Below the pieces are notes generated by a model that ran no database searches, was not told the origin of the DNA, and saw nothing but the letters and a program-made list of their open reading frames with translations. Position numbers and translations under genes: made by a program. From the NCBI GenBank assembly GCA_963708295.1, contig CAVPSJ010000016.1:64001-128000 (forward strand): DNA of 64,000 nucleotides, written 5' to 3'. How positions within the stretch are numbered: the first letter of the stretch is position 1; each line of letters starts with the position of its first letter. Of this stretch, positions 1 through 64,000 are shown in pieces. This DNA is from an uncultured delta proteobacterium (GTDB taxonomy: Bacteria > Desulfobacterota > BSN033 > UBA1163).

Positions 1-2
1 CC

Positions 3-665
3 ATCGTCCGGCGCTTTTCGCAGGACGGATTTAAAGTGGCCTTCACCTTCCATCATCGCCAGGAACGGGCGGAGCAGCTTCAGAAAGAAACCGGTGCCTT
101 CGGGTTCCAGGGAGATCTGCTAGATCGGGAACAGGTCAGGGAGATTGTGGAAAAAGTTCTTGAGACCTTCGGGCACATCGACGTCCTCGTCAACAATGCG
201 GGCCTGACACAGGTGATGCCCTTTGCTTTGATCGAAGAGGAGGATTGGGATCAGATCCTCACGGCCAATCTGAAGACCATGTTCCTGGTCACCAAGGAGG
301 TCGTCCGGTCAATGATCAAACGCAGGAGAGGAGTGGTGATCAATATCGGTTCCCTAGCAGGGCACCGGCTTCTCGATGTTCCCGTTCATTATGCCACAGC
401 CAAGGCGGGGGTCAGTGGCTTTACCTTGTCGCTGGCCAAAGAGCTTTCTCGTTACAATATTCGGGTGAACGAGGTGGTGCCGGGTCTCCTTTCAAAAGGC
501 ATTGGGGAATTGGTCCCCGAGAAAGAAAGAGCCGAATACTTGAGGTATTGTGCGGCAGGGCGTCCGGGTGAGCCGGAGGAGGTTGCAGATTTAGTGGCTT
601 TCCTCGCAAGCGAAAAAGCACGATATATCAACGCGCAGCCCGTGTTTGTCGACGGGGGAATCTGA
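3..665 (+). CDS. fabG: 3-oxoacyl-ACP reductase-like short-chain dehydrogenase (5' end outside window)
   Basis: Frame open from base 3 (IVRRFSQDGFKVAF); VNNAG and YATAK (YxxxK) motifs, C-terminal VDGG; adjacent to a FabZ-like gene. Confidence 0.85.
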   Translation: MVRRFSQDGFKVAFTFHHRQERAEQLQKETGAFGFQGDLLDREQVREIVEKVLETFGHIDVLVNNAGLTQVMPFALIEEEDWDQILTANLKTMFLVTKEVVRSMIKRRRGVVINIGSLAGHRLLDVPVHYATAKAGVSGFTLSLAKELSRYNIRVNEVVPGLLSKGIGELVPEKERAEYLRYCAAGRPGEPEEVADLVAFLASEKARYINAQPVFVDGGI

Positions 666-666
666 A

Positions 667-1110
667 ATGCGCTGGAGATTCGTGGATAGAATGGAGGCCT
701 TTGAGCCCTGGACCTTCTTGAGGGGTCGAAAGTCGATTTCTCTTGAAGAGTATTGTCTGCTCGACGCCTTGGGTCGAAAAGGTGTGTTTCCCGAGACCCT
801 GGCTCTTGAAAGCTGCACTCACCTCGGACGATGGCTCGTCATGAAAAGTTCCGATTTCCTTAAGATCGGCCTTCTTTCCGAGGTTCGTGAGTTTTCTTTT
901 GCGAATGAGTGTGGCATGGGACAATCTCTGGAGATGACAGTGCGTGTGCAGAAAAAAGAAGAGGGTTCCATCGAAGCAGCATGTGAGGCAACGGCGGAAG
1001 GGAGACCCATCTGCCGGGGAGTCCTGATTCTCGCCTTTAGGGAGCTTGGGGAACTCGTCGATCCTGAAACGATGAGAGCCACGTGGCAGGAACTTTATGT
1101 CAAGACTTGA
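667..1110 (+). CDS. FabZ/FabA-like hotdog-fold acyl-ACP dehydratase-family protein
   Basis: ATG one base after the fabG stop; MRWRFVDR start and FPETLALES resemble FabZ F.VDR and MPGVL..EA; the HFP His is absent. Confidence 0.7.
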   Translation: MRWRFVDRMEAFEPWTFLRGRKSISLEEYCLLDALGRKGVFPETLALESCTHLGRWLVMKSSDFLKIGLLSEVREFSFANECGMGQSLEMTVRVQKKEEGSIEAACEATAEGRPICRGVLILAFRELGELVDPETMRATWQELYVKT

Positions 1111-2509
1111 CGAGCGGGCGTACACCTATTTTTCGACGGTTCGATCCATGTGCCGCTCTTGCCGGGCGGTCGTTCCTGCCCGGGTCTTTTTCCAGGAAGG
1201 AAAGGTCTGGCAGCAGAACCTCTGCCCTTGCGGCAACAGCCAGCCGGCATTGATCGCAGCGGACAAGGATTGGTATCTGGAAAATATCCTGAGGCCCATC
1301 TCCGATCGCTCTCCGCTCAAGTTATCACACCCGCTGAAGAATGGATGCCCTCATGATTGCGGACCGTGCGCATGGCATGCCACACCCTGCCAGCTTCCTG
1401 TAATTTCGGTGACGAACGCCTGCAACCTGGGCTGCCCCATCTGTTTTACCTACAATCGTCCCGACCGGACCTATTTTATGTCCGTGGAGGAAATGGAACG
1501 AACCGTTGATTGGATCATTGCATCCTCCGATCGAGTCGATTTGATCAATATCACGGGGGGGGAACCGACCCTCCACCCTCGAATCCTCGACCTCCTGCGC
1601 TGCTGCAAGCGGCCTGAGATCGGCCGGATCACGATGAACTCCAATGGTCTCCGCCTCGCAGAAGATCCCGACCTTTGCGAACAACTGGCCGCGTTAGGTG
1701 CCTATGTCATCCTCTCCTTCAATACCTTCGATCCCAAGACAGCCCTCCTTCTTCATGGAAAGGATGTTGTGGAAGAGAAGCTTCAGGCCATTGAAAACCT
1801 CACCCGGGCAGGGGTCAAGATAACCCTTCTTTACGTGATGATGCGCGATACGAATGAGAATGCCCTTGCGGGGATCCTTGATTTGATAAGGACCAACGAT
1901 CAGATCTTGAGCCTCACGGTTCAGACCATGACCTATACGGGCCAGGGGGGTGGCTATTGGCCCCTTCGTCAACCTATCCCCGTCGATGAGGCGGCACGCA
2001 TGGTGTGCCAGCAGTCCGGTGGTGCATTTGTCTTCTCGGATTTCCTCCCGCGACCGTCGAGCCATCCGTTGTGCTATCTGACATGTTATGTGCTCAAGTC
2101 AGGGCGGACCTTTCTGCCCTTTGCAAGGTTCGCTCCCGCCGAGAAGATCCTTTCCCTCATGAAAGACTCCTATCTGATCCGCCTTGGCGACGAGGAGGAT
2201 TTTTTCAGGGAGGCCATCAACCGGCTCTATTCGGAGGGGAAAACAGAGCCCTTGAAACTATTTCGGGAATTGATCGAAGCGCTCTATCCTCGCAACCGGG
2301 ACATCAGCATCTTTGAGCGTCAGCGGCTTGCGGAGTCGTCGGTTCGTACCATTTACATTCATGCCCATATGGATGAGGACACCTTCGACTGCTCCCGTGC
2401 CATGCTCTGTCCGGACCTCGTGCCGGCAGAACCGGGCAGGCTGATCCCGGCCTGCACGTATAACCTTTTCTACCGGATGAAGGATGAGAGGTTTTATGTT
2501 AACCGATAA
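1097..2509 (+). CDS. Radical SAM protein, Tes/GDGT-MAS (MJ0619)-like family, copy 1
   Basis: N-terminal CRSC...CPCG, GCPHDCGPCAWH, CNLGCPIC, GGEP, SHPLC, and C-terminal MDEDTFD..R...C...GRLIPACTYN. Confidence 0.85.
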   Translation: MSRLDERAYTYFSTVRSMCRSCRAVVPARVFFQEGKVWQQNLCPCGNSQPALIAADKDWYLENILRPISDRSPLKLSHPLKNGCPHDCGPCAWHATPCQLPVISVTNACNLGCPICFTYNRPDRTYFMSVEEMERTVDWIIASSDRVDLINITGGEPTLHPRILDLLRCCKRPEIGRITMNSNGLRLAEDPDLCEQLAALGAYVILSFNTFDPKTALLLHGKDVVEEKLQAIENLTRAGVKITLLYVMMRDTNENALAGILDLIRTNDQILSLTVQTMTYTGQGGGYWPLRQPIPVDEAARMVCQQSGGAFVFSDFLPRPSSHPLCYLTCYVLKSGRTFLPFARFAPAEKILSLMKDSYLIRLGDEEDFFREAINRLYSEGKTEPLKLFRELIEALYPRNRDISIFERQRLAESSVRTIYIHAHMDEDTFDCSRAMLCPDLVPAEPGRLIPACTYNLFYRMKDERFYVNR

Positions 2510-3066
2510 AGATAAAGCGAAGCGGAAAGCAGAGAGGGATGCGCTCCAAACCTACTGCAAAGGCAGCCAGAATCGTCCCTTTGTTCTGGAACGCAACGAT
2601 GCCTATTATGTCTGCGAGGTCCTCTTTCCGTCCATCCTTGACCACATCCGAATCCCCATTCGGTGTCTGATGGTGGGCATCGTGAATGCAGTACCCATTT
2701 CGGCTCTTAAAGCTCTTCTTCTACCGCGTGCTTGGAATGAAGATCGGGAAGGGAGTCTATATCGCTCCTGAGGTATTGATGGATCCGCTCTACCCGTGGC
2801 TGATCGAACTCGAAGATGACTGTTTTCTCGGAATGGGATGCAAGATCTTCACCCATGAGTACACCGCGACCTACTTCAGGATAGGTCGTGTGCGGATCGG
2901 AAGAGGTTCGGTCATCGGAGCCTACTCGATCATACGCTCCGGAGTGACGATTGGAGAAAGAGTGACCGTGGGGTTCAACAGTTACGTCAATAAAGATATT
3001 GGCGATGGCGAGACCGTGGGCGGCGTTCCAGCCAACCCTTTAAGACGGAGTCCGGGAAGAGGATAA
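2496..3066 (+). CDS. Hexapeptide-repeat (left-handed beta-helix) acyltransferase; one frameshift near 2685
   Basis: ORFs 2496-2771 and 2686-3066 join; LGMKIGKGVYI, VRIGRGSVIGAYSII, GVTIG, VGGVPA motifs. Confidence 0.8.
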
Positions 3067-4079
3067 TGGGGTTTCTTGTAAATTATCTGGAAAACGTCGT
3101 GTCCCTTGGATTCCGAAGAGAGCCCGCCCGCCCTCTCCTCTTCTCGTACTATGTCACCCATCGCTGTGAGCTGAACTGTCGCTATTGCTGCGATGGGGAT
3201 GGAAAACGGTTCAAAGAGGATCCCGTCCCCGAACTCTCGGTGGATGAAGCGGCCAGGCTCTTCTCTGTCGTTAGAAGGGCTTGTGACACATTGGATATCA
3301 CGGGTGGGGAGCCGATGGTGCGGGAAGACCTGGAAGAAATACTTGCCTGTGCCCGCCAGATGGGATTCAGAACGGTTCTCAACACAAAAGGGATCGGGTT
3401 GAACGATCGACCCGACGTCATGCGACTTACCGATGTCCTTGTTCTCAGCCTCGATGCCATGGACCCGGAAGCTCTCTCAGAAGTGATCGGACGGCCAAAG
3501 GCGACGGCTGAGAAGATCATCGAGGCCGTTCATTTCGCCCTCTCCAAGAGAAAGGAGACCGGAACAAAGCTTGTCTTCACTGCTGTCGCCACCCCCGCCA
3601 ACCTGACCGGAGTATGGGAAGTACTCCGCTTTGCTTCAAAACATTCCGTTGCCTTTAATGTTTCTCCGGAGATCGTTGGCACCACCGTCCATTCGAAGCT
3701 TCGCGATAATTCCGATTACGATCATCTGATTGCAGAGGTGATCATGGCGAAGAGAGAAGGGTCGGGGATCCTTGGGGTCCCGCGTTATCTTCAGAGGATC
3801 CGGGATTTTGGCCCCTTCCGTTGCTACCCCCTTCTGATGCCGACGATCAGACCGGACGGGAGGATGTATTATCCTTGCCTTGAAAGCAAACGAGCTGAGG
3901 TCAGCCTCCTCGAGGCGGGAAGTTATCCCACGGCCTTGAAGGCAGCCCGTGAACGTGCTGGAGATCTCCCGGACTGCAAGGATAGCTGCCATCTCTTCTG
4001 CCATATGGCGATCTCCCTCTATCAGCGACATCCTTTTTCTGCGCTGGGGGAAATCAAACAGTGGAGGATAAAATGCTGA
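3066..4079 (+). CDS. Radical SAM protein with C-terminal Cys-rich auxiliary-cluster (SPASM/twitch-like) domain
   Basis: VTHRCELNCRYC, TGGEP, C-terminal RCYP...YPC...CKDSCHLFC; TAATG coupling to the upstream gene. Confidence 0.88.
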   Translation: MGFLVNYLENVVSLGFRREPARPLLFSYYVTHRCELNCRYCCDGDGKRFKEDPVPELSVDEAARLFSVVRRACDTLDITGGEPMVREDLEEILACARQMGFRTVLNTKGIGLNDRPDVMRLTDVLVLSLDAMDPEALSEVIGRPKATAEKIIEAVHFALSKRKETGTKLVFTAVATPANLTGVWEVLRFASKHSVAFNVSPEIVGTTVHSKLRDNSDYDHLIAEVIMAKREGSGILGVPRYLQRIRDFGPFRCYPLLMPTIRPDGRMYYPCLESKRAEVSLLEAGSYPTALKAARERAGDLPDCKDSCHLFCHMAISLYQRHPFSALGEIKQWRIKC

Positions 4080-5098
4080 GGCAGATTTCACAGGAACTCC
4101 ATTACCAGCACCGATCCTTGAGGTTGGGTCTCGCTTTCTTCCGCCGCCGCTTGCTCCATTGCAATCTACAGGTGACTTACCGTTGTAATTTTCACTGTCA
4201 GATCTGCGACTTCTGGAAGGAACCTCACGATCCCTCCGATGAACTGACGGTGGAGCAGATCCAGAGGATTGGCAAAAACCTCAACCGTTTGGGCACCCTG
4301 GTCATCTCCCTTGGCGGAGGTGAGCCACTCATCCGCCAGGATCTCTATCAGGTGATCGCCGTGCTCAATAAAACCAACCATTTCCCAATCCTCATCACGA
4401 ACGGTTGGTTCGTGAATGAAACCATAGCCAAAGACATCTTGCGGGCGGGTCTGCAAGAGATCTCGGTTTCCGTCGACTACGCGGATCCGGCCAAACACGA
4501 TGCCCAACGCGGGCGCGTCGGTGCTTGGGATCGTGCCATCAAAGCGCTTGAGCTGCTCAACCGTTATCGTCCTGACCGCCGTCATCGAGTCCACATGATC
4601 ACGGTGCTGATGGACGACAACCTTGAGGAAATCGAACCCCTCCTCCAGCTCTGTCGAGATCTCGGGGTGACTTACTTCATCAACCTCTATTCCTCCGGCC
4701 GTGGAACAAAACCATGCCGTGCGCCAGACGGAAACGTTAGCGATAAACTCCTGGAGCTCAAAACCAGGTACCCTGAGTTCATCTCGTTGACATCCTACGT
4801 GGGGCAGTTCGATCAAGCGATCGCTGAAGGCGGTATCGGCAACTGCCACGCGGGAACTCTCACGTTTAATATCGGAAGCCGGGGCGAGGTCTCACGGTGT
4901 ATCGATACGATCGACGAGCCGGTTGGGAACATTTTGACGGACGAGATCACAGACCTCCGCGACCGACTTCAAACGGCGCAGGAAAAGGGAAGCTGCGCGC
5001 ATTGTTGGACCTCATGCCGGGGCTCTGTCGAGTCTTTATACAAGCCGCCACGAGTCCGCCAGTTCCGGGAGTTCTGTGTCTCGGTGAAGAGGCATTGA
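4073..5098 (+). CDS. Radical SAM/SPASM-like protein
   Basis: VTYRCNFHCQIC, GGGEP, CHAG...GEVSRC...CAHCWTSC; ATG overlaps the upstream stop. Confidence 0.88.
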   Translation: MLRQISQELHYQHRSLRLGLAFFRRRLLHCNLQVTYRCNFHCQICDFWKEPHDPSDELTVEQIQRIGKNLNRLGTLVISLGGGEPLIRQDLYQVIAVLNKTNHFPILITNGWFVNETIAKDILRAGLQEISVSVDYADPAKHDAQRGRVGAWDRAIKALELLNRYRPDRRHRVHMITVLMDDNLEEIEPLLQLCRDLGVTYFINLYSSGRGTKPCRAPDGNVSDKLLELKTRYPEFISLTSYVGQFDQAIAEGGIGNCHAGTLTFNIGSRGEVSRCIDTIDEPVGNILTDEITDLRDRLQTAQEKGSCAHCWTSCRGSVESLYKPPRVRQFREFCVSVKRH

Positions 5099-6513
5099 TG
5101 GAAACTCTGGGGATGACTCAATCGACCTGCAGCGTCTGCCGCGCCGTCATTCCCGCTAAGATCGTCACGGACGGACAGGAGTGTTTACTTCCATAAGTTC
5201 TGCCACGACCATGGCGAATCCCGCATCTTAATCTTCGGTGATCTTCCTCAATTACCTCCGAACGCTCAGATATGTGAAACCGGCGTGGGAACCCAAGACG
5301 TTCGTGGGCGACGCCAGGGCCAGGTGTCCGGAGGGGTGCGGGTTCTGCGAGCGGCATGAACAGCACCTCTGCATGCCAATCATTGAGATTACGAATCGGT
5401 GTGACCTGGTCTGCCCTGTCTGCATCAATGCGTCAGGCAGAGAATTCGACGGGAACTTCAACTCCATGGGATCTCTCGCTTCATGAGTTCCGCACCTTCT
5501 CGATGTGATCCTTGAAGCAGAGCGCCAGGTCGATGTCCTCAATCTATCAGGCGGTGAGCCGCTTCTTCATCCGCGGCTCCTTGATATGATCGACGAAGCC
5601 CTGTCAAGAAAGGAAATCGTTCGGGTCAGCCTCTCCACCAATGGTCTTCGATTCCGAGACGAACCCCGCCTCCTTCAGGAACTCCACAGGCGTCACGTGG
5701 TCATCTCACTGCAATTTGATGGCTTCAATGAAACGATCTACGAGACCCTTCGCGGAAAACCAATGCTTCGGAAGAAACTTGAGATCCTTGACATGCTGAA
5801 AGATTGTGGGATAACGACGTCGCTGACTATGACCGCTGGCGGAGAGGTGAATGACGACCAGTTCCCCCCAATGCTCGATTATCTCTTCGGACATGACCAT
5901 GTGGTCAGTCTGATGGTGCAACCTGTAGCTTTTGTGGGCCGCGGAGGCGCCATGCCACAATAAGGTCAAACGCCTCACGGTTCCCGATGTCGTCCGCCTC
6001 CTCGAGAAAGCAGGCCATCCAGCCGTCAAGGCAGATGACTTTGTGCCTCTGCCCTGCAGCCATCCCCTCTGCTTCAGCCTGGCCTTCTATCTCATGCTCG
6101 ACAGCGGAGGCGTCGTCTCCGTAAGCAGGCTTACAGATGCCGCAACGCTGATGGATTCTCTCTCGAACCGTGTTGTTTTTGGACTCGATCTGGATGAACA
6201 CGAAAGGCTGAAGCAAATGATCTACGACCTCTGGAGCGGGCCGTCAGGAGCGGTTCCGGAGAACAAGGCGGTCCTCGAGACGCTTCGCAATATCCTCAAA
6301 AAGATGTCCCAGACCTGCTGCGGTCCTTTTAATCCACGACAGGCCTTCACGCTTGCAGAGCGAAAGGTAAAGTCGATCTTCATCCATGCGTTCCAGGATG
6401 CGGAAACCTTTGATCTGACTCGGGTCCGGCGGTGCTGCCAGGCCTATCCGCAGCCCGATGGGAAACTTATTCCTGCTTGTGTCCACAACGTCCTGGGGAG
6501 GGAAAGGCGGTGA
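5098..6513 (+). CDS. Radical SAM protein, Tes/GDGT-MAS-like, copy 2 (about four frameshifts: ~5180, ~5245, ~5470, ~5950)
   Basis: Fragments join as METLGMTQSTCSVC...KFCHDHG...CPEGCGFCERH...CDLVCPVC...GGEP...CSHPLC...FQDAETFDLTRVRRCCQAY.QPDGKLIPACVHN; TGATG coupling at 5096-5100. Confidence 0.8.
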
Positions 6514-6572
6514 AGATCCTTTGGGTCATTTGCCCGAGCTGCTACGCCGGGCATCTTCTGAAGAGGAGAGCG

Positions 6573-8065
6573 ATGATTTTCTATACGCGGAATACCTATC
6601 TCGATCATAACGCGACAACGCCCGTTGCGAAGGAAGTGCGAAGAGCGATGGAACGTGTACTCAAGAAGATCCCCGGAAATGCATCGTCCCTTCACACCCA
6701 TGGACGGACCGCACGCGGGCTGGTGGACCAGGCCCGGAGATCGGTTGCTGCGCTTCTCGGATGCCCACCCGAACAGGTGATCTTTACTTCCGGTGGAACC
6801 GAGGGAAATAATGCAGTGATCAAAGGCGTGTTTGCCGAATCCGGGAAGGGCCATATCATTACATCAAAGATCGAGCACGAATCCGTTCTCGGAGCGTGCG
6901 AACAGGTGGAGAAGATGGGTGGAGAGGTCACCTACCTCTCCGCCGGCAGAGACGGGCTCGTCCGCCTCGAAGATGTGAAGGCCGCCATTCGCCCGGACAC
7001 GATCCTGGTCTCGATCATGCACGGCAATAACGAGACCGGCGCGATTCAGCCAGTCGAGGAGATCGGACGGATCTGCCAAAGTACCGGAATTCCATTTCAT
7101 ACCGATGCCGTTCAGACGTATGGAAAGATCCGGACGAATGTGGATGAACTGGGTTGCGAATTCCTCACGCTGACAGCGCACAAAATCAACGGTCCCAAGG
7201 GAGCAGGGGCCCTCTACTGGCGCGGTAAGACGAAATGGAACCCTCTGGTCTATGGGGGCGACCAGGAACAAAAGCTACGGGCGGGCACGGAAGGCGTTCA
7301 CCAGATCGTGGGTCTGGGTGCGGCAGCGGATTTGGCACGAGGTCGAATGGAACAGGAACTGCCCAGGCTCTGGGAACTTCGGAGACAACTTCTTCAGGGG
7401 CTGAGAAAGATCGTCCCCGATATCCGGGTCAATGAAGCGCCTCCGGACCGGCAGCTTCCTGGGACCATCAATCTTACTTTTCCGGGAAAGGAGGGCGTTC
7501 GAATTCTGGCCGGCCTCGACTGTTATGAGATCAGCGTATCGATCGGGTCAGCTTGCACCGCCGACCGGGTTGAGCCTTCCCACGTGCTCCTGGGAATGGG
7601 ACTGAGTGAGAAGGAGGCCCTTTCGTCGATTCGCATCAGCATGGGGACAACGACAAGACCTGCAGATGTCCGCTACTTGCTGGCAGTCCTTCGAAGAAGT
7701 CCTGAAAGGTGACCCTGCAGGCTTTTCGTACCTTGATCCCCAGCACCTTACCGAAGAGCGAATCCGTTCCGAGAAGACCTTTCTGATCGATCTTCGGTTT
7801 CCCTACGAGCGGATGCTGTCTCCCACCATTCCTGGCGCAGCAGGAGTGGTCGCATATCTATTTTGAGAGATATCTGAAGCGGATACCCTGGGACAAAGAG
7901 GTGATCATGATGTGTGGCACCGGAATCTTTTCCTTCTCGGCGGGATACCGACTTGCCAGAGCGGGTCATCCGGCTGTTCGGGTCGTTTACGGCGGGTATG
8001 CGGCGTGGCACGGCCTTTACCCTGAACTCATTCACCGCTTAAGAGGGGGACCGCCTTCGGGTTAG
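6573..8065 (+). CDS. NifS/IscS-type cysteine desulfurase, probably fused to a C-terminal rhodanese domain (frameshifts ~7695 and ~7840)
   Basis: GAGGAG RBS before ATG 6573; YLDHNATT, FTSGGTE, TAHK (PLP Lys), GSACT (catalytic Cys); downstream frames read LIDLRFPYE...IPGA and MMCGTG...GGYAAW to TAG 8065. Confidence 0.8.
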
Positions 8066-8123
8066 GGCAACCGCATCGTATCCGCTGGTCAGACGAAACG
8101 ATATCCGGCGGGCCGCTTTTTTC

Positions 8124-8750
8124 CTATACCAGGAATGGAATAAACCTGTATCGCACCCGCTTCATGTATTCCCGATACTCCGGCTGCTGAATGAGAAATC
8201 GCTCTTCAAGGATCGCCCGGTAGACGTAACATGCTGTCGAGATAATGAAAACAAGCACGGTAAAAAGGTTGAAGTGACTCATCAGGAAGCCCACACGCAG
8301 GAGGATATCGGTCGCATACATGGGATGCCTGACGATCCCGTAAAGACCACGCGATTTCAGTCTGCGGAACGCGATCAGGATGCCGAAACTGCGTCCGAGG
8401 TTTAACAGCGTAGCGACGCCGAGCACATTCGCGCAAAAAATGACCACCTGCGAGATCTGCTTTGCCACCTGGGGCCCCGTTGCCGGTTGTCCCATAAACG
8501 CTGCTCCGGAACAGAACGCAATGATCGCAATCGCTTGATGCAAGAGGTTTGTCTGAATCAACTGATGGGGTTTACGAATGAGAAAGATAACGGCGAGCAG
8601 CAGACTTTGAATGGTAAAACTGATTTCCACATACCCGAGCGTCCCCTTAAGATGGTATTGGTAAGTCTGCCAGATCCCCCACCCGGCGAAATTGAGAAAT
8701 AGGTAGATATTAAGAAGGGATTGCCAGTGTTTTTTGAAAAACGCTTCCAA
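8124..8750 (-). CDS. Isoprenylcysteine carboxyl methyltransferase / PEMT-family integral membrane methyltransferase
   Basis: Several hydrophobic helices; GLYGIVRHPMY and EERFL..EYREY.KRVRYRFIP signatures. Confidence 0.85.
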   Translation of the reverse strand: MEAFFKKHWQSLLNIYLFLNFAGWGIWQTYQYHLKGTLGYVEISFTIQSLLLAVIFLIRKPHQLIQTNLLHQAIAIIAFCSGAAFMGQPATGPQVAKQISQVVIFCANVLGVATLLNLGRSFGILIAFRRLKSRGLYGIVRHPMYATDILLRVGFLMSHFNLFTVLVFIISTACYVYRAILEERFLIQQPEYREYMKRVRYRFIPFLV

Positions 8751-8905
8751 TCGATTTTCGTTCCGATAGGATACCGCAGGCTAAAGCTTGCAGCTACAAA
8801 GAGAATATCACAATACAACGTCCTGAGTCACGCCTGACTGCTTAACCACCCGTTGCATCAATAAAAATCTAGAAACCGCATTTTCATTTCAACCTCAGGG
8901 TTGAA

Positions 8906-9901
8906 TTACGGGATCAGTGGCGACAGCGCATGGGCAAGCCGGATTATTTCAGGGCCATTCAACCAACTTGACGCGGATACATGCGATAGCAGCGATGTCA
9001 ACACCAACCGGTGGTCTTTGTTGCGATGGCACGTCTCAAGTTCAGAGAAAAGGCGTTCTGCCTGCGCCGCCGGAACAACTTGATCGTGCCGGTCGTGAAT
9101 GAGCGTCACCGGACAGTCGAGATGCTCCAGATTGCCAGCGGGGGAAAGTTTCTTGAGCACCTCCGGCTCCTGGAAAACGCTTGAATACTTCCGTATCGAG
9201 GTCATGGAGATAGCGAATCATAAAAACGTCGTTTTTCTTCCAAAGACGCTTCGGAACAATATCGGTCGAGCAGCATTTCGATTTCCTGCCAGACCTCCTG
9301 AGAAAAAGCAACAGCATCCCGTCGCCCATAAAGAAAGACAAGCCGTTGATGGATGGCCTCGTCCCATTCCGTGTCGCTCTGTGGCTCGCGTTCCAGGTTC
9401 AGGGCATATCCTTCCAGAACATCTGATAAGTTATGATACGCGCCGAGCGTGATGACCCACGGAATGTGCTTTGATACTTCGAGGTGACCCGCCACGATGA
9501 GCGCGTAACTTCCGCCAAAACTAAACCCAATCAACCCCACCGGCTGGTGAATCGTGTCGGCGGTGAGGGCCACGACGTTTGCGAGTTCGTCCAGGTCGGA
9601 TGTCTCCCATCGACAGGATGCCAGTCCCCCGAGGGTCGGGACCACACAGGTGGTCCCAAAGTGCGCCGCGGTGCGGGCAAAGTGGATCAGTCGTGGGTCC
9701 TGTCCGCCTTTGAGGGTCACCCCGTGGACAGCAACGCAGGCAGCCAATGTTCTATGTTGATGCTGGTAGACCGACCATGCGCGTCCCCGATGAAGAGCAT
9801 TCCTGATGTTCTACAACCGAGGGATCTGGAGGGCGCTGGTTTCCCCTCCATGCTAACCGCGCCAGAAAAGCGTGCGATTTGATGAGTCTCAATAATCCCA
9901 T
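8906..9901 (-). CDS. Alpha/beta hydrolase (frameshifted near 9750-9830 and ~9205)
   Basis: MGLLRLIKS start, VHG, GFSFGG nucleophile elbow, LIHDRHDQVVP and LSHV (Asp/His) across three frames. Confidence 0.7.
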
Positions 9902-9905
9902 GGGA

Positions 9906-11313
9906 TCAGTGCGTGATGCGTTCTCCGCCGCGATGGACGACATTATACGCGCATGTGGGCATCAGTCTTCCATCCGCGAGCATCGTGCGGCTGATGCACA
10001 TTTTGGCGCGCCCGATATCGAAGTTCAATCCATCCATGTAGGAATGGACGAGCACCACCTTGACCAGGTTTTGACTGCGGGCTTTGAATTCCTCGAGAGA
10101 GAGTGCGCCCGCAACCGGAAATAACATATCAATGAGATGGCGAATCGCCGCCAGTCCCTTTACCGTATCCGGATCCTTCTTCCCGCTGGCCCAAAGTCTA
10201 TTGACCACATCGCGGAAGAGACTCTCAAGTTCGGCGTTCAACACCAAAAGCGCTTTATTCGAGATGAGGGCTTGATAGTCTAGAGGGTCTAAGAACCGTT
10301 TCAGCGGAATGAACCCGCCGTCAGGCAGAGGCAGATGGTAAGCAATCTGCAGACATTCAGGATGCGAGAAGGACACGGGAGAAAAATCCGAAGCCAAAAT
10401 CGTTCCACCGGTTTGCGCCTCCAGGCGGATCAGGACATCCTGGGCGGTGATGCGGTGTTCTCTGCCATGGTCGAAACGGCTGCCTTTGCCTATATAAGCC
10501 ATGGTCGCAATATCCAGCGTGCCAATGGAGGGATCCGTTAGAAACATTTCGTAGAGTTTGCCAAGTTCGTGGTCGTTGATTCCGCCAACGATGGTTGGGC
10601 AAAGTCCGACTTTCGAGCCGGCGGTTTTGAGGACCGTCAGCGCCCGTCTCTTCTCGTCCAAAAGAGCTTTTCCTCTGAGCGTCGAGTAGATGCCGTCCGA
10701 GAAGCCATCCCATTGCAACACGACATAGAGGTTTTCTTTCGCCATTCGGCTGGCAAAGTTAGGATCGCCGGCAATCCGCTGGCCATTGGTGTACACCCAG
10801 ATGTCTTCGAATCCAAACTGTTTGAGCAGTCTCACAAGATCGAAGAAATGAGGGTGCACGGTTGGTTCTCCGCCACCCAACGTCACGATTTGCCCTGGTC
10901 CGGCATAGGCCAGAATGGCTTTTACCATGGATTCCATCTCGGCAATGGATACGAAATGGCCGTGTTTGTCAGGACTTCCAAGACAGATTGGACAATTGAG
11001 ATCACAGGCATTGGTAATCTCAAAGAGGAAGAAGGCTGATTTCTGCCGGTGTCCAGCACATTCTCCGCAGTCCAGAGGACATCCTTTGGCCATGACGGTC
11101 TGCCGGCTCGCCGGCGTAACCGTCTGAGCGGAGAAGGACTGTAAGCTCCGTAACCAATCGTAATCAGCAGGCGATGCGCGTTTTAAAAGAACCGTGATCT
11201 GGACAAAACTTCTCATGATGTACCCCTTGTTCATCCTCAACCAGGTCGGCCGTCAGTAAGCGGTGGCAGACCGGGCAAATACTTGCACGCGACTGATGAA
11301 AAATGCGTTTCAT
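9906..11313 (-). CDS. Radical SAM protein, Tes/GDGT-MAS-like, copy 3 (frameshift ~11170)
   Basis: ATG 11313 after GGAGGGG gives MKRIFHQSRASICPVC...KFCPDHG; continues in the 9906-11240 frame with GCPLDCGECAGH, CDLNCPIC, SHPEC, YMDGLNFD..R..C...DGRLMPTCAYN. Confidence 0.85.
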
Positions 11314-11410
11314 TTTCGCCCCTCCAAGAGTTTCTTAACTTTTCAGGGTATGTTATCCCGGATCTTTCATAAGAGTTTATCCATGTCCGTTTTTGCGACT
11401 GGCGGTTATC

Positions 11411-12748
11411 TCACACTCCCGGTTTTTTGATTCGAGCCGGTTTTGCGCGTACCGGCGTCGTGATAGATGTCTGGCACACCCTCAACGGTTCTAACTGAGA
11501 TGAGGTTCTCAGTTGCGCGTAAGTCGAATTCGACTCACACAAATGAAGGTCCACCGCTTCCGAATCCGCTGTTTCGCCGTCAAGGTAGAGGGTATACCCT
11601 CTACGATTCTGTCCAGAATGACTCTCAGACGTCAAGAAGTATTTCAAACTCAGGATGCCGCTTTTACGGACTGCTCTCACAACCTCGTCTTCAGTAAGCC
11701 AATCGCCTCCCAGGTCAAAGCTCCGGCAATCGCGTCCGTGAATTTTTATGACGGGCGGTCTGAGGCTGATGAGAGAAACCACGTCACCGGTTTGATAGTT
11801 CCACAGTCCGCCCGGAGTTGTAACACAGAGCTTATACTTCTGGTTGAGAGCCACGGTTCCAAGGCCTGCGATTTGGCCTTTTCTGTCCATGGGAAGAAAC
11901 GTAAAGAACACTCGTCGATAATTTAGCAGAAATACTCCTGCAGATTGGGGCAGACCATACGTCCCTTCATTCGAGCCATAGACATCCACCACAGTAGCAT
12001 TCGGGAAGGCTGACTTATAAAGGTGGGCTTGGTCTACCGCCCAGTAACCACAATTGAAGACAATTTGCACGTCAGGTAGCACGATGTCTGTGGCGAGGGT
12101 AAAGGCAACGATTTCTATCGGATTGCCGGCAATTACCGTGACCCGGTGACGGAGTGCAAGGTCTGCAAGCCGAGTGAAATTGGGAGGTTCTTCCTGCTCA
12201 GGAAGATCCTTGTAAGTGGGAAGAAACCTGCTCCTGAAGGTTTGTAAATAGGCAAAGGGTGTACCTTCGGCATAGACTGTCCATCGACCCAAGGGCCGTC
12301 CCTTTCTGGGGCCAATATACAATGTCTTGCCATGCTGCCAGGACAGAGAGCCATGCTGCAAGCCGCCAAGGAGCGCCGCGTCGACCGCCGTACTCCGTGT
12401 GCTTCTGAGGATCGCACGACTCAAGGGAATCAGTTTCGGCATAGCCTCCGTTCCTGATGTCATTTCGAAGCACTCGGGTCTGCCCGCAAAGAGCACATCG
12501 TCTTCACCTGCGATGATTGCCTCGATACTCGTTCGGAAATCATCGTAAGATTTTGGCGGCACCCGCTCCAGAAAATCCTGGTTTTTTTGAATCGAGGCAA
12601 AATCGTGCTCCTTGCCGAAGGCTGTTTCTGCGCTCCTCTTCACCAGTCGAAGCAAAAGCTTCTTCTGGGAAACGAGCGGATCAGCATTCAAGAGCTGCCA
12701 CTTCCGTAACGTGGCAAGAGCCAAAAGAAACCGGTTTTCGATAGCCAT
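11411..12748 (-). CDS. GH3-family acyl-acid amido synthetase (ANL adenylating superfamily)
   Basis: T.FG.EH.F, MTSGT..PKLIP, YGSNEG, GGLWNYQTGDVV, GR motifs. Confidence 0.85.
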   Translation of the reverse strand: MAIENRFLLALATLRKWQLLNADPLVSQKKLLLRLVKRSAETAFGKEHDFASIQKNQDFLERVPPKSYDDFRTSIEAIIAGEDDVLFAGRPECFEMTSGTEAMPKLIPLSRAILRSTRSTAVDAALLGGLQHGSLSWQHGKTLYIGPRKGRPLGRWTVYAEGTPFAYLQTFRSRFLPTYKDLPEQEEPPNFTRLADLALRHRVTVIAGNPIEIVAFTLATDIVLPDVQIVFNCGYWAVDQAHLYKSAFPNATVVDVYGSNEGTYGLPQSAGVFLLNYRRVFFTFLPMDRKGQIAGLGTVALNQKYKLCVTTPGGLWNYQTGDVVSLISLRPPVIKIHGRDCRSFDLGGDWLTEDEVVRAVRKSGILSLKYFLTSESHSGQNRRGYTLYLDGETADSEAVDLHLCESNSTYAQLRTSSQLEPLRVCQTSITTPVRAKPARIKKPGV

Positions 12749-12916
12749 TGGATTTGCTTCAGAGTGGCCAAGGAACGTCTGTCTTTCGGAGAGGAGTCTA
12801 CTTTTTCCCGGATGGCATGTCAACCTTTTTCTGGAAACGAAAGTCGACAAACCTCCCGCTGGCAAAACCCTCCCTTGGTCAACCCCAGTGACCGAGAAGT
12901 GAGAAGGTTTTTTTGC

Positions 12917-12946
12917 TTGACAAAGATTCATGGGATTGTTTAGAAA
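12917..12946 (+). promoter_or_regulatory. Sigma70-like promoter upstream of the cupin gene
   Basis: TTGACA at 12917, then 17-18 bp to TTAGAA/TAGAAA. Confidence 0.4.
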
Positions 12947-13004
12947 TTCGGTGAGGCACTCGCATCAGAAAGGCGATGATCTCTCTTCGAGAAAGGAGTA
13001 CACC

Positions 13005-13370
13005 ATGAAGGTCTTCAAGTCGGAAGAGTATATTAAGATGAAGAACCCAACCCCCGGGCAGCCTTACCGGCCGGAGATTCTTACCCAGGAGCATCAGGCG
13101 AAGAATCTGGGAGGGATGTTCGGTCTCCTGGTGGCGGGTAGCCAGGTGCCTTATCATTACCACAACTACCGGGAGTCAATCATCATTGTCATCAGCGGGG
13201 AAGCGACGGAAGTCGTCGAAGGCAAGGAGTTTCCGATCAAGGCTGGCGATGTTTTATTTATTCCCTCGGGTGAGAAACATACGACCATTAACAGGTCCAA
13301 GCAGGATTTTCGATATCTGGAATTCTTCACCCATCCGCCCATCGGCGCCGATTTCGTCGAAGTGAAATAA
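13005..13370 (+). CDS. Cupin-domain protein
   Basis: AAGGAG RBS; HYH..RES.I...SG and GDVLFIPSGEKH motifs. Confidence 0.85.
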   Translation: MKVFKSEEYIKMKNPTPGQPYRPEILTQEHQAKNLGGMFGLLVAGSQVPYHYHNYRESIIIVISGEATEVVEGKEFPIKAGDVLFIPSGEKHTTINRSKQDFRYLEFFTHPPIGADFVEVK

Positions 13371-13384
13371 AAGAAACTTTTATC

Positions 13385-13585
13385 TCACCGCGGAGACGCG
13401 AAGATCGCAGAGAGAATCTGCTTTTGATCCAATCGGGAGATGGCGATTGGACCAAAGACCGTTTTCTTCGAGAGTCAGGTTGTCGCAGGACGCCCTTTTC
13501 GTGAGGGACAAGCCATTTTGATTTGCGGCCGTCTCCCCGCAAATCAAAAGTTCCTTTCTCAGCGTTCTCTGTGCCTCTGCGGTGA
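13385..13585. repeat. MITE-like element with imperfect terminal inverted repeats TCACCGCGGAGACGC / GTGCCTCTGCGGTGA
   Basis: Inverted ends between convergent genes. Confidence 0.6.
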
Positions 13586-13624
13586 ATTCATGTCTCTTTC
13601 AAGAGGCTGCGTCGATAGCAAAAT

Positions 13625-14668
13625 TCAAATTATGAGAGCGGCTCTTCCGGTGATTTTATTCGCTAAGATCATCTGGTGGGCCGTCTCGGCCTCCTCTAAA
13701 GGGAACGTCCTCGTCACAACGGGTTTGATTTTGCCTTGTTGAACAAGCTTCACGGCGTCAATCAGTTCTGCCATGGAGACGTATCGAGATCCGTGGACCT
13801 CAAGCCCTTTCTGCAACACGACCAGGGGATCGAGCCGAAAGCTTGGATCCACCTTGAAGACACTTGACGGCCGATATCCGAGGATGACGAGCTTTCCAGC
13901 CCTAGCCAGGCTTTCAAATCCCGCCTGCAATGTTTGAGAAGAAGCAACAAAATCGAGGACAGCTTCGGCGCCTTTACCGTCTGTCAGCCGCAAGACTTCT
14001 TGCGCCAGATTGTTTTCCTTGGTATCGATGATCTCATCGGCCCCTAGTGTCTTCGCCCTCTCAAGCTTCTCTCTTGAGATATCAGCGGCAAGGACCCTGC
14101 CTCCGCAGAGTCTTGCCATCTGCACGGCATGAATCCCCACACCCCCTCCGGCGCCAATGACAAGGACCGTATCTCCGGGTCCCACGTTTGCTTCCTCCCG
14201 GCAAGCATGGAGCGGTGTGGCGATCGCGTCTGAGATGATGGAGGCTTCTGTAAAAGGAATCGATTCGGGCAGAGGACAGAGATTGAGGGCCGGGGCGCAC
14301 ATATACTCGGCATAACCTCCGTCGCAGGCCATGCCGACGTACCCTCTCCAATTCTCGCAGAGGGTTTCCCGCCCGCTTCGGCAGAATTTGCAAACTTTGC
14401 AGGTCAGGTAGAAATGGCAGACCACCCGATCCCCAATTTTAACATTGCTCACTTCACTGCCGATCTCGACAATCTCTCCCGCGACTTCATGCCCTAGGAT
14501 TCTCGGATATCGGGTGACGAGTCCCGGAGTGTTTTTCATGATGATGATCGTCAATCCCACTCCTGCGGCCCTGACCCGGATCTTTGCCTCGCAAGGACCT
14601 ACACGGGGTTCGTCCACCTCGTTGAATGTGACCGGACCTCCCAACTCATGAAGAAGCATCGCTCTCAT
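13625..14668 (-). CDS. Zinc-dependent alcohol dehydrogenase (MDR family)
   Basis: GHE.AG, structural CKVCKFC...C, GAGGGVG. Confidence 0.92.
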   Translation of the reverse strand: MRAMLLHELGGPVTFNEVDEPRVGPCEAKIRVRAAGVGLTIIIMKNTPGLVTRYPRILGHEVAGEIVEIGSEVSNVKIGDRVVCHFYLTCKVCKFCRSGRETLCENWRGYVGMACDGGYAEYMCAPALNLCPLPESIPFTEASIISDAIATPLHACREEANVGPGDTVLVIGAGGGVGIHAVQMARLCGGRVLAADISREKLERAKTLGADEIIDTKENNLAQEVLRLTDGKGAEAVLDFVASSQTLQAGFESLARAGKLVILGYRPSSVFKVDPSFRLDPLVVLQKGLEVHGSRYVSMAELIDAVKLVQQGKIKPVVTRTFPLEEAETAHQMILANKITGRAALII

Positions 14669-14692
14669 TGGTTTCCCTCCACCCTTTCTTCA

Positions 14693-14978
14693 TCAACCTC
14701 CTGCTCAAGCCGAGCGAACCGTAAAGGTGATCTCATCCCCATCGACGGAAACGTAATTTGTTTCGAGCTCTCTCAAGGGAAGCGACGTTTCTCCCGTTCA
14801 CGAGAACGACGCAGCCCTCCTGCAGGGAGAGATCGTCCTTGAGAAATCGTCTCCAGGGTCCTTCATGATGTCTTTGGAGGGAGGCGAGCACGTCTCGCAG
14901 CGTGGCGGATTCAAGGTCCAAAGTGATCGGCCGTTTTAAAGAAAATTCCGTTCCGAATACGTTAGTGATGATTGTCAT
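14693..14978 (-). CDS. MoaD/ThiS-family sulfur carrier (3' end scrambled)
   Basis: VLVNGRN...DGDEITF...AGG-stop; lies directly downstream of the AOR gene. Confidence 0.7.
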
Positions 14979-15000
14979 GAATGGAGAACGTTTCTCTTCT

Positions 15001-15177
15001 TGACCGGAGCGTGCCCCGTCCCGCCAAAGCGGGATAGGCGGGGTTAAGGGGCGCAATATGAATGAAATTTCCTTTGCTCACATTCTGTTCGCCACTGGCG
15101 TGCCCGGGAAGCTCTTCGACATGCTCAGAGCCGGGAGCTTTCGTCGAACGGCCCCGCCCTGTGGGCGGCGAGCTTCA
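15001..15177. repeat. Palindrome-ended repeat family B, copy 1
   Basis: TGACCGG...GGCGGGG.TAAGGGGC...GAATGAAATTTCCTTTGCTC...GCCCCGCCCT.TGGGCGG.GAGCTTCA, shared with 54086-54219 and 20850-20957. Confidence 0.8.
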
Positions 15178-15180
15178 ATT

Positions 15181-17005
15181 TCAGAGTTGATGCTTCTTGA
15201 GGGTCTCTTCGGTCGGGATTCCCGAGACATCCCATCCCCTCAAGGCATAGTATTCGTCGATCATCTGGTTGAGGTTTTCTTCGCCGATAAACTGTCCTTT
15301 GGCCGGTCCGTCGGGAAGGGGTTCGTTGAGCGTCCGGTAGGGAAGCGTATCGTCTTCCCGCGTGAATCCCTCCCTGTTGTTGAACATCCGGATGAGCGTT
15401 TCAATGCGGTCGGCGATCTTCAGGAAGTCTTCTTTTGAAACGGACTCTCCGCTGGCAGCATGGTAATACTCAGAATAGACATCCAGCGACATGGGAACGA
15501 ACTTGGCGGGCATATCGCAAACCAGCAAGGAATGAAGGACGCAGTTTTCATCGTACAATTCTTTGATCATGGCCGCCTTGCCTTCGATGGTGTAAGGAGG
15601 ATAACCCCCGAGAATCTCTTTTGCAGGAGGCCAGGCCCTTCGATGGCAGGCCCCTCTCGGGCTCACGGCATAGGAGAGTCCCGATCCGAAAGCACCTCTG
15701 GGTTCATAAGCAGGAAACTCCAATCCCCTTGACGTGCATCGCAAATCGTTCGGAGTCGTTGCCCACGTAGCGCGGCGACAGCTCCTCACTCCTTCCGCTA
15801 GGATGTCCCCAAAACCCTGTCGCATGGCTATTCATTTCAACGGCCGCGAGGCTGGCATCGGCATCTCCAAAACGGATTTCCAAACCCTCTGTCTGGCTTG
15901 AGGAGATCAATTCCCTTTCGAAACATTCCATGACAAAGGCAATGATGTTGCCCGCCGAAATCGTATCGATTCCCAGTTTGTCGCAGAGAATATTGGCCTG
16001 CATGACGACGGGAAGACAGTCAATGAGCTGATTCGATCCAAACATGCCCAGGGTCTCATATTCCGGCCCTTCGAGGGTGATGCCTTTGTATTTGCCCTCA
16101 GAGACTTCGGTGACCAAGCTGCAATGTATGAAACAGGAGAGACAGGCCTTATGGCTCTTGAGGCTCTTATAGACGCCGACGGAATCGATTTTCTCCAAGG
16201 CCTTCTCCCAAGTACCGAAGCGAAAATTCATCGTAGGCAGAATTCCACCTACGTGGGTTACGTTCAGGGTCAGAGGGGTCCCGAACTTCATTCTGGCCTG
16301 AGCCACGGGGCTTTTCAGTGCGATCCGGTAGTTTTTGCGGTTCAGATCGACGATCGCCTGGCGATCAAAGGTCTCAACGCTTTTGTCTCCCTTGACCACA
16401 ATGGCCTTGAGGTTCTTTGAGCCCATGACCGCTCCCACGCCACCCCTCCCGGCCTGGCGGTAAAGGTCGCTGTTGATGCAGGCGAACTTGACCAGCTTCT
16501 CGCCCGCCGGACCGATCGATGAGACCCCTGCGGACGGATTTTTCTCCATCTCTTTCAGCATCCGCTCCGTTTCGAAGCTGTCTTTTCCCCAGAGGAAACG
16601 TGCGTCTCGGATTTCGATACCCTTGCCGTCCATCCTGAGATAGCAGGGATGATTGGATTTCCCGCGGATCACCAGGCCATCGTAGCCTGCCTTCTTTAAT
16701 TCCACCGATATCCTTCCGCTGGAATAGCTATCGCACCAACCCTGAGTCAGCGGTGATTTGGTGACCACGACGAATTTGGAGGAACCGGTAACATAGGTTC
16801 CTGTGAGCGGTCCGGTCAAAAAGAAGAGCAGGTTCTCCGGAGAGAGGGGGTCTGTCTTCGGTGGCAGCATATCATAGAGAAGCTTGATTCCTAACCCTCT
16901 CCCGCCCAGGTATTTCTCATACAATTCCTTCTTGACGGGGAGTGTTTTGGACTTCCCTGAAGTCAGATCTATCTCTAAAAGTCTCCCGCAAATTCCTTTC
17001 ATCAT
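15181..17005 (-). CDS. aor: Aldehyde:ferredoxin oxidoreductase (W/Mo-dependent AOR family); frameshifts ~15730-15840
   Basis: YLGGRGLG, KSPLT, GRGG.GAVMGSKNLKAI, C..C...C, GPEYET, CD.LG.DTIS, RGACH, EYY..RGWD motifs. Confidence 0.88.
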
Positions 17006-17150
17006 TGCCTCTTTGAAGAAAATTACTCAATGTTTAACTATAAGATATCATCTATCGCTGCGCCAATATAGGCGCACCTTCGTAAGCTTTGGAGCCCGGT
17101 TGTTTGTCCCGTTTTTCCCTTCCTTCGTCCGGTTACGGCACTGTCTCCAT

Positions 17151-18075
17151 TTATCTCTTTCTCATCCCGGGAGAAGTCCGTTTTCCTTTTCTCGATAATC
17201 CGGCCATTTCTTCATAGATCTTCATGACGGCCGTGGCATCCTCCCGGTCCCAGCCATTGTAATGGGCCTTCAACAGGAGCTGCTGATAGAGCGCTCCCAC
17301 TGGAAGCATAACGCCCAGTCGCTTCGCTGTTTCCATTGAGAGGGCCAGATCCTTGTTGGCGATGATCACAGGGCCTTTCGGGGAAAAAATGCCGCTGAGC
17401 ATATCCCTTCCACGCGAGATAAGGAGATCGCTTGAGGCAGCCCCTGAGGTGATTACATCGAACAACACATCAGGCCTGAGGCCCGCCTTCATGCCCAGCA
17501 CCAACCCCTCAATCGCAGCGGCCTGATTGAGGTACAAAGTATGATTGATGACAAGCTTTAATGTCGCCCCGTCCCCCATCCTTCCGGCATACACCGACTT
17601 TTTGCCGATTTGATCCAGAACGGGCTTGATCCTCTCGAAGACGGATCGCTTGCCCCCTGCCATGAAGACCATATTTCCCATCCGGGCTTGAGCAGAAGAT
17701 CCGGAGATGGGAACGTCCATCCATTCGATCCCCTTTTGGGCGAGCCTCTCCCCCATCGCCCTGCTCTCCCAGGGGGGGGGAGGTACTGGTGTCCAACACG
17801 ATCAGACCCTTTTGCGCGCCCGCAGTTATACCGTCTTTCCCCTCAAGCGCCTCAAGAACCGCGTTCCAGTTAGGGAGGGAGAGTATTACGAGGTCGGCTC
17901 CTCTTGCCGCTTCTTTTGGAGAATGCGCTGTCTTCAGCCCGAGGGGAACCAGATTGGCAACTTGCTTCTTCACGATATCAAAACCCTTTACCGGATAGCC
18001 TGCCTTCATCAGCAATGTGGCAATCGGTGTCCCCATCAGGCCGAGGCCGATGACCGAGATTTTCCTGATTTCCAT
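17151..18075 (-). CDS. 3-hydroxyisobutyrate/6-phosphogluconate dehydrogenase-family oxidoreductase; +1 frameshift in G9 run 17772-17780
   Basis: IGLGLMG, D.PISG, KL..N motifs; removing one G restores the frame. Confidence 0.88.
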
Positions 18076-18121
18076 GAAATTCACTTCCTCCTTCTCAACG
18101 TGGGCGTTTGTCGCCTGCCTG

Positions 18122-19177
18122 TCAGACTTTTAGATCCACCGGTTTCCCGGTGCGAGCTGAATCAATGGCCGCCCGAATCAATGCCAGGGCGACCAGGGCC
18201 CCCTGTCCGTCCGTTTCGGGTTTTTTCCCGGTGCGGATACAGTCGGCGAATTCATCGATCTCTTCGAGGATCGGATCGCCGATCGGGAAGGAAATGTTTT
18301 CGGGTTTATCCTTGGTCTTGCCGATGAGCTGCAGGACGGTATATTTGTCAACGACCGGCCAGATCCGGAGGTACTCTTCAAGAGGCGCGTTGGGGAGAGC
18401 GAGGTTGCAGAAGAGCTGGGCATCGGTTCCATAAACATAGATCCAGTTCGTCCTGGGCGTCACATAACTGGACCCGATATAGCCCAGAGCGCCTGACTCG
18501 AATTGGAAAGTCGTCATGGTCACGTCCTCCACATCCGCACGGGTATAGAGCTTATTGAAGAAGGCGAAGACCTTCTGAATAGGCCCGAAATAGTAGTTCA
18601 GTGTGTCGGCATGATGGACCCCCATGGTCATCAGGGCTCCTGCAGGACAGCCCGAGTCGTCTCCGCGCCATCGCCATTTATCGGGTGTCAATTCAAACCC
18701 CATCCTTCCGGAGAAATTGGATTCCACCATGACAGGCTTCCCGATGGCCCCCTGATCGATTAACTCCTTGGCTTTTCGAAATCCGGATACCCGTCGTATA
18801 TCGTGGCCGGCCAGCAAAACCACCCCCGCCTTCTGGCAGGCTTCGATCATCTTTTTTCCGTCGGCCAACGTGTTGGCAATGGGCTTGTCGACAAAGACGT
18901 GTTTCCCATGTTGAGCCGCCAGCACGGCATGCTCGGCATGGACGGCATTCGGCGTGACAAGGAGAACGCCTTCCACGTCATCCCGCTTCAGGACGTCTTC
19001 AAAACTCTTCTCCTGATCGCATCCGTGCTTCTGGCTGAAGGCCAGCCGCTTTTCGGGCGTTCTTGCATAGCAGGTGACCAGTCTCGCCTTCTTGCTTCTC
19101 AGGACGGTGCTGCCGATGATGCCGCCCCAACCTCCAATACCGATGAGAGCCATCCCTACCTTGTCCTGTTTCGCCAT
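18122..19177 (-). CDS. Gfo/Idh/MocA oxidoreductase
   Basis: IGIGGWG, GKHVFVDKP, G.L...GVH..D. Confidence 0.9.
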   Translation of the reverse strand: MAKQDKVGMALIGIGGWGGIIGSTVLRSKKARLVTCYARTPEKRLAFSQKHGCDQEKSFEDVLKRDDVEGVLLVTPNAVHAEHAVLAAQHGKHVFVDKPIANTLADGKKMIEACQKAGVVLLAGHDIRRVSGFRKAKELIDQGAIGKPVMVESNFSGRMGFELTPDKWRWRGDDSGCPAGALMTMGVHHADTLNYYFGPIQKVFAFFNKLYTRADVEDVTMTTFQFESGALGYIGSSYVTPRTNWIYVYGTDAQLFCNLALPNAPLEEYLRIWPVVDKYTVLQLIGKTKDKPENISFPIGDPILEEIDEFADCIRTGKKPETDGQGALVALALIRAAIDSARTGKPVDLKV

Positions 19178-19501
19178 GGAAACTTCCTCCTTTGCTATTC
19201 GAATTTCCCCGGGTCCAGCAAGATTTTAACCATTTAGGATTTTTCTTGTCAAACCCATTTTGCTTCAGGTCCAAGAAACTCCCATTCACCCGAACCGCAG
19301 AGGCACTTAGATTTCTTACTTCCTTGAACCGGGAAACGCGGGTACCGCCACGGTTGAAAAATGATTGGATATCGGCTTATAATGCTCGTGATTCCGAAAC
19401 GATGATCAATCCTTCCTGTCAACCCGCCTCGATGACGGTTTCAGAGAAGAGAGTAAGCGAGTTGATCAAAGGGAGTCAAAATTTCCGAGGAGGTCTTGAA
19501 C

Positions 19502-19852
19502 ATGCCATTTTTTAAGTGGAGCGAGATGAAAGCGGATTATATCACCCCCAGTTATTCCCGCGCCCACGGACCGGCAATCAAAGGTGAGAAGATCGAGGTG
19601 GCCTTGATCCACTACCCGGCCGGAACGGTGGCGAAGCCTCACACTCACCCGAACGAGCAGGTCCAGGTCGTGATGAAAGGGAAGGCGAAATATCGGGTGG
19701 GGAAAGATGAGAAGGTTCTGGGGCCGGGAGAAGCGGTCCTCATCCCTGCAAACACCGAGCACGAGGTGGAGATTCTGGAGGATATGGAGGTCATTAACTG
19801 TAAGGATGCCGTTGCGGGATGGAGTGTCTATGACGCGCGGTGGGAAAAATAG
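19502..19852 (+). CDS. Cupin-domain protein
   Basis: PHTHPNEQ and GEAVLIPANTEH. Confidence 0.88.
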   Translation: MPFFKWSEMKADYITPSYSRAHGPAIKGEKIEVALIHYPAGTVAKPHTHPNEQVQVVMKGKAKYRVGKDEKVLGPGEAVLIPANTEHEVEILEDMEVINCKDAVAGWSVYDARWEK

Positions 19853-19896
19853 CCCGCTGTTGATTTTGCTCATTTCTTCGAAAGAAATCGGGGACG

Positions 19897-20736
19897 ATGG
19901 CGATGAAGGTAAAGATTGCTGCGATCCAAACGCAAACTTTTTTGGAAGCCGACGAACAGAAAAAGAATATTGAAAAGGCAAGAGATTACGTAGCGGAAGC
20001 GGCGAGGCAGGGTGCAAAATTCATCTGCTTTCCTGAGACCTATCCGGGACCTTGGAAAGCCCCACTGAGCTATTCTCCTGTCGCGCCGTTGGAAGAGATG
20101 GCCTCCAAGTTCGGCGTCTACATCGTCGCGGGCGCCAACTGGCCCGTTCCGGGAAAACCGGACAGAGGGTATTGTTCTGAAATCCTTATAGGTCCGGGCG
20201 GATTGATCGGTCGGTATAATCGGACCATTCCCAAAGGCCCATGGATATACAAGGGGGGCCGATTTTGGGATTTCGATTATCTCGAAGACAGTGAATTGCC
20301 CGTCTTCGACACCCCTTTCTGCAAGGTTGGCCTTCTCATCTGCAGTGAAGTCTATGTCCCCGAGTTATCGCGCCTTCTTGCTTTAAAAGGGGCGGAGATC
20401 ATCTTTTTGCCGGCAGGGGTCTGCAAATACGAGCTTCACGAGACCTGGCGGAACCTCATCTGGTCAAGAGCGATCGAAAACCTCGCCTACACGGTGACAT
20501 GCCAGAATATTCTGGGGGCGGAGCATGGGCTTGCCATGATCTGTAGCCCCGAAGAGATCGTGGTCGAATCGAAGAAGCCCGGCATCTTTATGGCTGAGTG
20601 TGACATCGACCGAATTCGCTGGCTGAGAGACGAACGAGATCTGTACGGACCGCCCATGCCGTGGAGGACGAAACCGGGCGTTTTGCGTGACTGGCGCCGT
20701 CCCGAGCTGTTCCGAAAGAATTTTCCGGATTGGTGA
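19897..20736 (+). CDS. Carbon-nitrogen hydrolase (nitrilase superfamily)
   Basis: FPE, GLLICSE..PE..R.LALKGA, RAIEN; the catalytic Lys position reads YNRT. Confidence 0.88.
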   Translation: MAMKVKIAAIQTQTFLEADEQKKNIEKARDYVAEAARQGAKFICFPETYPGPWKAPLSYSPVAPLEEMASKFGVYIVAGANWPVPGKPDRGYCSEILIGPGGLIGRYNRTIPKGPWIYKGGRFWDFDYLEDSELPVFDTPFCKVGLLICSEVYVPELSRLLALKGAEIIFLPAGVCKYELHETWRNLIWSRAIENLAYTVTCQNILGAEHGLAMICSPEEIVVESKKPGIFMAECDIDRIRWLRDERDLYGPPMPWRTKPGVLRDWRRPELFRKNFPDW

Positions 20737-20849
20737 CAGGCATCCGCAAGAATGAAAGAGAATGAAATAGGTGTTGACCTTGGCGGACAAGGATGATAGA
20801 AGAAAAGATCTTCTTGCGGCTGGAGACTTCCGTCAAGGAGAAGCACGGC

Positions 20850-20957
20850 TGACCGGAGAGTACCCCGCAATCCCCCCCCTTCAGGGTGGGGCAAGGGGTA
20901 CAATATAAAAGAAACTACCATGCCGGAAAGCTCCGCCCTAAAGGGCGGAGAGCTTTA
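20850..20957. repeat. Palindrome-ended repeat family B, shortened copy
   Basis: TGACCGG...GGGGCAAGGGG...AAGCTCCGCCCTAAAGGGCGGAGAGCTTTA. Confidence 0.7.
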
Positions 20958-20981
20958 ATTTTACGATAAGAAAGGAGAGCA

Positions 20982-21953
20982 ATGATGAGAAATCGGACAG
21001 GGATAGGATCTTTAGCTATTTTCTTAGGCCTCATGATGTTGGCTCTTGGGTCTCAGTTCGTGCAGGCTCAAGAATACCCTACGAAACCAGTGGCGCTGAT
21101 CATCCCTTTTGGTGCGGGAGGATCTCATGACCTGACGGCTCGTGCCGTGACCAGTGTCGGCGCAGATCATCTGGGGCAGCCCGTACTCGTTCAACTCAAG
21201 CCCGGTGGCGGGGGAGCCATCGCATCGGATTTTGTAGTCAAGGCGGCGCCGGATGGTTATACGTTGCTTTTTGGCGGGTCAGGGCCGAATACCACTCTGC
21301 CGGCGATTGAGGGCAGGTCGAAAGGTCCTGACGATTTTGTGGCAGTGTGTCGCGTGAATTACAGCCCTGCGGTTATCATCGCTCGAGCGGATGCACCCTA
21401 TAAGACGTTTAAGGAAATGCTGGCATGGGCCAAGGCCAATCCCGGCAAACTCGTCTTCGGAAATACAGGACCCTGGGGAGCAGGCGATCTTTCCTGGAAG
21501 ATGATTATCAAAGAGACCGGCATCGAGACAAAGAACGTTCCCTATGATGGAGGCGGCCCGGCCTTGATGGCGCTTCTGGGCGGCCACGTGGATGTCTCCG
21601 GTCTCTTCTCAGCCCAGACGCTCCCCCATATCCAGGCAGGAAAGCTGAGGGCACTGGCGGTCACGGATACTCAGCGGGATCCTGCCATGAAGGATGTGCC
21701 GACATGTAGGGAGGCGGGGGCAAATATGGTGTATCTTATGTGGAGAGGTGTGGTTGCTCCAAAGGGGACGCCTCGTGCGGTGGTGGACAAACTGGCCGCA
21801 GCTTTCAAGAATATGACCGAAGACAAGTCGGTCGTTCCCATGATCAAGAAACTGGGTGATGAGATCAACTATCTGGGGCCCGATGAATTTGCCAAGTTCT
21901 GGCGGGAGGAGTTTGAGACTCAAAAAGAACTCGGTAAGATGTTCAAGAAATGA
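20982..21953 (+). CDS. Tripartite tricarboxylate transporter substrate-binding protein (Bug/TctC), orphan
   Basis: Signal peptide, YPTKPV..IIPFGAGG..D, PDGYTL, VPY.GGG.A. Confidence 0.93.
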   Translation: MMRNRTGIGSLAIFLGLMMLALGSQFVQAQEYPTKPVALIIPFGAGGSHDLTARAVTSVGADHLGQPVLVQLKPGGGGAIASDFVVKAAPDGYTLLFGGSGPNTTLPAIEGRSKGPDDFVAVCRVNYSPAVIIARADAPYKTFKEMLAWAKANPGKLVFGNTGPWGAGDLSWKMIIKETGIETKNVPYDGGGPALMALLGGHVDVSGLFSAQTLPHIQAGKLRALAVTDTQRDPAMKDVPTCREAGANMVYLMWRGVVAPKGTPRAVVDKLAAAFKNMTEDKSVVPMIKKLGDEINYLGPDEFAKFWREEFETQKELGKMFKK

Positions 21954-21962
21954 GAGGAGGTA

Positions 21963-22097
21963 TAAGCACCAAATCCCAAACACCAATAATCAAATAATGT
22001 AAATCCCAATCACCAAAATTCAAGAAAAATAGGGTTTCTTGGTTATTGGAGTTTGATGCTTGGATATTATTTGAAATTTGGTTATTGGAATTTGACT
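21963..22097. repeat. Imperfect inverted array of ~7-mer units (CCAAATC/CCAATAA ... TTGGTTA/TTGGAAT)
   Basis: C/A-rich half followed by its approximate complement; similar tracts at 36381-36447 and 58362-58520. Confidence 0.6.
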
Positions 22098-22160
22098 CGT
22101 AAGGGCCGCCGAAGGCAGGTTCTTTTTCAAATCGCGAATTTCTTGTGAGAGGAGTATTTC

Positions 22161-23176
22161 ATGAAGCATGATGCCATCGACATTCATACCCATGTTGAGT
22201 TTGCCGGTACCATGGACATTTTGAAGAAGACGATATACGGAAGAGGAGATCTTCGACCGTTTCACTTCTTCCGTTTCGGGTCGTCATTCGGCAGAACTCA
22301 ACAAAGAGCATCGTTGCGGGTATCCGGGATGCGTTGCGGGATCCTCAGAAGAAGATTCGCGACATGGATGAGAAAGGGATGGAAGTCTACATTCTCTCTT
22401 CGACCCCTTTCTCTTTCTTTTATGAAGTGGAGAACGACCTGGCCGTGGAGCTGGCCCGATACCACAATGACCAGCTTTCGGAGATGGTCAAGAAACATCC
22501 TGATCGCTTTGCAGCCGTGGCCACCCTTCCGCTGCAGGTCCCGGACGAAGCCGTGAAGGAGCTGGAGAGGGCGGTCAAAAAGCTGGGCCTTCGGGGTGTT
22601 GAAATCGGTTCGAATGTAGCCAAGCGGGAGTTGGGAGATGAAACCTTTTGGCCCATCTATAAGGCGCTGGAGGACCTGGGTGTGCCCATGTTCATCCATC
22701 CCCACCATGTCGCCGGGCTGGACCGGCTGATGGATTTTTATCTCAACAATCTTATCGGAAATCCTCTGGATACGACCATTGCCGCAACCCGGCTGATCTT
22801 CAGCGGGACGCTCGAGAAATTTCCTAAACTCAAGGTTGTCCTGGCCCACGGCGGCGGTCAATTTCCTTTCATCTTCGGAAGGATCGAGCATGGATACAAG
22901 GTCCGGCCGGAGCCAAAGGAGAAGGTTCATCAGCCTCCGCGGGCATTTTTGAAAAATCTCTATTTTGACACGATCACCCACAATCCCGACGCTCTCCGGT
23001 ATCTCATCGCCTTCGCCGGAAGCGATCATGTCCTCTTGGGGAGTGATTATCCTTACGATATGGGAGATCCGAATCCTGTCCAAACCGTTTCCAAACTTTC
23101 AGGGATCAAGGCAGCAGACCGGCGAAAGATCATGCGGGAGAATGCGATCGCGCTCTTTGGGTTGAAGGCTTCGTAG
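22161..23176 (+). CDS. Amidohydrolase-2 (ACMSD/LigW-like) protein; frameshift(s) ~22230-22330
   Basis: IDIHTH, FIHP, AHGGG, YFDT, GSDYPY motifs. Confidence 0.88.
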
Positions 23177-23284
23177 CCTCCGTCAGTTCTAAGTTCTTTC
23201 CCTTATCGTCGCATTCAATCGGCAACCATGCGGCTCTAAACTATAAGACTCTCAAACTAGAGACTTACCTTGGCAGACATTGTC

Positions 23285-23415
23285 AAACTAATACAAACGC
23301 AATAAATCTTATGACAATCAGCGAAATCGCCCCTCACCCCATCCCTCTCCACAGCGGGGAGAGGGGAGGGTGAGGGGGCTTCATGTCAAAAAAATAACTG
23401 CGTTTGTATTAGTTT
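23285..23415. repeat. MITE with perfect 17 bp terminal inverted repeats enclosing a CCCTCACCCC...GGGAGAGG palindrome
   Basis: AAACTAATACAAACGCA (23285-23301) / TGCGTTTGTATTAGTTT (23399-23415). Confidence 0.75.
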
Positions 23416-23721
23416 CTGACCTCCGCCTCCATTAGGGTGAATATATGGTTATCGTATCATAGCTTTTTTGAGGTATCGAAGGGTGCGGATTTATAGCGAG
23501 ACTGTAGGAAAAGTCCCTGAGCAGATTCTCGGGGAGATGCAGAAAAACATGACCACACAGAATGCGCCACAATCAACGATCTCACGATGATGAAGGATCA
23601 TGAGACCCCCCCCAAAACACCCGTTAACTCTACTGAAGGGTTTTTCGACAGTCTCAGCAGATAGTGAACCCTTTAGATCCTCCACGGGTGTTTTAAAGTT
23701 TGGTAGATCTCTGGCAAATGT

Positions 23722-25016
23722 TTACTTGAGGAACCACGATGCACGAATGATCGTTCCTTTTCCCTTGGTCGATTCGATGGCAAAAGAACCCCCCGAAAGC
23801 TCGATTCGTTCCCTCATGCTCGTAAGACCTAATCCCCGCTTCGTGCTATCCGAATCGAGCACTTTTTTCAGATCGAAACCCCGACCATTGTCTTCGAGAA
23901 CAAGTTCAATTCTCCCGTCCATCTTTCGCAAAGACAAATGGACAACATCTGCTTTGCTGTGCTTGGCGATGTTGTTCGTCGCTTCCTGCAAGACTCTGAA
24001 GATTGCTATCTTCAAGGGATCAACCACTTCATCTTCTTGGATATCGATCTCCTGTCTGATACGGATATGCGCATACGTTGATTCAAATTGTCGGCAGAAC
24101 CACTCGATGGTTGCCAAGATCCCAAGATCGTCCAGCATGGAAGGTCTTAGAGCCATCTGGATTCTTCGGGTTTCTTGAATTGTTTCCTGAAGGATGGGGA
24201 TCATACTCTCCACGGAGGCTCTTGTTGGGGATTGCTGTCTCCTACTTGCCCCAGTATATCTTCCACCTTGAATTTAGTGGCAGCCAGGGATGATCCGATA
24301 CTGTCGTGGATTTCCTGGGCAACCCGTCTTCTTTCTTTTTCCTGGGCAGTGAGGAGTTCCGTAGAGAGATGCCGAAGGTAACTTTCTGACTCCCGCAACT
24401 TATTTTCTATCTTTTGACGCTTATCAATCTCGGTCTTCAATTCTTCGTTAATTACCTCCAATTCCTGAGTTCGTTGATGAACACGAGTCTCCAACTCGTC
24501 ACGGCATTTTCTGAGTTCCTCCTCCATTTGCTTATGCCTGCTGATGTCGCGCACGACACTCACCACGAAGATGTCTTTCTCAATTTCCAACGGTCCAAGG
24601 GATATATCTAAGGGAAACTCGCTTCCGTCCTTCCTTCTGCCATATAGTTCCAACCCCATACCCATAGGACGGACATGAGGTTTATCAAAATAACTCTGCC
24701 GATGTTCTATATGCCTTTGCCTGAAGCGTTCCGGCATTAAAATCTCAACCGGCTTGTCGAGCATTTCATCTCGCCCGTAACCGAAAAGTCTTTCCGCCTG
24801 TGCGTTAACTTGAACGAGGTGTCCGTCACGGTTAACGACCACTATAGCATCGGGAGCAAATTCGAAGAGACCATGGTACATCGCCTTGGTTCTAACGAGT
24901 TCCTCGTAGGTCTTCTCGTGCTGATCCTTGATTTTTTCCAGCTCATTAATACGCTGACGCAATTTTATTAAATCGTTAATGAGCTGTTCCTTTGTCAGAT
25001 CTTCGTAGGTTGCCAT
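23722..25016 (-). CDS. PAS-domain NarX-type (HisKA_3) sensor histidine kinase; frameshift ~24210
   Basis: PAS (APDAIVVV...VNAQAERLFGY...RKDGSEFP), ERRRVAQEIHD, LRPSMLDDLG, QEA..NI.KH, DNG.GF, GLGL. Confidence 0.9.
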
Positions 25017-25521
25017 TTGCCCTTTCTATATCTTGAGATATCGATTCGGGCCGTGGGTTTTCAATCCATGACCCTTCATTTTTAACCATTCGGGTCATTA
25101 TAACCTGAATCCAGCGATAAAGAAAAAAAGGTACTTATTTAAAGTGAGCTATCGGCAGCATGGAGATGTCAAAGGAGAACTTCTGCTTTCACTCTGTGAT
25201 TCCTTTATTCACATGGGTATTTATAAGAAGAAACAAAAAAGGCAGCAATGAAGAATTCTAAGCGGTGAGTATCTTACCAATACAAATTGCCGGGGGAAAA
25301 TAAGGCAATACAAACCTCTGATCGTAGTGAATCGTTCTTACCCAAGGTACGGGATTTTTTAAAGAAAAATACATGCATCACCGTATTGATTCGTTTCGTA
25401 GAGGTGGTAGCTTGAAAATAGGCTCTAAAAGGCGTGAACTGTGAACCGAGGCTATTTTCAAAAGGGCAAAACCGCTGGAGCTGGATGGGGGCGTTCTTAT
25501 GGAGAAAGAGAGAAGAAAAAA

Positions 25522-28500
25522 ATGAAAGAGAAAAAGGACCGGTCCTCATCCTCTGCGGCCCTTGCCAGAGGTTCACAGCCAAATTCACCTGTGAGAAGGA
25601 CTCCCGGGACTGCGAAGATTAGCTCCAGAACGTCTCCTGCCAAACCCAAATCGAAGACAAACACCTCTTCAAAATCACCTGAGAAAGAGCTCCCGAAATC
25701 CAAATCGTTCATGATCGTTGGCATTGGCGCGTCTGCCGGTGGATTAGAGGCATTTGCTCAACTTCTCCGAAACCTCCCTGCCAATACCGGTATGGCCTTT
25801 GTGCTGGTCCAACATCTCGATCCGAAGCATGAGAGCGTGTTGACCGAACTTCTCTCCCGGAGAACGAATATCCCGGTCAACGAGGTAAAGGACGGGATGG
25901 CAGTGGAACCCGACCGTGTCTACGTCATGCCGCCCAACACGGATATGACCATTTCAGACGGGGTCCTGGGCCTGAGGCCCCGCACCGAGGTGCGCGGGCA
26001 TCATATGCCGATCGACCATTTTTTCCACTCCCTGGCGGAAGATCAAAAGGAGAATGCAATCGGGGTGATCCTGTCGGGAACGGCTTCGGATGGCGCGCTG
26101 GGACTCAGGGCAATCAAGGCAGAAGGAGGCATTACCTTTGCCCAGGACGAAAAATCGGCCAAATACGGCGGCATGCCGCATAGCGCCGTTGTGGCCGGTG
26201 CTGTCGATTTAGTTCTGCCCCCGGAGGGGATTGCAAAGGAGCTGGTCAGAATCAGCCGTCATCCTTATCCCCGGGCCTATCTTCCGGGCAGAGCCGTGAC
26301 ACTGGCGAAGACTATAGAGGCAGAAGACTCCTTTCCCAAAAATGGGAATGATCTTGGCAAGATTCTCACCCTCCTTGAGTCCTCCAGCGGCGTGAATTTT
26401 ACATATTACAAGCCTTCGACGCTCAAACGGCGGATCCTGCGGCGCATGGCTATTTGCAAAATGAAAGACATGAAAGATTACAGCAAGCATCTTCAGGAAA
26501 ACCCTGCTGAATTGGAAGCCCTGTACCATGACGTTCTGATCAATGTGACCGGCTTTTTCCGGGATCCTGAAACATTTGAAGCCCTGAAGGCAAAGGTCTT
26601 TCCCGAGATCACAAAAAATCGAGGACCGCAGACGCCGATCCGGGTATGGGTGCCTGGATGTTCCACCGGCGAGGAGGCCTACTCGCTCGCCATCTCCCTG
26701 GTTGAGTTCCTGGGGAAAAAAGCCACGAATATCCCCATCCAGATCTTTGCCACGGATCTCAGTGACGAGGTCATCAATAAAGCCCGCTCCGGCAGATACC
26801 CGGAGAACATTGCACAGGATCTCTCTCCGGAACGTCTGGAGCGCTTCTTTGTCAAGGTGGATGGCAGCTATCAGGTCAGCAAATCCATCCGGGAGATGTG
26901 CGTCTTTGCCAAGCATGACCTGACCCGGGACCCCCCTTTCTCGAATCTCGATCTCATCAGTTGCCGTAATGTGCTGATCTATATGGGGCCGGTTCTGCAG
27001 AAACGGGCCATGAGGGTTTTTCACTACGCCCTCAAACCGACCGGATTTCTCCTGCTTGGGAAGTCGGAGGCGATCGGCAGGTTCCCGGATCTCTTTGCCT
27101 CTGTGGACAGAAAATATAGGATCTATTCCAAGAAGCCGAGCTCAACCCGGCTTGACCTCGACCTTCCCAGTGCGATGTCCGGCTTCAAGAAGACCGATAT
27201 CAGCCGCGAAACGGGTGAGGCAGGATTCGATTTCAAGAAAGAGGCTGAGCGCATCCTCCTGTCGAAAGCCCCTGCCGGTGTCGTCGTCAATGACCGCCTG
27301 GAAATCCTTCACTTCCAGGGACAGACCGGCCTTTATCTTGAGCATTCACCGGGAGACGCGAGCTTTAACCTTCTAAAGATGGCCCGAGAGGGTATACGGC
27401 TGCCGCTGCGCACGGCGATCCACGAGGCGAAGAAGCAGGCTGCCCCTGTGAGGAATGAGGGTTTACAGGTCAAATTCAACGGTCAATTCAGAGAGGTAAA
27501 TCTGGAGGTCATCCCGCTCAAGGCCCCTCACCCGGGTGAAGGCTACTATCTGATCCTGTTTGAGGATCGCACCGCCCGCCCTACGCGTGAGCCCGGGACA
27601 AGAGCACTCCCTCATGCGAGAGGCAAGGTAAGGCCGGGACAGGCAAAGAGGAGGAGAAGAAAATGCCGAAGTCGCCCGATTGGAAGAGGAGCTTGAGGCA
27701 ACGAAGAAACATCTCCAGTCGATTATTGAGGAGTCCGATACCCTGAACGAGGAGATGAGGGCTGCCAATGAGGAGGTTCTGTCGAGCAACGAGGAGCTCC
27801 AAAGCCTCAACGAGGAACTGGAAACATCCAAAGAAGAACTTGAGTCGGCCAATGAGGAGCTGACGACGCTCAACGATGAGCTGCAAAACCGGAATATGGC
27901 ACTGGACCAGCTCAATAACGACATGATCAATCTGCTTACGAGCGTCAATCTCCCTGTCATCATGTTAGGAAGCGATCTTCGCATCCGACGTTTCACCCCG
28001 GTTGCAGAGAAATTGCTCAACATAGCGGCTACCGATGTAGGGCGTTCCATCCTTCACATCCGGCTCGGTATGAACGTCCCCGACTTGGAGACATCGATTC
28101 TGGAGGTCGTTAACACAGGCGCCACCAAAGAAGAAGAGGTTCAGGACCGGGAGGGTGTCTGGTATTCCATGCGGATAAGGCCCTACAGGACTCTGGAAAA
28201 CAGGATTGACGGTGCCGTTCTGACATGGGTTGATATCAATGCGCTCAAACGGAGCCTGGAGCAGATAAAAGAGTCGCGTGATTACGCTGAAGCGATCGTG
28301 GAGACGGTTCGGGAACCTCTCATCGTCCTGGACGGGGACCTGCGTGTGAAGACGGCGAACCGCTCTTTTTACCAGATATTCCAGACCTCGCCCGAGGAGA
28401 CAGAAGGCCGTCTGATTTACGAACTCGGCAACCGGCAGTGGGAAATGCCGGAACTCAGAAAACTGCTGGAGGAGATTCTCCCCAAGAACACTTCATTCAA

Positions 28501-29341
28501 GGACTTTGAGGTTGAACATGATTTTCCTGCGATCGGGCGCAGGATCATGCTGCTTAATGCCAGACGCATCGCTCAAAGGGGCAACGGGACGCAGATGATC
28601 CTTCTTGCCATGGAGGATGTCACAGAGCGTAAGCAGATGGAGAAAATATTGAGGGATTCTTTAGAGGATTCCCGGCATGTCTCCTCCCGGGCTCTGGAAG
28701 TACATGAAAGAGAAAGAAAACGGGTGGCCCATGACATCCACGACGGCATCGGGCAATCTTTGCTAACTGCCAAAATGAAGGTACACGATGCTCTGCAACA
28801 GGCCTTCGGATCCAACTCCGAACCAGGATCCAGGATCTCTGAAACCATCGACGCAATTCTTCAAGAAAACATCGCCGAAATCCGAAGGCTCTACATGGGA
28901 CTGCGACCCGCCACCCTCGATGATCTGGGTATTCTGCCGACCATTACGTGGTTCTGCCGGGAGTTCCAGAGCACTTATCCCGGCATTCGCCTCGAAACAG
29001 AAATCGAGATAGAAGAAGAAAAAGTCCATCCTCTTCTAAAAACAACAATCTACAGAGTCATGCAGGAAGCATTGAAAAACGTTGCAGAGCACAGCAAGGC
29101 AGATCTTGTCCATCTTTCATTGAGCAATATCGGCGATAAGGTCCAATTGATTATTAAGGATAACGGTCAGGGCTTCAATGTCGAGGAAGTCCTTTCTGCC
29201 GAAAGTCCCAAAAGGGGATTCGGCCTTACCAGCATGAGAGAGAGGACTGAGATTTCGGGTGGAGTTTTTGCCGTTGAGTCGGTCAAAGGGAAAGGGACTA
29301 CCATCACGGCTTCATGGAAAGCCACAACTGCGCCGCAATAG
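25522..29341 (+). CDS. CheB-CheR-coiled coil-PAS-HisKA_3 fusion kinase; frameshift ~27660
   Basis: GASAGG/VQH/LSGTASDG (CheB), VTGFFRD/GCSTGEEAYS/CRNVLIY (CheR), EELQSLNEELETSKEEL repeat, PAS, ERKRVAHDIHD kinase. Confidence 0.9.
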
Positions 29342-29727
29342 CCGAGATCATTCTACCCCTATGATGATCTGGGCGTCCAAGGAGTCTAATGGGATCTGCT
29401 ACCACCAAATGGTCCAAAGCAGAACCGATCCGTCCAAATACCCCTGCGGTTCGCAATCTGATTCATCAATACCATGAGGGCAGTCATCATCCGTACGGTT
29501 CTTTCACAAATTTCGTGGGTGACACACGCTCTTACCCATAGTCACCTTTGCAATATTATTGAGAACTGGATAGCAGAATCTTCAAAGGAACCGTCATAGA
29601 GTTTTGGCGATAGATCGCCCGGCGCTGCCATTATCTTTGTGTTTTAGCCGGCCCAGTACACCCACCTGCCTCCTGTATAGTCTTTTATCCAAGGGTGTGG
29701 TTTATTGAACTGGCAAGGTTAACTTCT

Positions 29728-31036
29728 TCAGCGGTTCTCTTTTCGCTGGCGAAAGAGTACGTGTTCGAGGAGCAGGGAAAAGAGGATGCCCATCACCAGG
29801 CTATTTCCGACCAGGGACGCGATGACGTTCGGAAAGAGCTGAAAGAATGGCTTGGGGATGATGGAAATCATCGCCCCCATGAGGATTGGAATCCCTACGG
29901 TGAAATAGTCCCTCCGTTCGATCGCTCCCTTTCCCCGAGAGCATCACATTAATACCCACCAGGAGCTGAGAGGAGAGAGCAACGAAAAGGACGGAACCGA
30001 TCACGGAAGGTGGAATTGCGGTAAGAACGGCCCATAGCTTGGGAATAAAAGCACAGACGATCATGATTGCTCCGCTCATGGTGAGCACATAACGACTGGC
30101 CACTCGCGTCACCAGGACGATTCCCGGACTGATGGAAAGGCTCACGAGGCCTGCGACTCCCAAAATTCCTGCGATCACCCCCCCGACACCGTTCATGCCG
30201 ATGCCTCGATGGATCCGATCTTCCAGACCTTCTGTTCCGACCACTTCGGAGATTCCCTGGATACTTCCCAACGAGTTTGCCGTAACCGCCAAATAGGTGC
30301 AGACGATGGCCAGGATTGCCGGTAAGGAGAAGCTTGGCCATACTCCTAAGAAAGGCGACGGCAGGGCGAACCAGCTTGACTGGCCGATCAGACTAAATGA
30401 AATTCTTCCCTGAAGAAGAAAAAGGACCAGGCCGAATAAGATCCCGGCCAGCATGGAGGTGGTTTGCAGGAATCCTCGTAACCGGTGGGACATGAAGGCA
30501 ACGAGGAGGATGATGAGAAGAGAAATTCCAAAAACACTCAGCTCTCCATTGGGAGAAGCCTTGTTGATGCCGATGAGCAAGGGGGAGATGAAAGAGAGCA
30601 GGGTGAGCGCCACCAGGATTAAGATCACCCCCACCACATGAGGCGTAAAGAGAGACGAAAGCCATTTAAGCCATTTAAATACTCCGATGAGTATCAGAAA
30701 AAGGCCTCCGAAAATCATCCCGCCCTCGATCACAGGAAGCCCGCCTTGAGGAGCCAAAACCAAAAACGTTACCAAAATGGCCGAGGAGGGTCCTTCCAGC
30801 ACAGGGTACCGGTGACCGATCAAGCTCTGAAGCATGGTCATCAGACCTGCAGCGATCAGCAGACGTTGCGAGAAGCTGATCTGGCCTGCGGGATCAAGCC
30901 CCAGGGCCACCCCGCAGAGGGTAGAGAAAAAGACCACCGTTGGAATGGACGTCATGACCCATTGAAGGCCATAAATTAGATTCTTATGGAAAGGCGGCCT
31001 TTCATTCAATTGATAAAGGAAGGTTTCTTGTCCCAA
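29728..31036 (-). CDS. NCS2 (uracil/xanthine) permease; frameshift ~29935
   Basis: YGLQW, GH.YP..EGPS, SISPG...TRVASRY, AIPPSVIG; the C-terminus continues in another frame to TGA 29728. Confidence 0.88.
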
Positions 31037-31343
31037 CGGTCCTTCACCTCTCAGATTAGACGAGTAATGGGCCCCACTGCCCTGCAGCGGGGAGCTTGAC
31101 AGCTACGTCCGTAGCTTTTCCAGCACATCTCGGGCGTTAGTAGACTTGTCTCTAAACGGGGCATAACACGGGCAAATAGGTTTCTACTTTTTTCTGCTCA
31201 GTATGGAAAAGAGAATAGCATGGGGCCACTCTTCGTGCAATTACGAAATTTGCACTTCACCTCGATGGGGGTGTTGAAGAGTAAGGATTTGACCTTCTCA
31301 TTCGTACGTTCCGGCGAGGAAAAGCTTGGGGAGTAAGCACCAC

Positions 31344-31378
31344 TTTGTCATTGACAAATCGTTTTAATTTGTTTTAAT
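31344..31378 (+). promoter_or_regulatory. Sigma70-like promoter with an overlapping palindromic operator candidate
   Basis: TTGACA (31351) and TGt-TTTAAT; TTTGTCA-T-TGACAAA palindrome covers the -35 box. Confidence 0.5.
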
Positions 31379-31532
31379 TGATTCAAGGTCAAGGCCAACG
31401 ATAAAATCTCAGAATGGCTTGGGCTAGAGTGCCGTTTGGGTTGATGGCTCCCAAGACAACTCCTCGATGGAGTTGTTCAGGGCGTGTCGTTAAAGTGCGA
31501 TTCTTGAAAGAAGATCAAAGGAGGATAAGAAA

Positions 31533-32546
31533 ATGACGAAATGCTTTTTCAGCTCATCAGAAAAGTGGTCTTGTGTCTTCTGGGTATGTTCGTCATGGTT
31601 GCTTTCAGCCGCCACTGCCTTTTCGCAGGATTATCCCACCAAAGCAATCACCGCAGTGGTGGGAATGGAGCCCGGAGGTATCGTGGACGTCGCCACCCGT
31701 GTCCTCGTGGATGACGCAAAAAAGGTGATCGGCCAGGATATCCTCGTGGAAAACAAACCCGGTGCGAGCCACATGGTTGCAGGAAGTTATGTCATTTCCT
31801 CCAAACCGGACGGATATACTCTCTGGAGTTCCACGGATGCACCCTTTGTCCGGATGCCCCACATGATGAAACTGAAATTCGATCCCATCGCGGAAACGAC
31901 TCCGATCATCTTTTACGGGGTCTTTACCCATTTCATCCTTGTCCCGGCAGAGAGCCCGTTCAAAACCCTCAAGGATCTGCTGACGTTTGCCAAGGAAAAC
32001 CCCGGCAAGCTGACCTTCGGCAATCCGGGTTTCGGCATGGTTCCCCACATGGCCATGGCAGGGATGGAAATCGAAACAGGCCTGAAGGTTTCCCATGTTC
32101 CTTTCGCGGGTGAGGCAAAGGAGATCGCGGCCCTGCTCGGAGGCCACCTGATGGCCGCAGGGATTGCGATTGAATCCTCCATCTCGCAGGTGAAGGCGGG
32201 AAAGCTCAGGGCCCTCGGAATTCTTCAAGGGGAAGAACGCGTCTCGGCATTCCCTGACATACCTACTCTGAAAGAGGCCGCCAAAGAGTTCGGGATGAAG
32301 ACGGCCGTAAGTTACCCCGGTTTGATGGTGTCCGGACCAAAAGGTCTGCCCGAGCCCATCGTGAAGAAGCTTGTCACGGCTTTCGACACCGCCCGAAAGT
32401 CAGCCGCGTTCCAGAAGTATGCGAAGGAAACTTATATCTTCCAGGATAAGATGCCCGTGACCGGAGAGGCCCTCCGGAACCAACTGAATCGTGGATATAA
32501 AGAGACCGGCGACCTGGTCCAGAAACTCGGAATCCAGAAGAAGTAG
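31533..32546 (+). CDS. TctC/Bug substrate-binding protein
   Basis: YPTKAI, PGG..D, VENKPGA, PDGYTL, HVPF.G. Confidence 0.92.
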   Translation: MTKCFFSSSEKWSCVFWVCSSWLLSAATAFSQDYPTKAITAVVGMEPGGIVDVATRVLVDDAKKVIGQDILVENKPGASHMVAGSYVISSKPDGYTLWSSTDAPFVRMPHMMKLKFDPIAETTPIIFYGVFTHFILVPAESPFKTLKDLLTFAKENPGKLTFGNPGFGMVPHMAMAGMEIETGLKVSHVPFAGEAKEIAALLGGHLMAAGIAIESSISQVKAGKLRALGILQGEERVSAFPDIPTLKEAAKEFGMKTAVSYPGLMVSGPKGLPEPIVKKLVTAFDTARKSAAFQKYAKETYIFQDKMPVTGEALRNQLNRGYKETGDLVQKLGIQKK

Positions 32547-32571
32547 GGAACGGTTTGAAACCGTTCCCTGC
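32543..32571. repeat. GTAG-type REP palindrome (GTAGGGAACGG-TTTGAAA-CCGTTCCCTGC)
   Basis: Related copies at 36130, 42023 and 53160; contains the tctC stop codon. Confidence 0.8.
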
Positions 32572-32608
32572 AGGTTTTCCACGGGGGCTTTGGAAAGGAA
32601 ACATCGCT

Positions 32609-33091
32609 TTGCAAAGTGGAAAAGGATGGATTGCAAAACAAAATGCGGATTTCTGGACGGGTCTTTTTCTGATGATCTTTTCCGGTGCGGTCATCAGTGA
32701 AGCGATCCAGCTCGAGATAGGAACACCCAAAAGTCCAGGGTCAGGGTTTATGATTTTCGGAGCGGCGGGAGTTCTCGGACTCCTGGCGCTCCGTCAATTT
32801 ATTAAATCGCTCCATTTCCAGGGACGAGAAGCAAGACAGGCTTCGGGAGCGATGCGTTGGAGACGGGTCGTTTTGGTGATATTGGCGAATATTATCTATA
32901 TTTTTCTTTTACAGCCTTTGGGCTACCTTCTCTGTACGTTTCTCCTCTTATGCTTTCTGTTCCAGGCTCACGAAAAGGGAAGATGGGTCTCGGCTGTGGG
33001 AGGAGCAGCCTTGACCTCCTTTTTGTCGTATCTCGTCTTCTCCCGGATGTTGCAACTACATCTTCCCAGGGGGTTGTTCCCTTTCTTTTGA
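32609..33091 (+). CDS. TctB-family small membrane subunit
   Basis: PGSGF, LGY...TF, F..MLQLHLPRG; lies between tctC and tctA. Confidence 0.85.
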   Translation: MQSGKGWIAKQNADFWTGLFLMIFSGAVISEAIQLEIGTPKSPGSGFMIFGAAGVLGLLALRQFIKSLHFQGREARQASGAMRWRRVVLVILANIIYIFLLQPLGYLLCTFLLLCFLFQAHEKGRWVSAVGGAALTSFLSYLVFSRMLQLHLPRGLFPFF

Positions 33092-33182
33092 AGGGAAAGG
33101 GCACCGCCCACACGAACGCTCACTTCCTCTCTTTGAGACGGGCTTTCTCTTTTTCACCGACAGTGGTTTTTAGGAAAGATGG

Positions 33183-34692
33183 ATGACTTGGTCAGATATC
33201 TTTAGCGGTTTCCAGGTTGCGACCCTTCCGATGAACCTCGTTTTCTGCTTCTTGGGGGTCCTACTCGGAACACTGGTCGGCGTCCTCCCGGGGATCGGAC
33301 CGGCCGGCGCGATGGCACTTCTCCTCCCGATCAGCTTAAAGATTACGCCCCTGGGCACGATCATTATGCTTGCGGGGATTTATTATGGTTCGATGTATGG
33401 CGGATCGACCACCTCGATCCTGGTCTCCATCCCCGGAGAACCGGCAAGCGTCATGACGTGTGTGGACGGTTACCAGATGGCCCTCCAGGGGAGAGCGGGG
33501 CCGGCATTGGGGATCTCCGCCTTTGGTTCCTTTATCGCCGGGACGTTCAGTGTGATTGCCCTGATGATTCTTGCAGGTCCCCTCGCCAAAGCGGCGCTGA
33601 AATTCGGGCCGCCGGAATTCTTTTCACTCGTCCTGATGGGACTGACCTTGGTGACCTACCTTTCCCAGAAGTCTGCCGCGAAGGCGTTCATGTCTGCCCT
33701 GATCGGAATGCTTCTTTCGTGGGTGGGATTGGACATGATCAATGGAACAACGCGGTTTACCTTCGGAATGATCGAGCTCAATGACGGAATTGGCGTCATC
33801 CCTCTCGTCATGGGACTTTTCGGGATTTCAGAGGTTTTCATGGAACTCGAAAAAAATGAGAGGGTCGACCTCGTCAAGGCGAAGATCAAGAATCTCCTGC
33901 CCACCCGCGAGGATTGGCAGCAGAGCAAATGGCCGATTCTCCGGGGATCCGTGCTTGGGTTCTTTTTGGGAATCATTCCCGGGAGGCGGAGGCATCATCG
34001 CAAACTTCATGTCCTATATCATGGAAAAACGCCTCTCCAAACACCCGGAGCGCTTCGGGAAGGGGGAAATTGCGGGTGTGGCAGGCCCGGAATCGGCGAA
34101 CAATGCTGCGGCGGGAGGAGCCTTCATTCCCCTTCTTTCCCTTGGAATTCCCATGAACGCAACCGTTGCCCTCTTATTTGCAGCCCTCTTGATCCACGGA
34201 GTCAGGCCGGGACCTCTCCTCATTTCAGAGCATCCTGAGATTTTCTGGGGGATCGTGGCTTCCATGTACATCGGAAATGTCATGCTTCTTGTCTTAAACC
34301 TTCCCCTGATAGGGGTCTGGGTCAAGGTGCTCAAGATTCCTTACCGAATTATTTTTCCATTAATTCTTCTTTTTTGCATCATCGGCGCCTATGCGATCAG
34401 CCTGTCGACGCTCGATTTGAAATTGATGTTTGGCTTCGGAATCCTGGGCTATTTGATGCGAAAGTTTGATTTCGATCCCGCTCCGCTTTGTCTGGCGTTT
34501 ATCCTGGGACCTCTCATGGAGGTTTCGATGCGTCAGGCATTGCTCCTGTCGCAGGGAGACTTTTCCGTCTTTTTCACCCGGCCGATTTCAGCCATCTGCC
34601 TGGGGATTGCAGCGATCCTGCTTTTGACGAATCTGATTCCTTTCATGAAAAAGCGCCGCCGGAAGCTTGAGGAGATTCAGGTCAAAGAGTGA
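33183..34692 (+). CDS. TctA-family permease; frameshift ~33980
   Basis: GVLPGIG, YGGSTTSIL..IPG, GPESANN, LGIP, HGVRPGP motifs. Confidence 0.92.
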
Positions 34693-34772
34693 CGTCCAAG
34701 AACGGGTTTCGTTTTTTTATAGGACATGCTGAGCACATTCCAAAAGTCCCAAAACGGGAAAGGAGATAACCG

Positions 34773-35966
34773 ATGCCGGATCTGTTGAAGGAGAGAGTGA
34801 TTCGTCCTATTTCGACGCAGGAGCTTGAGAGGAGATGGAAGGCGGTTCGGGAGGTGATGAAGGCAAAGAAGGTCGACTTCTTACTCATTCAAAACAATAA
34901 CGATTATCTGGGAGGCTATGTCAAATGGTTTACGGACATGCCGGCGGTCCACGCCTATTCCAGTGCGGTGATCTTCCCCGTGGCCGACGAGATGACTTTC
35001 TTTTCCCACGGGCCGAATGATCCCAAGCATGTTGGTCCTGCCCCGTGGCTTTTGAGGGGCGTGAAGAAGCGGATCTGCACACCAGGCCTGCCCTCGTTGA
35101 ACTACACCTGCATGTTCGAGGGTGAAAAGGTGGTGGAGGAACTCAAAGGCCACAAGAAGATCCGCGTCTCTTTCGTGAATGAGGGCGCGATGGTCGCCGG
35201 GTTCTCCAGATATATTCGGGAGCATTTGACAGGGGCGACGTTTACTGACATGACGGATGAGATCGATGAGATCAAGGCGATCAAAAGCCCCGAAGAGGTC
35301 GAATGCATAAAATACAGTGCCTATCTCCATGATCAAGCCATGAAGGCTTGTTTTGAGGCGATCAAGCCGGGAGCGAGGGAGTTCGAGGTCGCTGCCATGG
35401 GGAGATTGAAATGCAGGATGCTCGGCAGCGAACAGCAGTTTATCCTCATCGGCTCCGCACCGGCAGGCAATGCGTTCGGCTACAATCACATCCATGCGAT
35501 GAATCGTGCATTACAGGAAGGGGACCAGGTCGGGATCCTTGTAGAGGCAACAGACCCCGCCGGGTATTACACTCATTTACACCGGATTGCCTGCATCGGC
35601 AAAATCCCGGAAGACCTTCAGAGGCAGTTTGAGGATGAGAAAGAGCTTCAGGCCCTCAATCTGAAGATGCTCAAACCGGGGGTCGATCCGATGGAGATGT
35701 GGAATGCGAATAATGAATTTTTGAGGAGCCACGGATACCCGGAAGAGACCAGGCTCTATGCCCACGGGCAGGGATACGATCTGGTGGAAAGGCCCTCTTT
35801 CCAGATCGGTGAAACGATGAAGATCAGGGAAGGGATGAACATTGCGGTTCATCCTGTGGTGGCCACGCCGAAGGCAACGGCGATTCTGTGCGATAATTAT
35901 ATGGTGACCAAGACAGGTGTGAGCGAGTGCCTGCATAAGACGCCCAAAGAGATTTTTGTTGTATAG
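34773..35966 (+). CDS. M24 (Xaa-Pro peptidase/creatinase-like) family hydrolase
   Basis: IKSPEE, IKPG.RE.EV, GYY..L.R, AHGQG..L.ERP. Confidence 0.8.
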   Translation: MPDLLKERVIRPISTQELERRWKAVREVMKAKKVDFLLIQNNNDYLGGYVKWFTDMPAVHAYSSAVIFPVADEMTFFSHGPNDPKHVGPAPWLLRGVKKRICTPGLPSLNYTCMFEGEKVVEELKGHKKIRVSFVNEGAMVAGFSRYIREHLTGATFTDMTDEIDEIKAIKSPEEVECIKYSAYLHDQAMKACFEAIKPGAREFEVAAMGRLKCRMLGSEQQFILIGSAPAGNAFGYNHIHAMNRALQEGDQVGILVEATDPAGYYTHLHRIACIGKIPEDLQRQFEDEKELQALNLKMLKPGVDPMEMWNANNEFLRSHGYPEETRLYAHGQGYDLVERPSFQIGETMKIREGMNIAVHPVVATPKATAILCDNYMVTKTGVSECLHKTPKEIFVV

Positions 35967-36231
35967 CAGGCTGCTGAAAAACGCCCCTGCCTACCGGCAG
36001 GCAGGCATCTGCTTCGTTATCCGGCCCCCCTTCGGGGGCGTGCCAGGAGTTGCTCCTTATTCGTCGCAACGGCACCCCTCATCTTTCCCTATGTCAAGCA
36101 CGGGGCGGGCTCATTGTGGGGGGCATTTCGTAGGGAACGCATATATGCGTTCCTTACCAAGGACTTCGGGGGCCTTGCATCTGGCCCTTTTTGAGCAACC
36201 TGGAAAAGACGACTTTTTCAGTAGTCTGCTG
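35964..36231. mobile_element. MITE family A, copy 1, with nested REPs
   Basis: TAGCAGGCTGCTGAAAAA ... TTTTTCAGTAGTCTGCT ends; homologous to 45516-45672 and 53020-53290. Confidence 0.8.
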
Positions 36232-36474
36232 AGTATTTAGATACGTAGCGCCCCCATTTACTGGGGGCGGATTAACTTGGAGAAAAGAATAAAAGCCCCT
36301 CCCCCTCGACGGGGGAGGGTGAGGGTGGGGGTGAATGATGCTCCCGCCAGGAGAGAGGAGGTAACTTTACAGGAATGAGAGTTTGAGAAATTTGAATTTT
36401 AAAATTTCAGATTTGTTTCGAGTTTCGATATTCGGATTTCGAATTTCCTCAACTCAAGGTAGTGAGGTTTTTTT

Positions 36475-37497
36475 ATGAAAAAGAAGTATAAAATTGGAGT
36501 GATTCCAGGAGACGGGATCGGGAGAGACGTGATCAAGGCAGCGCAGATTGTATTGGATACGGTGAACGAGGTATCGAAAGAATTTTCCCTGGAGTTTCAT
36601 AAAATGGATACAGGGGATGCAGCCATTGCAAAATATGGAGACCCCTTTCCAAAAGAGACGGTGGAGGGAGTCAAACAGACCCATGCCGTCCTTTTCGGAG
36701 CGGCGGGGAACCCCAACACTACGAAGGTGCTCATGGGGTTTCGACTGGGATTTAACCTCTATGCCGGCGTGAGGCCCATCAAGGCATTGCCGGGGTCCGG
36801 TGCGTTGAGGCCGAAGGCGGACCTCATCATCGTAAGGGAAAACACCGAAGGCCTTTACAGGGGAGACGGCTATATCGATGGAGACACCTATGTCAATCTC
36901 AGGGTCTTTACAAAACAGGGCATGGAGCGGATTCTGAAATTCTGTTTTGAGCTGGCCCTCAAAGAAGGACGGAAGAAGGTAACCTTTACGCACAAAGCCC
37001 ACGTCCTCATCTATACCGACGAGCCCATGCGCCAGATGTTCTATGAAATTGCCAAGAAGTATCCATCCGTCGAAGCAGAGGACATGACGATCGACGCGTG
37101 CGCTATGCAGATCGTCATGAGGCCGGAGAGGTTTGACATCGTTTTTGCAGAAAATGCGAATGGCGATGTTCTGAGCGACGTGGGAGCGGGTGTCGTCGGA
37201 GGAATGGGCTTCGCGTATAGTGGAAATATCGGTGATGCGTTGGGAGTGTTTGAGCCAATCCACGGGACAGCTCCGAAATATGCGGACAAGAACGTGGTCA
37301 ATCCCATTGCCGCCATCATGGCGGCGAGAATGATGTTTGATTATCTCGGAGAGAAAGCGATGGGATTCCGGATCGAGAAGGCCATCACCGATGTTTTGGT
37401 CGAAGGAAAAGTGAGGACCTACGATCTCGGTGGGAGCTCATCAACCAGTCAGGTAGCGGAGGCGATCTCCGAAAAACTGCGCAAATGCGACGGCTGA
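36475..37497 (+). CDS. Isocitrate/isopropylmalate dehydrogenase family protein (beta-hydroxyacid oxidative decarboxylase)
   Basis: IPGDGIG, VRENTEG.Y, HKA.V, N..GD.LSD, FEPIHGTAP, VNPIAAI. Confidence 0.9.
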   Translation: MKKKYKIGVIPGDGIGRDVIKAAQIVLDTVNEVSKEFSLEFHKMDTGDAAIAKYGDPFPKETVEGVKQTHAVLFGAAGNPNTTKVLMGFRLGFNLYAGVRPIKALPGSGALRPKADLIIVRENTEGLYRGDGYIDGDTYVNLRVFTKQGMERILKFCFELALKEGRKKVTFTHKAHVLIYTDEPMRQMFYEIAKKYPSVEAEDMTIDACAMQIVMRPERFDIVFAENANGDVLSDVGAGVVGGMGFAYSGNIGDALGVFEPIHGTAPKYADKNVVNPIAAIMAARMMFDYLGEKAMGFRIEKAITDVLVEGKVRTYDLGGSSSTSQVAEAISEKLRKCDG

Positions 37498-37599
37498 GGT
37501 CTCTTTGTGACCAAAATGGAGGGTGATATTTCACCTCCCTTTCGCAAAGGGAGGCGGGGAGGGATTTCAGGCGCCAGCTTAATACTACTTCCACAGCTA

Positions 37600-37724
37600 T
37601 CCCATCCCCTTCCTCACCTCCCCCTTGAAGGGGGAGGAACAAAGAGTTCTTCCTTCCCCTTCAGGCGGAGGAACAAAGTGTTCTCCCTCCCATTCAGGGG
37701 GAGGGGTAGGGTGGGGGTGGGGTT
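37600..37724. repeat. C/G-rich palindromic repeat (CCCATCCCC...CCCCTTGAAGGGGGAGGAA...GGGTGGGGGTGGGGTT)
   Basis: Near-identical copy at 51628-51718; this copy has one extra internal unit. Confidence 0.8.
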
Positions 37725-37818
37725 GAATAGTTGTCTTTGGGTAAGATCAATTGGCATCGGATTTGTTAAATAGTCCACTTAAGATGTTACCAGCAATCGA
37801 ATAAGAGGTGTCAGACTC

Positions 37819-38913
37819 ATGTCTATTCTTTTTGAACCCTATAAAATTGGTCGATTAACTCTCAAAAACCGTTTCATCAAATCTTCGACGTTGGAAAGCA
37901 TGGCAGGACCCGATGGCGAGGTGACGCCGGACATGCTGGAGTTCTACGAGGCTGTTGCTCGTGGTGGCGCAGCTTGCATCTTCTTGGGGCATGCCTATGT
38001 TCATCCGCTTGGGAAAGCATCTCCGAAGATGATAGGCCTATACGATGACCGCCTGATTCCGGGGCTCCGCTCCTTAGCCGACGTGATTCATCAACATGAT
38101 TGTTTTGTTTTTGCTCAGATCAATCACGGGGGAAGTCGGATTCAAGGGGGATGTGCGGAGCCCGTAGGGCCCTCTCCTGTCGTCGATCCCTCCGCAGGAC
38201 TTCTCGCCCGCGAGCTTAAATCTTCAGAGATCCGGGAGATCATCGATGCCTTTGGCCAGGCGGCTTGCCGGGTTCGAGAGGCGGGACTGGACGGAATTCT
38301 CATCCACGGTGCCCATGGATATCTGGCAAGTCTCTTCACTTCTCCTTTTACGAATCATCGGACCGATGAATGGGGCGGAGATGCCTTGAGACGGTTCCGG
38401 TTTCTTGAAGAAGTCTACCGTTCGATCCGCAAAGCAGTCGGAAACGATTATCCGGTGGCCATCAAATTAGGAATCAAAGATGATACGGAAGAAGGGTTAA
38501 CCGTGGGAGAGGGCGCGGAAACAGCTGGCCGCCTTGCGAGGTTAGGGATCGACGCAATCGAGATAAGCGCCGGCGTCGCGACAAAACCAGTCCCAAGCCG
38601 CAGCAACATCCTTTCAAGAGAACAGGAAGCCTATTTTCTCCCTTACGCGAAAGCCGTTCGTCCAAAGGTGGGAAAGCTGCCTCTCAGTTTGGTGGGCGGA
38701 CTCCGTTCCCCGGATCTCATGGAGGAGATCATCAAGGAAGGATGGACCGATTTTGTCTCTCTTGCGAGGCCCTTTCTCTGCGAACCCGATCTCGTCAACA
38801 AGATCCGCGCCGGCCGCTGGGAGCCGGTCTCCTGCACAAGAGATGACCGCTGCCGGGCCGGCATCGGCAAAGAAGGACTTCGCTGCCACCGCGACGAAGA
38901 CCCCGTCGGTTGA
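37819..38913 (+). CDS. NADH:flavin oxidoreductase (Old Yellow Enzyme family)
   Basis: LKNRF, ARGGA, QINHGG, HGAHGYL..F.SP.TN.RTDEWGG, VGGLR. Confidence 0.92.
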   Translation: MSILFEPYKIGRLTLKNRFIKSSTLESMAGPDGEVTPDMLEFYEAVARGGAACIFLGHAYVHPLGKASPKMIGLYDDRLIPGLRSLADVIHQHDCFVFAQINHGGSRIQGGCAEPVGPSPVVDPSAGLLARELKSSEIREIIDAFGQAACRVREAGLDGILIHGAHGYLASLFTSPFTNHRTDEWGGDALRRFRFLEEVYRSIRKAVGNDYPVAIKLGIKDDTEEGLTVGEGAETAGRLARLGIDAIEISAGVATKPVPSRSNILSREQEAYFLPYAKAVRPKVGKLPLSLVGGLRSPDLMEEIIKEGWTDFVSLARPFLCEPDLVNKIRAGRWEPVSCTRDDRCRAGIGKEGLRCHRDEDPVG

Positions 38914-39225
38914 ATCTTCTAAGATATCCTGAAGGCCCCCAAAATATTCACCCTCGACCACAGAGATTTTTCTGTTTACCGATTCAAACAGAAAAGGCGA
39001 TTTACAATTACTCCCTCAAAAAACATGAATTCAATATCATTACCGACTCCTCACGCCTGGCGCCTTCTGGTCTTACAATTATTCTATACCCTATACCCTA
39101 TGCCCCATGCCCTTTGCGCTGTTTAGATTGATTTAGATATCTTGACCCCTCTCCCCTTTTTTGATAAAGTCGTATTCCAGAAACACCTAGGCTGGATGTC
39201 CGGAGAACCTGCGCGATGAAAAACG

Positions 39226-40292
39226 GTGTCAGGTCTTGACATGAGACATTAATTTATGGTAGATAGTGTGGTATTATGTCGAGACCGCTGCGAGTCGAGT
39301 GGGAAGGTGGCTTTTATCACATTACGGCAAGGGGAAACGAGAAGCGGCCGATTTTTCTGATAGAGCAGGACTATCTTCGCTTTGTTAGTCGTTTTGAGCC
39401 GATTTACGGGCGCTACGGCGTTGTGATTCATTCTTATGTCCTCATGACCAATCATTATCACGTTCTTGTTGAAACCCCCCGGGCAAACTTATCTGCCGCT
39501 TTGCACGATTTGAATACCGCTTATACAAATTACTTTAACCGGAGGCATGATCGGGTGGGGCATCTTTTCCAGGGTCGCTATCGAAGCATTGTTGTGGAAA
39601 AGGATCCATATTTGTTAGAGCTGTCCCGTTACATCCACCTAAATCCAGTGAGGGCGGGAATGGTGAAGAGGCCGGAGGCCTATCGATGGAGCAGTTATGC
39701 TAGTTATCTGTCTTCGGGGTCTTGTCCGGGGTGGCTTCGGAGAGAGGACATTTTGGGACAGATGGACAAGAGCCTGGGTAAGGGGCGGCGTAAATATCGA
39801 GAGTTTGTGGAGGAGGGACTAAAGGGGGAGGTCAGGGATCCTTTGGAGGCAGTAATGGGGGGGATCGCTCTGGGGGGCGAGACATTTTGGGTGGAAGTAA
39901 AGAATCGGGTGGAAGGACTTCAGGGACGGAATGAGGTTCCTGTGCTCAAGGAAATTCATCGCAAGACGGAGGCTGGAGTGATTGTGGAGAAGGTAGCATC
40001 ATTCTATGGAGTTCCAGCCGATAGGATCACACGGCTAGCGCATCCTCTCCACCGCGGGACTCAGGTTGCGATGTATCTGGTGAGGAAGAAGACGGATCTT
40101 ACGCTCAATGAGATTGGGGCCATCTTTGGCAAAAGGCACTATACGGCAGTGAGCGTAGCCTTCAGGAGGGTAGAGGGGAAGCGGCAGCGAGACCGAGGAT
40201 TTGATCGGGAATTGAGCAAGATTGAGAAAGAACTTTCTTAGACGGGGTTTTCCCGAAAGATACTCAAATTGTCTCATGTCAAGACCTGACAC
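39226..40292 (+). mobile_element. RAYT-type element bounded by perfect 23 bp inverted repeats
   Basis: GTGTCAGGTCTTGACATGAGACA (39226-39248) and its exact reverse complement (40270-40292) flank the transposase. Confidence 0.85.
39276..40241 (+). CDS. REP-associated tyrosine (HUH, Y1) transposase with C-terminal DnaA-C-like HTH
   Basis: YHITARGN, LMTNHYH (HUH), GHLFQGRY, YIHLNPVRAG, YRWSSY; C-terminal AMYL.R..T.LTL.EIG.IFG.RHYTAV. Confidence 0.92.
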   Translation: MSRPLRVEWEGGFYHITARGNEKRPIFLIEQDYLRFVSRFEPIYGRYGVVIHSYVLMTNHYHVLVETPRANLSAALHDLNTAYTNYFNRRHDRVGHLFQGRYRSIVVEKDPYLLELSRYIHLNPVRAGMVKRPEAYRWSSYASYLSSGSCPGWLRREDILGQMDKSLGKGRRKYREFVEEGLKGEVRDPLEAVMGGIALGGETFWVEVKNRVEGLQGRNEVPVLKEIHRKTEAGVIVEKVASFYGVPADRITRLAHPLHRGTQVAMYLVRKKTDLTLNEIGAIFGKRHYTAVSVAFRRVEGKRQRDRGFDRELSKIEKELS

Positions 40293-40391
40293 TGGATGTG
40301 ATGCTGGATGTGATGTGCATTTTAACTTATGAGTAAGAAAGGTGATTACATTACCGAGATTCTGGAAGAGAGAACGAAAGGAAGTATCAGG

Positions 40392-40697
40392 ATGAACGAT
40401 GTCATAGGAATTGCTTGGTTCAAGGACGAGGCTACTTACCGTAGGGCGCTCGCTATCTTTACCGATCCCGAAAACTTGCCCGCCAGTTTTGAAGACTGGA
40501 AAGCTCTTGTGGGAAGGGAATGCGAATTAATTAAGGGTAGCGGCAATGTTGCTATTCGCGCAGATATCGATCCGGAAACATTTACCGCTTGGTGCGCCTC
40601 CCGTGGATATCAAGCCAATTCCCAGGGGAGGATCGCGTTCGTCAACCATGTCGAGCTTGAGTATCAGAAGACCGGCAAAGGAAAGGTGATTGAATAG
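40392..40697 (+). CDS. Hypothetical protein
   Basis: Protein-like ORF (IGIAWF...LPASFEDW...DPETFTAWC); start uncertain (40329 or 40392). Confidence 0.65.
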   Translation: MNDVIGIAWFKDEATYRRALAIFTDPENLPASFEDWKALVGRECELIKGSGNVAIRADIDPETFTAWCASRGYQANSQGRIAFVNHVELEYQKTGKGKVIE

Positions 40698-40935
40698 CTC
40701 GTGGAGTTTGTCCTGGAGGGCCGAGGGATCGATGATTGTCTTTTAGTCGGTCCCAGTGTAGCTGTAATTAACTCTACCTGTTCTGGATTCAGGAAAAGAC
40801 TTGTGAAATTATGCGAGCCTGTATCTGAAACGGGTCCTCGCATTAGCCTAAGACTCGCTCGGAGAATGGAACAGCCCGGATGGGCGAAGCGGATGCTCCT
40901 GAAATGTTGACATGTGACGGGAGTAATAAGGCATA

Positions 40936-41019
40936 GCCCAACTAGTCGCTCGAGCCTCGCGTCGCCTCGCCGTCTGACTCCGGCAACCGGCGCCGCTCAC
41001 CGCAGTTCGCCGTTCAGGC
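40936..41019 (+). other. Degenerate attC-like site
   Basis: GCCCAAC, 5 bp, GCTCGAGC ... GCTCA..., GTTCAGGC; the right-hand box and spacer are imperfect. Confidence 0.4.
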
Positions 41020-41047
41020 AGATTGAAACGAGATGCGGAGGTGGACA

Positions 41048-41434
41048 ATGCCTATCGAGTTTCACTGTGACCACGGAAAACGACTGGTTCTGGCCAAGGC
41101 ATACGGAGTTCTGACCGATGAAGAAATCTTCGGCTATCAGCGCGAGGTCTGGTCCCGCGAAGAAGTTGTCGGTTATGACGAAGTGATAGACATGAGTGAG
41201 GTCGAAAAAATCGTGGCGGCTCGAAGCAACCGGATTAAGGACTTGGCTGCTCTCGCCGCTTCTATGGACTCTCGGTCCACTCGAACGAAGTTCGCCATTG
41301 TCGCCCCAAACGACTATGCGTTTGGGTTAGGGCGGATGTACGAGGCCCACCGGACTATGAATGATAGGAGCACGAAAGAGGTTGGTGTCTTTCGAACAAT
41401 GGAAGAAGCTTTGGCATGGATCGGCCACAAATAA
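41048..41434 (+). CDS. Hypothetical STAS/SpoIIAA-like protein
   Basis: GGAGGTG RBS; AIVAP...FGL.RMY and VFRT.EEAL.WI motifs. Confidence 0.75.
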   Translation: MPIEFHCDHGKRLVLAKAYGVLTDEEIFGYQREVWSREEVVGYDEVIDMSEVEKIVAARSNRIKDLAALAASMDSRSTRTKFAIVAPNDYAFGLGRMYEAHRTMNDRSTKEVGVFRTMEEALAWIGHK

Positions 41435-41504
41435 TCTCAGACGCAGCGTTCGGTCTTTTGAAGTCGTGGAGGCACAGGTGGGATGACCAAATCGGAGCGT
41501 CGGA

Positions 41505-42005
41505 ATGAACTATAATAACCAGAATGAAATACCTGCCAGACATGGCAGAAAATACGTAGATTTGATTTGGTCGGCCATTGGCGGGAGCGATAGCCATTAC
41601 TCTTGCCCTTTTGCTTGTGGCTGGTCGAAATTCTCCTTTTGTGCTCTTTTCTCTCGGGGGCTCCACCGTGTTTCTTTTTGTCTTGACCGAGACGGAAGCA
41701 GCCCAGCCTCGGGCCTTGCTCGGAGGGCACATCGGCGGGGCTTTGATTGGGATTCTCTGTTACCAGATACTCGGTGATGCGCTTTGGGTTTCTGTGACTG
41801 CCGTCGTAATCACAATGATGTTTATGGTCATGACCCGGACGATCCATCCACCGGCGGGCGCGAATCCGCTGATCATGGTGCATCATCATGCCGGGTTTCT
41901 GTCGTTGCTGAACCCCGTCGGGGCGGGTGTGCTGACGCTGTTTATCGTTGCCATGTGTGGAGTCATGTTCGCCCCGGGAAGAAGTATCCGATGAGGTGGT
42001 GGTGA
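41505..42005 (+). CDS. HPP-family membrane protein (frameshifted near 41580 and at the 3' end)
   Basis: SLGGSTV.LF, AQPR.LLGGH, TIHPPAGANPL. Confidence 0.85.
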
Positions 42006-42087
42006 GAATATAAGATAAGCCGGTAGGGAACGCATAATGCCGTTCCCTACAAGGGACTTTCGGCTGCTCCGTTGCAGTCAAGGAGCC

Positions 42088-42612
42088 ATGAACATGATAC
42101 GCAGATGCACTGAACGAGACCTTTCTGAGATGTACGAAATCATCAATGACGCGGCACACGCGTACAAAGGGGTGATCCCTGAGGACCGGTGGCATGAGCC
42201 ATACATGCCGATCGAAGAATTGAAGCATGAGATAGACGACGGCGTCGAATTCTGGGGGTACGAGGAAGCAGGACACCTGATGGGCGTCATGGGACTTCAA
42301 GACAAAGGCGATGTTTATCTCATAAGACATGCCTATGTGTTCAGAAACAGTCAATACCATGGCATTGGAACGAAACTGCTCCGCCATCTCGAACAGATGA
42401 CCGACAAGCCGATCCTGATCGGCACGTGGGCGGATGCAGCCTGGGCCGTTCGATTTTACGAGAAGAACGGGTATCGCCTTCTCGCTCGTCCGGAGATAGA
42501 GCGACTGCTGAAGAAGTACTGGAAGATCCCGGAGAGACAGGTGGTCACCTCCGTCGTTCTGGCAAATCCGAGATGGAAGGGGGAAACAAAGAATCGAGAT
42601 AACGCCCAATAA
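42088..42612 (+). CDS. GNAT-family N-acetyltransferase
   Basis: AGGAG RBS; LIRHAYV...Q.HGIG.KLL, AVRFYEKNGY. Confidence 0.9.
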   Translation: MNMIRRCTERDLSEMYEIINDAAHAYKGVIPEDRWHEPYMPIEELKHEIDDGVEFWGYEEAGHLMGVMGLQDKGDVYLIRHAYVFRNSQYHGIGTKLLRHLEQMTDKPILIGTWADAAWAVRFYEKNGYRLLARPEIERLLKKYWKIPERQVVTSVVLANPRWKGETKNRDNAQ

Positions 42613-42617
42613 TCAAA

Positions 42618-43226
42618 TCATATGGACGACAGAAGGGCAACCTTTGCGCAATCCTCCACTAAATCCGCGATGTAGTAGGCGCTGGCAAGATCAGGTCCCA
42701 TGCCAATAGTGCCGTGGCCCTTCAAGAGTAAAGCCTTCACCTCCATATTTTGCCTGGCCGCCTCTGAGACGTAATCACACAATTCCTTCGTACCCATCAA
42801 GGCAAATTCGACAATCGGAACCTTTACCAGATTGACCATTCCAGGAGCGGTCAGAAGGGGAAAGGGTTTATCCTTCAGGGATAAGGCAGTGGAAAAGGGT
42901 GGGTGAACATGGGCAATCGCCATCACATCATTTCTTATACGGTAGATGGAGGTGTGGAAAGGGGTCTCTTTGGATGGCTTCAAATTCTTTTTGCCTTTTA
43001 AGAGATTGCCTTGGATGTCGACTTCGATAATAATGTCCGGCGTGATATCCCTCAGGGAGATCCCGCTGGGAGTGATCAACACGTGTTCGGTCCCGGGGAT
43101 CCGGATGCTGAGATTCCCGCCTCTCGCTGCGACCAATCCCCGGTCGTAAGAAAGGCGTGAGAATTGAGCCAGGTCTTTTCTATACGCGTTGATTTTGTCC
43201 TTTTGATATTTCAATGTCTTTGCCAT
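42618..43226 (-). CDS. Class II aldolase/adducin (FucA-like) family protein
   Basis: GGNLS.R, ITPSG, PSKE..FH..IY, AIAHVHP, L.GHG. Confidence 0.92.
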   Translation of the reverse strand: MAKTLKYQKDKINAYRKDLAQFSRLSYDRGLVAARGGNLSIRIPGTEHVLITPSGISLRDITPDIIIEVDIQGNLLKGKKNLKPSKETPFHTSIYRIRNDVMAIAHVHPPFSTALSLKDKPFPLLTAPGMVNLVKVPIVEFALMGTKELCDYVSEAARQNMEVKALLLKGHGTIGMGPDLASAYYIADLVEDCAKVALLSSI

Positions 43227-43272
43227 ATCAACTCCTCACACAATATTTGAGTTGAGCCGTTAGTTGCTTATT

Positions 43273-43335
43273 TGTCATTCTGAACTTGGTTCAGAATCTC
43301 CGATGAGTAGACCCTGAAACAAGTTCAGGGTGACA
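43273..43335. repeat. Palindromic element TGTCATTCTGAACTTG...CAAGTTCAGGGTGACA
   Basis: Imperfect 16 bp inverted ends with internal hairpins. Confidence 0.65.
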
Positions 43336-43393
43336 TTTAGGCCCGGTGGCTCCTCCTAAAATTTTAATGCCCGTTCAGGCAAAACGAGGCAAT

Positions 43394-44920
43394 CTATTCT
43401 AATATGACTGTCCTGTCTTTTTCTTTTTTGCCCCTTATCTTCGGCAGGATATACTGGTAGAAGACGATCACGACAATAAAAAGGATAAGGGCAATGCTGA
43501 CCCCGCGAGTAAAGAATGGAGCAAGCGAACCCTTGCCAGCCATTAAAGCCCGCCGAAATTGAACATCTAACAGGTCCCCTCCAAGAATCAAACCCAATAC
43601 CAAAGGAGACACGGGGAAACCAAGAGCACTCATGATAGTCCCAAGCACTCCAAAAAAGAATGCAAGGAAGATGTCGTTGATGTTGATGTTTGCGGCATAA
43701 GAGCCCAAAACACAAAGGACAGCAACAATGGCAGCCATGGCGGTTCTGGGTGTATTCACAAACATGCGAACCAGGCCTTTCCCGGCATAGGTGCCGATGA
43801 TCACAAACAATATCCCTGCCAGAAAAAGAGCGACTGCAATCTCATAAAGCCAATGGGCATTCGTCAGCAGGAAGGTCGGCCCGGGCCGAACCCCATGAAT
43901 CATCAGAATACCTAACATGATGGCGGTTGGAGCATCTCCTGGAACAGACAACGATAAAACGGGGGCGTAAGCTCCAGGGACGTTCGCCATGTTACAGGTT
44001 TCGCTTCCTATCAAACCCTCGATGCTTCCCTTCCCAAACTTCTCAGGTTCTTTGCTTGTGCTCCTGGCATGATCATAACCCACCCAACAGGAGACGTTGG
44101 CTCCGATTCCAGGGGCCACACCAATGATATATCCTAAGATCGAAGTCCTTACACTGAGCCAGCGATATTTCCACCACAGTTTGGCGGCTCCGATCAGAGA
44201 AGTTTTCTTTAAGGGAAAGCTTTTTACGCTGATATCCGTCAGACCCGAAAAGACTTCGGTAAAACCATATAAACCGATCATGGCTGGAATGAGCGGGATG
44301 CCTCCTACGAGATAAGTCGTGCCGAAGGCAAAGCGTGGAGAACCATCAATGGGATCAAGGCCAACGCATCCTAAAATAAGACCCACTGTGGCTGCGATCA
44401 ATCCCTTGATGGTGTCCCCTTCGGATAGGTTGGCGGCGATGAAGACCCCAAATACCCCAAACCAGAACATCTCCCAGGGACCGAACATCATGGATAGCTT
44501 TACGAAGAATGGCATGGTAAGGAGAAGCAGAACCAGACCCAAATTGTTGCCCATGAAACTCGCAAAAACATTAATGCCGAGAGCGACCTCCGCTTCTCCT
44601 TTCTTGGTGAGCTGATAACCTTCGATCGCGGTGGGTGCTGAGGCTGGCGTGCCCGGAATATTGAGTACGGTGGCAGAGATGCTTCCTCCGTACGTTCCAC
44701 CTAATTGGGTTGCGGATAGCATGATGATGGCCCAAAGAGGGTCCATTTTATACGTTACGACAGCCAGCAATGCTACGGTCATCGTGGTGGAAACCCCGGG
44801 CAAGGCCCCACCCAGAATGCCGACGGCCACACCCATCGTGATCAGAAATAACCCGTAAGGGGTCGACAGGTCCCAAAAGGCCTTAGCCAAACCCGTCAGC
44901 ATCTGTGTCCAATCCATCAC
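43394..44920 (-). CDS. TctA-family permease
   Basis: GALPGVS, YGGSI.A..LNIPGTP, GSET.N.A, PGD, HGVRPGP. Confidence 0.93.
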   Translation of the reverse strand: MMDWTQMLTGLAKAFWDLSTPYGLFLITMGVAVGILGGALPGVSTTMTVALLAVVTYKMDPLWAIIMLSATQLGGTYGGSISATVLNIPGTPASAPTAIEGYQLTKKGEAEVALGINVFASFMGNNLGLVLLLLTMPFFVKLSMMFGPWEMFWFGVFGVFIAANLSEGDTIKGLIAATVGLILGCVGLDPIDGSPRFAFGTTYLVGGIPLIPAMIGLYGFTEVFSGLTDISVKSFPLKKTSLIGAAKLWWKYRWLSVRTSILGYIIGVAPGIGANVSCWVGYDHARSTSKEPEKFGKGSIEGLIGSETCNMANVPGAYAPVLSLSVPGDAPTAIMLGILMIHGVRPGPTFLLTNAHWLYEIAVALFLAGILFVIIGTYAGKGLVRMFVNTPRTAMAAIVAVLCVLGSYAANININDIFLAFFFGVLGTIMSALGFPVSPLVLGLILGGDLLDVQFRRALMAGKGSLAPFFTRGVSIALILFIVVIVFYQYILPKIRGKKEKDRTVILE

Positions 44921-44943
44921 TCGATCTCTCTCTAATCCGTTTA

Positions 44944-45029
44944 CCCCGTTAGAAAGCCCCGCTGCTTACAATGGGGGTATATCCGTAGAGCTTCAATGCA
45001 CCGGCAAAGCTCCGTCTTTTCTAACGGGG
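44944..45029. repeat. Short element with 12 bp inverted ends CCCCGTTAGAAA / TTTCTAACGGGG
   Basis: Perfect inverted ends between tctB and tctA. Confidence 0.65.
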
Positions 45030-45030
45030 C

Positions 45031-45501
45031 TTACCAAATCTGTAACATAAATAATTTATTGAAAATGAGATACAGGCAAACCGTGATGCCGATTGATACA
45101 GGCAGGAAAAACCATCGCCGCCACCTCTTCACGTAGGCATAAAACATAATAGTCATAAACAGAGCACTCGATATGTAGAAACCAATCAGTGGAATGGCAA
45201 CGAAAGCATAGATGGCCGGGAAGAGAATACCCAGAATAAGCGGTCTGTTTTCCTTCGAGGCAAATAAGGGTACGAAGGAACGGAAGAGCTCGTCAAGCTT
45301 GATTCTCCCACCCCGACTCAACGATCTGATCGCATAGGCAACCCCGAAGAAAAAGAGAATAACGCTCATGAGTCCCGGGAAGACCGCGGGACTCTCAATG
45401 AGGTCTCCACGCATAGGCATCCTCATGGAAGCCGAGAAGATGAAAATAGCCAATGCTACGACAAAACAGGCGATGAGAAAATCTCGATCATGCTTGGACA
45501 T
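45031..45501 (-). CDS. TctB-family membrane subunit
   Basis: SPAVFP, IGFYIS, YLIF.KL; lies between tctC and tctA. Confidence 0.85.
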   Translation of the reverse strand: MSKHDRDFLIACFVVALAIFIFSASMRMPMRGDLIESPAVFPGLMSVILFFFGVAYAIRSLSRGGRIKLDELFRSFVPLFASKENRPLILGILFPAIYAFVAIPLIGFYISSALFMTIMFYAYVKRWRRWFFLPVSIGITVCLYLIFNKLFMLQIW

Positions 45502-45515
45502 CTTCTACTCCATTT

Positions 45516-45672
45516 CAGGCTGCTGAAAAACGCCCATCTGCAGCGTTCCCTCTGCCTATTGGTTGACAGGCAGGTCCTTCATCGTTGCAGCGTACACAAA
45601 AGTACGCCTCACTCTTCAGGATTTCGGGCGCCTTGCATCTGGGCATTTTTGATCAGCCTGGGAAAATGACTT
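45516..45672. mobile_element. MITE family A, copy 2 (short)
   Basis: CAGGCTGCTGAAAAACGCCC ... GCCTTGCATCTGGGCATTTTTGATCAGCCTG. Confidence 0.75.
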
Positions 45673-45737
45673 CAAGCCTCGAGCCCTTACCCCTTGAGTC
45701 CTCGGTCTTTCGACCTTCTCGAGACAAGATGCGGGTT

Positions 45738-46766
45738 CTATTTCCCTGGCCTCGGGATTCCAAGCTCTTGAGGGTTCTTTTTTGCTTCCTTAATATCATA
45801 AAGGAGCCAGGCCTGAACCTGTGTCTGATTTTCCCAGACTTTATCCGCATCTGCGCCCACTGTGCCATTCAGAGGCAACAAGGTCTTTTTACCAAAATTC
45901 TTTACGGCATCGCTCGCCATGGCGATCTTAAACGCATCGATCAATTTCTTGATTCGGTCTTCGGGAATCCCTTTTGCATAACCTAAAGCCCGAAATCCCT
46001 TTCCGGCGGACAGTTTGTCCTTCATTTGAGGGACAAATTGAGTGATCGGTGGGATCACACCGAACCCTTCCAGGTTAAAGGGTTTATCATCGAAGACGAA
46101 GATGGGACGCACCATCTTCGAGTTGATGACCGTGAGGGCCTCGGATAGATCGCTGGTTCCAAAGTCGACCTCTTTCTTGGCAACCGCCATGGCTGAAGGA
46201 GCCCCGCCTTCATACGGGACGGCCTTAAATTTTCCGCCAAGGGTATTCATGACGATGAGCTGGGGGACATGCCACATCCCACCGATACCACTGTTCGACC
46301 CTGTGAGATCTCCCTTTTTGAACCCCTCGATCAAATCCTTTGGGGTTTTGATAGGAGAATCCCAGGGTACGGAAAAGGTGGGGAGGGTGTCAAAGACAAG
46401 GCCAATCATCCCAAATTCTTTATAGGTCAGTTTTGATAGGCCTGTTGCAGGGAAGGTCGAAACCGCGCTGCTGATCCCGAAGAGGGTATAGCCGTCTTTG
46501 GGCTGCTTGTAGACATGATCCATCGCAATCGCTGAGTTCGCTCCAGTCATATTGACCACCGGCATGGCGACGCCGAGTGTTTTCCTCATCTCTTCCGAAA
46601 GGATCCGTCCCATCATGTCCATCCCGCCGCCCGGTGCGTATCCGATATAGATTGTGATAGGCCGGGTGGGCCATTTCTCCTCCGCTGCAAAGGACGACGT
46701 TGAAATAAACAGAACACTGAGAATCGCTAATCCGATGACCCTCTTGAAGATCTCGCTTGCTTTCAT
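45738..46766 (-). CDS. TctC/Bug substrate-binding protein
   Basis: Signal peptide, WPTRPI...APGGGMD, DGYTL, VPYEGG. Confidence 0.92.
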   Translation of the reverse strand: MKASEIFKRVIGLAILSVLFISTSSFAAEEKWPTRPITIYIGYAPGGGMDMMGRILSEEMRKTLGVAMPVVNMTGANSAIAMDHVYKQPKDGYTLFGISSAVSTFPATGLSKLTYKEFGMIGLVFDTLPTFSVPWDSPIKTPKDLIEGFKKGDLTGSNSGIGGMWHVPQLIVMNTLGGKFKAVPYEGGAPSAMAVAKKEVDFGTSDLSEALTVINSKMVRPIFVFDDKPFNLEGFGVIPPITQFVPQMKDKLSAGKGFRALGYAKGIPEDRIKKLIDAFKIAMASDAVKNFGKKTLLPLNGTVGADADKVWENQTQVQAWLLYDIKEAKKNPQELGIPRPGK

Positions 46767-46866
46767 CTCTTTCTCCCTTCTTGATAAGTAGAATAATCAA
46801 ATTGCCACTGCGAGCCAAAAGTGCTGTTTCACTCCTCGCAATGAGGATTATTTAGAGCTGTGGGTG

Positions 46867-47277
46867 TTATTTCACCCAGGGGTCCTCCATGTAAACCGTC
46901 CCGGCAGCCTTCTTGCTCGAGCAGTTTCCGTAAGTGAAGATGAGCTCTGCGGTTTCGGTGTTGCTCATGTTGAGTAAGCCGTGAATTCCTCCTGCCGGAG
47001 AAAAGACGATGTGGTTCTCGGGGACGATGTATTCTTTCTTCTCCTCACCGATGAAGACTTTGATGGTTCCTTTTCTCACAAAAAAAGCGGCATCACAGTT
47101 GGCATGGTAATGGCGCTGATTCCTTCCGCCCGGGGGAATGATGGTCCTCCCCATGGTGATTGTCTTTGTTCCGGTGGTGGATTCATCGATTCCCCATGCA
47201 ATCATCAGGGGAGGCTCATATTTTACGTCCTTGTCCACCTGATCGGTATTGATGATTCTCGGTTCAAGCTTCGCCAT
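46867..47277 (-). CDS. Cupin-domain protein
   Basis: PPGG...HYH, F.PAG.IHG..N. Confidence 0.85.
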   Translation of the reverse strand: MAKLEPRIINTDQVDKDVKYEPPLMIAWGIDESTTGTKTITMGRTIIPPGGRNQRHYHANCDAAFFVRKGTIKVFIGEEKKEYIVPENHIVFSPAGGIHGLLNMSNTETAELIFTYGNCSSKKAAGTVYMEDPWVK

Positions 47278-47329
47278 CGTGTATTCCTCCTCTTCAGGGT
47301 ATTAGAAATTGAAGAACAATGAAATTCTG

Positions 47330-48829
47330 TCAGCTCGATTGAATGATACCTTTCCGTCTCCAAAGTCGTTTTAAGATTGGAGTCAGCATTAAAAATGCTG
47401 CAACGCACAACAGGGCCGCTGAGATGGGCTTCTGGATAAATAGGGAAGGATCTCCTCCGGAGGAGATCAACGACTGTTGCAGGGACCTTTCAAGGATGGG
47501 ACCCAGAATCATTGCCAGGATTAATGGAGCAGGCGGAAAGCCTCCTTTGCGCATCAGATATCCCATGACTCCGAAAGCCACCATGGTCCCAACATCAAAG
47601 ACGGCACTCTTTACACTGTAGGCGCCGATGACACAGACGATGACTACGACGACCGCCAGGAAGTGGTAGGGAACTCTCAGGAGACGAACCCACAGGCCGA
47701 TCAGAGGCAGATTCAGTGCTAAAAGCATGATATTGCCGATATACATGGAAGCGATCACCCCCCAGAACAGATTCGGATACTCCTGAAGGAGCAGGGGGCC
47801 TGGTCGTATTCCATGGATCATGAGGGCGACAAAAATCATCGCGATCGTCGCATTTCCTGGTATCCCTAACGTAAGAAGGGGGATGAAGGAGGATGTGGAG
47901 GCTGCGTTGTTGGCTGCCTCCGGTGCGGCGACTCCCTCGATCGCTCCTTTGCCAAATTGTTCTGGGTGTTTGGAAATTCTTTTTTCGACGGCATAGGATA
48001 CGAAGGAACTGATGATGGCGCCGCCGCCCGGAAGGACTCCAATGAAAAAACCAAGGAAAGACCCCCTGAGCACCGACGCCCAACACCTTCGCCAATCCTC
48101 CCTTGTGGGAAGGAGTCCTTTAAAAGAAGTCTTGAAAACATCTCTGATCTCGGGAGCCTCAAGGTTGATGAGTACTTCTGAGATTCCAAAAAGCCCCATG
48201 GCCACGACGACAAAATCAAACCCGTCCAGCAAACGAGAGACGCCGAAGGTAAACCGGGTCGCACCATGGACTGGATCAATCCCCACGGTGCCAAGCAAAA
48301 GCCCAAGGGCTGCCATGGCAAGCCCCTTCACAATGGACTCTTCAGAGAGATAGACGGCCATCATCAAGCCGAGGAGGACCAATGAGAAATACTCCGGCGG
48401 TCCAAACTTGAGTGCGAAGGAAGCGAGGGAAGGCGCTACCAGTGACATGCCGAAAACACTGATGGTCCCGGCAACAAAGGAACCTATCGCCGATATGCCT
48501 AACGCAGGGCCAGCCCGTCCTTGCCTTGCCATCTTATAGCCATCGAGACACGTTACGACAGAAGCTGCTTCGCCAGGGATGTTCAGGAGGATGGACGTGG
48601 TTGACCCGCCATACATGGCCCCATAAAAAATCCCTGCGAGCATGATGGTCGCAGAAGCAGGGTCCATTTTGTAAGTTACAGGAAGGAGTAGAGCCACCGT
48701 GGCTGGAGGGCCTAAGCCCGGCAATACACCGATCGCTGTTCCGATGACTGCGCCTATGGCTGCAAAAAAGAGGTTCCACGGGCTCAATGCCACGGAGAAG
48801 CCTTGAATCAGACTGACGAGAAAATCCAT
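47330..48829 (-). CDS. TctA-family permease
   Basis: GVLPGLGP, YGGSTTSILLNIPGE, APEAANNA, LGIPG. Confidence 0.95.
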   Translation of the reverse strand: MDFLVSLIQGFSVALSPWNLFFAAIGAVIGTAIGVLPGLGPPATVALLLPVTYKMDPASATIMLAGIFYGAMYGGSTTSILLNIPGEAASVVTCLDGYKMARQGRAGPALGISAIGSFVAGTISVFGMSLVAPSLASFALKFGPPEYFSLVLLGLMMAVYLSEESIVKGLAMAALGLLLGTVGIDPVHGATRFTFGVSRLLDGFDFVVVAMGLFGISEVLINLEAPEIRDVFKTSFKGLLPTREDWRRCWASVLRGSFLGFFIGVLPGGGAIISSFVSYAVEKRISKHPEQFGKGAIEGVAAPEAANNAASTSSFIPLLTLGIPGNATIAMIFVALMIHGIRPGPLLLQEYPNLFWGVIASMYIGNIMLLALNLPLIGLWVRLLRVPYHFLAVVVVIVCVIGAYSVKSAVFDVGTMVAFGVMGYLMRKGGFPPAPLILAMILGPILERSLQQSLISSGGDPSLFIQKPISAALLCVAAFLMLTPILKRLWRRKGIIQSS

Positions 48830-48844
48830 CCCTTGTCTCCTATT

Positions 48845-49300
48845 TCACAGACCCAGCCGGACTAAGATGCCCACAGGGAGCTCAATCCCCAGAAGTTTGT
48901 CGAAGAGGATGTAGGTCCCGATGGATAGGCAAAGGCTTGTGAGGAGAAGTACCCGCCACGACTTCACATTCAAGATGCGCAGGATGAGACCAGATGCGAT
49001 GAAGGTACCGATAACATACCCGAGGCGGTCTAAGACCCCCACCAATACAATCATTACGACAAGCAAGAGAGCGGGGCGTCCGACATCCCCAAAGACCACT
49101 TTCTTCTGACCCTGTCCGGTCCGTCCCTTGAGAAAAATAATGGCCGAAAAAACGATGAGGGAGAGACCCCCCAGGAAAGGGAAGAAGCCAGGCTGAGGCT
49201 CCGTCGGTGAACCCACTTTGAGGCGAATCGCTCCGATGACGGCTCCCACACCCAGCAAGAAGAGGAAGAGGCTTCCCGCCGCGTCGCTTCGATTTTTCAT
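48845..49300 (-). CDS. TctB-family membrane subunit
   Basis: PQPGFFP, LGY, F.KLLGIELPVG. Confidence 0.9.
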   Translation of the reverse strand: MKNRSDAAGSLFLFLLGVGAVIGAIRLKVGSPTEPQPGFFPFLGGLSLIVFSAIIFLKGRTGQGQKKVVFGDVGRPALLLVVMIVLVGVLDRLGYVIGTFIASGLILRILNVKSWRVLLLTSLCLSIGTYILFDKLLGIELPVGILVRLGL

Positions 49301-49317
49301 AGGGACTCCGGAAGGGG

Positions 49318-50292
49318 TCAATTGGTTTTCTTGAAAACTTTCCCGAGCTCCTTATGAGCTTCGTACTCTTCTCGCCAGAATTTCGCGAGTTCGTCCGGGC
49401 CCAGGTAATGGAAATTATCCCCCAGCTTCTTGATCATTGCGATGGACGAGGGGTCCTCCAACATCTTCTTAAAGGCGGAAGCCAGCTTGTCGATGACCGG
49501 GCGGGGCGTGGTTTTCGGAGCCATGATTCCCTTCCACAGAAGATTTACGACGTCGACCCCCTCTTCTCGGAGCGTCGGGACATCGGGCAGATCGGGATCT
49601 CGCTTCGTGTCTGAAATGGATAAAGCCCGGAGCTTTCCTGCCTTAATGTGGGGTGTGCTCTGGGTGGGAGCCAAGCAACTGACATCAATGTGGCCTCCCA
49701 GGAGCCCAACCATCGCTTCCGCACCACCGTCATAGGGTATGATTTTTGCTGTAATCCCGGCCTTCAGTTGAATCTGTTTCCACAAAAGGTCAGGCCCTCC
49801 CCAGATGCCCGCATGACCAAATTTTAACTGGCCGGGATGGGCCTTGGCATACTGGATTAACTCTTTAAGTGTTTTGTAAGGGGCATTCGCCGGGACGAGT
49901 GTTAACATGGCCGAGTAGTTGATCCGACACACCGCCGCGAGATCATCCGGCCCTCTCGATCGCCCCTCAATAGCCGGCAGGGTCGTGTTGGGGCCGGGTC
50001 CACCCATCAACAGCGTATAGCCGTCGGGAGCCGCCTTTGCGACGATATCCGAAGCAATAGCTCCTCCTCCTCCGGGCTTGAGCTGGATGATGACGGGTTG
50101 TCCGAGAGCTTCCGGCGCGGCACCGACAAAGGCCCGTGCCGTCAGATCACTTGCTCCTCCAGGGCCAAATGGGATGATCAAGGTAATTGATTTGGTTGGA
50201 AACTCCTGGGCATGGGTGACTTGAAACCAGACGAGGGGAACCGCTAGCAGAACCAAGAAAAACAATCCTCCCTTTCCGCATTGCTTTTTCAT
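49318..50292 (-). CDS. TctC/Bug substrate-binding protein
   Basis: FPTKSI..IIPFGPGGASD, PDGYTL; close paralog of 20982-21953. Confidence 0.93.
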   Translation of the reverse strand: MKKQCGKGGLFFLVLLAVPLVWFQVTHAQEFPTKSITLIIPFGPGGASDLTARAFVGAAPEALGQPVIIQLKPGGGGAIASDIVAKAAPDGYTLLMGGPGPNTTLPAIEGRSRGPDDLAAVCRINYSAMLTLVPANAPYKTLKELIQYAKAHPGQLKFGHAGIWGGPDLLWKQIQLKAGITAKIIPYDGGAEAMVGLLGGHIDVSCLAPTQSTPHIKAGKLRALSISDTKRDPDLPDVPTLREEGVDVVNLLWKGIMAPKTTPRPVIDKLASAFKKMLEDPSSIAMIKKLGDNFHYLGPDELAKFWREEYEAHKELGKVFKKTN

Positions 50293-50429
50293 AAATCCTC
50301 TCCCTTCCCATCCTGCCTTTTCAGCATGATGCTTAAGCTTCGTCTCTACTGTAGGAGTGTCTACGTCATACAAACGGGGTTGTTCTTTTTCCGGTGTCCC
50401 TGAATGATCTCCTGAAATCCCTATTTTAT

Positions 50430-51557
50430 TTATCGATAAAACTCCTCCAAGTCAATAGGGAGCTTTAGGGCCAAACCCCGTTCTGCCGACAGATCCATGG
50501 CCATGGTCAAAACAAGATTCCGGTGTCCGTCTTCTGCAGTGGCGTGAGGGGTTTCAAGTCCTGTATAGAGGCGCGAAAACCAGGCATTGGTTTCTTCCCG
50601 GATCGGTCCCCAGGTCTGGTTGAAGGCGACGTCTCCGGGCGGGTAGCTGGTGAGAAAGTCGACATGACGCTCAAAATCGGGTTTGTAGCCCTCGGGTCTA
50701 TACCCCGCCCATTGAGGGAGTTCGGAAGCGATTACTACGTCACGATGGGTATCCTCAATGTCGATCACCCCTTTCGTCCCTACGATTCCGACCTCGATTC
50801 CGTAAACAGCTCCCGGCCAAACAATGGGCAAAGCCCAGCTGATATTCATGCTCCAAAGCGTACCGTCTTTGAAGGTGAATATGGCGAAGGTGGAATCCTT
50901 GGTTCCCCATTTCCCGAGCGCTTTATCGACGGCGCGTGCGTAGACTTCGACCGGTTCCTTCCCTTCCAGCATCCACATCATCAGATCGAGGCTGTGTGTG
51001 CCGGACACGACCATCGGTGTCAAATGCTTCCGATCCTCGGTCCGGCGGACGGTCGCCATGGGAACCATCCGGTTCATGAAGGCTCGAGTGACGACAGAGG
51101 TGACTTCACCGATCTGGCCCGTTCTGATTTTCTCCTTGACTGTCAGAAAGCGGCGTCGGAACCGATTGGTGTAGCCGATCACGGCATCCACACCGCTTGC
51201 CCTGATCGCATTCAACACCTTCAACGAATCCTTCGCGTCCGTGGCCAATGGCTTTTCGATCAGCAAGTCATGTCCCCGCTCCACGGCGGCCAACGTAGGG
51301 GCGACATGGTTATTCTCATCCGTCGAGATGATGGTCGCGGTGATTTCAGGCCGCCTGAGAAGTTCTTTGTAGTCGGTGGTGAAAAAATCAGCTTTTGTAT
51401 CCTCAGCGAGTTGTCTCACAAGATTCTCTTTGACATCACATACCCCGAGCCATGCCACTCCAGGGTAATTTCGAGCATAGAGCGCGCGGAGACGGCCGAT
51501 GGTTCCGCACCCGACGATGGCCAATCCGATCTCCTTTTTCTTTCCCTCTTTCTTCAT
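50430..51557 (-). CDS. Gfo/Idh/MocA oxidoreductase
   Basis: VGCGTIG, LIEKPLA, SGTHSLD. Confidence 0.9.
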   Translation of the reverse strand: MKKEGKKKEIGLAIVGCGTIGRLRALYARNYPGVAWLGVCDVKENLVRQLAEDTKADFFTTDYKELLRRPEITATIISTDENNHVAPTLAAVERGHDLLIEKPLATDAKDSLKVLNAIRASGVDAVIGYTNRFRRRFLTVKEKIRTGQIGEVTSVVTRAFMNRMVPMATVRRTEDRKHLTPMVVSGTHSLDLMMWMLEGKEPVEVYARAVDKALGKWGTKDSTFAIFTFKDGTLWSMNISWALPIVWPGAVYGIEVGIVGTKGVIDIEDTHRDVVIASELPQWAGYRPEGYKPDFERHVDFLTSYPPGDVAFNQTWGPIREETNAWFSRLYTGLETPHATAEDGHRNLVLTMAMDLSAERGLALKLPIDLEEFYR

Positions 51558-51627
51558 CCTGCCCCCCTAGTCTTAACTTACTAATGAGGCCATAATTGAG
51601 AAGACATATTGACACTGCTCCGACAAA

Positions 51628-51718
51628 TCCCCATCCCCCTCCTGACCTCCCCCTTGAAGGGGGAGGAACATAACGATTTCCCTCCCCTTCAGGGGGAGGG
51701 AAGGGTGGGGGTGGGGTT
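51628..51718. repeat. C/G-rich palindromic repeat, same family as 37600-37724
   Basis: Sequence identity; flanked by CCATAATTGA (51590) / TCAATTATGG (51733) inverted repeat. Confidence 0.8.
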
Positions 51719-51788
51719 AATCAGATGGCTATTCAATTATGGACCGATTAATAATTTATCGATTCATTGAAACATCAATGTTTCAGAA

Positions 51789-52985
51789 TCATCCGCAATA
51801 TTGGGCGACGCGCTGGGAAACAAAGTCAACCATCGACTGGGTCGCTCCGGAAAATTCCTTGGCCGTAGCCACCAGGGCCGGATGGGTATTGAACTCGTCG
51901 ATGGTGTAACCGTCCTCCGCATAGCCTCTTTTGAAATAAGGGATCTTGAGCAGTTTTTCCATGACTCCTTGCGGGACGGGTTCATCGATCTGGTTTCGAA
52001 ATTCGAGGTGACGACCGGTTTCGAGGAGACCCTCCAGATAACCGGGTGGGCAGGTGTAGACGATGTCCGCCCCGGCCGCTTTCTCGACATGCCAGGACCG
52101 AATTACGCCATCGACTTTAGGACTCATCCTCATGGAACAAAGGAGCATCTTGCCCGGATAATCGGAATTCTCTTTCACCAGGCGGCAGGCCTTCTTAAAA
52201 ATTGCAATTTCGGCCCAGCGAATCTCGGCTTCGCTCAAGTCAATATTTCTTTCCGTTGCCTCTTTCTGCAAGTCACCCAGGGTTCCATACCGGGCGCTCA
52301 TCGCCGTGATGACTGAACGCCATTCGGAGAGGTCAACTCCTTTGGCCCGGGCCTCTTTCAAGCCTGCGACCACCGCTTGCATGCAAGCGATGAACTGGGG
52401 AATGACGAAAGCAAGGGTGTTATTGGTCGGAATCCCTTTGGCGGTCAACTGTCGGATTACCTCATAGCCTTCTTTGGTTCCGGGGGCCTTGATCATCACA
52501 TTGGGTGAAAGAGTATGAAGTTCGACGCCTTGAGCGACCATTCTGTCCACATCGTGCCGGATACGAGGGTCGACCTGCCCTGAGATGTATCCGTGCTTGA
52601 AGTGAGAAGCCTTAAAGGTGGGGAGATACATCTCTGCCCCCCTTTTTACGATCTCTTTATACGTATTCCAAAAAACAACCTCCGTGTCCGTGCACCGGTC
52701 TTTGGCGATGAGCTGATCCACCCAGCCGCTCCAATATTCAGGGTCGTCCTTGATGGCATTGTAGGACAAAGGGGGGTTGGTGGTGACACCCCGGAAGATG
52801 TTTTTCTCAGGGGGGTTGTCTTTACGATAGAGACGGTCCAGCCACTCCTTCATTTGATTCTTATCGGAGGCCCTCTGAATCATTTTGGCGCGCCAGTTGT
52901 CGTAGATGATGGGGGAGGAATCCCACCAAATCTCCGCTTCCGGATTGACCTCCCATAACTTTTCGATCACACTCTTTGATCCCAT
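51789..52985 (-). CDS. Transaldolase-family protein
   Basis: WWDS, GVTTNP, G.ISGQVDP, NVMIKAP.T.EG (Schiff-base Lys), GI.TN.TL.F. Confidence 0.9.
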   Translation of the reverse strand: MGSKSVIEKLWEVNPEAEIWWDSSPIIYDNWRAKMIQRASDKNQMKEWLDRLYRKDNPPEKNIFRGVTTNPPLSYNAIKDDPEYWSGWVDQLIAKDRCTDTEVVFWNTYKEIVKRGAEMYLPTFKASHFKHGYISGQVDPRIRHDVDRMVAQGVELHTLSPNVMIKAPGTKEGYEVIRQLTAKGIPTNNTLAFVIPQFIACMQAVVAGLKEARAKGVDLSEWRSVITAMSARYGTLGDLQKEATERNIDLSEAEIRWAEIAIFKKACRLVKENSDYPGKMLLCSMRMSPKVDGVIRSWHVEKAAGADIVYTCPPGYLEGLLETGRHLEFRNQIDEPVPQGVMEKLLKIPYFKRGYAEDGYTIDEFNTHPALVATAKEFSGATQSMVDFVSQRVAQYCG

Positions 52986-53019
52986 TGATCACTCCTTCTT
53001 CTATTGAATATGGATTGTT

Positions 53020-53290
53020 CAGGTTGCTGAAAAATGGCCGTCGGCTGCGTTATCCGGTCCCCTTCGGGGACGTGGTAAAAAGTCGCTCCTTATTCGTCGC
53101 GACGCCACCCCTCATCCTTCCCCGTGTCAAGCACGGAGCAGGCTTGTTGCGACGGACCCGTAGGGAACGGCTTAAAACCGTTCCCTACAAAGGATTGCCT
53201 GCCTGAACGGCAGGTGAAAAGCACCGCGGGGGCCTTGCATCTAGCCCTTTTTGAGCAATCTGGGAAAGATGACTTTTCAGCAGTCTGCTA
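53020..53290. mobile_element. MITE family A, copy 3, with nested GTAG REP
   Basis: CAGGTTGCTGAAAAA ... TTTTCAGCAGTCTGCTA; internal GTAGGGAACGG...CCGTTCCCTACA at 53160-53189. Confidence 0.8.
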
Positions 53291-54061
53291 CCGGAGATAC
53301 CTCCCTCCGCTCACATCGATTGTGATCCCTGTCACGTAACTGGATTCATCGGAGGCAAGAAAGACAACCACAGAGGCCACTTCTCCCGGGGTTCCCAATC
53401 GACCCAGGGGGATGTTCGAAAGGACCTTTTTCTTTTCCTCCTCGCTTCTGTTATCCCAAAGCGATTGGATCCGATCCCCGGTCATGGTCACAGTGGGAGC
53501 CACCGCATTGACCCGGATACCTGCCTTTCCCCAATCATAGGCAAGTTGCCGGGTGAGTCCTTCCACTCCGGCCTTGGCTGCCGTATATTGGACGCCTGCC
53601 AGGGAGGCTCTCCAGTGGCCCGCCAGAGCCGAGATGTTCACAATAACTCCACCTCTCTGCTTCACCATCTCCGGAATAACCGCTTGACAGCATAAGAACG
53701 CTCCCTTCAGATTCACATCCAGAACGAGGTTCCAATCCTTTTCTTCGATCTCTTCGAGAACATAAGGGGTATTGAGAGCTCCTCCCGCGTTATTCACCAG
53801 GATGTCCACACTTCCCCATCGCTTCTTCATCTCCTGGACAAACGAACGGACATCGGATCTTTGGGTCACATCGATTTTTCTTCCCATCGTGCGATCCTGT
53901 CTCTCATCCAATTGTTTCGCGGCCTCAGCCGCTCCTTTTTCGTCGACGTCGAGGATGGCGACCCGTGATCCCTCCTGATGCAGGGCTTTGGCGATGGCAA
54001 ACCCCATCCCACGGGCGCCGCCCGTTACGATGGCATTTTTGTTCTGAAGGCGTTGACCCAT
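53288..54061 (-). CDS. Short-chain dehydrogenase/reductase
   Basis: TGGARGMG, VNNAG, YTAAK. Confidence 0.93.
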   Translation of the reverse strand: MGQRLQNKNAIVTGGARGMGFAIAKALHQEGSRVAILDVDEKGAAEAAKQLDERQDRTMGRKIDVTQRSDVRSFVQEMKKRWGSVDILVNNAGGALNTPYVLEEIEEKDWNLVLDVNLKGAFLCCQAVIPEMVKQRGGVIVNISALAGHWRASLAGVQYTAAKAGVEGLTRQLAYDWGKAGIRVNAVAPTVTMTGDRIQSLWDNRSEEEKKKVLSNIPLGRLGTPGEVASVVVFLASDESSYVTGITIDVSGGRYLR

Positions 54062-54085
54062 ACTTTTCTCCTGCTCAGGGAGCTA

Positions 54086-54219
54086 TGACCGGCAAGTGCC
54101 CCGCAAGCCCCGCCTCGTAGGCGGGGTCAAGGGGCATCATCAGAATGAAATTTCCTTTGCTCGCATCCGGCTCGCCGCTCCGTGCCCGCGAAGCCCCGCC
54201 CTATGGGCGGGGAGCTTCA
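54086..54219. repeat. Palindrome-ended repeat family B, copy 3
   Basis: Homologous to 15001-15177; terminal TCA is the stop codon of the UPF0261 gene. Confidence 0.8.
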
Positions 54220-55461
54220 TTTTTGTTTCTCCATCACCGAAAGAAAAGCTTCTGTCACGGGATCGATGAATTCGGGATCGTTGATATGGGCATCCAATTC
54301 GACGACGGGAATCGAAGGGTTCAGGCTCGCCTTGAATGAATCGATGAACGCTCGATTTCCCTCCGGCTCCCAGTGAGGCAAACCTTTTCTGTCAGGGTAA
54401 GAGAATCCCTTCATGGGAATAAATACCCGGATGAGTCCTTTCCCGCGATTGAGCTTCTGAGCCGTCACTTTCCCGACGCTGACGAGTTCGTCCGAACTCA
54501 GTCGAACAAGGGTCAAGTTTGGATTGTGAACGATGTATTTTCTGGATTTGAGCTCCTTGGAAAGGCTGCCCAACGGGCCCCAGACCGCATAATTGATGCT
54601 TCCCGGAGCGACGACCTGAGGAAGGCCAAGGGCACCCGCGGCTTCTAATCGGTCATCCCGGATGGCACCGTGCAACCCCCCGGCAAAACGATCTCCGATC
54701 TCATGGAGGTTCAGATCCACCACCCCGCGGAAGGCGCCTTCCCGGATCATATCCTCCATGGCAATTCCCCCTGTCCCGTTCTGGTGGAAGGTCACCACCT
54801 CAAAGCCCCGGTCCTCCAGAATCTTCTTGCAGCGCAGAGCCCCTGGGGTGGTCGTGCCTAGCATGGACAAGGCGACGGGGATTCCCTGCGGGTTCAAGGA
54901 ACTTCCTTCGAATCCCTCAAGCATTCCACAAATCGCCCCTGCGGCATTCTCCAGGATGCGTTTGGTGACGAAGTTTAGCCCCTGAATGTCCGCCACCGAA
55001 TGCATCATGGCAATGTCTTTCGTTCCGACATACGGACCAAATGTAGCCCGGCCCGAAGCCACGGTCGAGACCATGAATCGGGGGACGCCTACAGGAAGGG
55101 ACCGCATCGCCGAACAGCCGATATCCGTTCCCTGGGCTCCTCCCATGCCGATGACCCCCTGGAACCGGCCCTGGGTGTAAAGCTCTTTGCAAATGATTTC
55201 CGCACCCCGAATCATGTTCAAGATGCATTTTCCCTTGTCGCCTGTGGCCACGATTTCTCGAAGCGGGGTTCCGCCACGGAGAGCAATCTGTTGCTGATCG
55301 ATATCCACCTGAGCGCGGGGAGGGGCGAGGATTCCGGCATCCATGGTCAAGACCGAAACCCCCCGGGCTTCGATTTTCTTCTTGAGGAAAAGGGCCTCGT
55401 CTTCCTTGGTATCGAAGGTTGCGATAAGAAGAACTGTCTTTTTCACTGTTTCCTTTCCCAT
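54217..55461 (-). CDS. Tm-1-like ATP-binding domain protein (UPF0261)
   Basis: T.DTK..E, GG.QGT, LPVG.P..MVST, SVADI.GLN, FH.NG.GG.AME, HINDPEF. Confidence 0.9.
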   Translation of the reverse strand: MGKETVKKTVLLIATFDTKEDEALFLKKKIEARGVSVLTMDAGILAPPRAQVDIDQQQIALRGGTPLREIVATGDKGKCILNMIRGAEIICKELYTQGRFQGVIGMGGAQGTDIGCSAMRSLPVGVPRFMVSTVASGRATFGPYVGTKDIAMMHSVADIQGLNFVTKRILENAAGAICGMLEGFEGSSLNPQGIPVALSMLGTTTPGALRCKKILEDRGFEVVTFHQNGTGGIAMEDMIREGAFRGVVDLNLHEIGDRFAGGLHGAIRDDRLEAAGALGLPQVVAPGSINYAVWGPLGSLSKELKSRKYIVHNPNLTLVRLSSDELVSVGKVTAQKLNRGKGLIRVFIPMKGFSYPDRKGLPHWEPEGNRAFIDSFKASLNPSIPVVELDAHINDPEFIDPVTEAFLSVMEKQK

Positions 55462-55507
55462 CTCCGTCCCGGTAGAAACGATGGCCGGTAAGCTATTTCC
55501 TCTGTGC

Positions 55508-56416
55508 TTATTTCAAAAATCCAGAAGCCTTGAGGTCCTCCAGGAGTTTCTTCGTCTCCTCCGCTGTCAGGGGAGCCAAAGGAGATCGAGGGGGACCGCC
55601 ATAAAAGCCTGCAAAGTCCATGGCTGCCTTCACCCCTGCGACGCCGAATTTTCCGGAGACCTTTTGATTCAGCTCCATGAGCTGAAATTGTAGCTCGCGA
55701 CCCTCTTTGAGCTGGCCGTTGACCCCTAAGTCATAGAGCTTGCAACAGGGCTCTGGAAAAGCATCAGCCAGGGAAAGGACCCCTCCCACTGCGCCCATGA
55801 GCAATCCTGTAAAAAAGAAATTCGCAGACCCGGCGAGAAGGGAGAACCTGGGTTTGGCGTTTAGGATATAGGCGCTGAGATTCCCCGGAGAGCTGTCTTT
55901 CATCCCGACGATTTTTGGGTGAGAGGAGACCTCTTTGATCACAGCCGTAGAGAGGGTAACGCCGGTCACACCCGGATTGTTGTAGAGGAGAACGGGGATG
56001 GGAGATTGATCTGCCACCTGGACGAAGTGCTGAATCAGGATCTTGTCCGTCATCTTCTTAGCAAAGAAGAACGGGGTGATGAGGCTTCCGTAATGGGCGC
56101 CGATCTCTGCTGCCTGGTGACAGAGTTCAATGGAGACCTTAGTCGACTCCGCGCCGGTTCCCGCCATAATGACTTTCCCGGGCGAGGCCGTTTTGACGAC
56201 CGTTTTGAGCACTTCCATCTGCTCATGGCTGGAGAGGCTGCGGAACTCACCGTTCGTCCCCAATACCAGATAGCCACGAAGTCTGCTTGGATTGAGCCTC
56301 TGAATATTGGAGGTGAGTTTTTCCAAAAGAAGATCGCCCTGTTCATGAAATGGAGTGGTGATCGGAGCGAAGACTCCCGAAAGCTTTTCTCGATGCATGG
56401 ATTCGTTCTCTTTCAT
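55508..56416 (-). CDS. Dihydrodipicolinate synthase/HOGA-like class I aldolase
   Basis: GTNGE, LYNNP..TG, GMKDS, G.KAAM. Confidence 0.92.
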   Translation of the reverse strand: MKENESMHREKLSGVFAPITTPFHEQGDLLLEKLTSNIQRLNPSRLRGYLVLGTNGEFRSLSSHEQMEVLKTVVKTASPGKVIMAGTGAESTKVSIELCHQAAEIGAHYGSLITPFFFAKKMTDKILIQHFVQVADQSPIPVLLYNNPGVTGVTLSTAVIKEVSSHPKIVGMKDSSPGNLSAYILNAKPRFSLLAGSANFFFTGLLMGAVGGVLSLADAFPEPCCKLYDLGVNGQLKEGRELQFQLMELNQKVSGKFGVAGVKAAMDFAGFYGGPPRSPLAPLTAEETKKLLEDLKASGFLK

Positions 56417-56717
56417 CGTTTGAAAACCCTTTCTTTTATGGCTCGGTTCAAAAGTAATATGACCGCCTGGCAGTCTGACAATTTATTGAAATCCTCGCCT
56501 CTTGTCAATAGAAAAGGAGAGAGGATTTCGAGTCACCCATCAGTCCATCATTGTATGGAAATTGGAGACTGAATCATTTCTTCCTTACCTTTACAAAACG
56601 AAGGCATACCCCTCTTTGGCAAATGGTTCGACTTGCTCACCATCCTGAGCTTGTCGATGGAGAGGGGTTAGGGGAGATTTTCAGAAGAAGATGTCTTTTC
56701 AATGATGGACTCCCGGC

Positions 56718-58331
56718 TCAACCGATTTTTCCTAGGACTTCCTCTTTTTTCCCCTGACTCAGGACCTTACCCTTTTGAAGACGCATGACATGGGTCACGC
56801 AATCCAGTATCTCCTCCTTGTGATTCGTCACGTAAAGAAGGTTGGTTTGGGTGTGGCCGATTCGTTCCAGAATGTCCAGGACCCTTTTTCGATTCGGGAT
56901 GTCCAATCCGTGACAAGGTTCGTCCACAATCAGAAGCGCCGGCGACTTCACCATGGCCCGCGCCAGGAGGATCATCCGCCTTTGTCCGTAAGAAAGGTGA
57001 TGAAAAGGCTGATGGGCAATATCCTCGATACAAAGAAGCCGGATCCATCGGTCGACGGCCTTCTTCTGGTCTTCGGTCGGATATTGATACAATCCGATGG
57101 AATCATAGAATCCCGAGGCGATCACGTCGTAAGCGCTCATCTTCTTACGGTATTGAACCTGCAATTCCGACGAAACCGCCCCGATCCTCTTTTTGATTTC
57201 CCATAAGGTTTCCCCGGTTCCCTTTTGCTTTCCGAACAGGATCACTTGATTGGCATAGCCTTGGAGATTATCTCCGAGGATCAGCTTCAGGATCGTCGAT
57301 TTTCCGGATCCATTGGGCCCGACGATCGCCCAGTTTTCACCCCGCCTCATCATCCAGTTCAGACGATTGAGGACCGGGAGGCCCTGATATTGGACGGTCG
57401 TATCCCTCATCTCAATCAGAATATCGGGCAGGACTTCGGGCAGAATGCCGGGTTCATTTAAGTTCCCTCCGTCGGCCCTCGGGGCCGTCGCCATGGACTT
57501 GCTTTCGTCCTTCCCAAAAGAAACCAGGTAAGTCCCGTTGTTTCGCTCCAGCTCGAGCGGGCATCCGTAGAGTTGGCTGATGTTTTCAGAGGTCAGCAGG
57601 TATTCCTTCGGCCCTTGCATAAAAAGCTGACCCTCTTTAATGAACAGCACGTGGGTGATACGGGATAGGATCTCTTCCAGTCGATGGGACACGAGAATGA
57701 CCCGCACCGACCCAGTCATGAGGTGGTTGATCGACTCGGCGAGGGACCGGCGGGCGGATTCGTCGAGTCCATCGAAAGGTTCGTCCAGGATGAGTAGCTT
57801 CGGAGCCTTAATCAATGCCCTGGCGATCAGGGTCTTGCGCATCTCGCCGGTAGACAGGGAGATAACATTCTTTTCGAGGAGAGGACCAATTTCCAGGAGG
57901 TCTGCGATCTCACCGCACCTGGCTTCATCTTCGGCAGTCAAGGTACGGTTGGTGAGGATGCTGGAGTAGATGACATCCCGGGCGGTCGTGATTTCACCCG
58001 TTTTATTGGCGAAGGCCCGAAGATCCTCTTGCATCTCCTCGTGCTCCATCAGCCGGTGATGGGTCTCAAAGGAGACATAGCCGATCGCCTCCCTTTGGGA
58101 GAGAGGATTCTCGGTCGTTGAGTCTGAAAAATGGAAGAAGATCTTTCCCTTCAGAAGGGGCACGCCTCCCCAGAGGGCCCGGACGAAGGTAGATTTTCCG
58201 GCTCCATTCGGCCCCAGAATGGCCCAATGCTCATCCGAATGAATTCGCCAGGAGCTGTTTTGAAGCATTAACCGACCCTGTAGGCGGCAGGTGATGTTTT
58301 CAACGCTGATAAAAGGCCGCTTCTTAACCAT
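56718..58331 (-). CDS. modF: ModF-like duplicated ABC ATPase
   Basis: Two GPNG.GKST Walker A motifs, LSTGE / LSYGQ signatures, GE.LWEIKKRIG. Confidence 0.85.
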   Translation of the reverse strand: MVKKRPFISVENITCRLQGRLMLQNSSWRIHSDEHWAILGPNGAGKSTFVRALWGGVPLLKGKIFFHFSDSTTENPLSQREAIGYVSFETHHRLMEHEEMQEDLRAFANKTGEITTARDVIYSSILTNRTLTAEDEARCGEIADLLEIGPLLEKNVISLSTGEMRKTLIARALIKAPKLLILDEPFDGLDESARRSLAESINHLMTGSVRVILVSHRLEEILSRITHVLFIKEGQLFMQGPKEYLLTSENISQLYGCPLELERNNGTYLVSFGKDESKSMATAPRADGGNLNEPGILPEVLPDILIEMRDTTVQYQGLPVLNRLNWMMRRGENWAIVGPNGSGKSTILKLILGDNLQGYANQVILFGKQKGTGETLWEIKKRIGAVSSELQVQYRKKMSAYDVIASGFYDSIGLYQYPTEDQKKAVDRWIRLLCIEDIAHQPFHHLSYGQRRMILLARAMVKSPALLIVDEPCHGLDIPNRKRVLDILERIGHTQTNLLYVTNHKEEILDCVTHVMRLQKGKVLSQGKKEEVLGKIG

Positions 58332-58361
58332 CGATTACCCTAACCTTGTACAGCCATCACT

Positions 58362-58520
58362 TGAAATCCCAAGCGTTAAACCCCAAACTCCGGATAAGTT
58401 CCAACCGCCAATGACCTAAACTCTTCTGTTTGGGGATTTGGTTATGGGTGCTTATTTGGAGTTTGGCCTGCCTGCGCGTAGCCCCGCCTTGCAGGGCGAA
58501 GGCAGGAGCTTGGGATTTGA
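58362..58520. repeat. Heptamer-type inverted tract with a nested CCTGCC...GGCAGG palindrome
   Basis: AAATCCCAAGC ... GCTTGGGATTT ends. Confidence 0.55.
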
Positions 58521-58601
58521 TGCTTATGATTCCCTTGAGTAAAGCACTGTCAACATTTTCCCCTGAGGATCGGGAGAAGGGGAAAGCGGGGTCTCCTGGG
58601 A

Positions 58602-59660
58602 TCAGGCTTCTCTTTTCCAGTTTTCAGGACGGAGGTCTCTGACCTTCTTGCCGGCTTCCCACATTTCCGAACTTCCCATCTCCGCAAGCTCGGCATTCAG
58701 CTTTTCCCGATAGTCCGGCTGACTGTTCCTTTCGAGCACAATCTTGGCTTCTGTGCCGTTGGCAACGCTTTCGTAGAGCTGGGAGAACAAGGGGGCAACG
58801 GCTTCTCGAAACCTTCCCTTCCAATCCAGAGCCCCTCGCTGGGCCGTCGTGCTGCAGTTGGCGTAAAGCCAGTCCATGCCCTTCTCTGCAGCGAGCTTGA
58901 TCAGGCTCTGCGTGAACTCTTCGACGGTTTCATTAAAGGCTTCACTGGGAGTGTGGCCATGTTTTCTCAACTCGTTATACTGGGCCTCCATGATACCGGC
59001 AATGGCGCCCATCAATACCCCTCGCTCGCCCACCAGATCGCTATAGACTTCGCTCTTAAAAGTCGTCTCGAAGAGATAGCCCGATCCCATGGCGATGCCC
59101 AAAGCGAGGGTCTTTTCTTCAGCCCTTCCCGTGTAATCCTGGAAGACGGCAAAGCTGCTGTTGATCCCGCTTCCCTCCAGGAAGTTACGCCGAACGGAGA
59201 GCCCAGAGCCTTTTGGGGCCACCAGGACGACATCGATATCTTTTGGAGGGATCACCCCGGTCAGGTCTTTATAGGTGATCGAAAAACCATGGGAAAAGAA
59301 TAAGGTTTTCCCTTTCGTGAGATGAGGTTTCAGTTTCGGCCAGAAGGTCTTCTGCCCCGCATCGGAGAGGAGGTACTCAATGACCGTCCCTTTCGCAGCG
59401 GCCTCCTCAAGGGGATAGAGTGTGACACCGGGTACCCAGCCGTCTTTAAGGGCTTTATCCCATGAGGATGTATTCTTGCGCTGTCCGACGATCACGCGGA
59501 TCCCATTATCTCTCATGTTGAGACTCTGTCCCGGGCCCTGTACACCGTATCCAAGGACAGCGACGGTGTCCCCTTTGAGGACCTCTTGTGCCCTCGAAAG
59601 AGGAAATTCTTCACGGGTCACTACCCTTTCTTCGACTCCACCAAAGTTAATCCTTGCCAT
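58602..59660 (-). CDS. ilvC: Ketol-acid reductoisomerase
   Basis: GYGVQG, FSHGF, APKGSG, SDL.GERG.LMG, CSTTAQRGALDW. Confidence 0.96.
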   Translation of the reverse strand: MARINFGGVEERVVTREEFPLSRAQEVLKGDTVAVLGYGVQGPGQSLNMRDNGIRVIVGQRKNTSSWDKALKDGWVPGVTLYPLEEAAAKGTVIEYLLSDAGQKTFWPKLKPHLTKGKTLFFSHGFSITYKDLTGVIPPKDIDVVLVAPKGSGLSVRRNFLEGSGINSSFAVFQDYTGRAEEKTLALGIAMGSGYLFETTFKSEVYSDLVGERGVLMGAIAGIMEAQYNELRKHGHTPSEAFNETVEEFTQSLIKLAAEKGMDWLYANCSTTAQRGALDWKGRFREAVAPLFSQLYESVANGTEAKIVLERNSQPDYREKLNAELAEMGSSEMWEAGKKVRDLRPENWKREA

Positions 59661-59834
59661 AGGCAGTCCTCCTAGAATGATAGAAAGTAATCATTACATT
59701 TTAATGCATTTGTCGAGTTAAAGCAATCATTTCCAAAAGTTCTGGATTTTTCTTGGAATTTCGAGTAGGATGATATAGGTATCGAAATACCGTATTTCAG
59801 GATAGATGGAGAGTAACTTGAAGGAGACTTTGAA

Positions 59835-61118
59835 ATGAAAAGAAAGAAATCGGTGGGACTTTACCAGAGGGCATTGGGATTAATTTCGGGAGGAGTGAAC
59901 AGCCCGGTCAGAGCTTTCAGAGCCGTTGGCATCTCACCCGTGTTCATTGATCGTGCGAAGGGGGCAAAGATTTGGGATATCGACGGGAATGAGTACATCG
60001 ACTACGTCGGATCCTGGGGTCCAATGATTTTAGGACATGCTCACCCGAAAGTGATTGCGGCACTCAAAAAGATGGCCCCCAAAGGTACAAGTTTTGGGGC
60101 TCCGACGCCTCTGGAAGTCGAGCTTGCCATCAAAGTGAAGAACGCCTTCCCTTCGATGGAGTTGTTGAGGATGGTGAGTTCCGGCACAGAGGCAGTGATG
60201 AGTGCGATTCGGGTGGCCAGGGGATTTACGGGAAGAGATAAGATTCTCAAATTCGAAGGCTGTTATCACGGTCACGGTGACAGTCTCCTGGTAAAGGCAG
60301 GTTCCGGAGCGACCACCTTCGGAATTCCGGACAGCCTCGGAGTCCCTGAAGACCTGGCGAAACATACTCTCACGGCATCCTATAATGATCTGGAAAGCGT
60401 CAGAACGTTAGTAGATCGGTATCCGGAACAGATCGCGTGTATCATTGTGGAGCCTGTGGCAGGGAATATGGGCGTGATCCTTCCTGAGCGAGGATTTTTG
60501 GAAGGATTGAGAAAGATCTGCGATGAGCAGGGGAGCCTGCTTCTTTTTGACGAAGTGATTACAGGATTTCGGATCGCCCATGGAGGGGCTCAGGAGGTTT
60601 ACGGGATAAAACCAGATCTGACCTGCCTCGGGAAGATTATCGGAGGCGGTCTTCCTGTAGGGGCTTATGGCGGGAAAGAGAAGATCATGGAGACGGTGTC
60701 TCCTCTCGGAGGGGTCTATCAAGCGGGGACACTCTCGGGAAACCCCCTCGCCATGGCAGCCGGTCTCGAGACATTAAAGCTCCTCAGGGCCAAAAAGGTT
60801 TATAAGGACCTGGAGAAAAAGACCACCACCTTGACCGAGGCCCTGTCCAGAAGTGCTGAGGAGAAGGGCATCCCCGTCACCATCAACCGAACGACGGGGT
60901 TGTTCACCCTCTTTTTTACGGAAGGGCCGGTGAGAGATTATCAAACGGCCAAAACGAGCAATACGAAGCGATTCGCCCAATTCTTTGTCGAGATGATGGA
61001 GCAGGGGATCTATCTTCCACCCTCCCAATTCGAAGCCTGGTTCCTCTCTTTGGCACATACCCAGAAGGATCTGGATAAGACCATCGAAGCTTGTGATATC
61101 GCCTTCAAAAAGATTTGA
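59835..61118 (+). CDS. hemL: Glutamate-1-semialdehyde 2,1-aminomutase
   Basis: GGVNSPVRAF, YVGSWGP, FEGCYHGH, GKIIGGGLP, QAGTLSGNP. Confidence 0.97.
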   Translation: MKRKKSVGLYQRALGLISGGVNSPVRAFRAVGISPVFIDRAKGAKIWDIDGNEYIDYVGSWGPMILGHAHPKVIAALKKMAPKGTSFGAPTPLEVELAIKVKNAFPSMELLRMVSSGTEAVMSAIRVARGFTGRDKILKFEGCYHGHGDSLLVKAGSGATTFGIPDSLGVPEDLAKHTLTASYNDLESVRTLVDRYPEQIACIIVEPVAGNMGVILPERGFLEGLRKICDEQGSLLLFDEVITGFRIAHGGAQEVYGIKPDLTCLGKIIGGGLPVGAYGGKEKIMETVSPLGGVYQAGTLSGNPLAMAAGLETLKLLRAKKVYKDLEKKTTTLTEALSRSAEEKGIPVTINRTTGLFTLFFTEGPVRDYQTAKTSNTKRFAQFFVEMMEQGIYLPPSQFEAWFLSLAHTQKDLDKTIEACDIAFKKI

Positions 61119-61220
61119 TCTTTGAATGATCCAGATGCCTCCACTTTTGCCGTAACGAGTTCCATCGGTGTCGGCTACCCCACAATCTAAGGATCAATCA
61201 TTACTGGGATGAAATGTGCA

Positions 61221-61251
61221 AAAAGGCAGGCTCTTTCTGATCCTGCCTTTT
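61221..61251. terminator. Bidirectional rho-independent terminator candidate
   Basis: AAAAGGCAGG, 11 nt loop, CCTGCCTTTT, between convergent hemL and a small ORF. Confidence 0.65.
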
Positions 61252-61321
61252 CCCTATCTCTCTTGCTGCACTCGGCTTTACTTCTTTAAGAACCCCTCTC
61301 TCCGCCCCTGCCTATGGATCC

Positions 61322-61567
61322 TTAATCATCATCACCGCCATCATCATAATCCCCGTCATCATCATCATCATTCTCATCGTAAGGAAGTACAGGCACCATC
61401 TTTGCAACTACGGCTCTGCAAGGAGATGAGGTGCCTATCAAACTTTCGTTACATTTATGGAAGAAAAGTAAACTCCCCGCTTTTTCGTCTCCATTTTCAT
61501 ATGCCCTTACGATTGATACAAGGACTATAAACATCAAGACCATCATGAGAATTACCAGCTTTTTCAT
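61322..61567 (-). CDS. Small secreted hypothetical protein with Asp-rich tail
   Basis: MKK plus hydrophobic signal/anchor; tail DENDDDDDGDYDDGGDDD. Confidence 0.55.
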   Translation of the reverse strand: MKKLVILMMVLMFIVLVSIVRAYENGDEKAGSLLFFHKCNESLIGTSSPCRAVVAKMVPVLPYDENDDDDDGDYDDGGDDD

Positions 61568-62106
61568 GGCGTCCTTATCGAGCAAAAATGATTATGAGCC
61601 TTTGAGTAACTTTTTGCTCTCACACAATTGTCACTAATCCAAGCCCCAGTGTGTTTGAGTAAATTTACTAACCCCTCTGTCCAGATAAAGAAAAGATACA
61701 AGATACTACTACCTAATCAAACTACCTTACCATAAATCAATTGTCAAGAATTTCTCCCGAAGAATAGAATCACCTAACCACTTGTAAAATCAAATAAAAT
61801 GGCACAAGTGATTTTTCGGGGAACCCTTCTCTCTAAGCGCTGATTTCCGATGTCGAAGAGGATTTGATTCTTCAATGGATTACCGGTTGGAATGTGGCAA
61901 TACAAAGGGTTTTTGAAAAATAACGAGTTAGGAAGGAAGATATGTGGCCTTATTCCACAGAAGGGGATATCCCCTCCTCATGGAGGGGTAAGTTTTTTCA
62001 GGCAAACCAACTTTGACCTGGATGACAATTGTGTGAAACTTAGGATTTCGGCAGGAATTGGACAAAAAAGAAGGACCGCATAGGTCCTTCTCCCGACCTT
62101 ATTCTT

Positions 62107-63530
62107 TTAGTTTACCGGTGGCCTCCTCCACCTCCCCCCTCCATGACCTCCTCCGCCGGAGCCTCCAAAGCCCCCGCCGCCTTGGGAATTTCCAGAGAAA
62201 CCGCCACCTCCTCCTTGACCTCCCCCGTGAGAACCCCCGAAGCCGCTACCGCCATGGAAGCCTCCGGAGTAACCACCACTACGAAAACCGCCAGAGGAAC
62301 TTTGTCCGCCCGTAGAAGGCGCACTAAAAGTCCTGCCTGATGGGCTGCTGAAGCTTCTGCTACTGGATGACCCGCCTGAGCCCGTCCGTGCGCCTTGGAA
62401 GTTTCCGGAGTAACCACCACTACGAAAACCGCCAAAGGAACTTCGTCCGCCCGTAGAAGGCGCACTAAAAGTCCTGCCTGATGGGCTGCTGAAGCTTCTG
62501 CTAAAAGACCTACCGGAGCCTGTGGATGGGTTTTGGAAACCTCGATATTGTCTGCCCGTATTGCCAGGCTGACTCAATCCCTTACCGTTCGCACTTCGGT
62601 TGAGAGATTGAGGTAGCGCCCACTCTGGCCGCCGGGGATGCAAACCCACGGGAACCTGTTCCCCCAGAGGTGCGTGTTGCAGCCGTTCCTCTCGTCCTCG
62701 TTGTCGGATCAACCCTAAGAGAGGCACGGGTCGTCGGGTCGACGAAGTGATTGAGTGATGGAGTGATGACCATGATGGTGATGAAAATCGTTCAGGATAA
62801 AAAAACCAGGGAAGAAGAAACCAGAACACCAGAATGGGTAGGGAACCCATCCGTAAAGGTAGTTATAATCCCAGGGCGGTGGATAATAAGTAACTACCGG
62901 AGGACCTTCATCGTAGTAGTATTCGTCAATTACCGTAGGCGGAACAAATTCACTGCTTGTCGGAGGCTGACTTTCGGCGTACTGACCAGGCGCAATAGCT
63001 AAACCAAACTCAGCGGTCAGGCCCTCTAATGCCCGCAAAGCCTCATCTTCTCCCATGGATAACTTCTTTGAGGCTGCGGCGGCAACCACAGCATTTCGCA
63101 CCTGACCGATAATGATGGGTGTCATCGGATAATCGGCAATCCACCCGTTTTTGGGTACGACACCAACTGTGGCCAACATACTCTCAGCTTCCGCCTCACC
63201 CTTAGCTTGCCCTATCTTGAGTACTTCAGCCAGTTTGAAAGCAAAGTCTCCCTCACGAATCAGGGTCTGAGCAATTGGAGGGGCCTGCTTTCCCGCCTCC
63301 CCTTGCTGTGTATTAACCGCCACCTTTCCAGGAGGGGTTTGGGAAGGGATTGAGGATCCCTTTTGGGCTACATTCACTATTTCAATCTTACTACGATACG
63401 CAGAAGGGACCCTACTCTCGTCGTCCGTAAAGTTCACTACGCCTTCTTTGTCGACCCATTTGTAAATAGCTGCCGATGCAGAAGAAGCGAAAATGAATGA
63501 GAATAATAGGGCAGCAATAAGTTTTTTCAT
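62107..63530 (-). CDS. Secreted DUF4124-domain protein with Pro/Tyr/Trp-rich segment and Gly/Ser-rich tail; frameshift(s) ~62600-62750
   Basis: Signal peptide, IYKWVDKEGVVNFTD, YYPPPWDY.YLY.WVPYPFW, Gly-rich C-terminus in the 62107-62850 frame. Confidence 0.75.
62264..62503. repeat. Intragenic near-perfect duplication (~99 bp unit, 141 bp period)
   Basis: 62264-62362 matches 62405-62503; encodes SRSFSSPSGRTFSAPSTGG.SS.GGFRSGGYSG. Confidence 0.9.
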
Positions 63531-63894
63531 TTTTCCCCCGCTTACCTTGAAGTTAGGTATTGGCTTATTTTGCCCGCACCTTGCACCTCACGAACACCTT
63601 CCTCTAAATTCTTAGACGTTTCATTCAAGTTTTTATTCAAGATTTCACCGTGTCGATCGCATGGATCCCGCTTTGCTCCTTCTGGGGTTGATAATATAAG
63701 AAATGAATCTTTTGTCAATACCAAAAATGAGGTTGTGAAAAGGAATAGGCCAAGAAACCTTCAGAATATTTCCTCATCTTTGCCTCATGTAAATGACTTT
63801 GTCGCTTTCCTTATTTTCTCACCCTCTTTTCTTCAGAAGCAGTTCACCAAGCAAGGAGGGTATAAGTATGAGGGTATAACCGTGTGAAATTCTG

Positions 63895-63943
63895 TTGCGG
63901 GCGATTTAGGTCAGCCGGATATTGCGGGCGATTTAGGTCAGCC
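63895..63943. repeat. 22 bp direct repeat x2, period 27 (TTGCGGGCGATTTAGGTCAGCC)
   Basis: Exact copies at 63895-63916 and 63922-63943. Confidence 0.85.
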
Positions 63944-64000
63944 AGTGCCTTGCTGCCATAGTAGTATAAAGCTGGCCGGTGCCAGGCCAAGTTGGAATTG

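Follow-up and report, generated by a model that had tools for sequence, protein, structure and literature searches.

What is made by a bacterial gene cluster that combines acyl chain-building enzymes with five radical SAM proteins, three of them Tes-like? Such a cluster lies at the start of the window, as we call the whole 64,000-nucleotide stretch analysed (Table 1). The first-pass annotation had listed twelve genes here, and ORF and domain searches recovered all of them in place, with stop/start overlaps at 1097, 2484/2496, 3066, 4061/4073 and 5098; the calls of three Tes-like proteins, five radical SAM enzymes, a NifS-rhodanese, a GH3 enzyme, a hydrolase and an ICMT/PEMT methyltransferase are all borne out. 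Literature searches found no characterised counterpart of the cluster, in agreement with that annotation. The cluster is real, widely conserved and uncharacterised. Given its own carrier protein, three Tes relatives, a sulphur-transfer enzyme and an amino-acid-attaching enzyme, it probably makes a modified lipid. Judged by its sequences, the cluster would be dedicated to the biosynthesis of a tailored acyl chain, which is most likely a lipid, and our best reading of the product is a radical-tailored, possibly sulphur-bearing, N-acyl amino-acid lipid.

Table 1. Genes of the cluster. Window coordinates unless prefixed C16.
Feature	Coordinates	Strand	Basis
U1 membrane protein, DH1, KSa (CLF-like), KSb, KR1, nitroreductase, ACP (upstream, outside window)	C16:59092-63959		
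KR2, FabG-type short-chain dehydrogenase (ketoreductase)	1..665	+	Pfam adh_short_C2
DH2, divergent FabZ-like hotdog protein	646..1110	+	NCBIfam FabZ 35 bits
TES1, Tes/GDGT-MAS-like radical SAM, 470 aa, intact	1097..2509	+	PDB 7TOL match
HEX, hexapeptide-repeat acyl/acetyltransferase	2484..3066	+	Pfam Hexapep
RSA, radical SAM, 337 aa, not Tes-like (MoaA- or PTO1314-like)	3066..4079	+	Pfam
RSB, radical SAM, ~341-345 aa, SPASM-maturase-like	4061..5098	+	Pfam
TES2, second Tes-like radical SAM gene	5098..6513	+	pieces match Tes and TrsS
NifS-type cysteine desulphurase + C-terminal rhodanese	6573..8065	+	Pfam Aminotran_5, L097 orthologue
MT, polytopic membrane methyltransferase, ICMT/PEMT superfamily	8124..8750	-	Pfam PEMT, ICMT
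ABH, alpha/beta-fold serine hydrolase or acyltransferase	8906..9901	-	Pfam
TES3, third Tes-like radical SAM gene	9906..11337	-	NCBIfam TrsS, Tes
GH3-family acyl acid amido synthetase (adenylating)	11411..12796	-	Pfam GH3 N, GH3_M

Conservation and layout

Synteny, on which the first-pass annotation had staked its proposal, is conserved in other genomes and in metagenome contigs. The core order recurs in 13-14 of the 16 suitable MAG loci (the close loci with enough upstream DNA), mostly labelled Planctomycetota; KS, CLF, ACP, KR2, DH2 and DH1 are present in 13-14 of them, and TES2 follows TES1 in 17 of 18. Because an identical gene order is found in dozens of loci, the arrangement is beyond chance. 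The complete two-arm layout, with all genes intact, occurs on metagenome contigs at 78-91% identity.

GH3 and TES3 are found in none of the 16 genome loci labelled Planctomycetota, and since they are absent from all of these close loci they form an optional module rather than part of the core, which counts against the lipid reading. Of 23 metagenome loci, 16 have GH3 immediately upstream of TES3, and the remaining seven are truncated at that point. Two independent layouts join the pair to the core: the convergent one of the window, also present in L083, L084, L087 and L097, and a co-directional GH3-TES3-DH1-KS... layout in L088-L090, L093 and L094.

The chain-building module

The ACP, ketosynthase and second FabZ-type dehydratase that had been predicted upstream of the window are present there. 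Domain calls identify KSa as a KS N-terminal-only protein, DH1 as a FabA-like/FabZ-type dehydratase and KR1 as FabG. KSb orthologues retain the Cys-His-His triad, KSa orthologues lack all three residues, and the ACP carries the DSL serine. The first 48 nt of KR2 lie before position 1 of the window; its window ORF (3-665) matches adh_short_C2 with an E value of 3.7e-50 and the full ORF (L001:17952-18665) with 1.7e-51, and the YxxxK motif is present. DH2 has no Pfam match and scores far below the NCBIfam FabZ cut-off of 113 bits. Its orthologues retain the Glu motif LPESLxLES and lack HFP, and hence the catalytic His; DH1 orthologues have DHFPxxPxMPG...E. DH2, encoded in 14 of the 16 close loci, probably serves DH1 as a partner or as a subunit without catalysis of its own. 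Domain searches of the cluster genes found no FabI, FabK or FabV homologue. The chain-building part is a module of KS/CLF type (type II PKS-like) in which no enoyl reductase can be recognised.

From the gene content and its conservation, which are what we observed, we infer the following route. The KS/CLF-type pair, two FabG-type ketoreductases and the FabZ-type dehydratase with its His-less partner would assemble a chain on the ACP that the cluster itself encodes, and the nitroreductase-fold flavoprotein may take the place of the missing enoyl reductase.

As the KS/CLF line lacks an enoyl reductase, the chain could instead be polyunsaturated and be folded into rings by the radical SAM enzymes, giving a polyene-derived cyclised hydrocarbon by the logic of ladderanes or aryl polyenes. 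The dead partner in the KS/CLF pair, the two hotdog proteins, one without its catalytic His, and the absence of FabI, FabK and FabV from the cluster are consistent with such a product. The putative ladderane Cluster I of anammox bacteria is described (10.64898/2026.05.19.726425, PMC13459092) as KustE3603-3608, comprising amxACP, amxFabZ, amxFabF2/amxFabF-mut, PDH and a B12 radical SAM enzyme; the likeness lies in a FabZ variant, an ACP reserved for the cluster, a KS with a dead KS homologue (the FabF/FabF-mut pair) and radical SAM tailoring, and the products of both clusters are putative. antiSMASH 'ladderane' calls have been reported in non-anammox phyla, and relatives of the window's cluster carry a B12-radical SAM gene upstream of GH3 with a weak match to the ladderane-cluster family TIGR04072 (38.9 bits, cut-off 360). 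However, no homologue of phytoene dehydrogenase or desaturase was seen in the window's cluster, the window lacks the B12 enzyme, the radical SAM proteins of its cluster being Tes-like and not of the B12 type, and GH3, nitroreductase and rhodanese are extra. The nitroreductase, present in 11 of the 16 loci, may supply the reductase step, and the carbons targeted by GDGT-MAS are saturated. We therefore consider a polyene-derived product quite unlikely.

Radical SAM enzymes and sulphur supply

All three TES proteins show full-length homology to Tes/GDGT-MAS (M. jannaschii MJ0619; PDB 7TOL/7TOM; NF045702), with E values of 1e-41 to 1e-51. TES1 aligns over residues 15-466 to residues 25-504 of the 7TOL chain (E 2.9e-41) and contains Pfam Radical_SAM and HMPTM zinc ribbon domains; its NCBIfam scores are 169 bits for Tes (cut-off 450) and 170 for TrsS. 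The intact TES2 orthologue in L097 (E 3.7e-43 against 7TOL) is 80-86% identical to the window's gene over three frames plus a local double shift. TES3 scores 224.5 bits for TrsS and 177.7 for Tes, both under cut-off, and has ~50 orthologues of 468 aa, 53-87% identical and with the zinc ribbon, one of which matches 7TOL with an E value of 6.6e-51. The domain order is shared with Tes/GDGT-MAS: rubredoxin-like ribbon, N-terminal [4Fe-4S] domain (CX3CX2C..H), radical SAM core, C-terminal cluster domain. All four metal sites are kept, as CX3CX2C, the N-terminal cluster motif, CX2C...CX2H/C and three C-terminal Cys in alignment with 7TOL; the ligand residues of GDGT-MAS are those given in PMC9433317.

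TES1-3 differ from Tes/GDGT-MAS in being three bacterial paralogues at ~30-33% identity, and in lying within an ACP/KS cluster with a rhodanese rather than among isoprenoid ether-lipid genes. Because their scores of 169-178 bits are far under the Tes cut-off, they are paralogues, not orthologues. These scores (~170-180 bits in all three) count against the lipid reading, as does the loss from TES1 and TES3 of Met439 and Tyr459, which do not vary among 1000 archaeal homologues; in TES2, His replaces Met439 and Tyr459 is kept. A quick tree places all TES2 proteins in one clade and all TES3 proteins in another, both with SH-aLRT support of 100%.

We propose that TES1, TES2 and TES3, as anciently diverged Tes/GDGT-MAS paralogues, each with a radical SAM cluster, both auxiliary [4Fe-4S] sites and a rubredoxin-like site, would attack unactivated chain carbons. 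By analogy with GDGT-MAS, the substrate radical may be trapped on a sulphide of the C-terminal cluster, and would then either give a C-C bond (cyclisation or tail coupling) or remain as a C-S bond. GDGT-MAS forms an S-C intermediate on this cluster and releases a thiolated lipid under limiting SAM, and the parallel to sulphur-inserting enzymes has been drawn (PMC9433317). LipA, BioB and MiaB/RimO resemble TES1-3 in this putative working mode, in which a carbon radical is caught by an auxiliary-cluster sulphide, and in the dedicated sulphur supply encoded in the window's cluster. By sequence the TES proteins do not belong with LipA, BioB or MiaB, their best NCBIfam matches being Tes and TrsS.

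Tail coupling is the usual assumption for bacterial Tes homologues and the sole demonstrated chemistry of Tes/GDGT-MAS (PMC9433317), so that the TES proteins might couple two fatty acyl tails into membrane-spanning lipids of the diabolic-acid or brGDGT type. Mss (Thermotoga, Thermoanaerobacter) is described in a review as a radical SAM enzyme that, in the absence of oxygen, converts the fatty acyl tails of bacteria into dicarboxylic acids, and a preprint finds 110 of 684 Planctomycetota MAGs to encode Tes homologues, interpreted there as brGDGT potential. Yet coupling ordinary membrane lipids needs no private KS/CLF/ACP line, GH3, rhodanese or three distinct paralogues; Mss, as described, uses ordinary membrane fatty acids and has no dedicated synthase cluster. 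Moreover, the TES proteins fall under the Tes cut-off, and none of the annotated cluster genes is an ether-forming or glycerolipid gene (Ger, ElbD, Agps, Pls). Membrane-spanning lipids are thus an unlikely product. We saw neither glycerolipid nor export genes in the cluster, which counts against the lipid reading in general.

In the tailored-lipid route that we prefer, persulphide sulphur would come from the dedicated NifS-rhodanese. The annotation was right to call a fusion, though in the window it is visible only via the intact 496-aa L097 orthologue (Aminotran_5 + Rhodanese), which aligns to 6573-8062 in three frames; the window ORF at 7606-7866 alone has no Pfam match. The NifS part matches Aminotran_5 (7.3e-76) and scores 398.8 bits for NCBIfam NifS (cut-off 530.75). 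This is the third copy in a genome with two other NifS-like genes. The five radical SAM enzymes make a heavy demand on Fe-S supply that it could simply serve, which counts against the lipid reading.

Alternatively, the product may not be a membrane lipid but a small sulphur-containing, fatty-acid-derived cofactor or metabolite akin to lipoate or biotin. Sulphur would enter an ACP-bound chain, and GH3 would join acid to amine in the manner of a ligase. LipA/BioB plus LplA follow a parallel logic. The rhodanese domain is near-universal: 14 of 16 clusters encode it, within one or other of two unrelated architectures, and the cluster's NifS is a dedicated copy. GH3 activity gives amides from free acids via ATP, and GDGT-MAS forms S-C bonds on its own cluster (PMC9433317). 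Against a cofactor speak the several membrane proteins (MT, U1 and a polytopic rhodanese protein of relatives), the multiple elongation rounds implied by a KS/CLF pair, and the lack of an evident protein or peptide acceptor in the cluster. We assign it a low probability.

RSA and RSB (10 and 9 of the 16 close loci, respectively), the former always accompanied by the latter, would form an optional tailoring module with the hexapeptide acetyltransferase. Pfam Radical_SAM matches them at 2.1e-16 and 4.4e-25; every NCBIfam match is far under cut-off, the best for RSB being WgkB, AhbD and PTO1314. Their resemblance to peptide or cofactor maturases counts against the lipid reading. The top NCBIfam match of HEX is heptaprenylglyceryl phosphate O-acetyltransferase (82 bits, cut-off 300).

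The minus arm and the state of the cluster

The longest GH3 ORF reaches 12931, but orthologues start near 12796; the alignment with the 460-aa orthologue begins at residue 15. GH3 matches Pfam GH3 N (1.2e-23) and GH3_M (1.8e-09), and its motifs TSGTEAMPK, YGSNE and GLWNYQTGD resemble the GH3 nucleotide motifs quoted in PMC12493201. The minus arm contains the same three classes as the OlsH-OlsG-OlsI operon of Singulisphaera acidiphila, which encodes a GH3-like N-acyl-ornithine synthetase, an N-methyltransferase and an alpha/beta-hydrolase O-acyltransferase (PMC12493201). OlsH is the single NCBIfam match of GH3, but at 92.5 bits against a cut-off of 620, hence GH3 is not an OlsH equivalog, and this score counts against the lipid reading. 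The window's arm also has a Tes-like gene inside it, and ORFs adjoining OlsH-like genes in two MAGs, taken as stand-ins for OlsG/OlsI, show no similarity to MT or ABH.

MT has Pfam scores of 28.9 (PEMT) and 24 bits (ICMT) and weak NCBIfam matches to isoprenylcysteine O-MT (39.5), LmtA (25) and MddA (22); in L013, L017 and L033 it lies between TES2 and NifS-rhodanese. Pieces of ABH weakly match Pfam Abhydrolase_6, DLH, Thioesterase and Peptidase_S9. Its intact 330-aa orthologue (Abhydrolase_6/_1) aligns in four frame segments, the nucleophile elbow is GFSFGG, and in the atlas ABH falls in generic hydrolase clusters only. In the window's variant, the hydrolase would free the chain or acylate it, GH3 would adenylate the free acid for amidation with an amino acid or amine, chemistry established on fatty acids for OlsH (PMC12493201), and the membrane methyltransferase would methylate the product. 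The explanation as a whole, an ACP-built chain with TES radical tailoring, sulphur supply, GH3 amidation and methylation, encoded by an island gained through transfer, is one we hold to be somewhat more probable than its negation.

The genome carries dsrA, and the cluster was not found in 14 genomes of the same genus; it is a horizontally acquired island, whose frameshifts in this assembly are most likely errors. Relative to intact orthologues there are ~12 frame changes within 13 kb, on which the first-pass annotation had not remarked: one in the acyltransferase (near 2700-2720, the intact orthologue L097:17378-17959, of 193 aa, needing two frames to align), five in TES2 (two of which compensate each other and leave an in-frame TGA at 5484), two in NifS-rhodanese (near 7690 and 7840), three in the hydrolase and one in TES3 (near 11170, displacing the N-terminal zinc ribbon). 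Were these real, the island would be decaying and non-functional in this genome. The number of frame changes, five of them in a single gene, and the same-genus genomes without the cluster fit decay, and a B12-radical SAM gene remnant in close relatives indicates that gene loss happens in the lineage. However, genes outside the island are also broken: AFOR is split at 15181-17005, and the dsrA match contains an in-frame stop. Because amino-acid identity to the intact orthologues stays at 77-91% over all frames, relaxed drift is not apparent. Decay is therefore improbable, and the frameshifts look like assembly errors. Also against decay, exactly one base fewer is found in contigs from other runs at three sites: at 5954 in contigs from runs X3 and X5, and at both 7694 and 7843 in a contig from X3.

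Gene content, chain-building module and Tes-like proteins

The ORF listing and domain scans bear out the genes and coordinates given in the first-pass annotation (see the table below). The stop/start overlaps that it had listed in the plus arm are visible in the sequence (e.g. TGATG at 5096-5100 and ATGA at 3063-3066), and the minus arm converges on the plus arm. The window corresponds to C16:64001-128000 of the source genome (G000). ACP and ketosynthase genes had been predicted upstream of base 1, and both are present in the 5 kb preceding the window (locus L001), where tightly packed genes run on the same strand as the plus arm. In public sequencing run X3, a related contig joins window position 8716 to 8905, omitting the 188 nt between the ABH and MT genes, and this gap is only 27 nt in an intact orthologue; the 188 nt at 8717-8904 are a possible insertion.

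Genes of the cluster and their occurrence in close loci. Positions are those of the window. Window-cluster proteins were mapped onto loci with a TES1 identity of at least 55% and the following available flank: u, >5.5 kb upstream; v, >2.2 kb downstream; d, >6 kb downstream.
Gene	Position	Strand	Assignment	Close loci with gene
U1	upstream 5 kb	+	small hydrophobic protein, no family	4/16 (u)
DH1	upstream 5 kb	+	FabA/FabZ-type dehydratase	13/16 (u)
KSa	upstream 5 kb	+	protein with weak KS N-terminal domain only	13/16 (u)
KSb	upstream 5 kb	+	full ketosynthase, frameshift-split	13/16 (u)
KR1	upstream 5 kb	+	FabG	5/16 (u)
NTR	upstream 5 kb	+	nitroreductase-fold flavoprotein	11/16 (u)
ACP	upstream 5 kb	+		14/16 (u)
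KR2	3-665	+	FabG-type SDR (ORF and domain scan); start 48 nt upstream of window	14/16 (u)
DH2	646-1110	+	divergent FabZ-like hotdog protein	14/16 (u)
TES1	1097-2509	+	Tes-like radical SAM	
HEX	2484-3066	+	hexapeptide acyltransferase	10/16 (d)
RSA	3066-4079	+	radical SAM	10/16 (d)
RSB	4061-5098	+	radical SAM	9/16 (d)
TES2	5098-6513	+	Tes-like radical SAM	17/18 (v)
NifS	from 6573	+	NifS-type cysteine desulfurase	4/16 (d)
MT	8124-8750	-	ICMT/PEMT-type membrane methyltransferase	3/16 (d)
ABH	8906-9901	-	alpha/beta hydrolase	0/16 (d)
TES3	9906-11337	-	Tes-like radical SAM	0/16 (d)
GH3	11411 to about 12796	-	GH3-family amido synthetase	0/16 (d)

The ketosynthase orthologues were aligned against two FabF-like genes of the source genome. 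The Cys-His-His triad (ACA..HGT..GH) is kept in all five aligned KSb orthologues and all three of its residues are lost in the four aligned KSa orthologues; on these residues, KSa and KSb constitute a pair resembling a ketosynthase and its chain-length factor. The ACP contains the DSL serine (LGADSLD), both ketoreductases have YxxxK, and the DH1 orthologues possess the catalytic His and Glu (DHFP...E). The catalytic His is absent from the DH2 orthologues. An active-type ketosynthase with a triad-less homologue, a DSL-serine ACP, a ketoreductase and a dehydratase, as expected of a type II FAS/PKS module with a chain-length factor, are therefore all encoded. No enoyl reductase of the FabI, FabK, FabL or FabV type was found among the cluster genes scanned in the window and upstream; the NTR protein is a candidate stand-in for this enzyme.

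All three Tes-like proteins align to the structure of archaeal GDGT-MAS (Tes; PDB 7TOL): TES1 over residues 15-466 (E 2.9e-41), and intact orthologues of TES2 and TES3 with E-values of 3.7e-43 and 6.6e-51, respectively. We read the metal-site residues from these alignments against the ligands described by Lloyd et al. (PMC9433317). The radical SAM CX3CX2C motif is kept (CNLGCPIC in TES1, CDLVCPVC in TES2 and CDLNCPIC in TES3, aligned to CNLNCPIC of 7TOL). The N-terminal [Fe4S4]N site (C73, C77 and C80 plus His; CX3CX2C..H) is aligned in all three proteins, as is the rubredoxin-like CX2C...CX2H site, with CPC instead of CPxH in TES1 and with the TES3 ribbon lying in a different frame of the window. 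Three cysteines of the C-terminal cluster (SHxxC, the RCC position and PxCxxN) are also aligned in each protein. The labile Met439 of this cluster, and Tyr459, reported as invariant across 1000 archaeal homologues (PMC9433317), are both missing from TES1 and TES3: reading the alignments by eye, TES1, TES2 and TES3 have a gap, His and Val at the Met439 position and Val, Tyr and Thr at the Tyr459 position, respectively. The M439A and Y459F/L variants of GDGT-MAS remain active (PMC9433317).

TES1, TES3 and the C-terminal piece of TES2 score 169, 177.7 and 56 bits against the NCBIfam Tes model (NF045702, cut-off 450 bits), and 170, 224.5 and 59.5 bits against TrsS (NF045646, cut-off 490). Because the Tes scores lie below the cut-off and the uncharacterised TrsS model equals or outscores the Tes model, the three proteins are, by these profile scores, not Tes orthologues. 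Tes/GDGT-MAS makes tail-to-tail C-C bonds on saturated isoprenoid ether lipids, whereas the ACP, the ketosynthases and the bacterial gene context argue for another substrate here. A quick maximum-likelihood tree was built from 68 Tes-like proteins of the fetched loci (quick search only, midpoint root). Branches with 100% SH-aLRT support set TES2 (22 rows) and TES3 (12 rows) each apart from all other proteins, and the remainder are TES1-type; in this tree the three groups are old paralogues, not recent duplicates. A search of the source genome revealed no further close Tes-like gene outside the cluster.

Distribution of the cluster and its minus arm

Scanning species-representative genomes with TES1 yielded 42 loci, 23 of them with a TES1 identity of at least 55%; by record title, 20 of these 23 come from Planctomycetota lineages. 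Record titles at the 19 more distant loci are for the most part Myxococcota or 'Deltaproteobacteria', plus single cases of Bacillota, Acidobacteriota, Bacteroidota, Proteobacteria and Planctomycetia; these loci contain a variant cluster (ketosynthase in 8/19, ACP in 10/19, a second Tes-like gene in 11/19). Conserved synteny elsewhere is thus confirmed across genome and metagenome loci. The first-pass annotation had proposed that the cluster makes a dedicated acyl-ACP chain, which is then radically modified, amidated, acylated and methylated. The interpretation is supported on gene content, on the predicted upstream genes and on the conserved synteny, and the product is putative.

About 50 orthologues of TES3 were found (53-87% identity), and a metagenome scan with TES3 gave 23 loci. 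GH3 lies immediately upstream of TES3 in 16 of the 23, and the remaining seven end at this point. Loci L083, L084, L087 and L097 have the full convergent two-arm layout, with 78-91% amino-acid identity and all genes intact. Loci L088-L090, L093 and L094 have the co-directional order GH3-TES3-DH1-KSa-KSb-NTR-ACP-KR2-DH2-TES1-TES2. The occurrence of one gene set in two arrangements is good evidence for a joint function of GH3 and TES3 with the synthase, TES1 and TES2. The minus arm is a real part of the cluster, though an optional one. In 22 cluster-bearing genomes GH3 gave weak partial matches only (28-42% identity), and TES3 relatives in 300 same-phylum genomes reach at most about 36% identity.

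Relatives of the cluster have a B12-binding radical SAM gene upstream of GH3. Its product has the full length of 413-451 aa in L082, L088-L091, L094 and L095; in close two-arm relatives only a remnant of 94-162 aa is left at this place (L097:5306-5590, L083:3837-4325), and the window does not contain the gene. The putative ladderane Cluster I of anammox bacteria has a TIGR04072 B12 radical SAM and a phytoene-dehydrogenase homologue, a combination that the window lacks. The B12 radical SAM of the relatives scores 38.9 against TIGR04072 (cut-off 360), and there is no PDH-like domain among the cluster proteins scanned.

In the window GH3 protein, Pfam detects the N and M domains of GH3, and three motifs resemble, by eye, the GH3 nucleotide-binding motifs quoted in PMC12493201. 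Its sole NCBIfam match is OlsH, at 92.5 bits against a cut-off of 620 (NF052613). It belongs to the GH3 family and falls short of an OlsH equivalog. One Gemmataceae MAG that also bears the cluster has a true OlsH elsewhere (710 bits). OlsH of the planctomycete Singulisphaera acidiphila is a GH3-like lyso-ornithine-lipid synthetase that N-acylates ornithine from free fatty acid and ATP; its operon partners are OlsI, an alpha/beta-hydrolase O-acyltransferase, and the N-methyltransferase OlsG (PMC12493201). The minus arm has these three enzyme classes in common with the Ols operon, a likeness that stops short of established Ols family membership. MT and ABH show no similarity to the ORFs adjoining OlsH-like genes in L113 and L106, which may not themselves be OlsG or OlsI. 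In the protein atlas ABH falls only into generic hydrolase clusters, and the weak matches of MT are to O-, N-, phosphate- and S-methylating members of its superfamily. We infer that GH3 would join the acid, once released, to an amine or amino acid through an amide bond; ABH could be the releasing thioesterase or an O-acyltransferase, and MT would methylate the product.

Sulfur transfer and the predicted product

The gene following TES2 had been called a NifS-rhodanese, correctly so: its intact orthologue is a 496-aa NifS-rhodanese fusion (rhodanese at residues 394-479), to the entire length of which the window aligns across two frame changes. The window NifS matches Aminotran_5 (7.3e-76) and scores 398.8 bits against TIGR03402 (cut-off 530.75), making it NifS-like but not an equivalog. 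Loci without the fusion encode a rhodanese membrane protein of roughly 440 aa directly after TES2. This protein has an N-terminal membrane helix, a rhodanese domain with a Cys in its active-site loop (6/7 aligned sequences) and a polytopic C-terminal domain of roughly 280 aa, which has no Pfam or NCBIfam match and contains invariant cysteines, including C-x5-C-x2-C-x7-C. It was seen at L022:12831-14153, at L089:13831-15375 and in 12 further loci. Among the 16 close genome loci with >6 kb downstream, 14 contain a rhodanese domain (ten of the membrane type and four NifS-rhodanese fusions), the exceptions being L025 and L049. Sulfur transfer of the rhodanese type is a near-universal trait of the cluster family.

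GDGT-MAS forms an S-C bond between the substrate and its C-terminal cluster, and releases thiolated lipid without a second SAM (PMC9433317); by analogy, a sulfur-retaining version of this chemistry is plausible in the cluster. It is conceivable, if rather unlikely, that the Tes-like enzymes have switched from welding C-C bonds to inserting sulfur, and that the product is a (methyl)thiolated N-acyl amino-acid lipid. In that case the C-terminal [4Fe-4S] cluster would capture a carbon radical, just as it does in GDGT-MAS, and the C-S bond would be retained. The sulfur would be replenished by the NifS-rhodanese or, in the relatives, by the membrane rhodanese with its Cys-rich polytopic domain, and the ICMT-type enzyme would S-methylate the thiol. 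NifS may instead provide plain Fe-S supply. The source genome has two other NifS-like genes elsewhere, so the cluster NifS is a dedicated copy. If sulfur insertion occurs, anaerobic Planctomycetota and their partners in gene transfer would make lipids of a new class, by a reaction type new to the Tes family; retention of the sulfur would link the S-C intermediate of GDGT-MAS to a natural sulfur-lipid pathway.

We searched the literature on Tes homologues in bacterial clusters, on ladderane/aryl-polyene-type BGCs and on brGDGT/Tes expression since 2023. Within this scope no characterised or described counterpart was found, in agreement with the first-pass annotation, with the proviso that supplements may bear on prior description. 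Bacterial Tes homologues have been counted in metagenomes as markers of brGDGT potential, especially in Planctomycetota. A Black Sea preprint reports them in 110 of 684 Planctomycetota MAGs as possible brGDGT potential, in passages that contain no neighbourhood analysis. A Cariaco Basin study describes clusters called 'ladderane' by antiSMASH, and of unknown function, in Desulfobacterota, Myxococcota, Planctomycetota and other phyla. In its pertinent passages, a 2026 review lists just ladderanes and the Jaw5 product when it comes to ketoacyl lipids with a proposed radical SAM modification; the Tes-like cluster family would add a third, widespread case. In the window and dozens of relatives, the Tes homologues instead belong to a dedicated carrier-protein assembly line that includes enzymes for sulfur transfer and amide formation. 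Many matches to the brGDGT marker may thus reflect another product that has yet to be seen, and the intact clusters of the relatives offer a concrete set for expression. What is added here is the optional minus arm, the near-universal rhodanese, the KS/CLF-type synthase, the three old, sub-equivalog groups of Tes-like paralogues, and the reading of the cluster as an acquired island in a noisy assembly.

Genomic setting and frame changes

The source genome encodes a DsrA above the family cut-off (568.9 bits). The DNA flanking the cluster on both sides is 73-82% identical at the nucleotide level to same-genus genomes, and we rejected a mis-binned contig on this ground. A close TES1 homologue is present in none of 14 same-genus genomes, two of which give weak matches (25% and 30% identity). 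In the quick tree, the window TES1 nests among Planctomycetota-titled sequences, beside a metagenome contig. The G+C content is 0.53-0.57 in the cluster region and 0.47-0.52 in the contigs of the source genome. Horizontal acquisition, as an island, is the best reading of the cluster; the ten ORFs scanned upstream include no mobility genes.

Compared with intact orthologues, the window contains about 12 frame changes, and the upstream DH1, KSa and KSb genes also look frame-affected. Both real decay and consensus errors of a long-read assembly would produce such breaks. We consider assembly errors the probable cause, because breaks also occur outside the island, contigs from other runs lack single bases, and identity to the orthologues is high across all frames of the window cluster. 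Among the indels listed, three inferred break points coincide with positions at which contigs from other runs lack exactly one base: 5954 (X3 and X5), 7694 and 7843 (both X3). Outside the island, the minus-strand gene for an aldehyde:ferredoxin oxidoreductase is split into overlapping ORFs (15181-15825 and 15704-17005), a frameshift consistent with assembly indel errors. An in-frame TGA in TES2 (5484) was considered as a selenocysteine codon and rejected: the orthologue has DLSLHEFR at this point, the window encodes the peptide in another frame, and the TGA arises from a compensated double frameshift. The dsrA match (G000:C4:967076-968203), likewise outside the island, has one in-frame TGA, for which an assembly error, a compensated frameshift and perhaps recoding are candidate causes. 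No public sequencing run contained more than 0.14 of the sampled words, and bins without coverage were left out of the evidence.

Upstream of the cluster, a 476-aa ORF (L001:1199-2629; G000:C16:47199-48629) encodes a response-regulator receiver domain (7e-32) fused to a full LpxC deacetylase domain (3.2e-84), and is conserved among genomes of the genus (75-81% nucleotide identity). Many copies of short repeats (about 120-230 nt, 80-91% identity) are dispersed across contigs of the source genome and its congeners, for example at L001:4364-4517, 6822-7048 and 8189-8358, and at about 15000-15180 and 23490-23660 of the window; they look like REP or MITE elements. Further ketosynthase pairs are located at C4:228309-231010, C4:221679-222704, C17:538505-555449 and C15:301414-303928 of the source genome, some with B12-binding radical SAM genes within a few kb, and are possibly further lipid or polyketide-like clusters.
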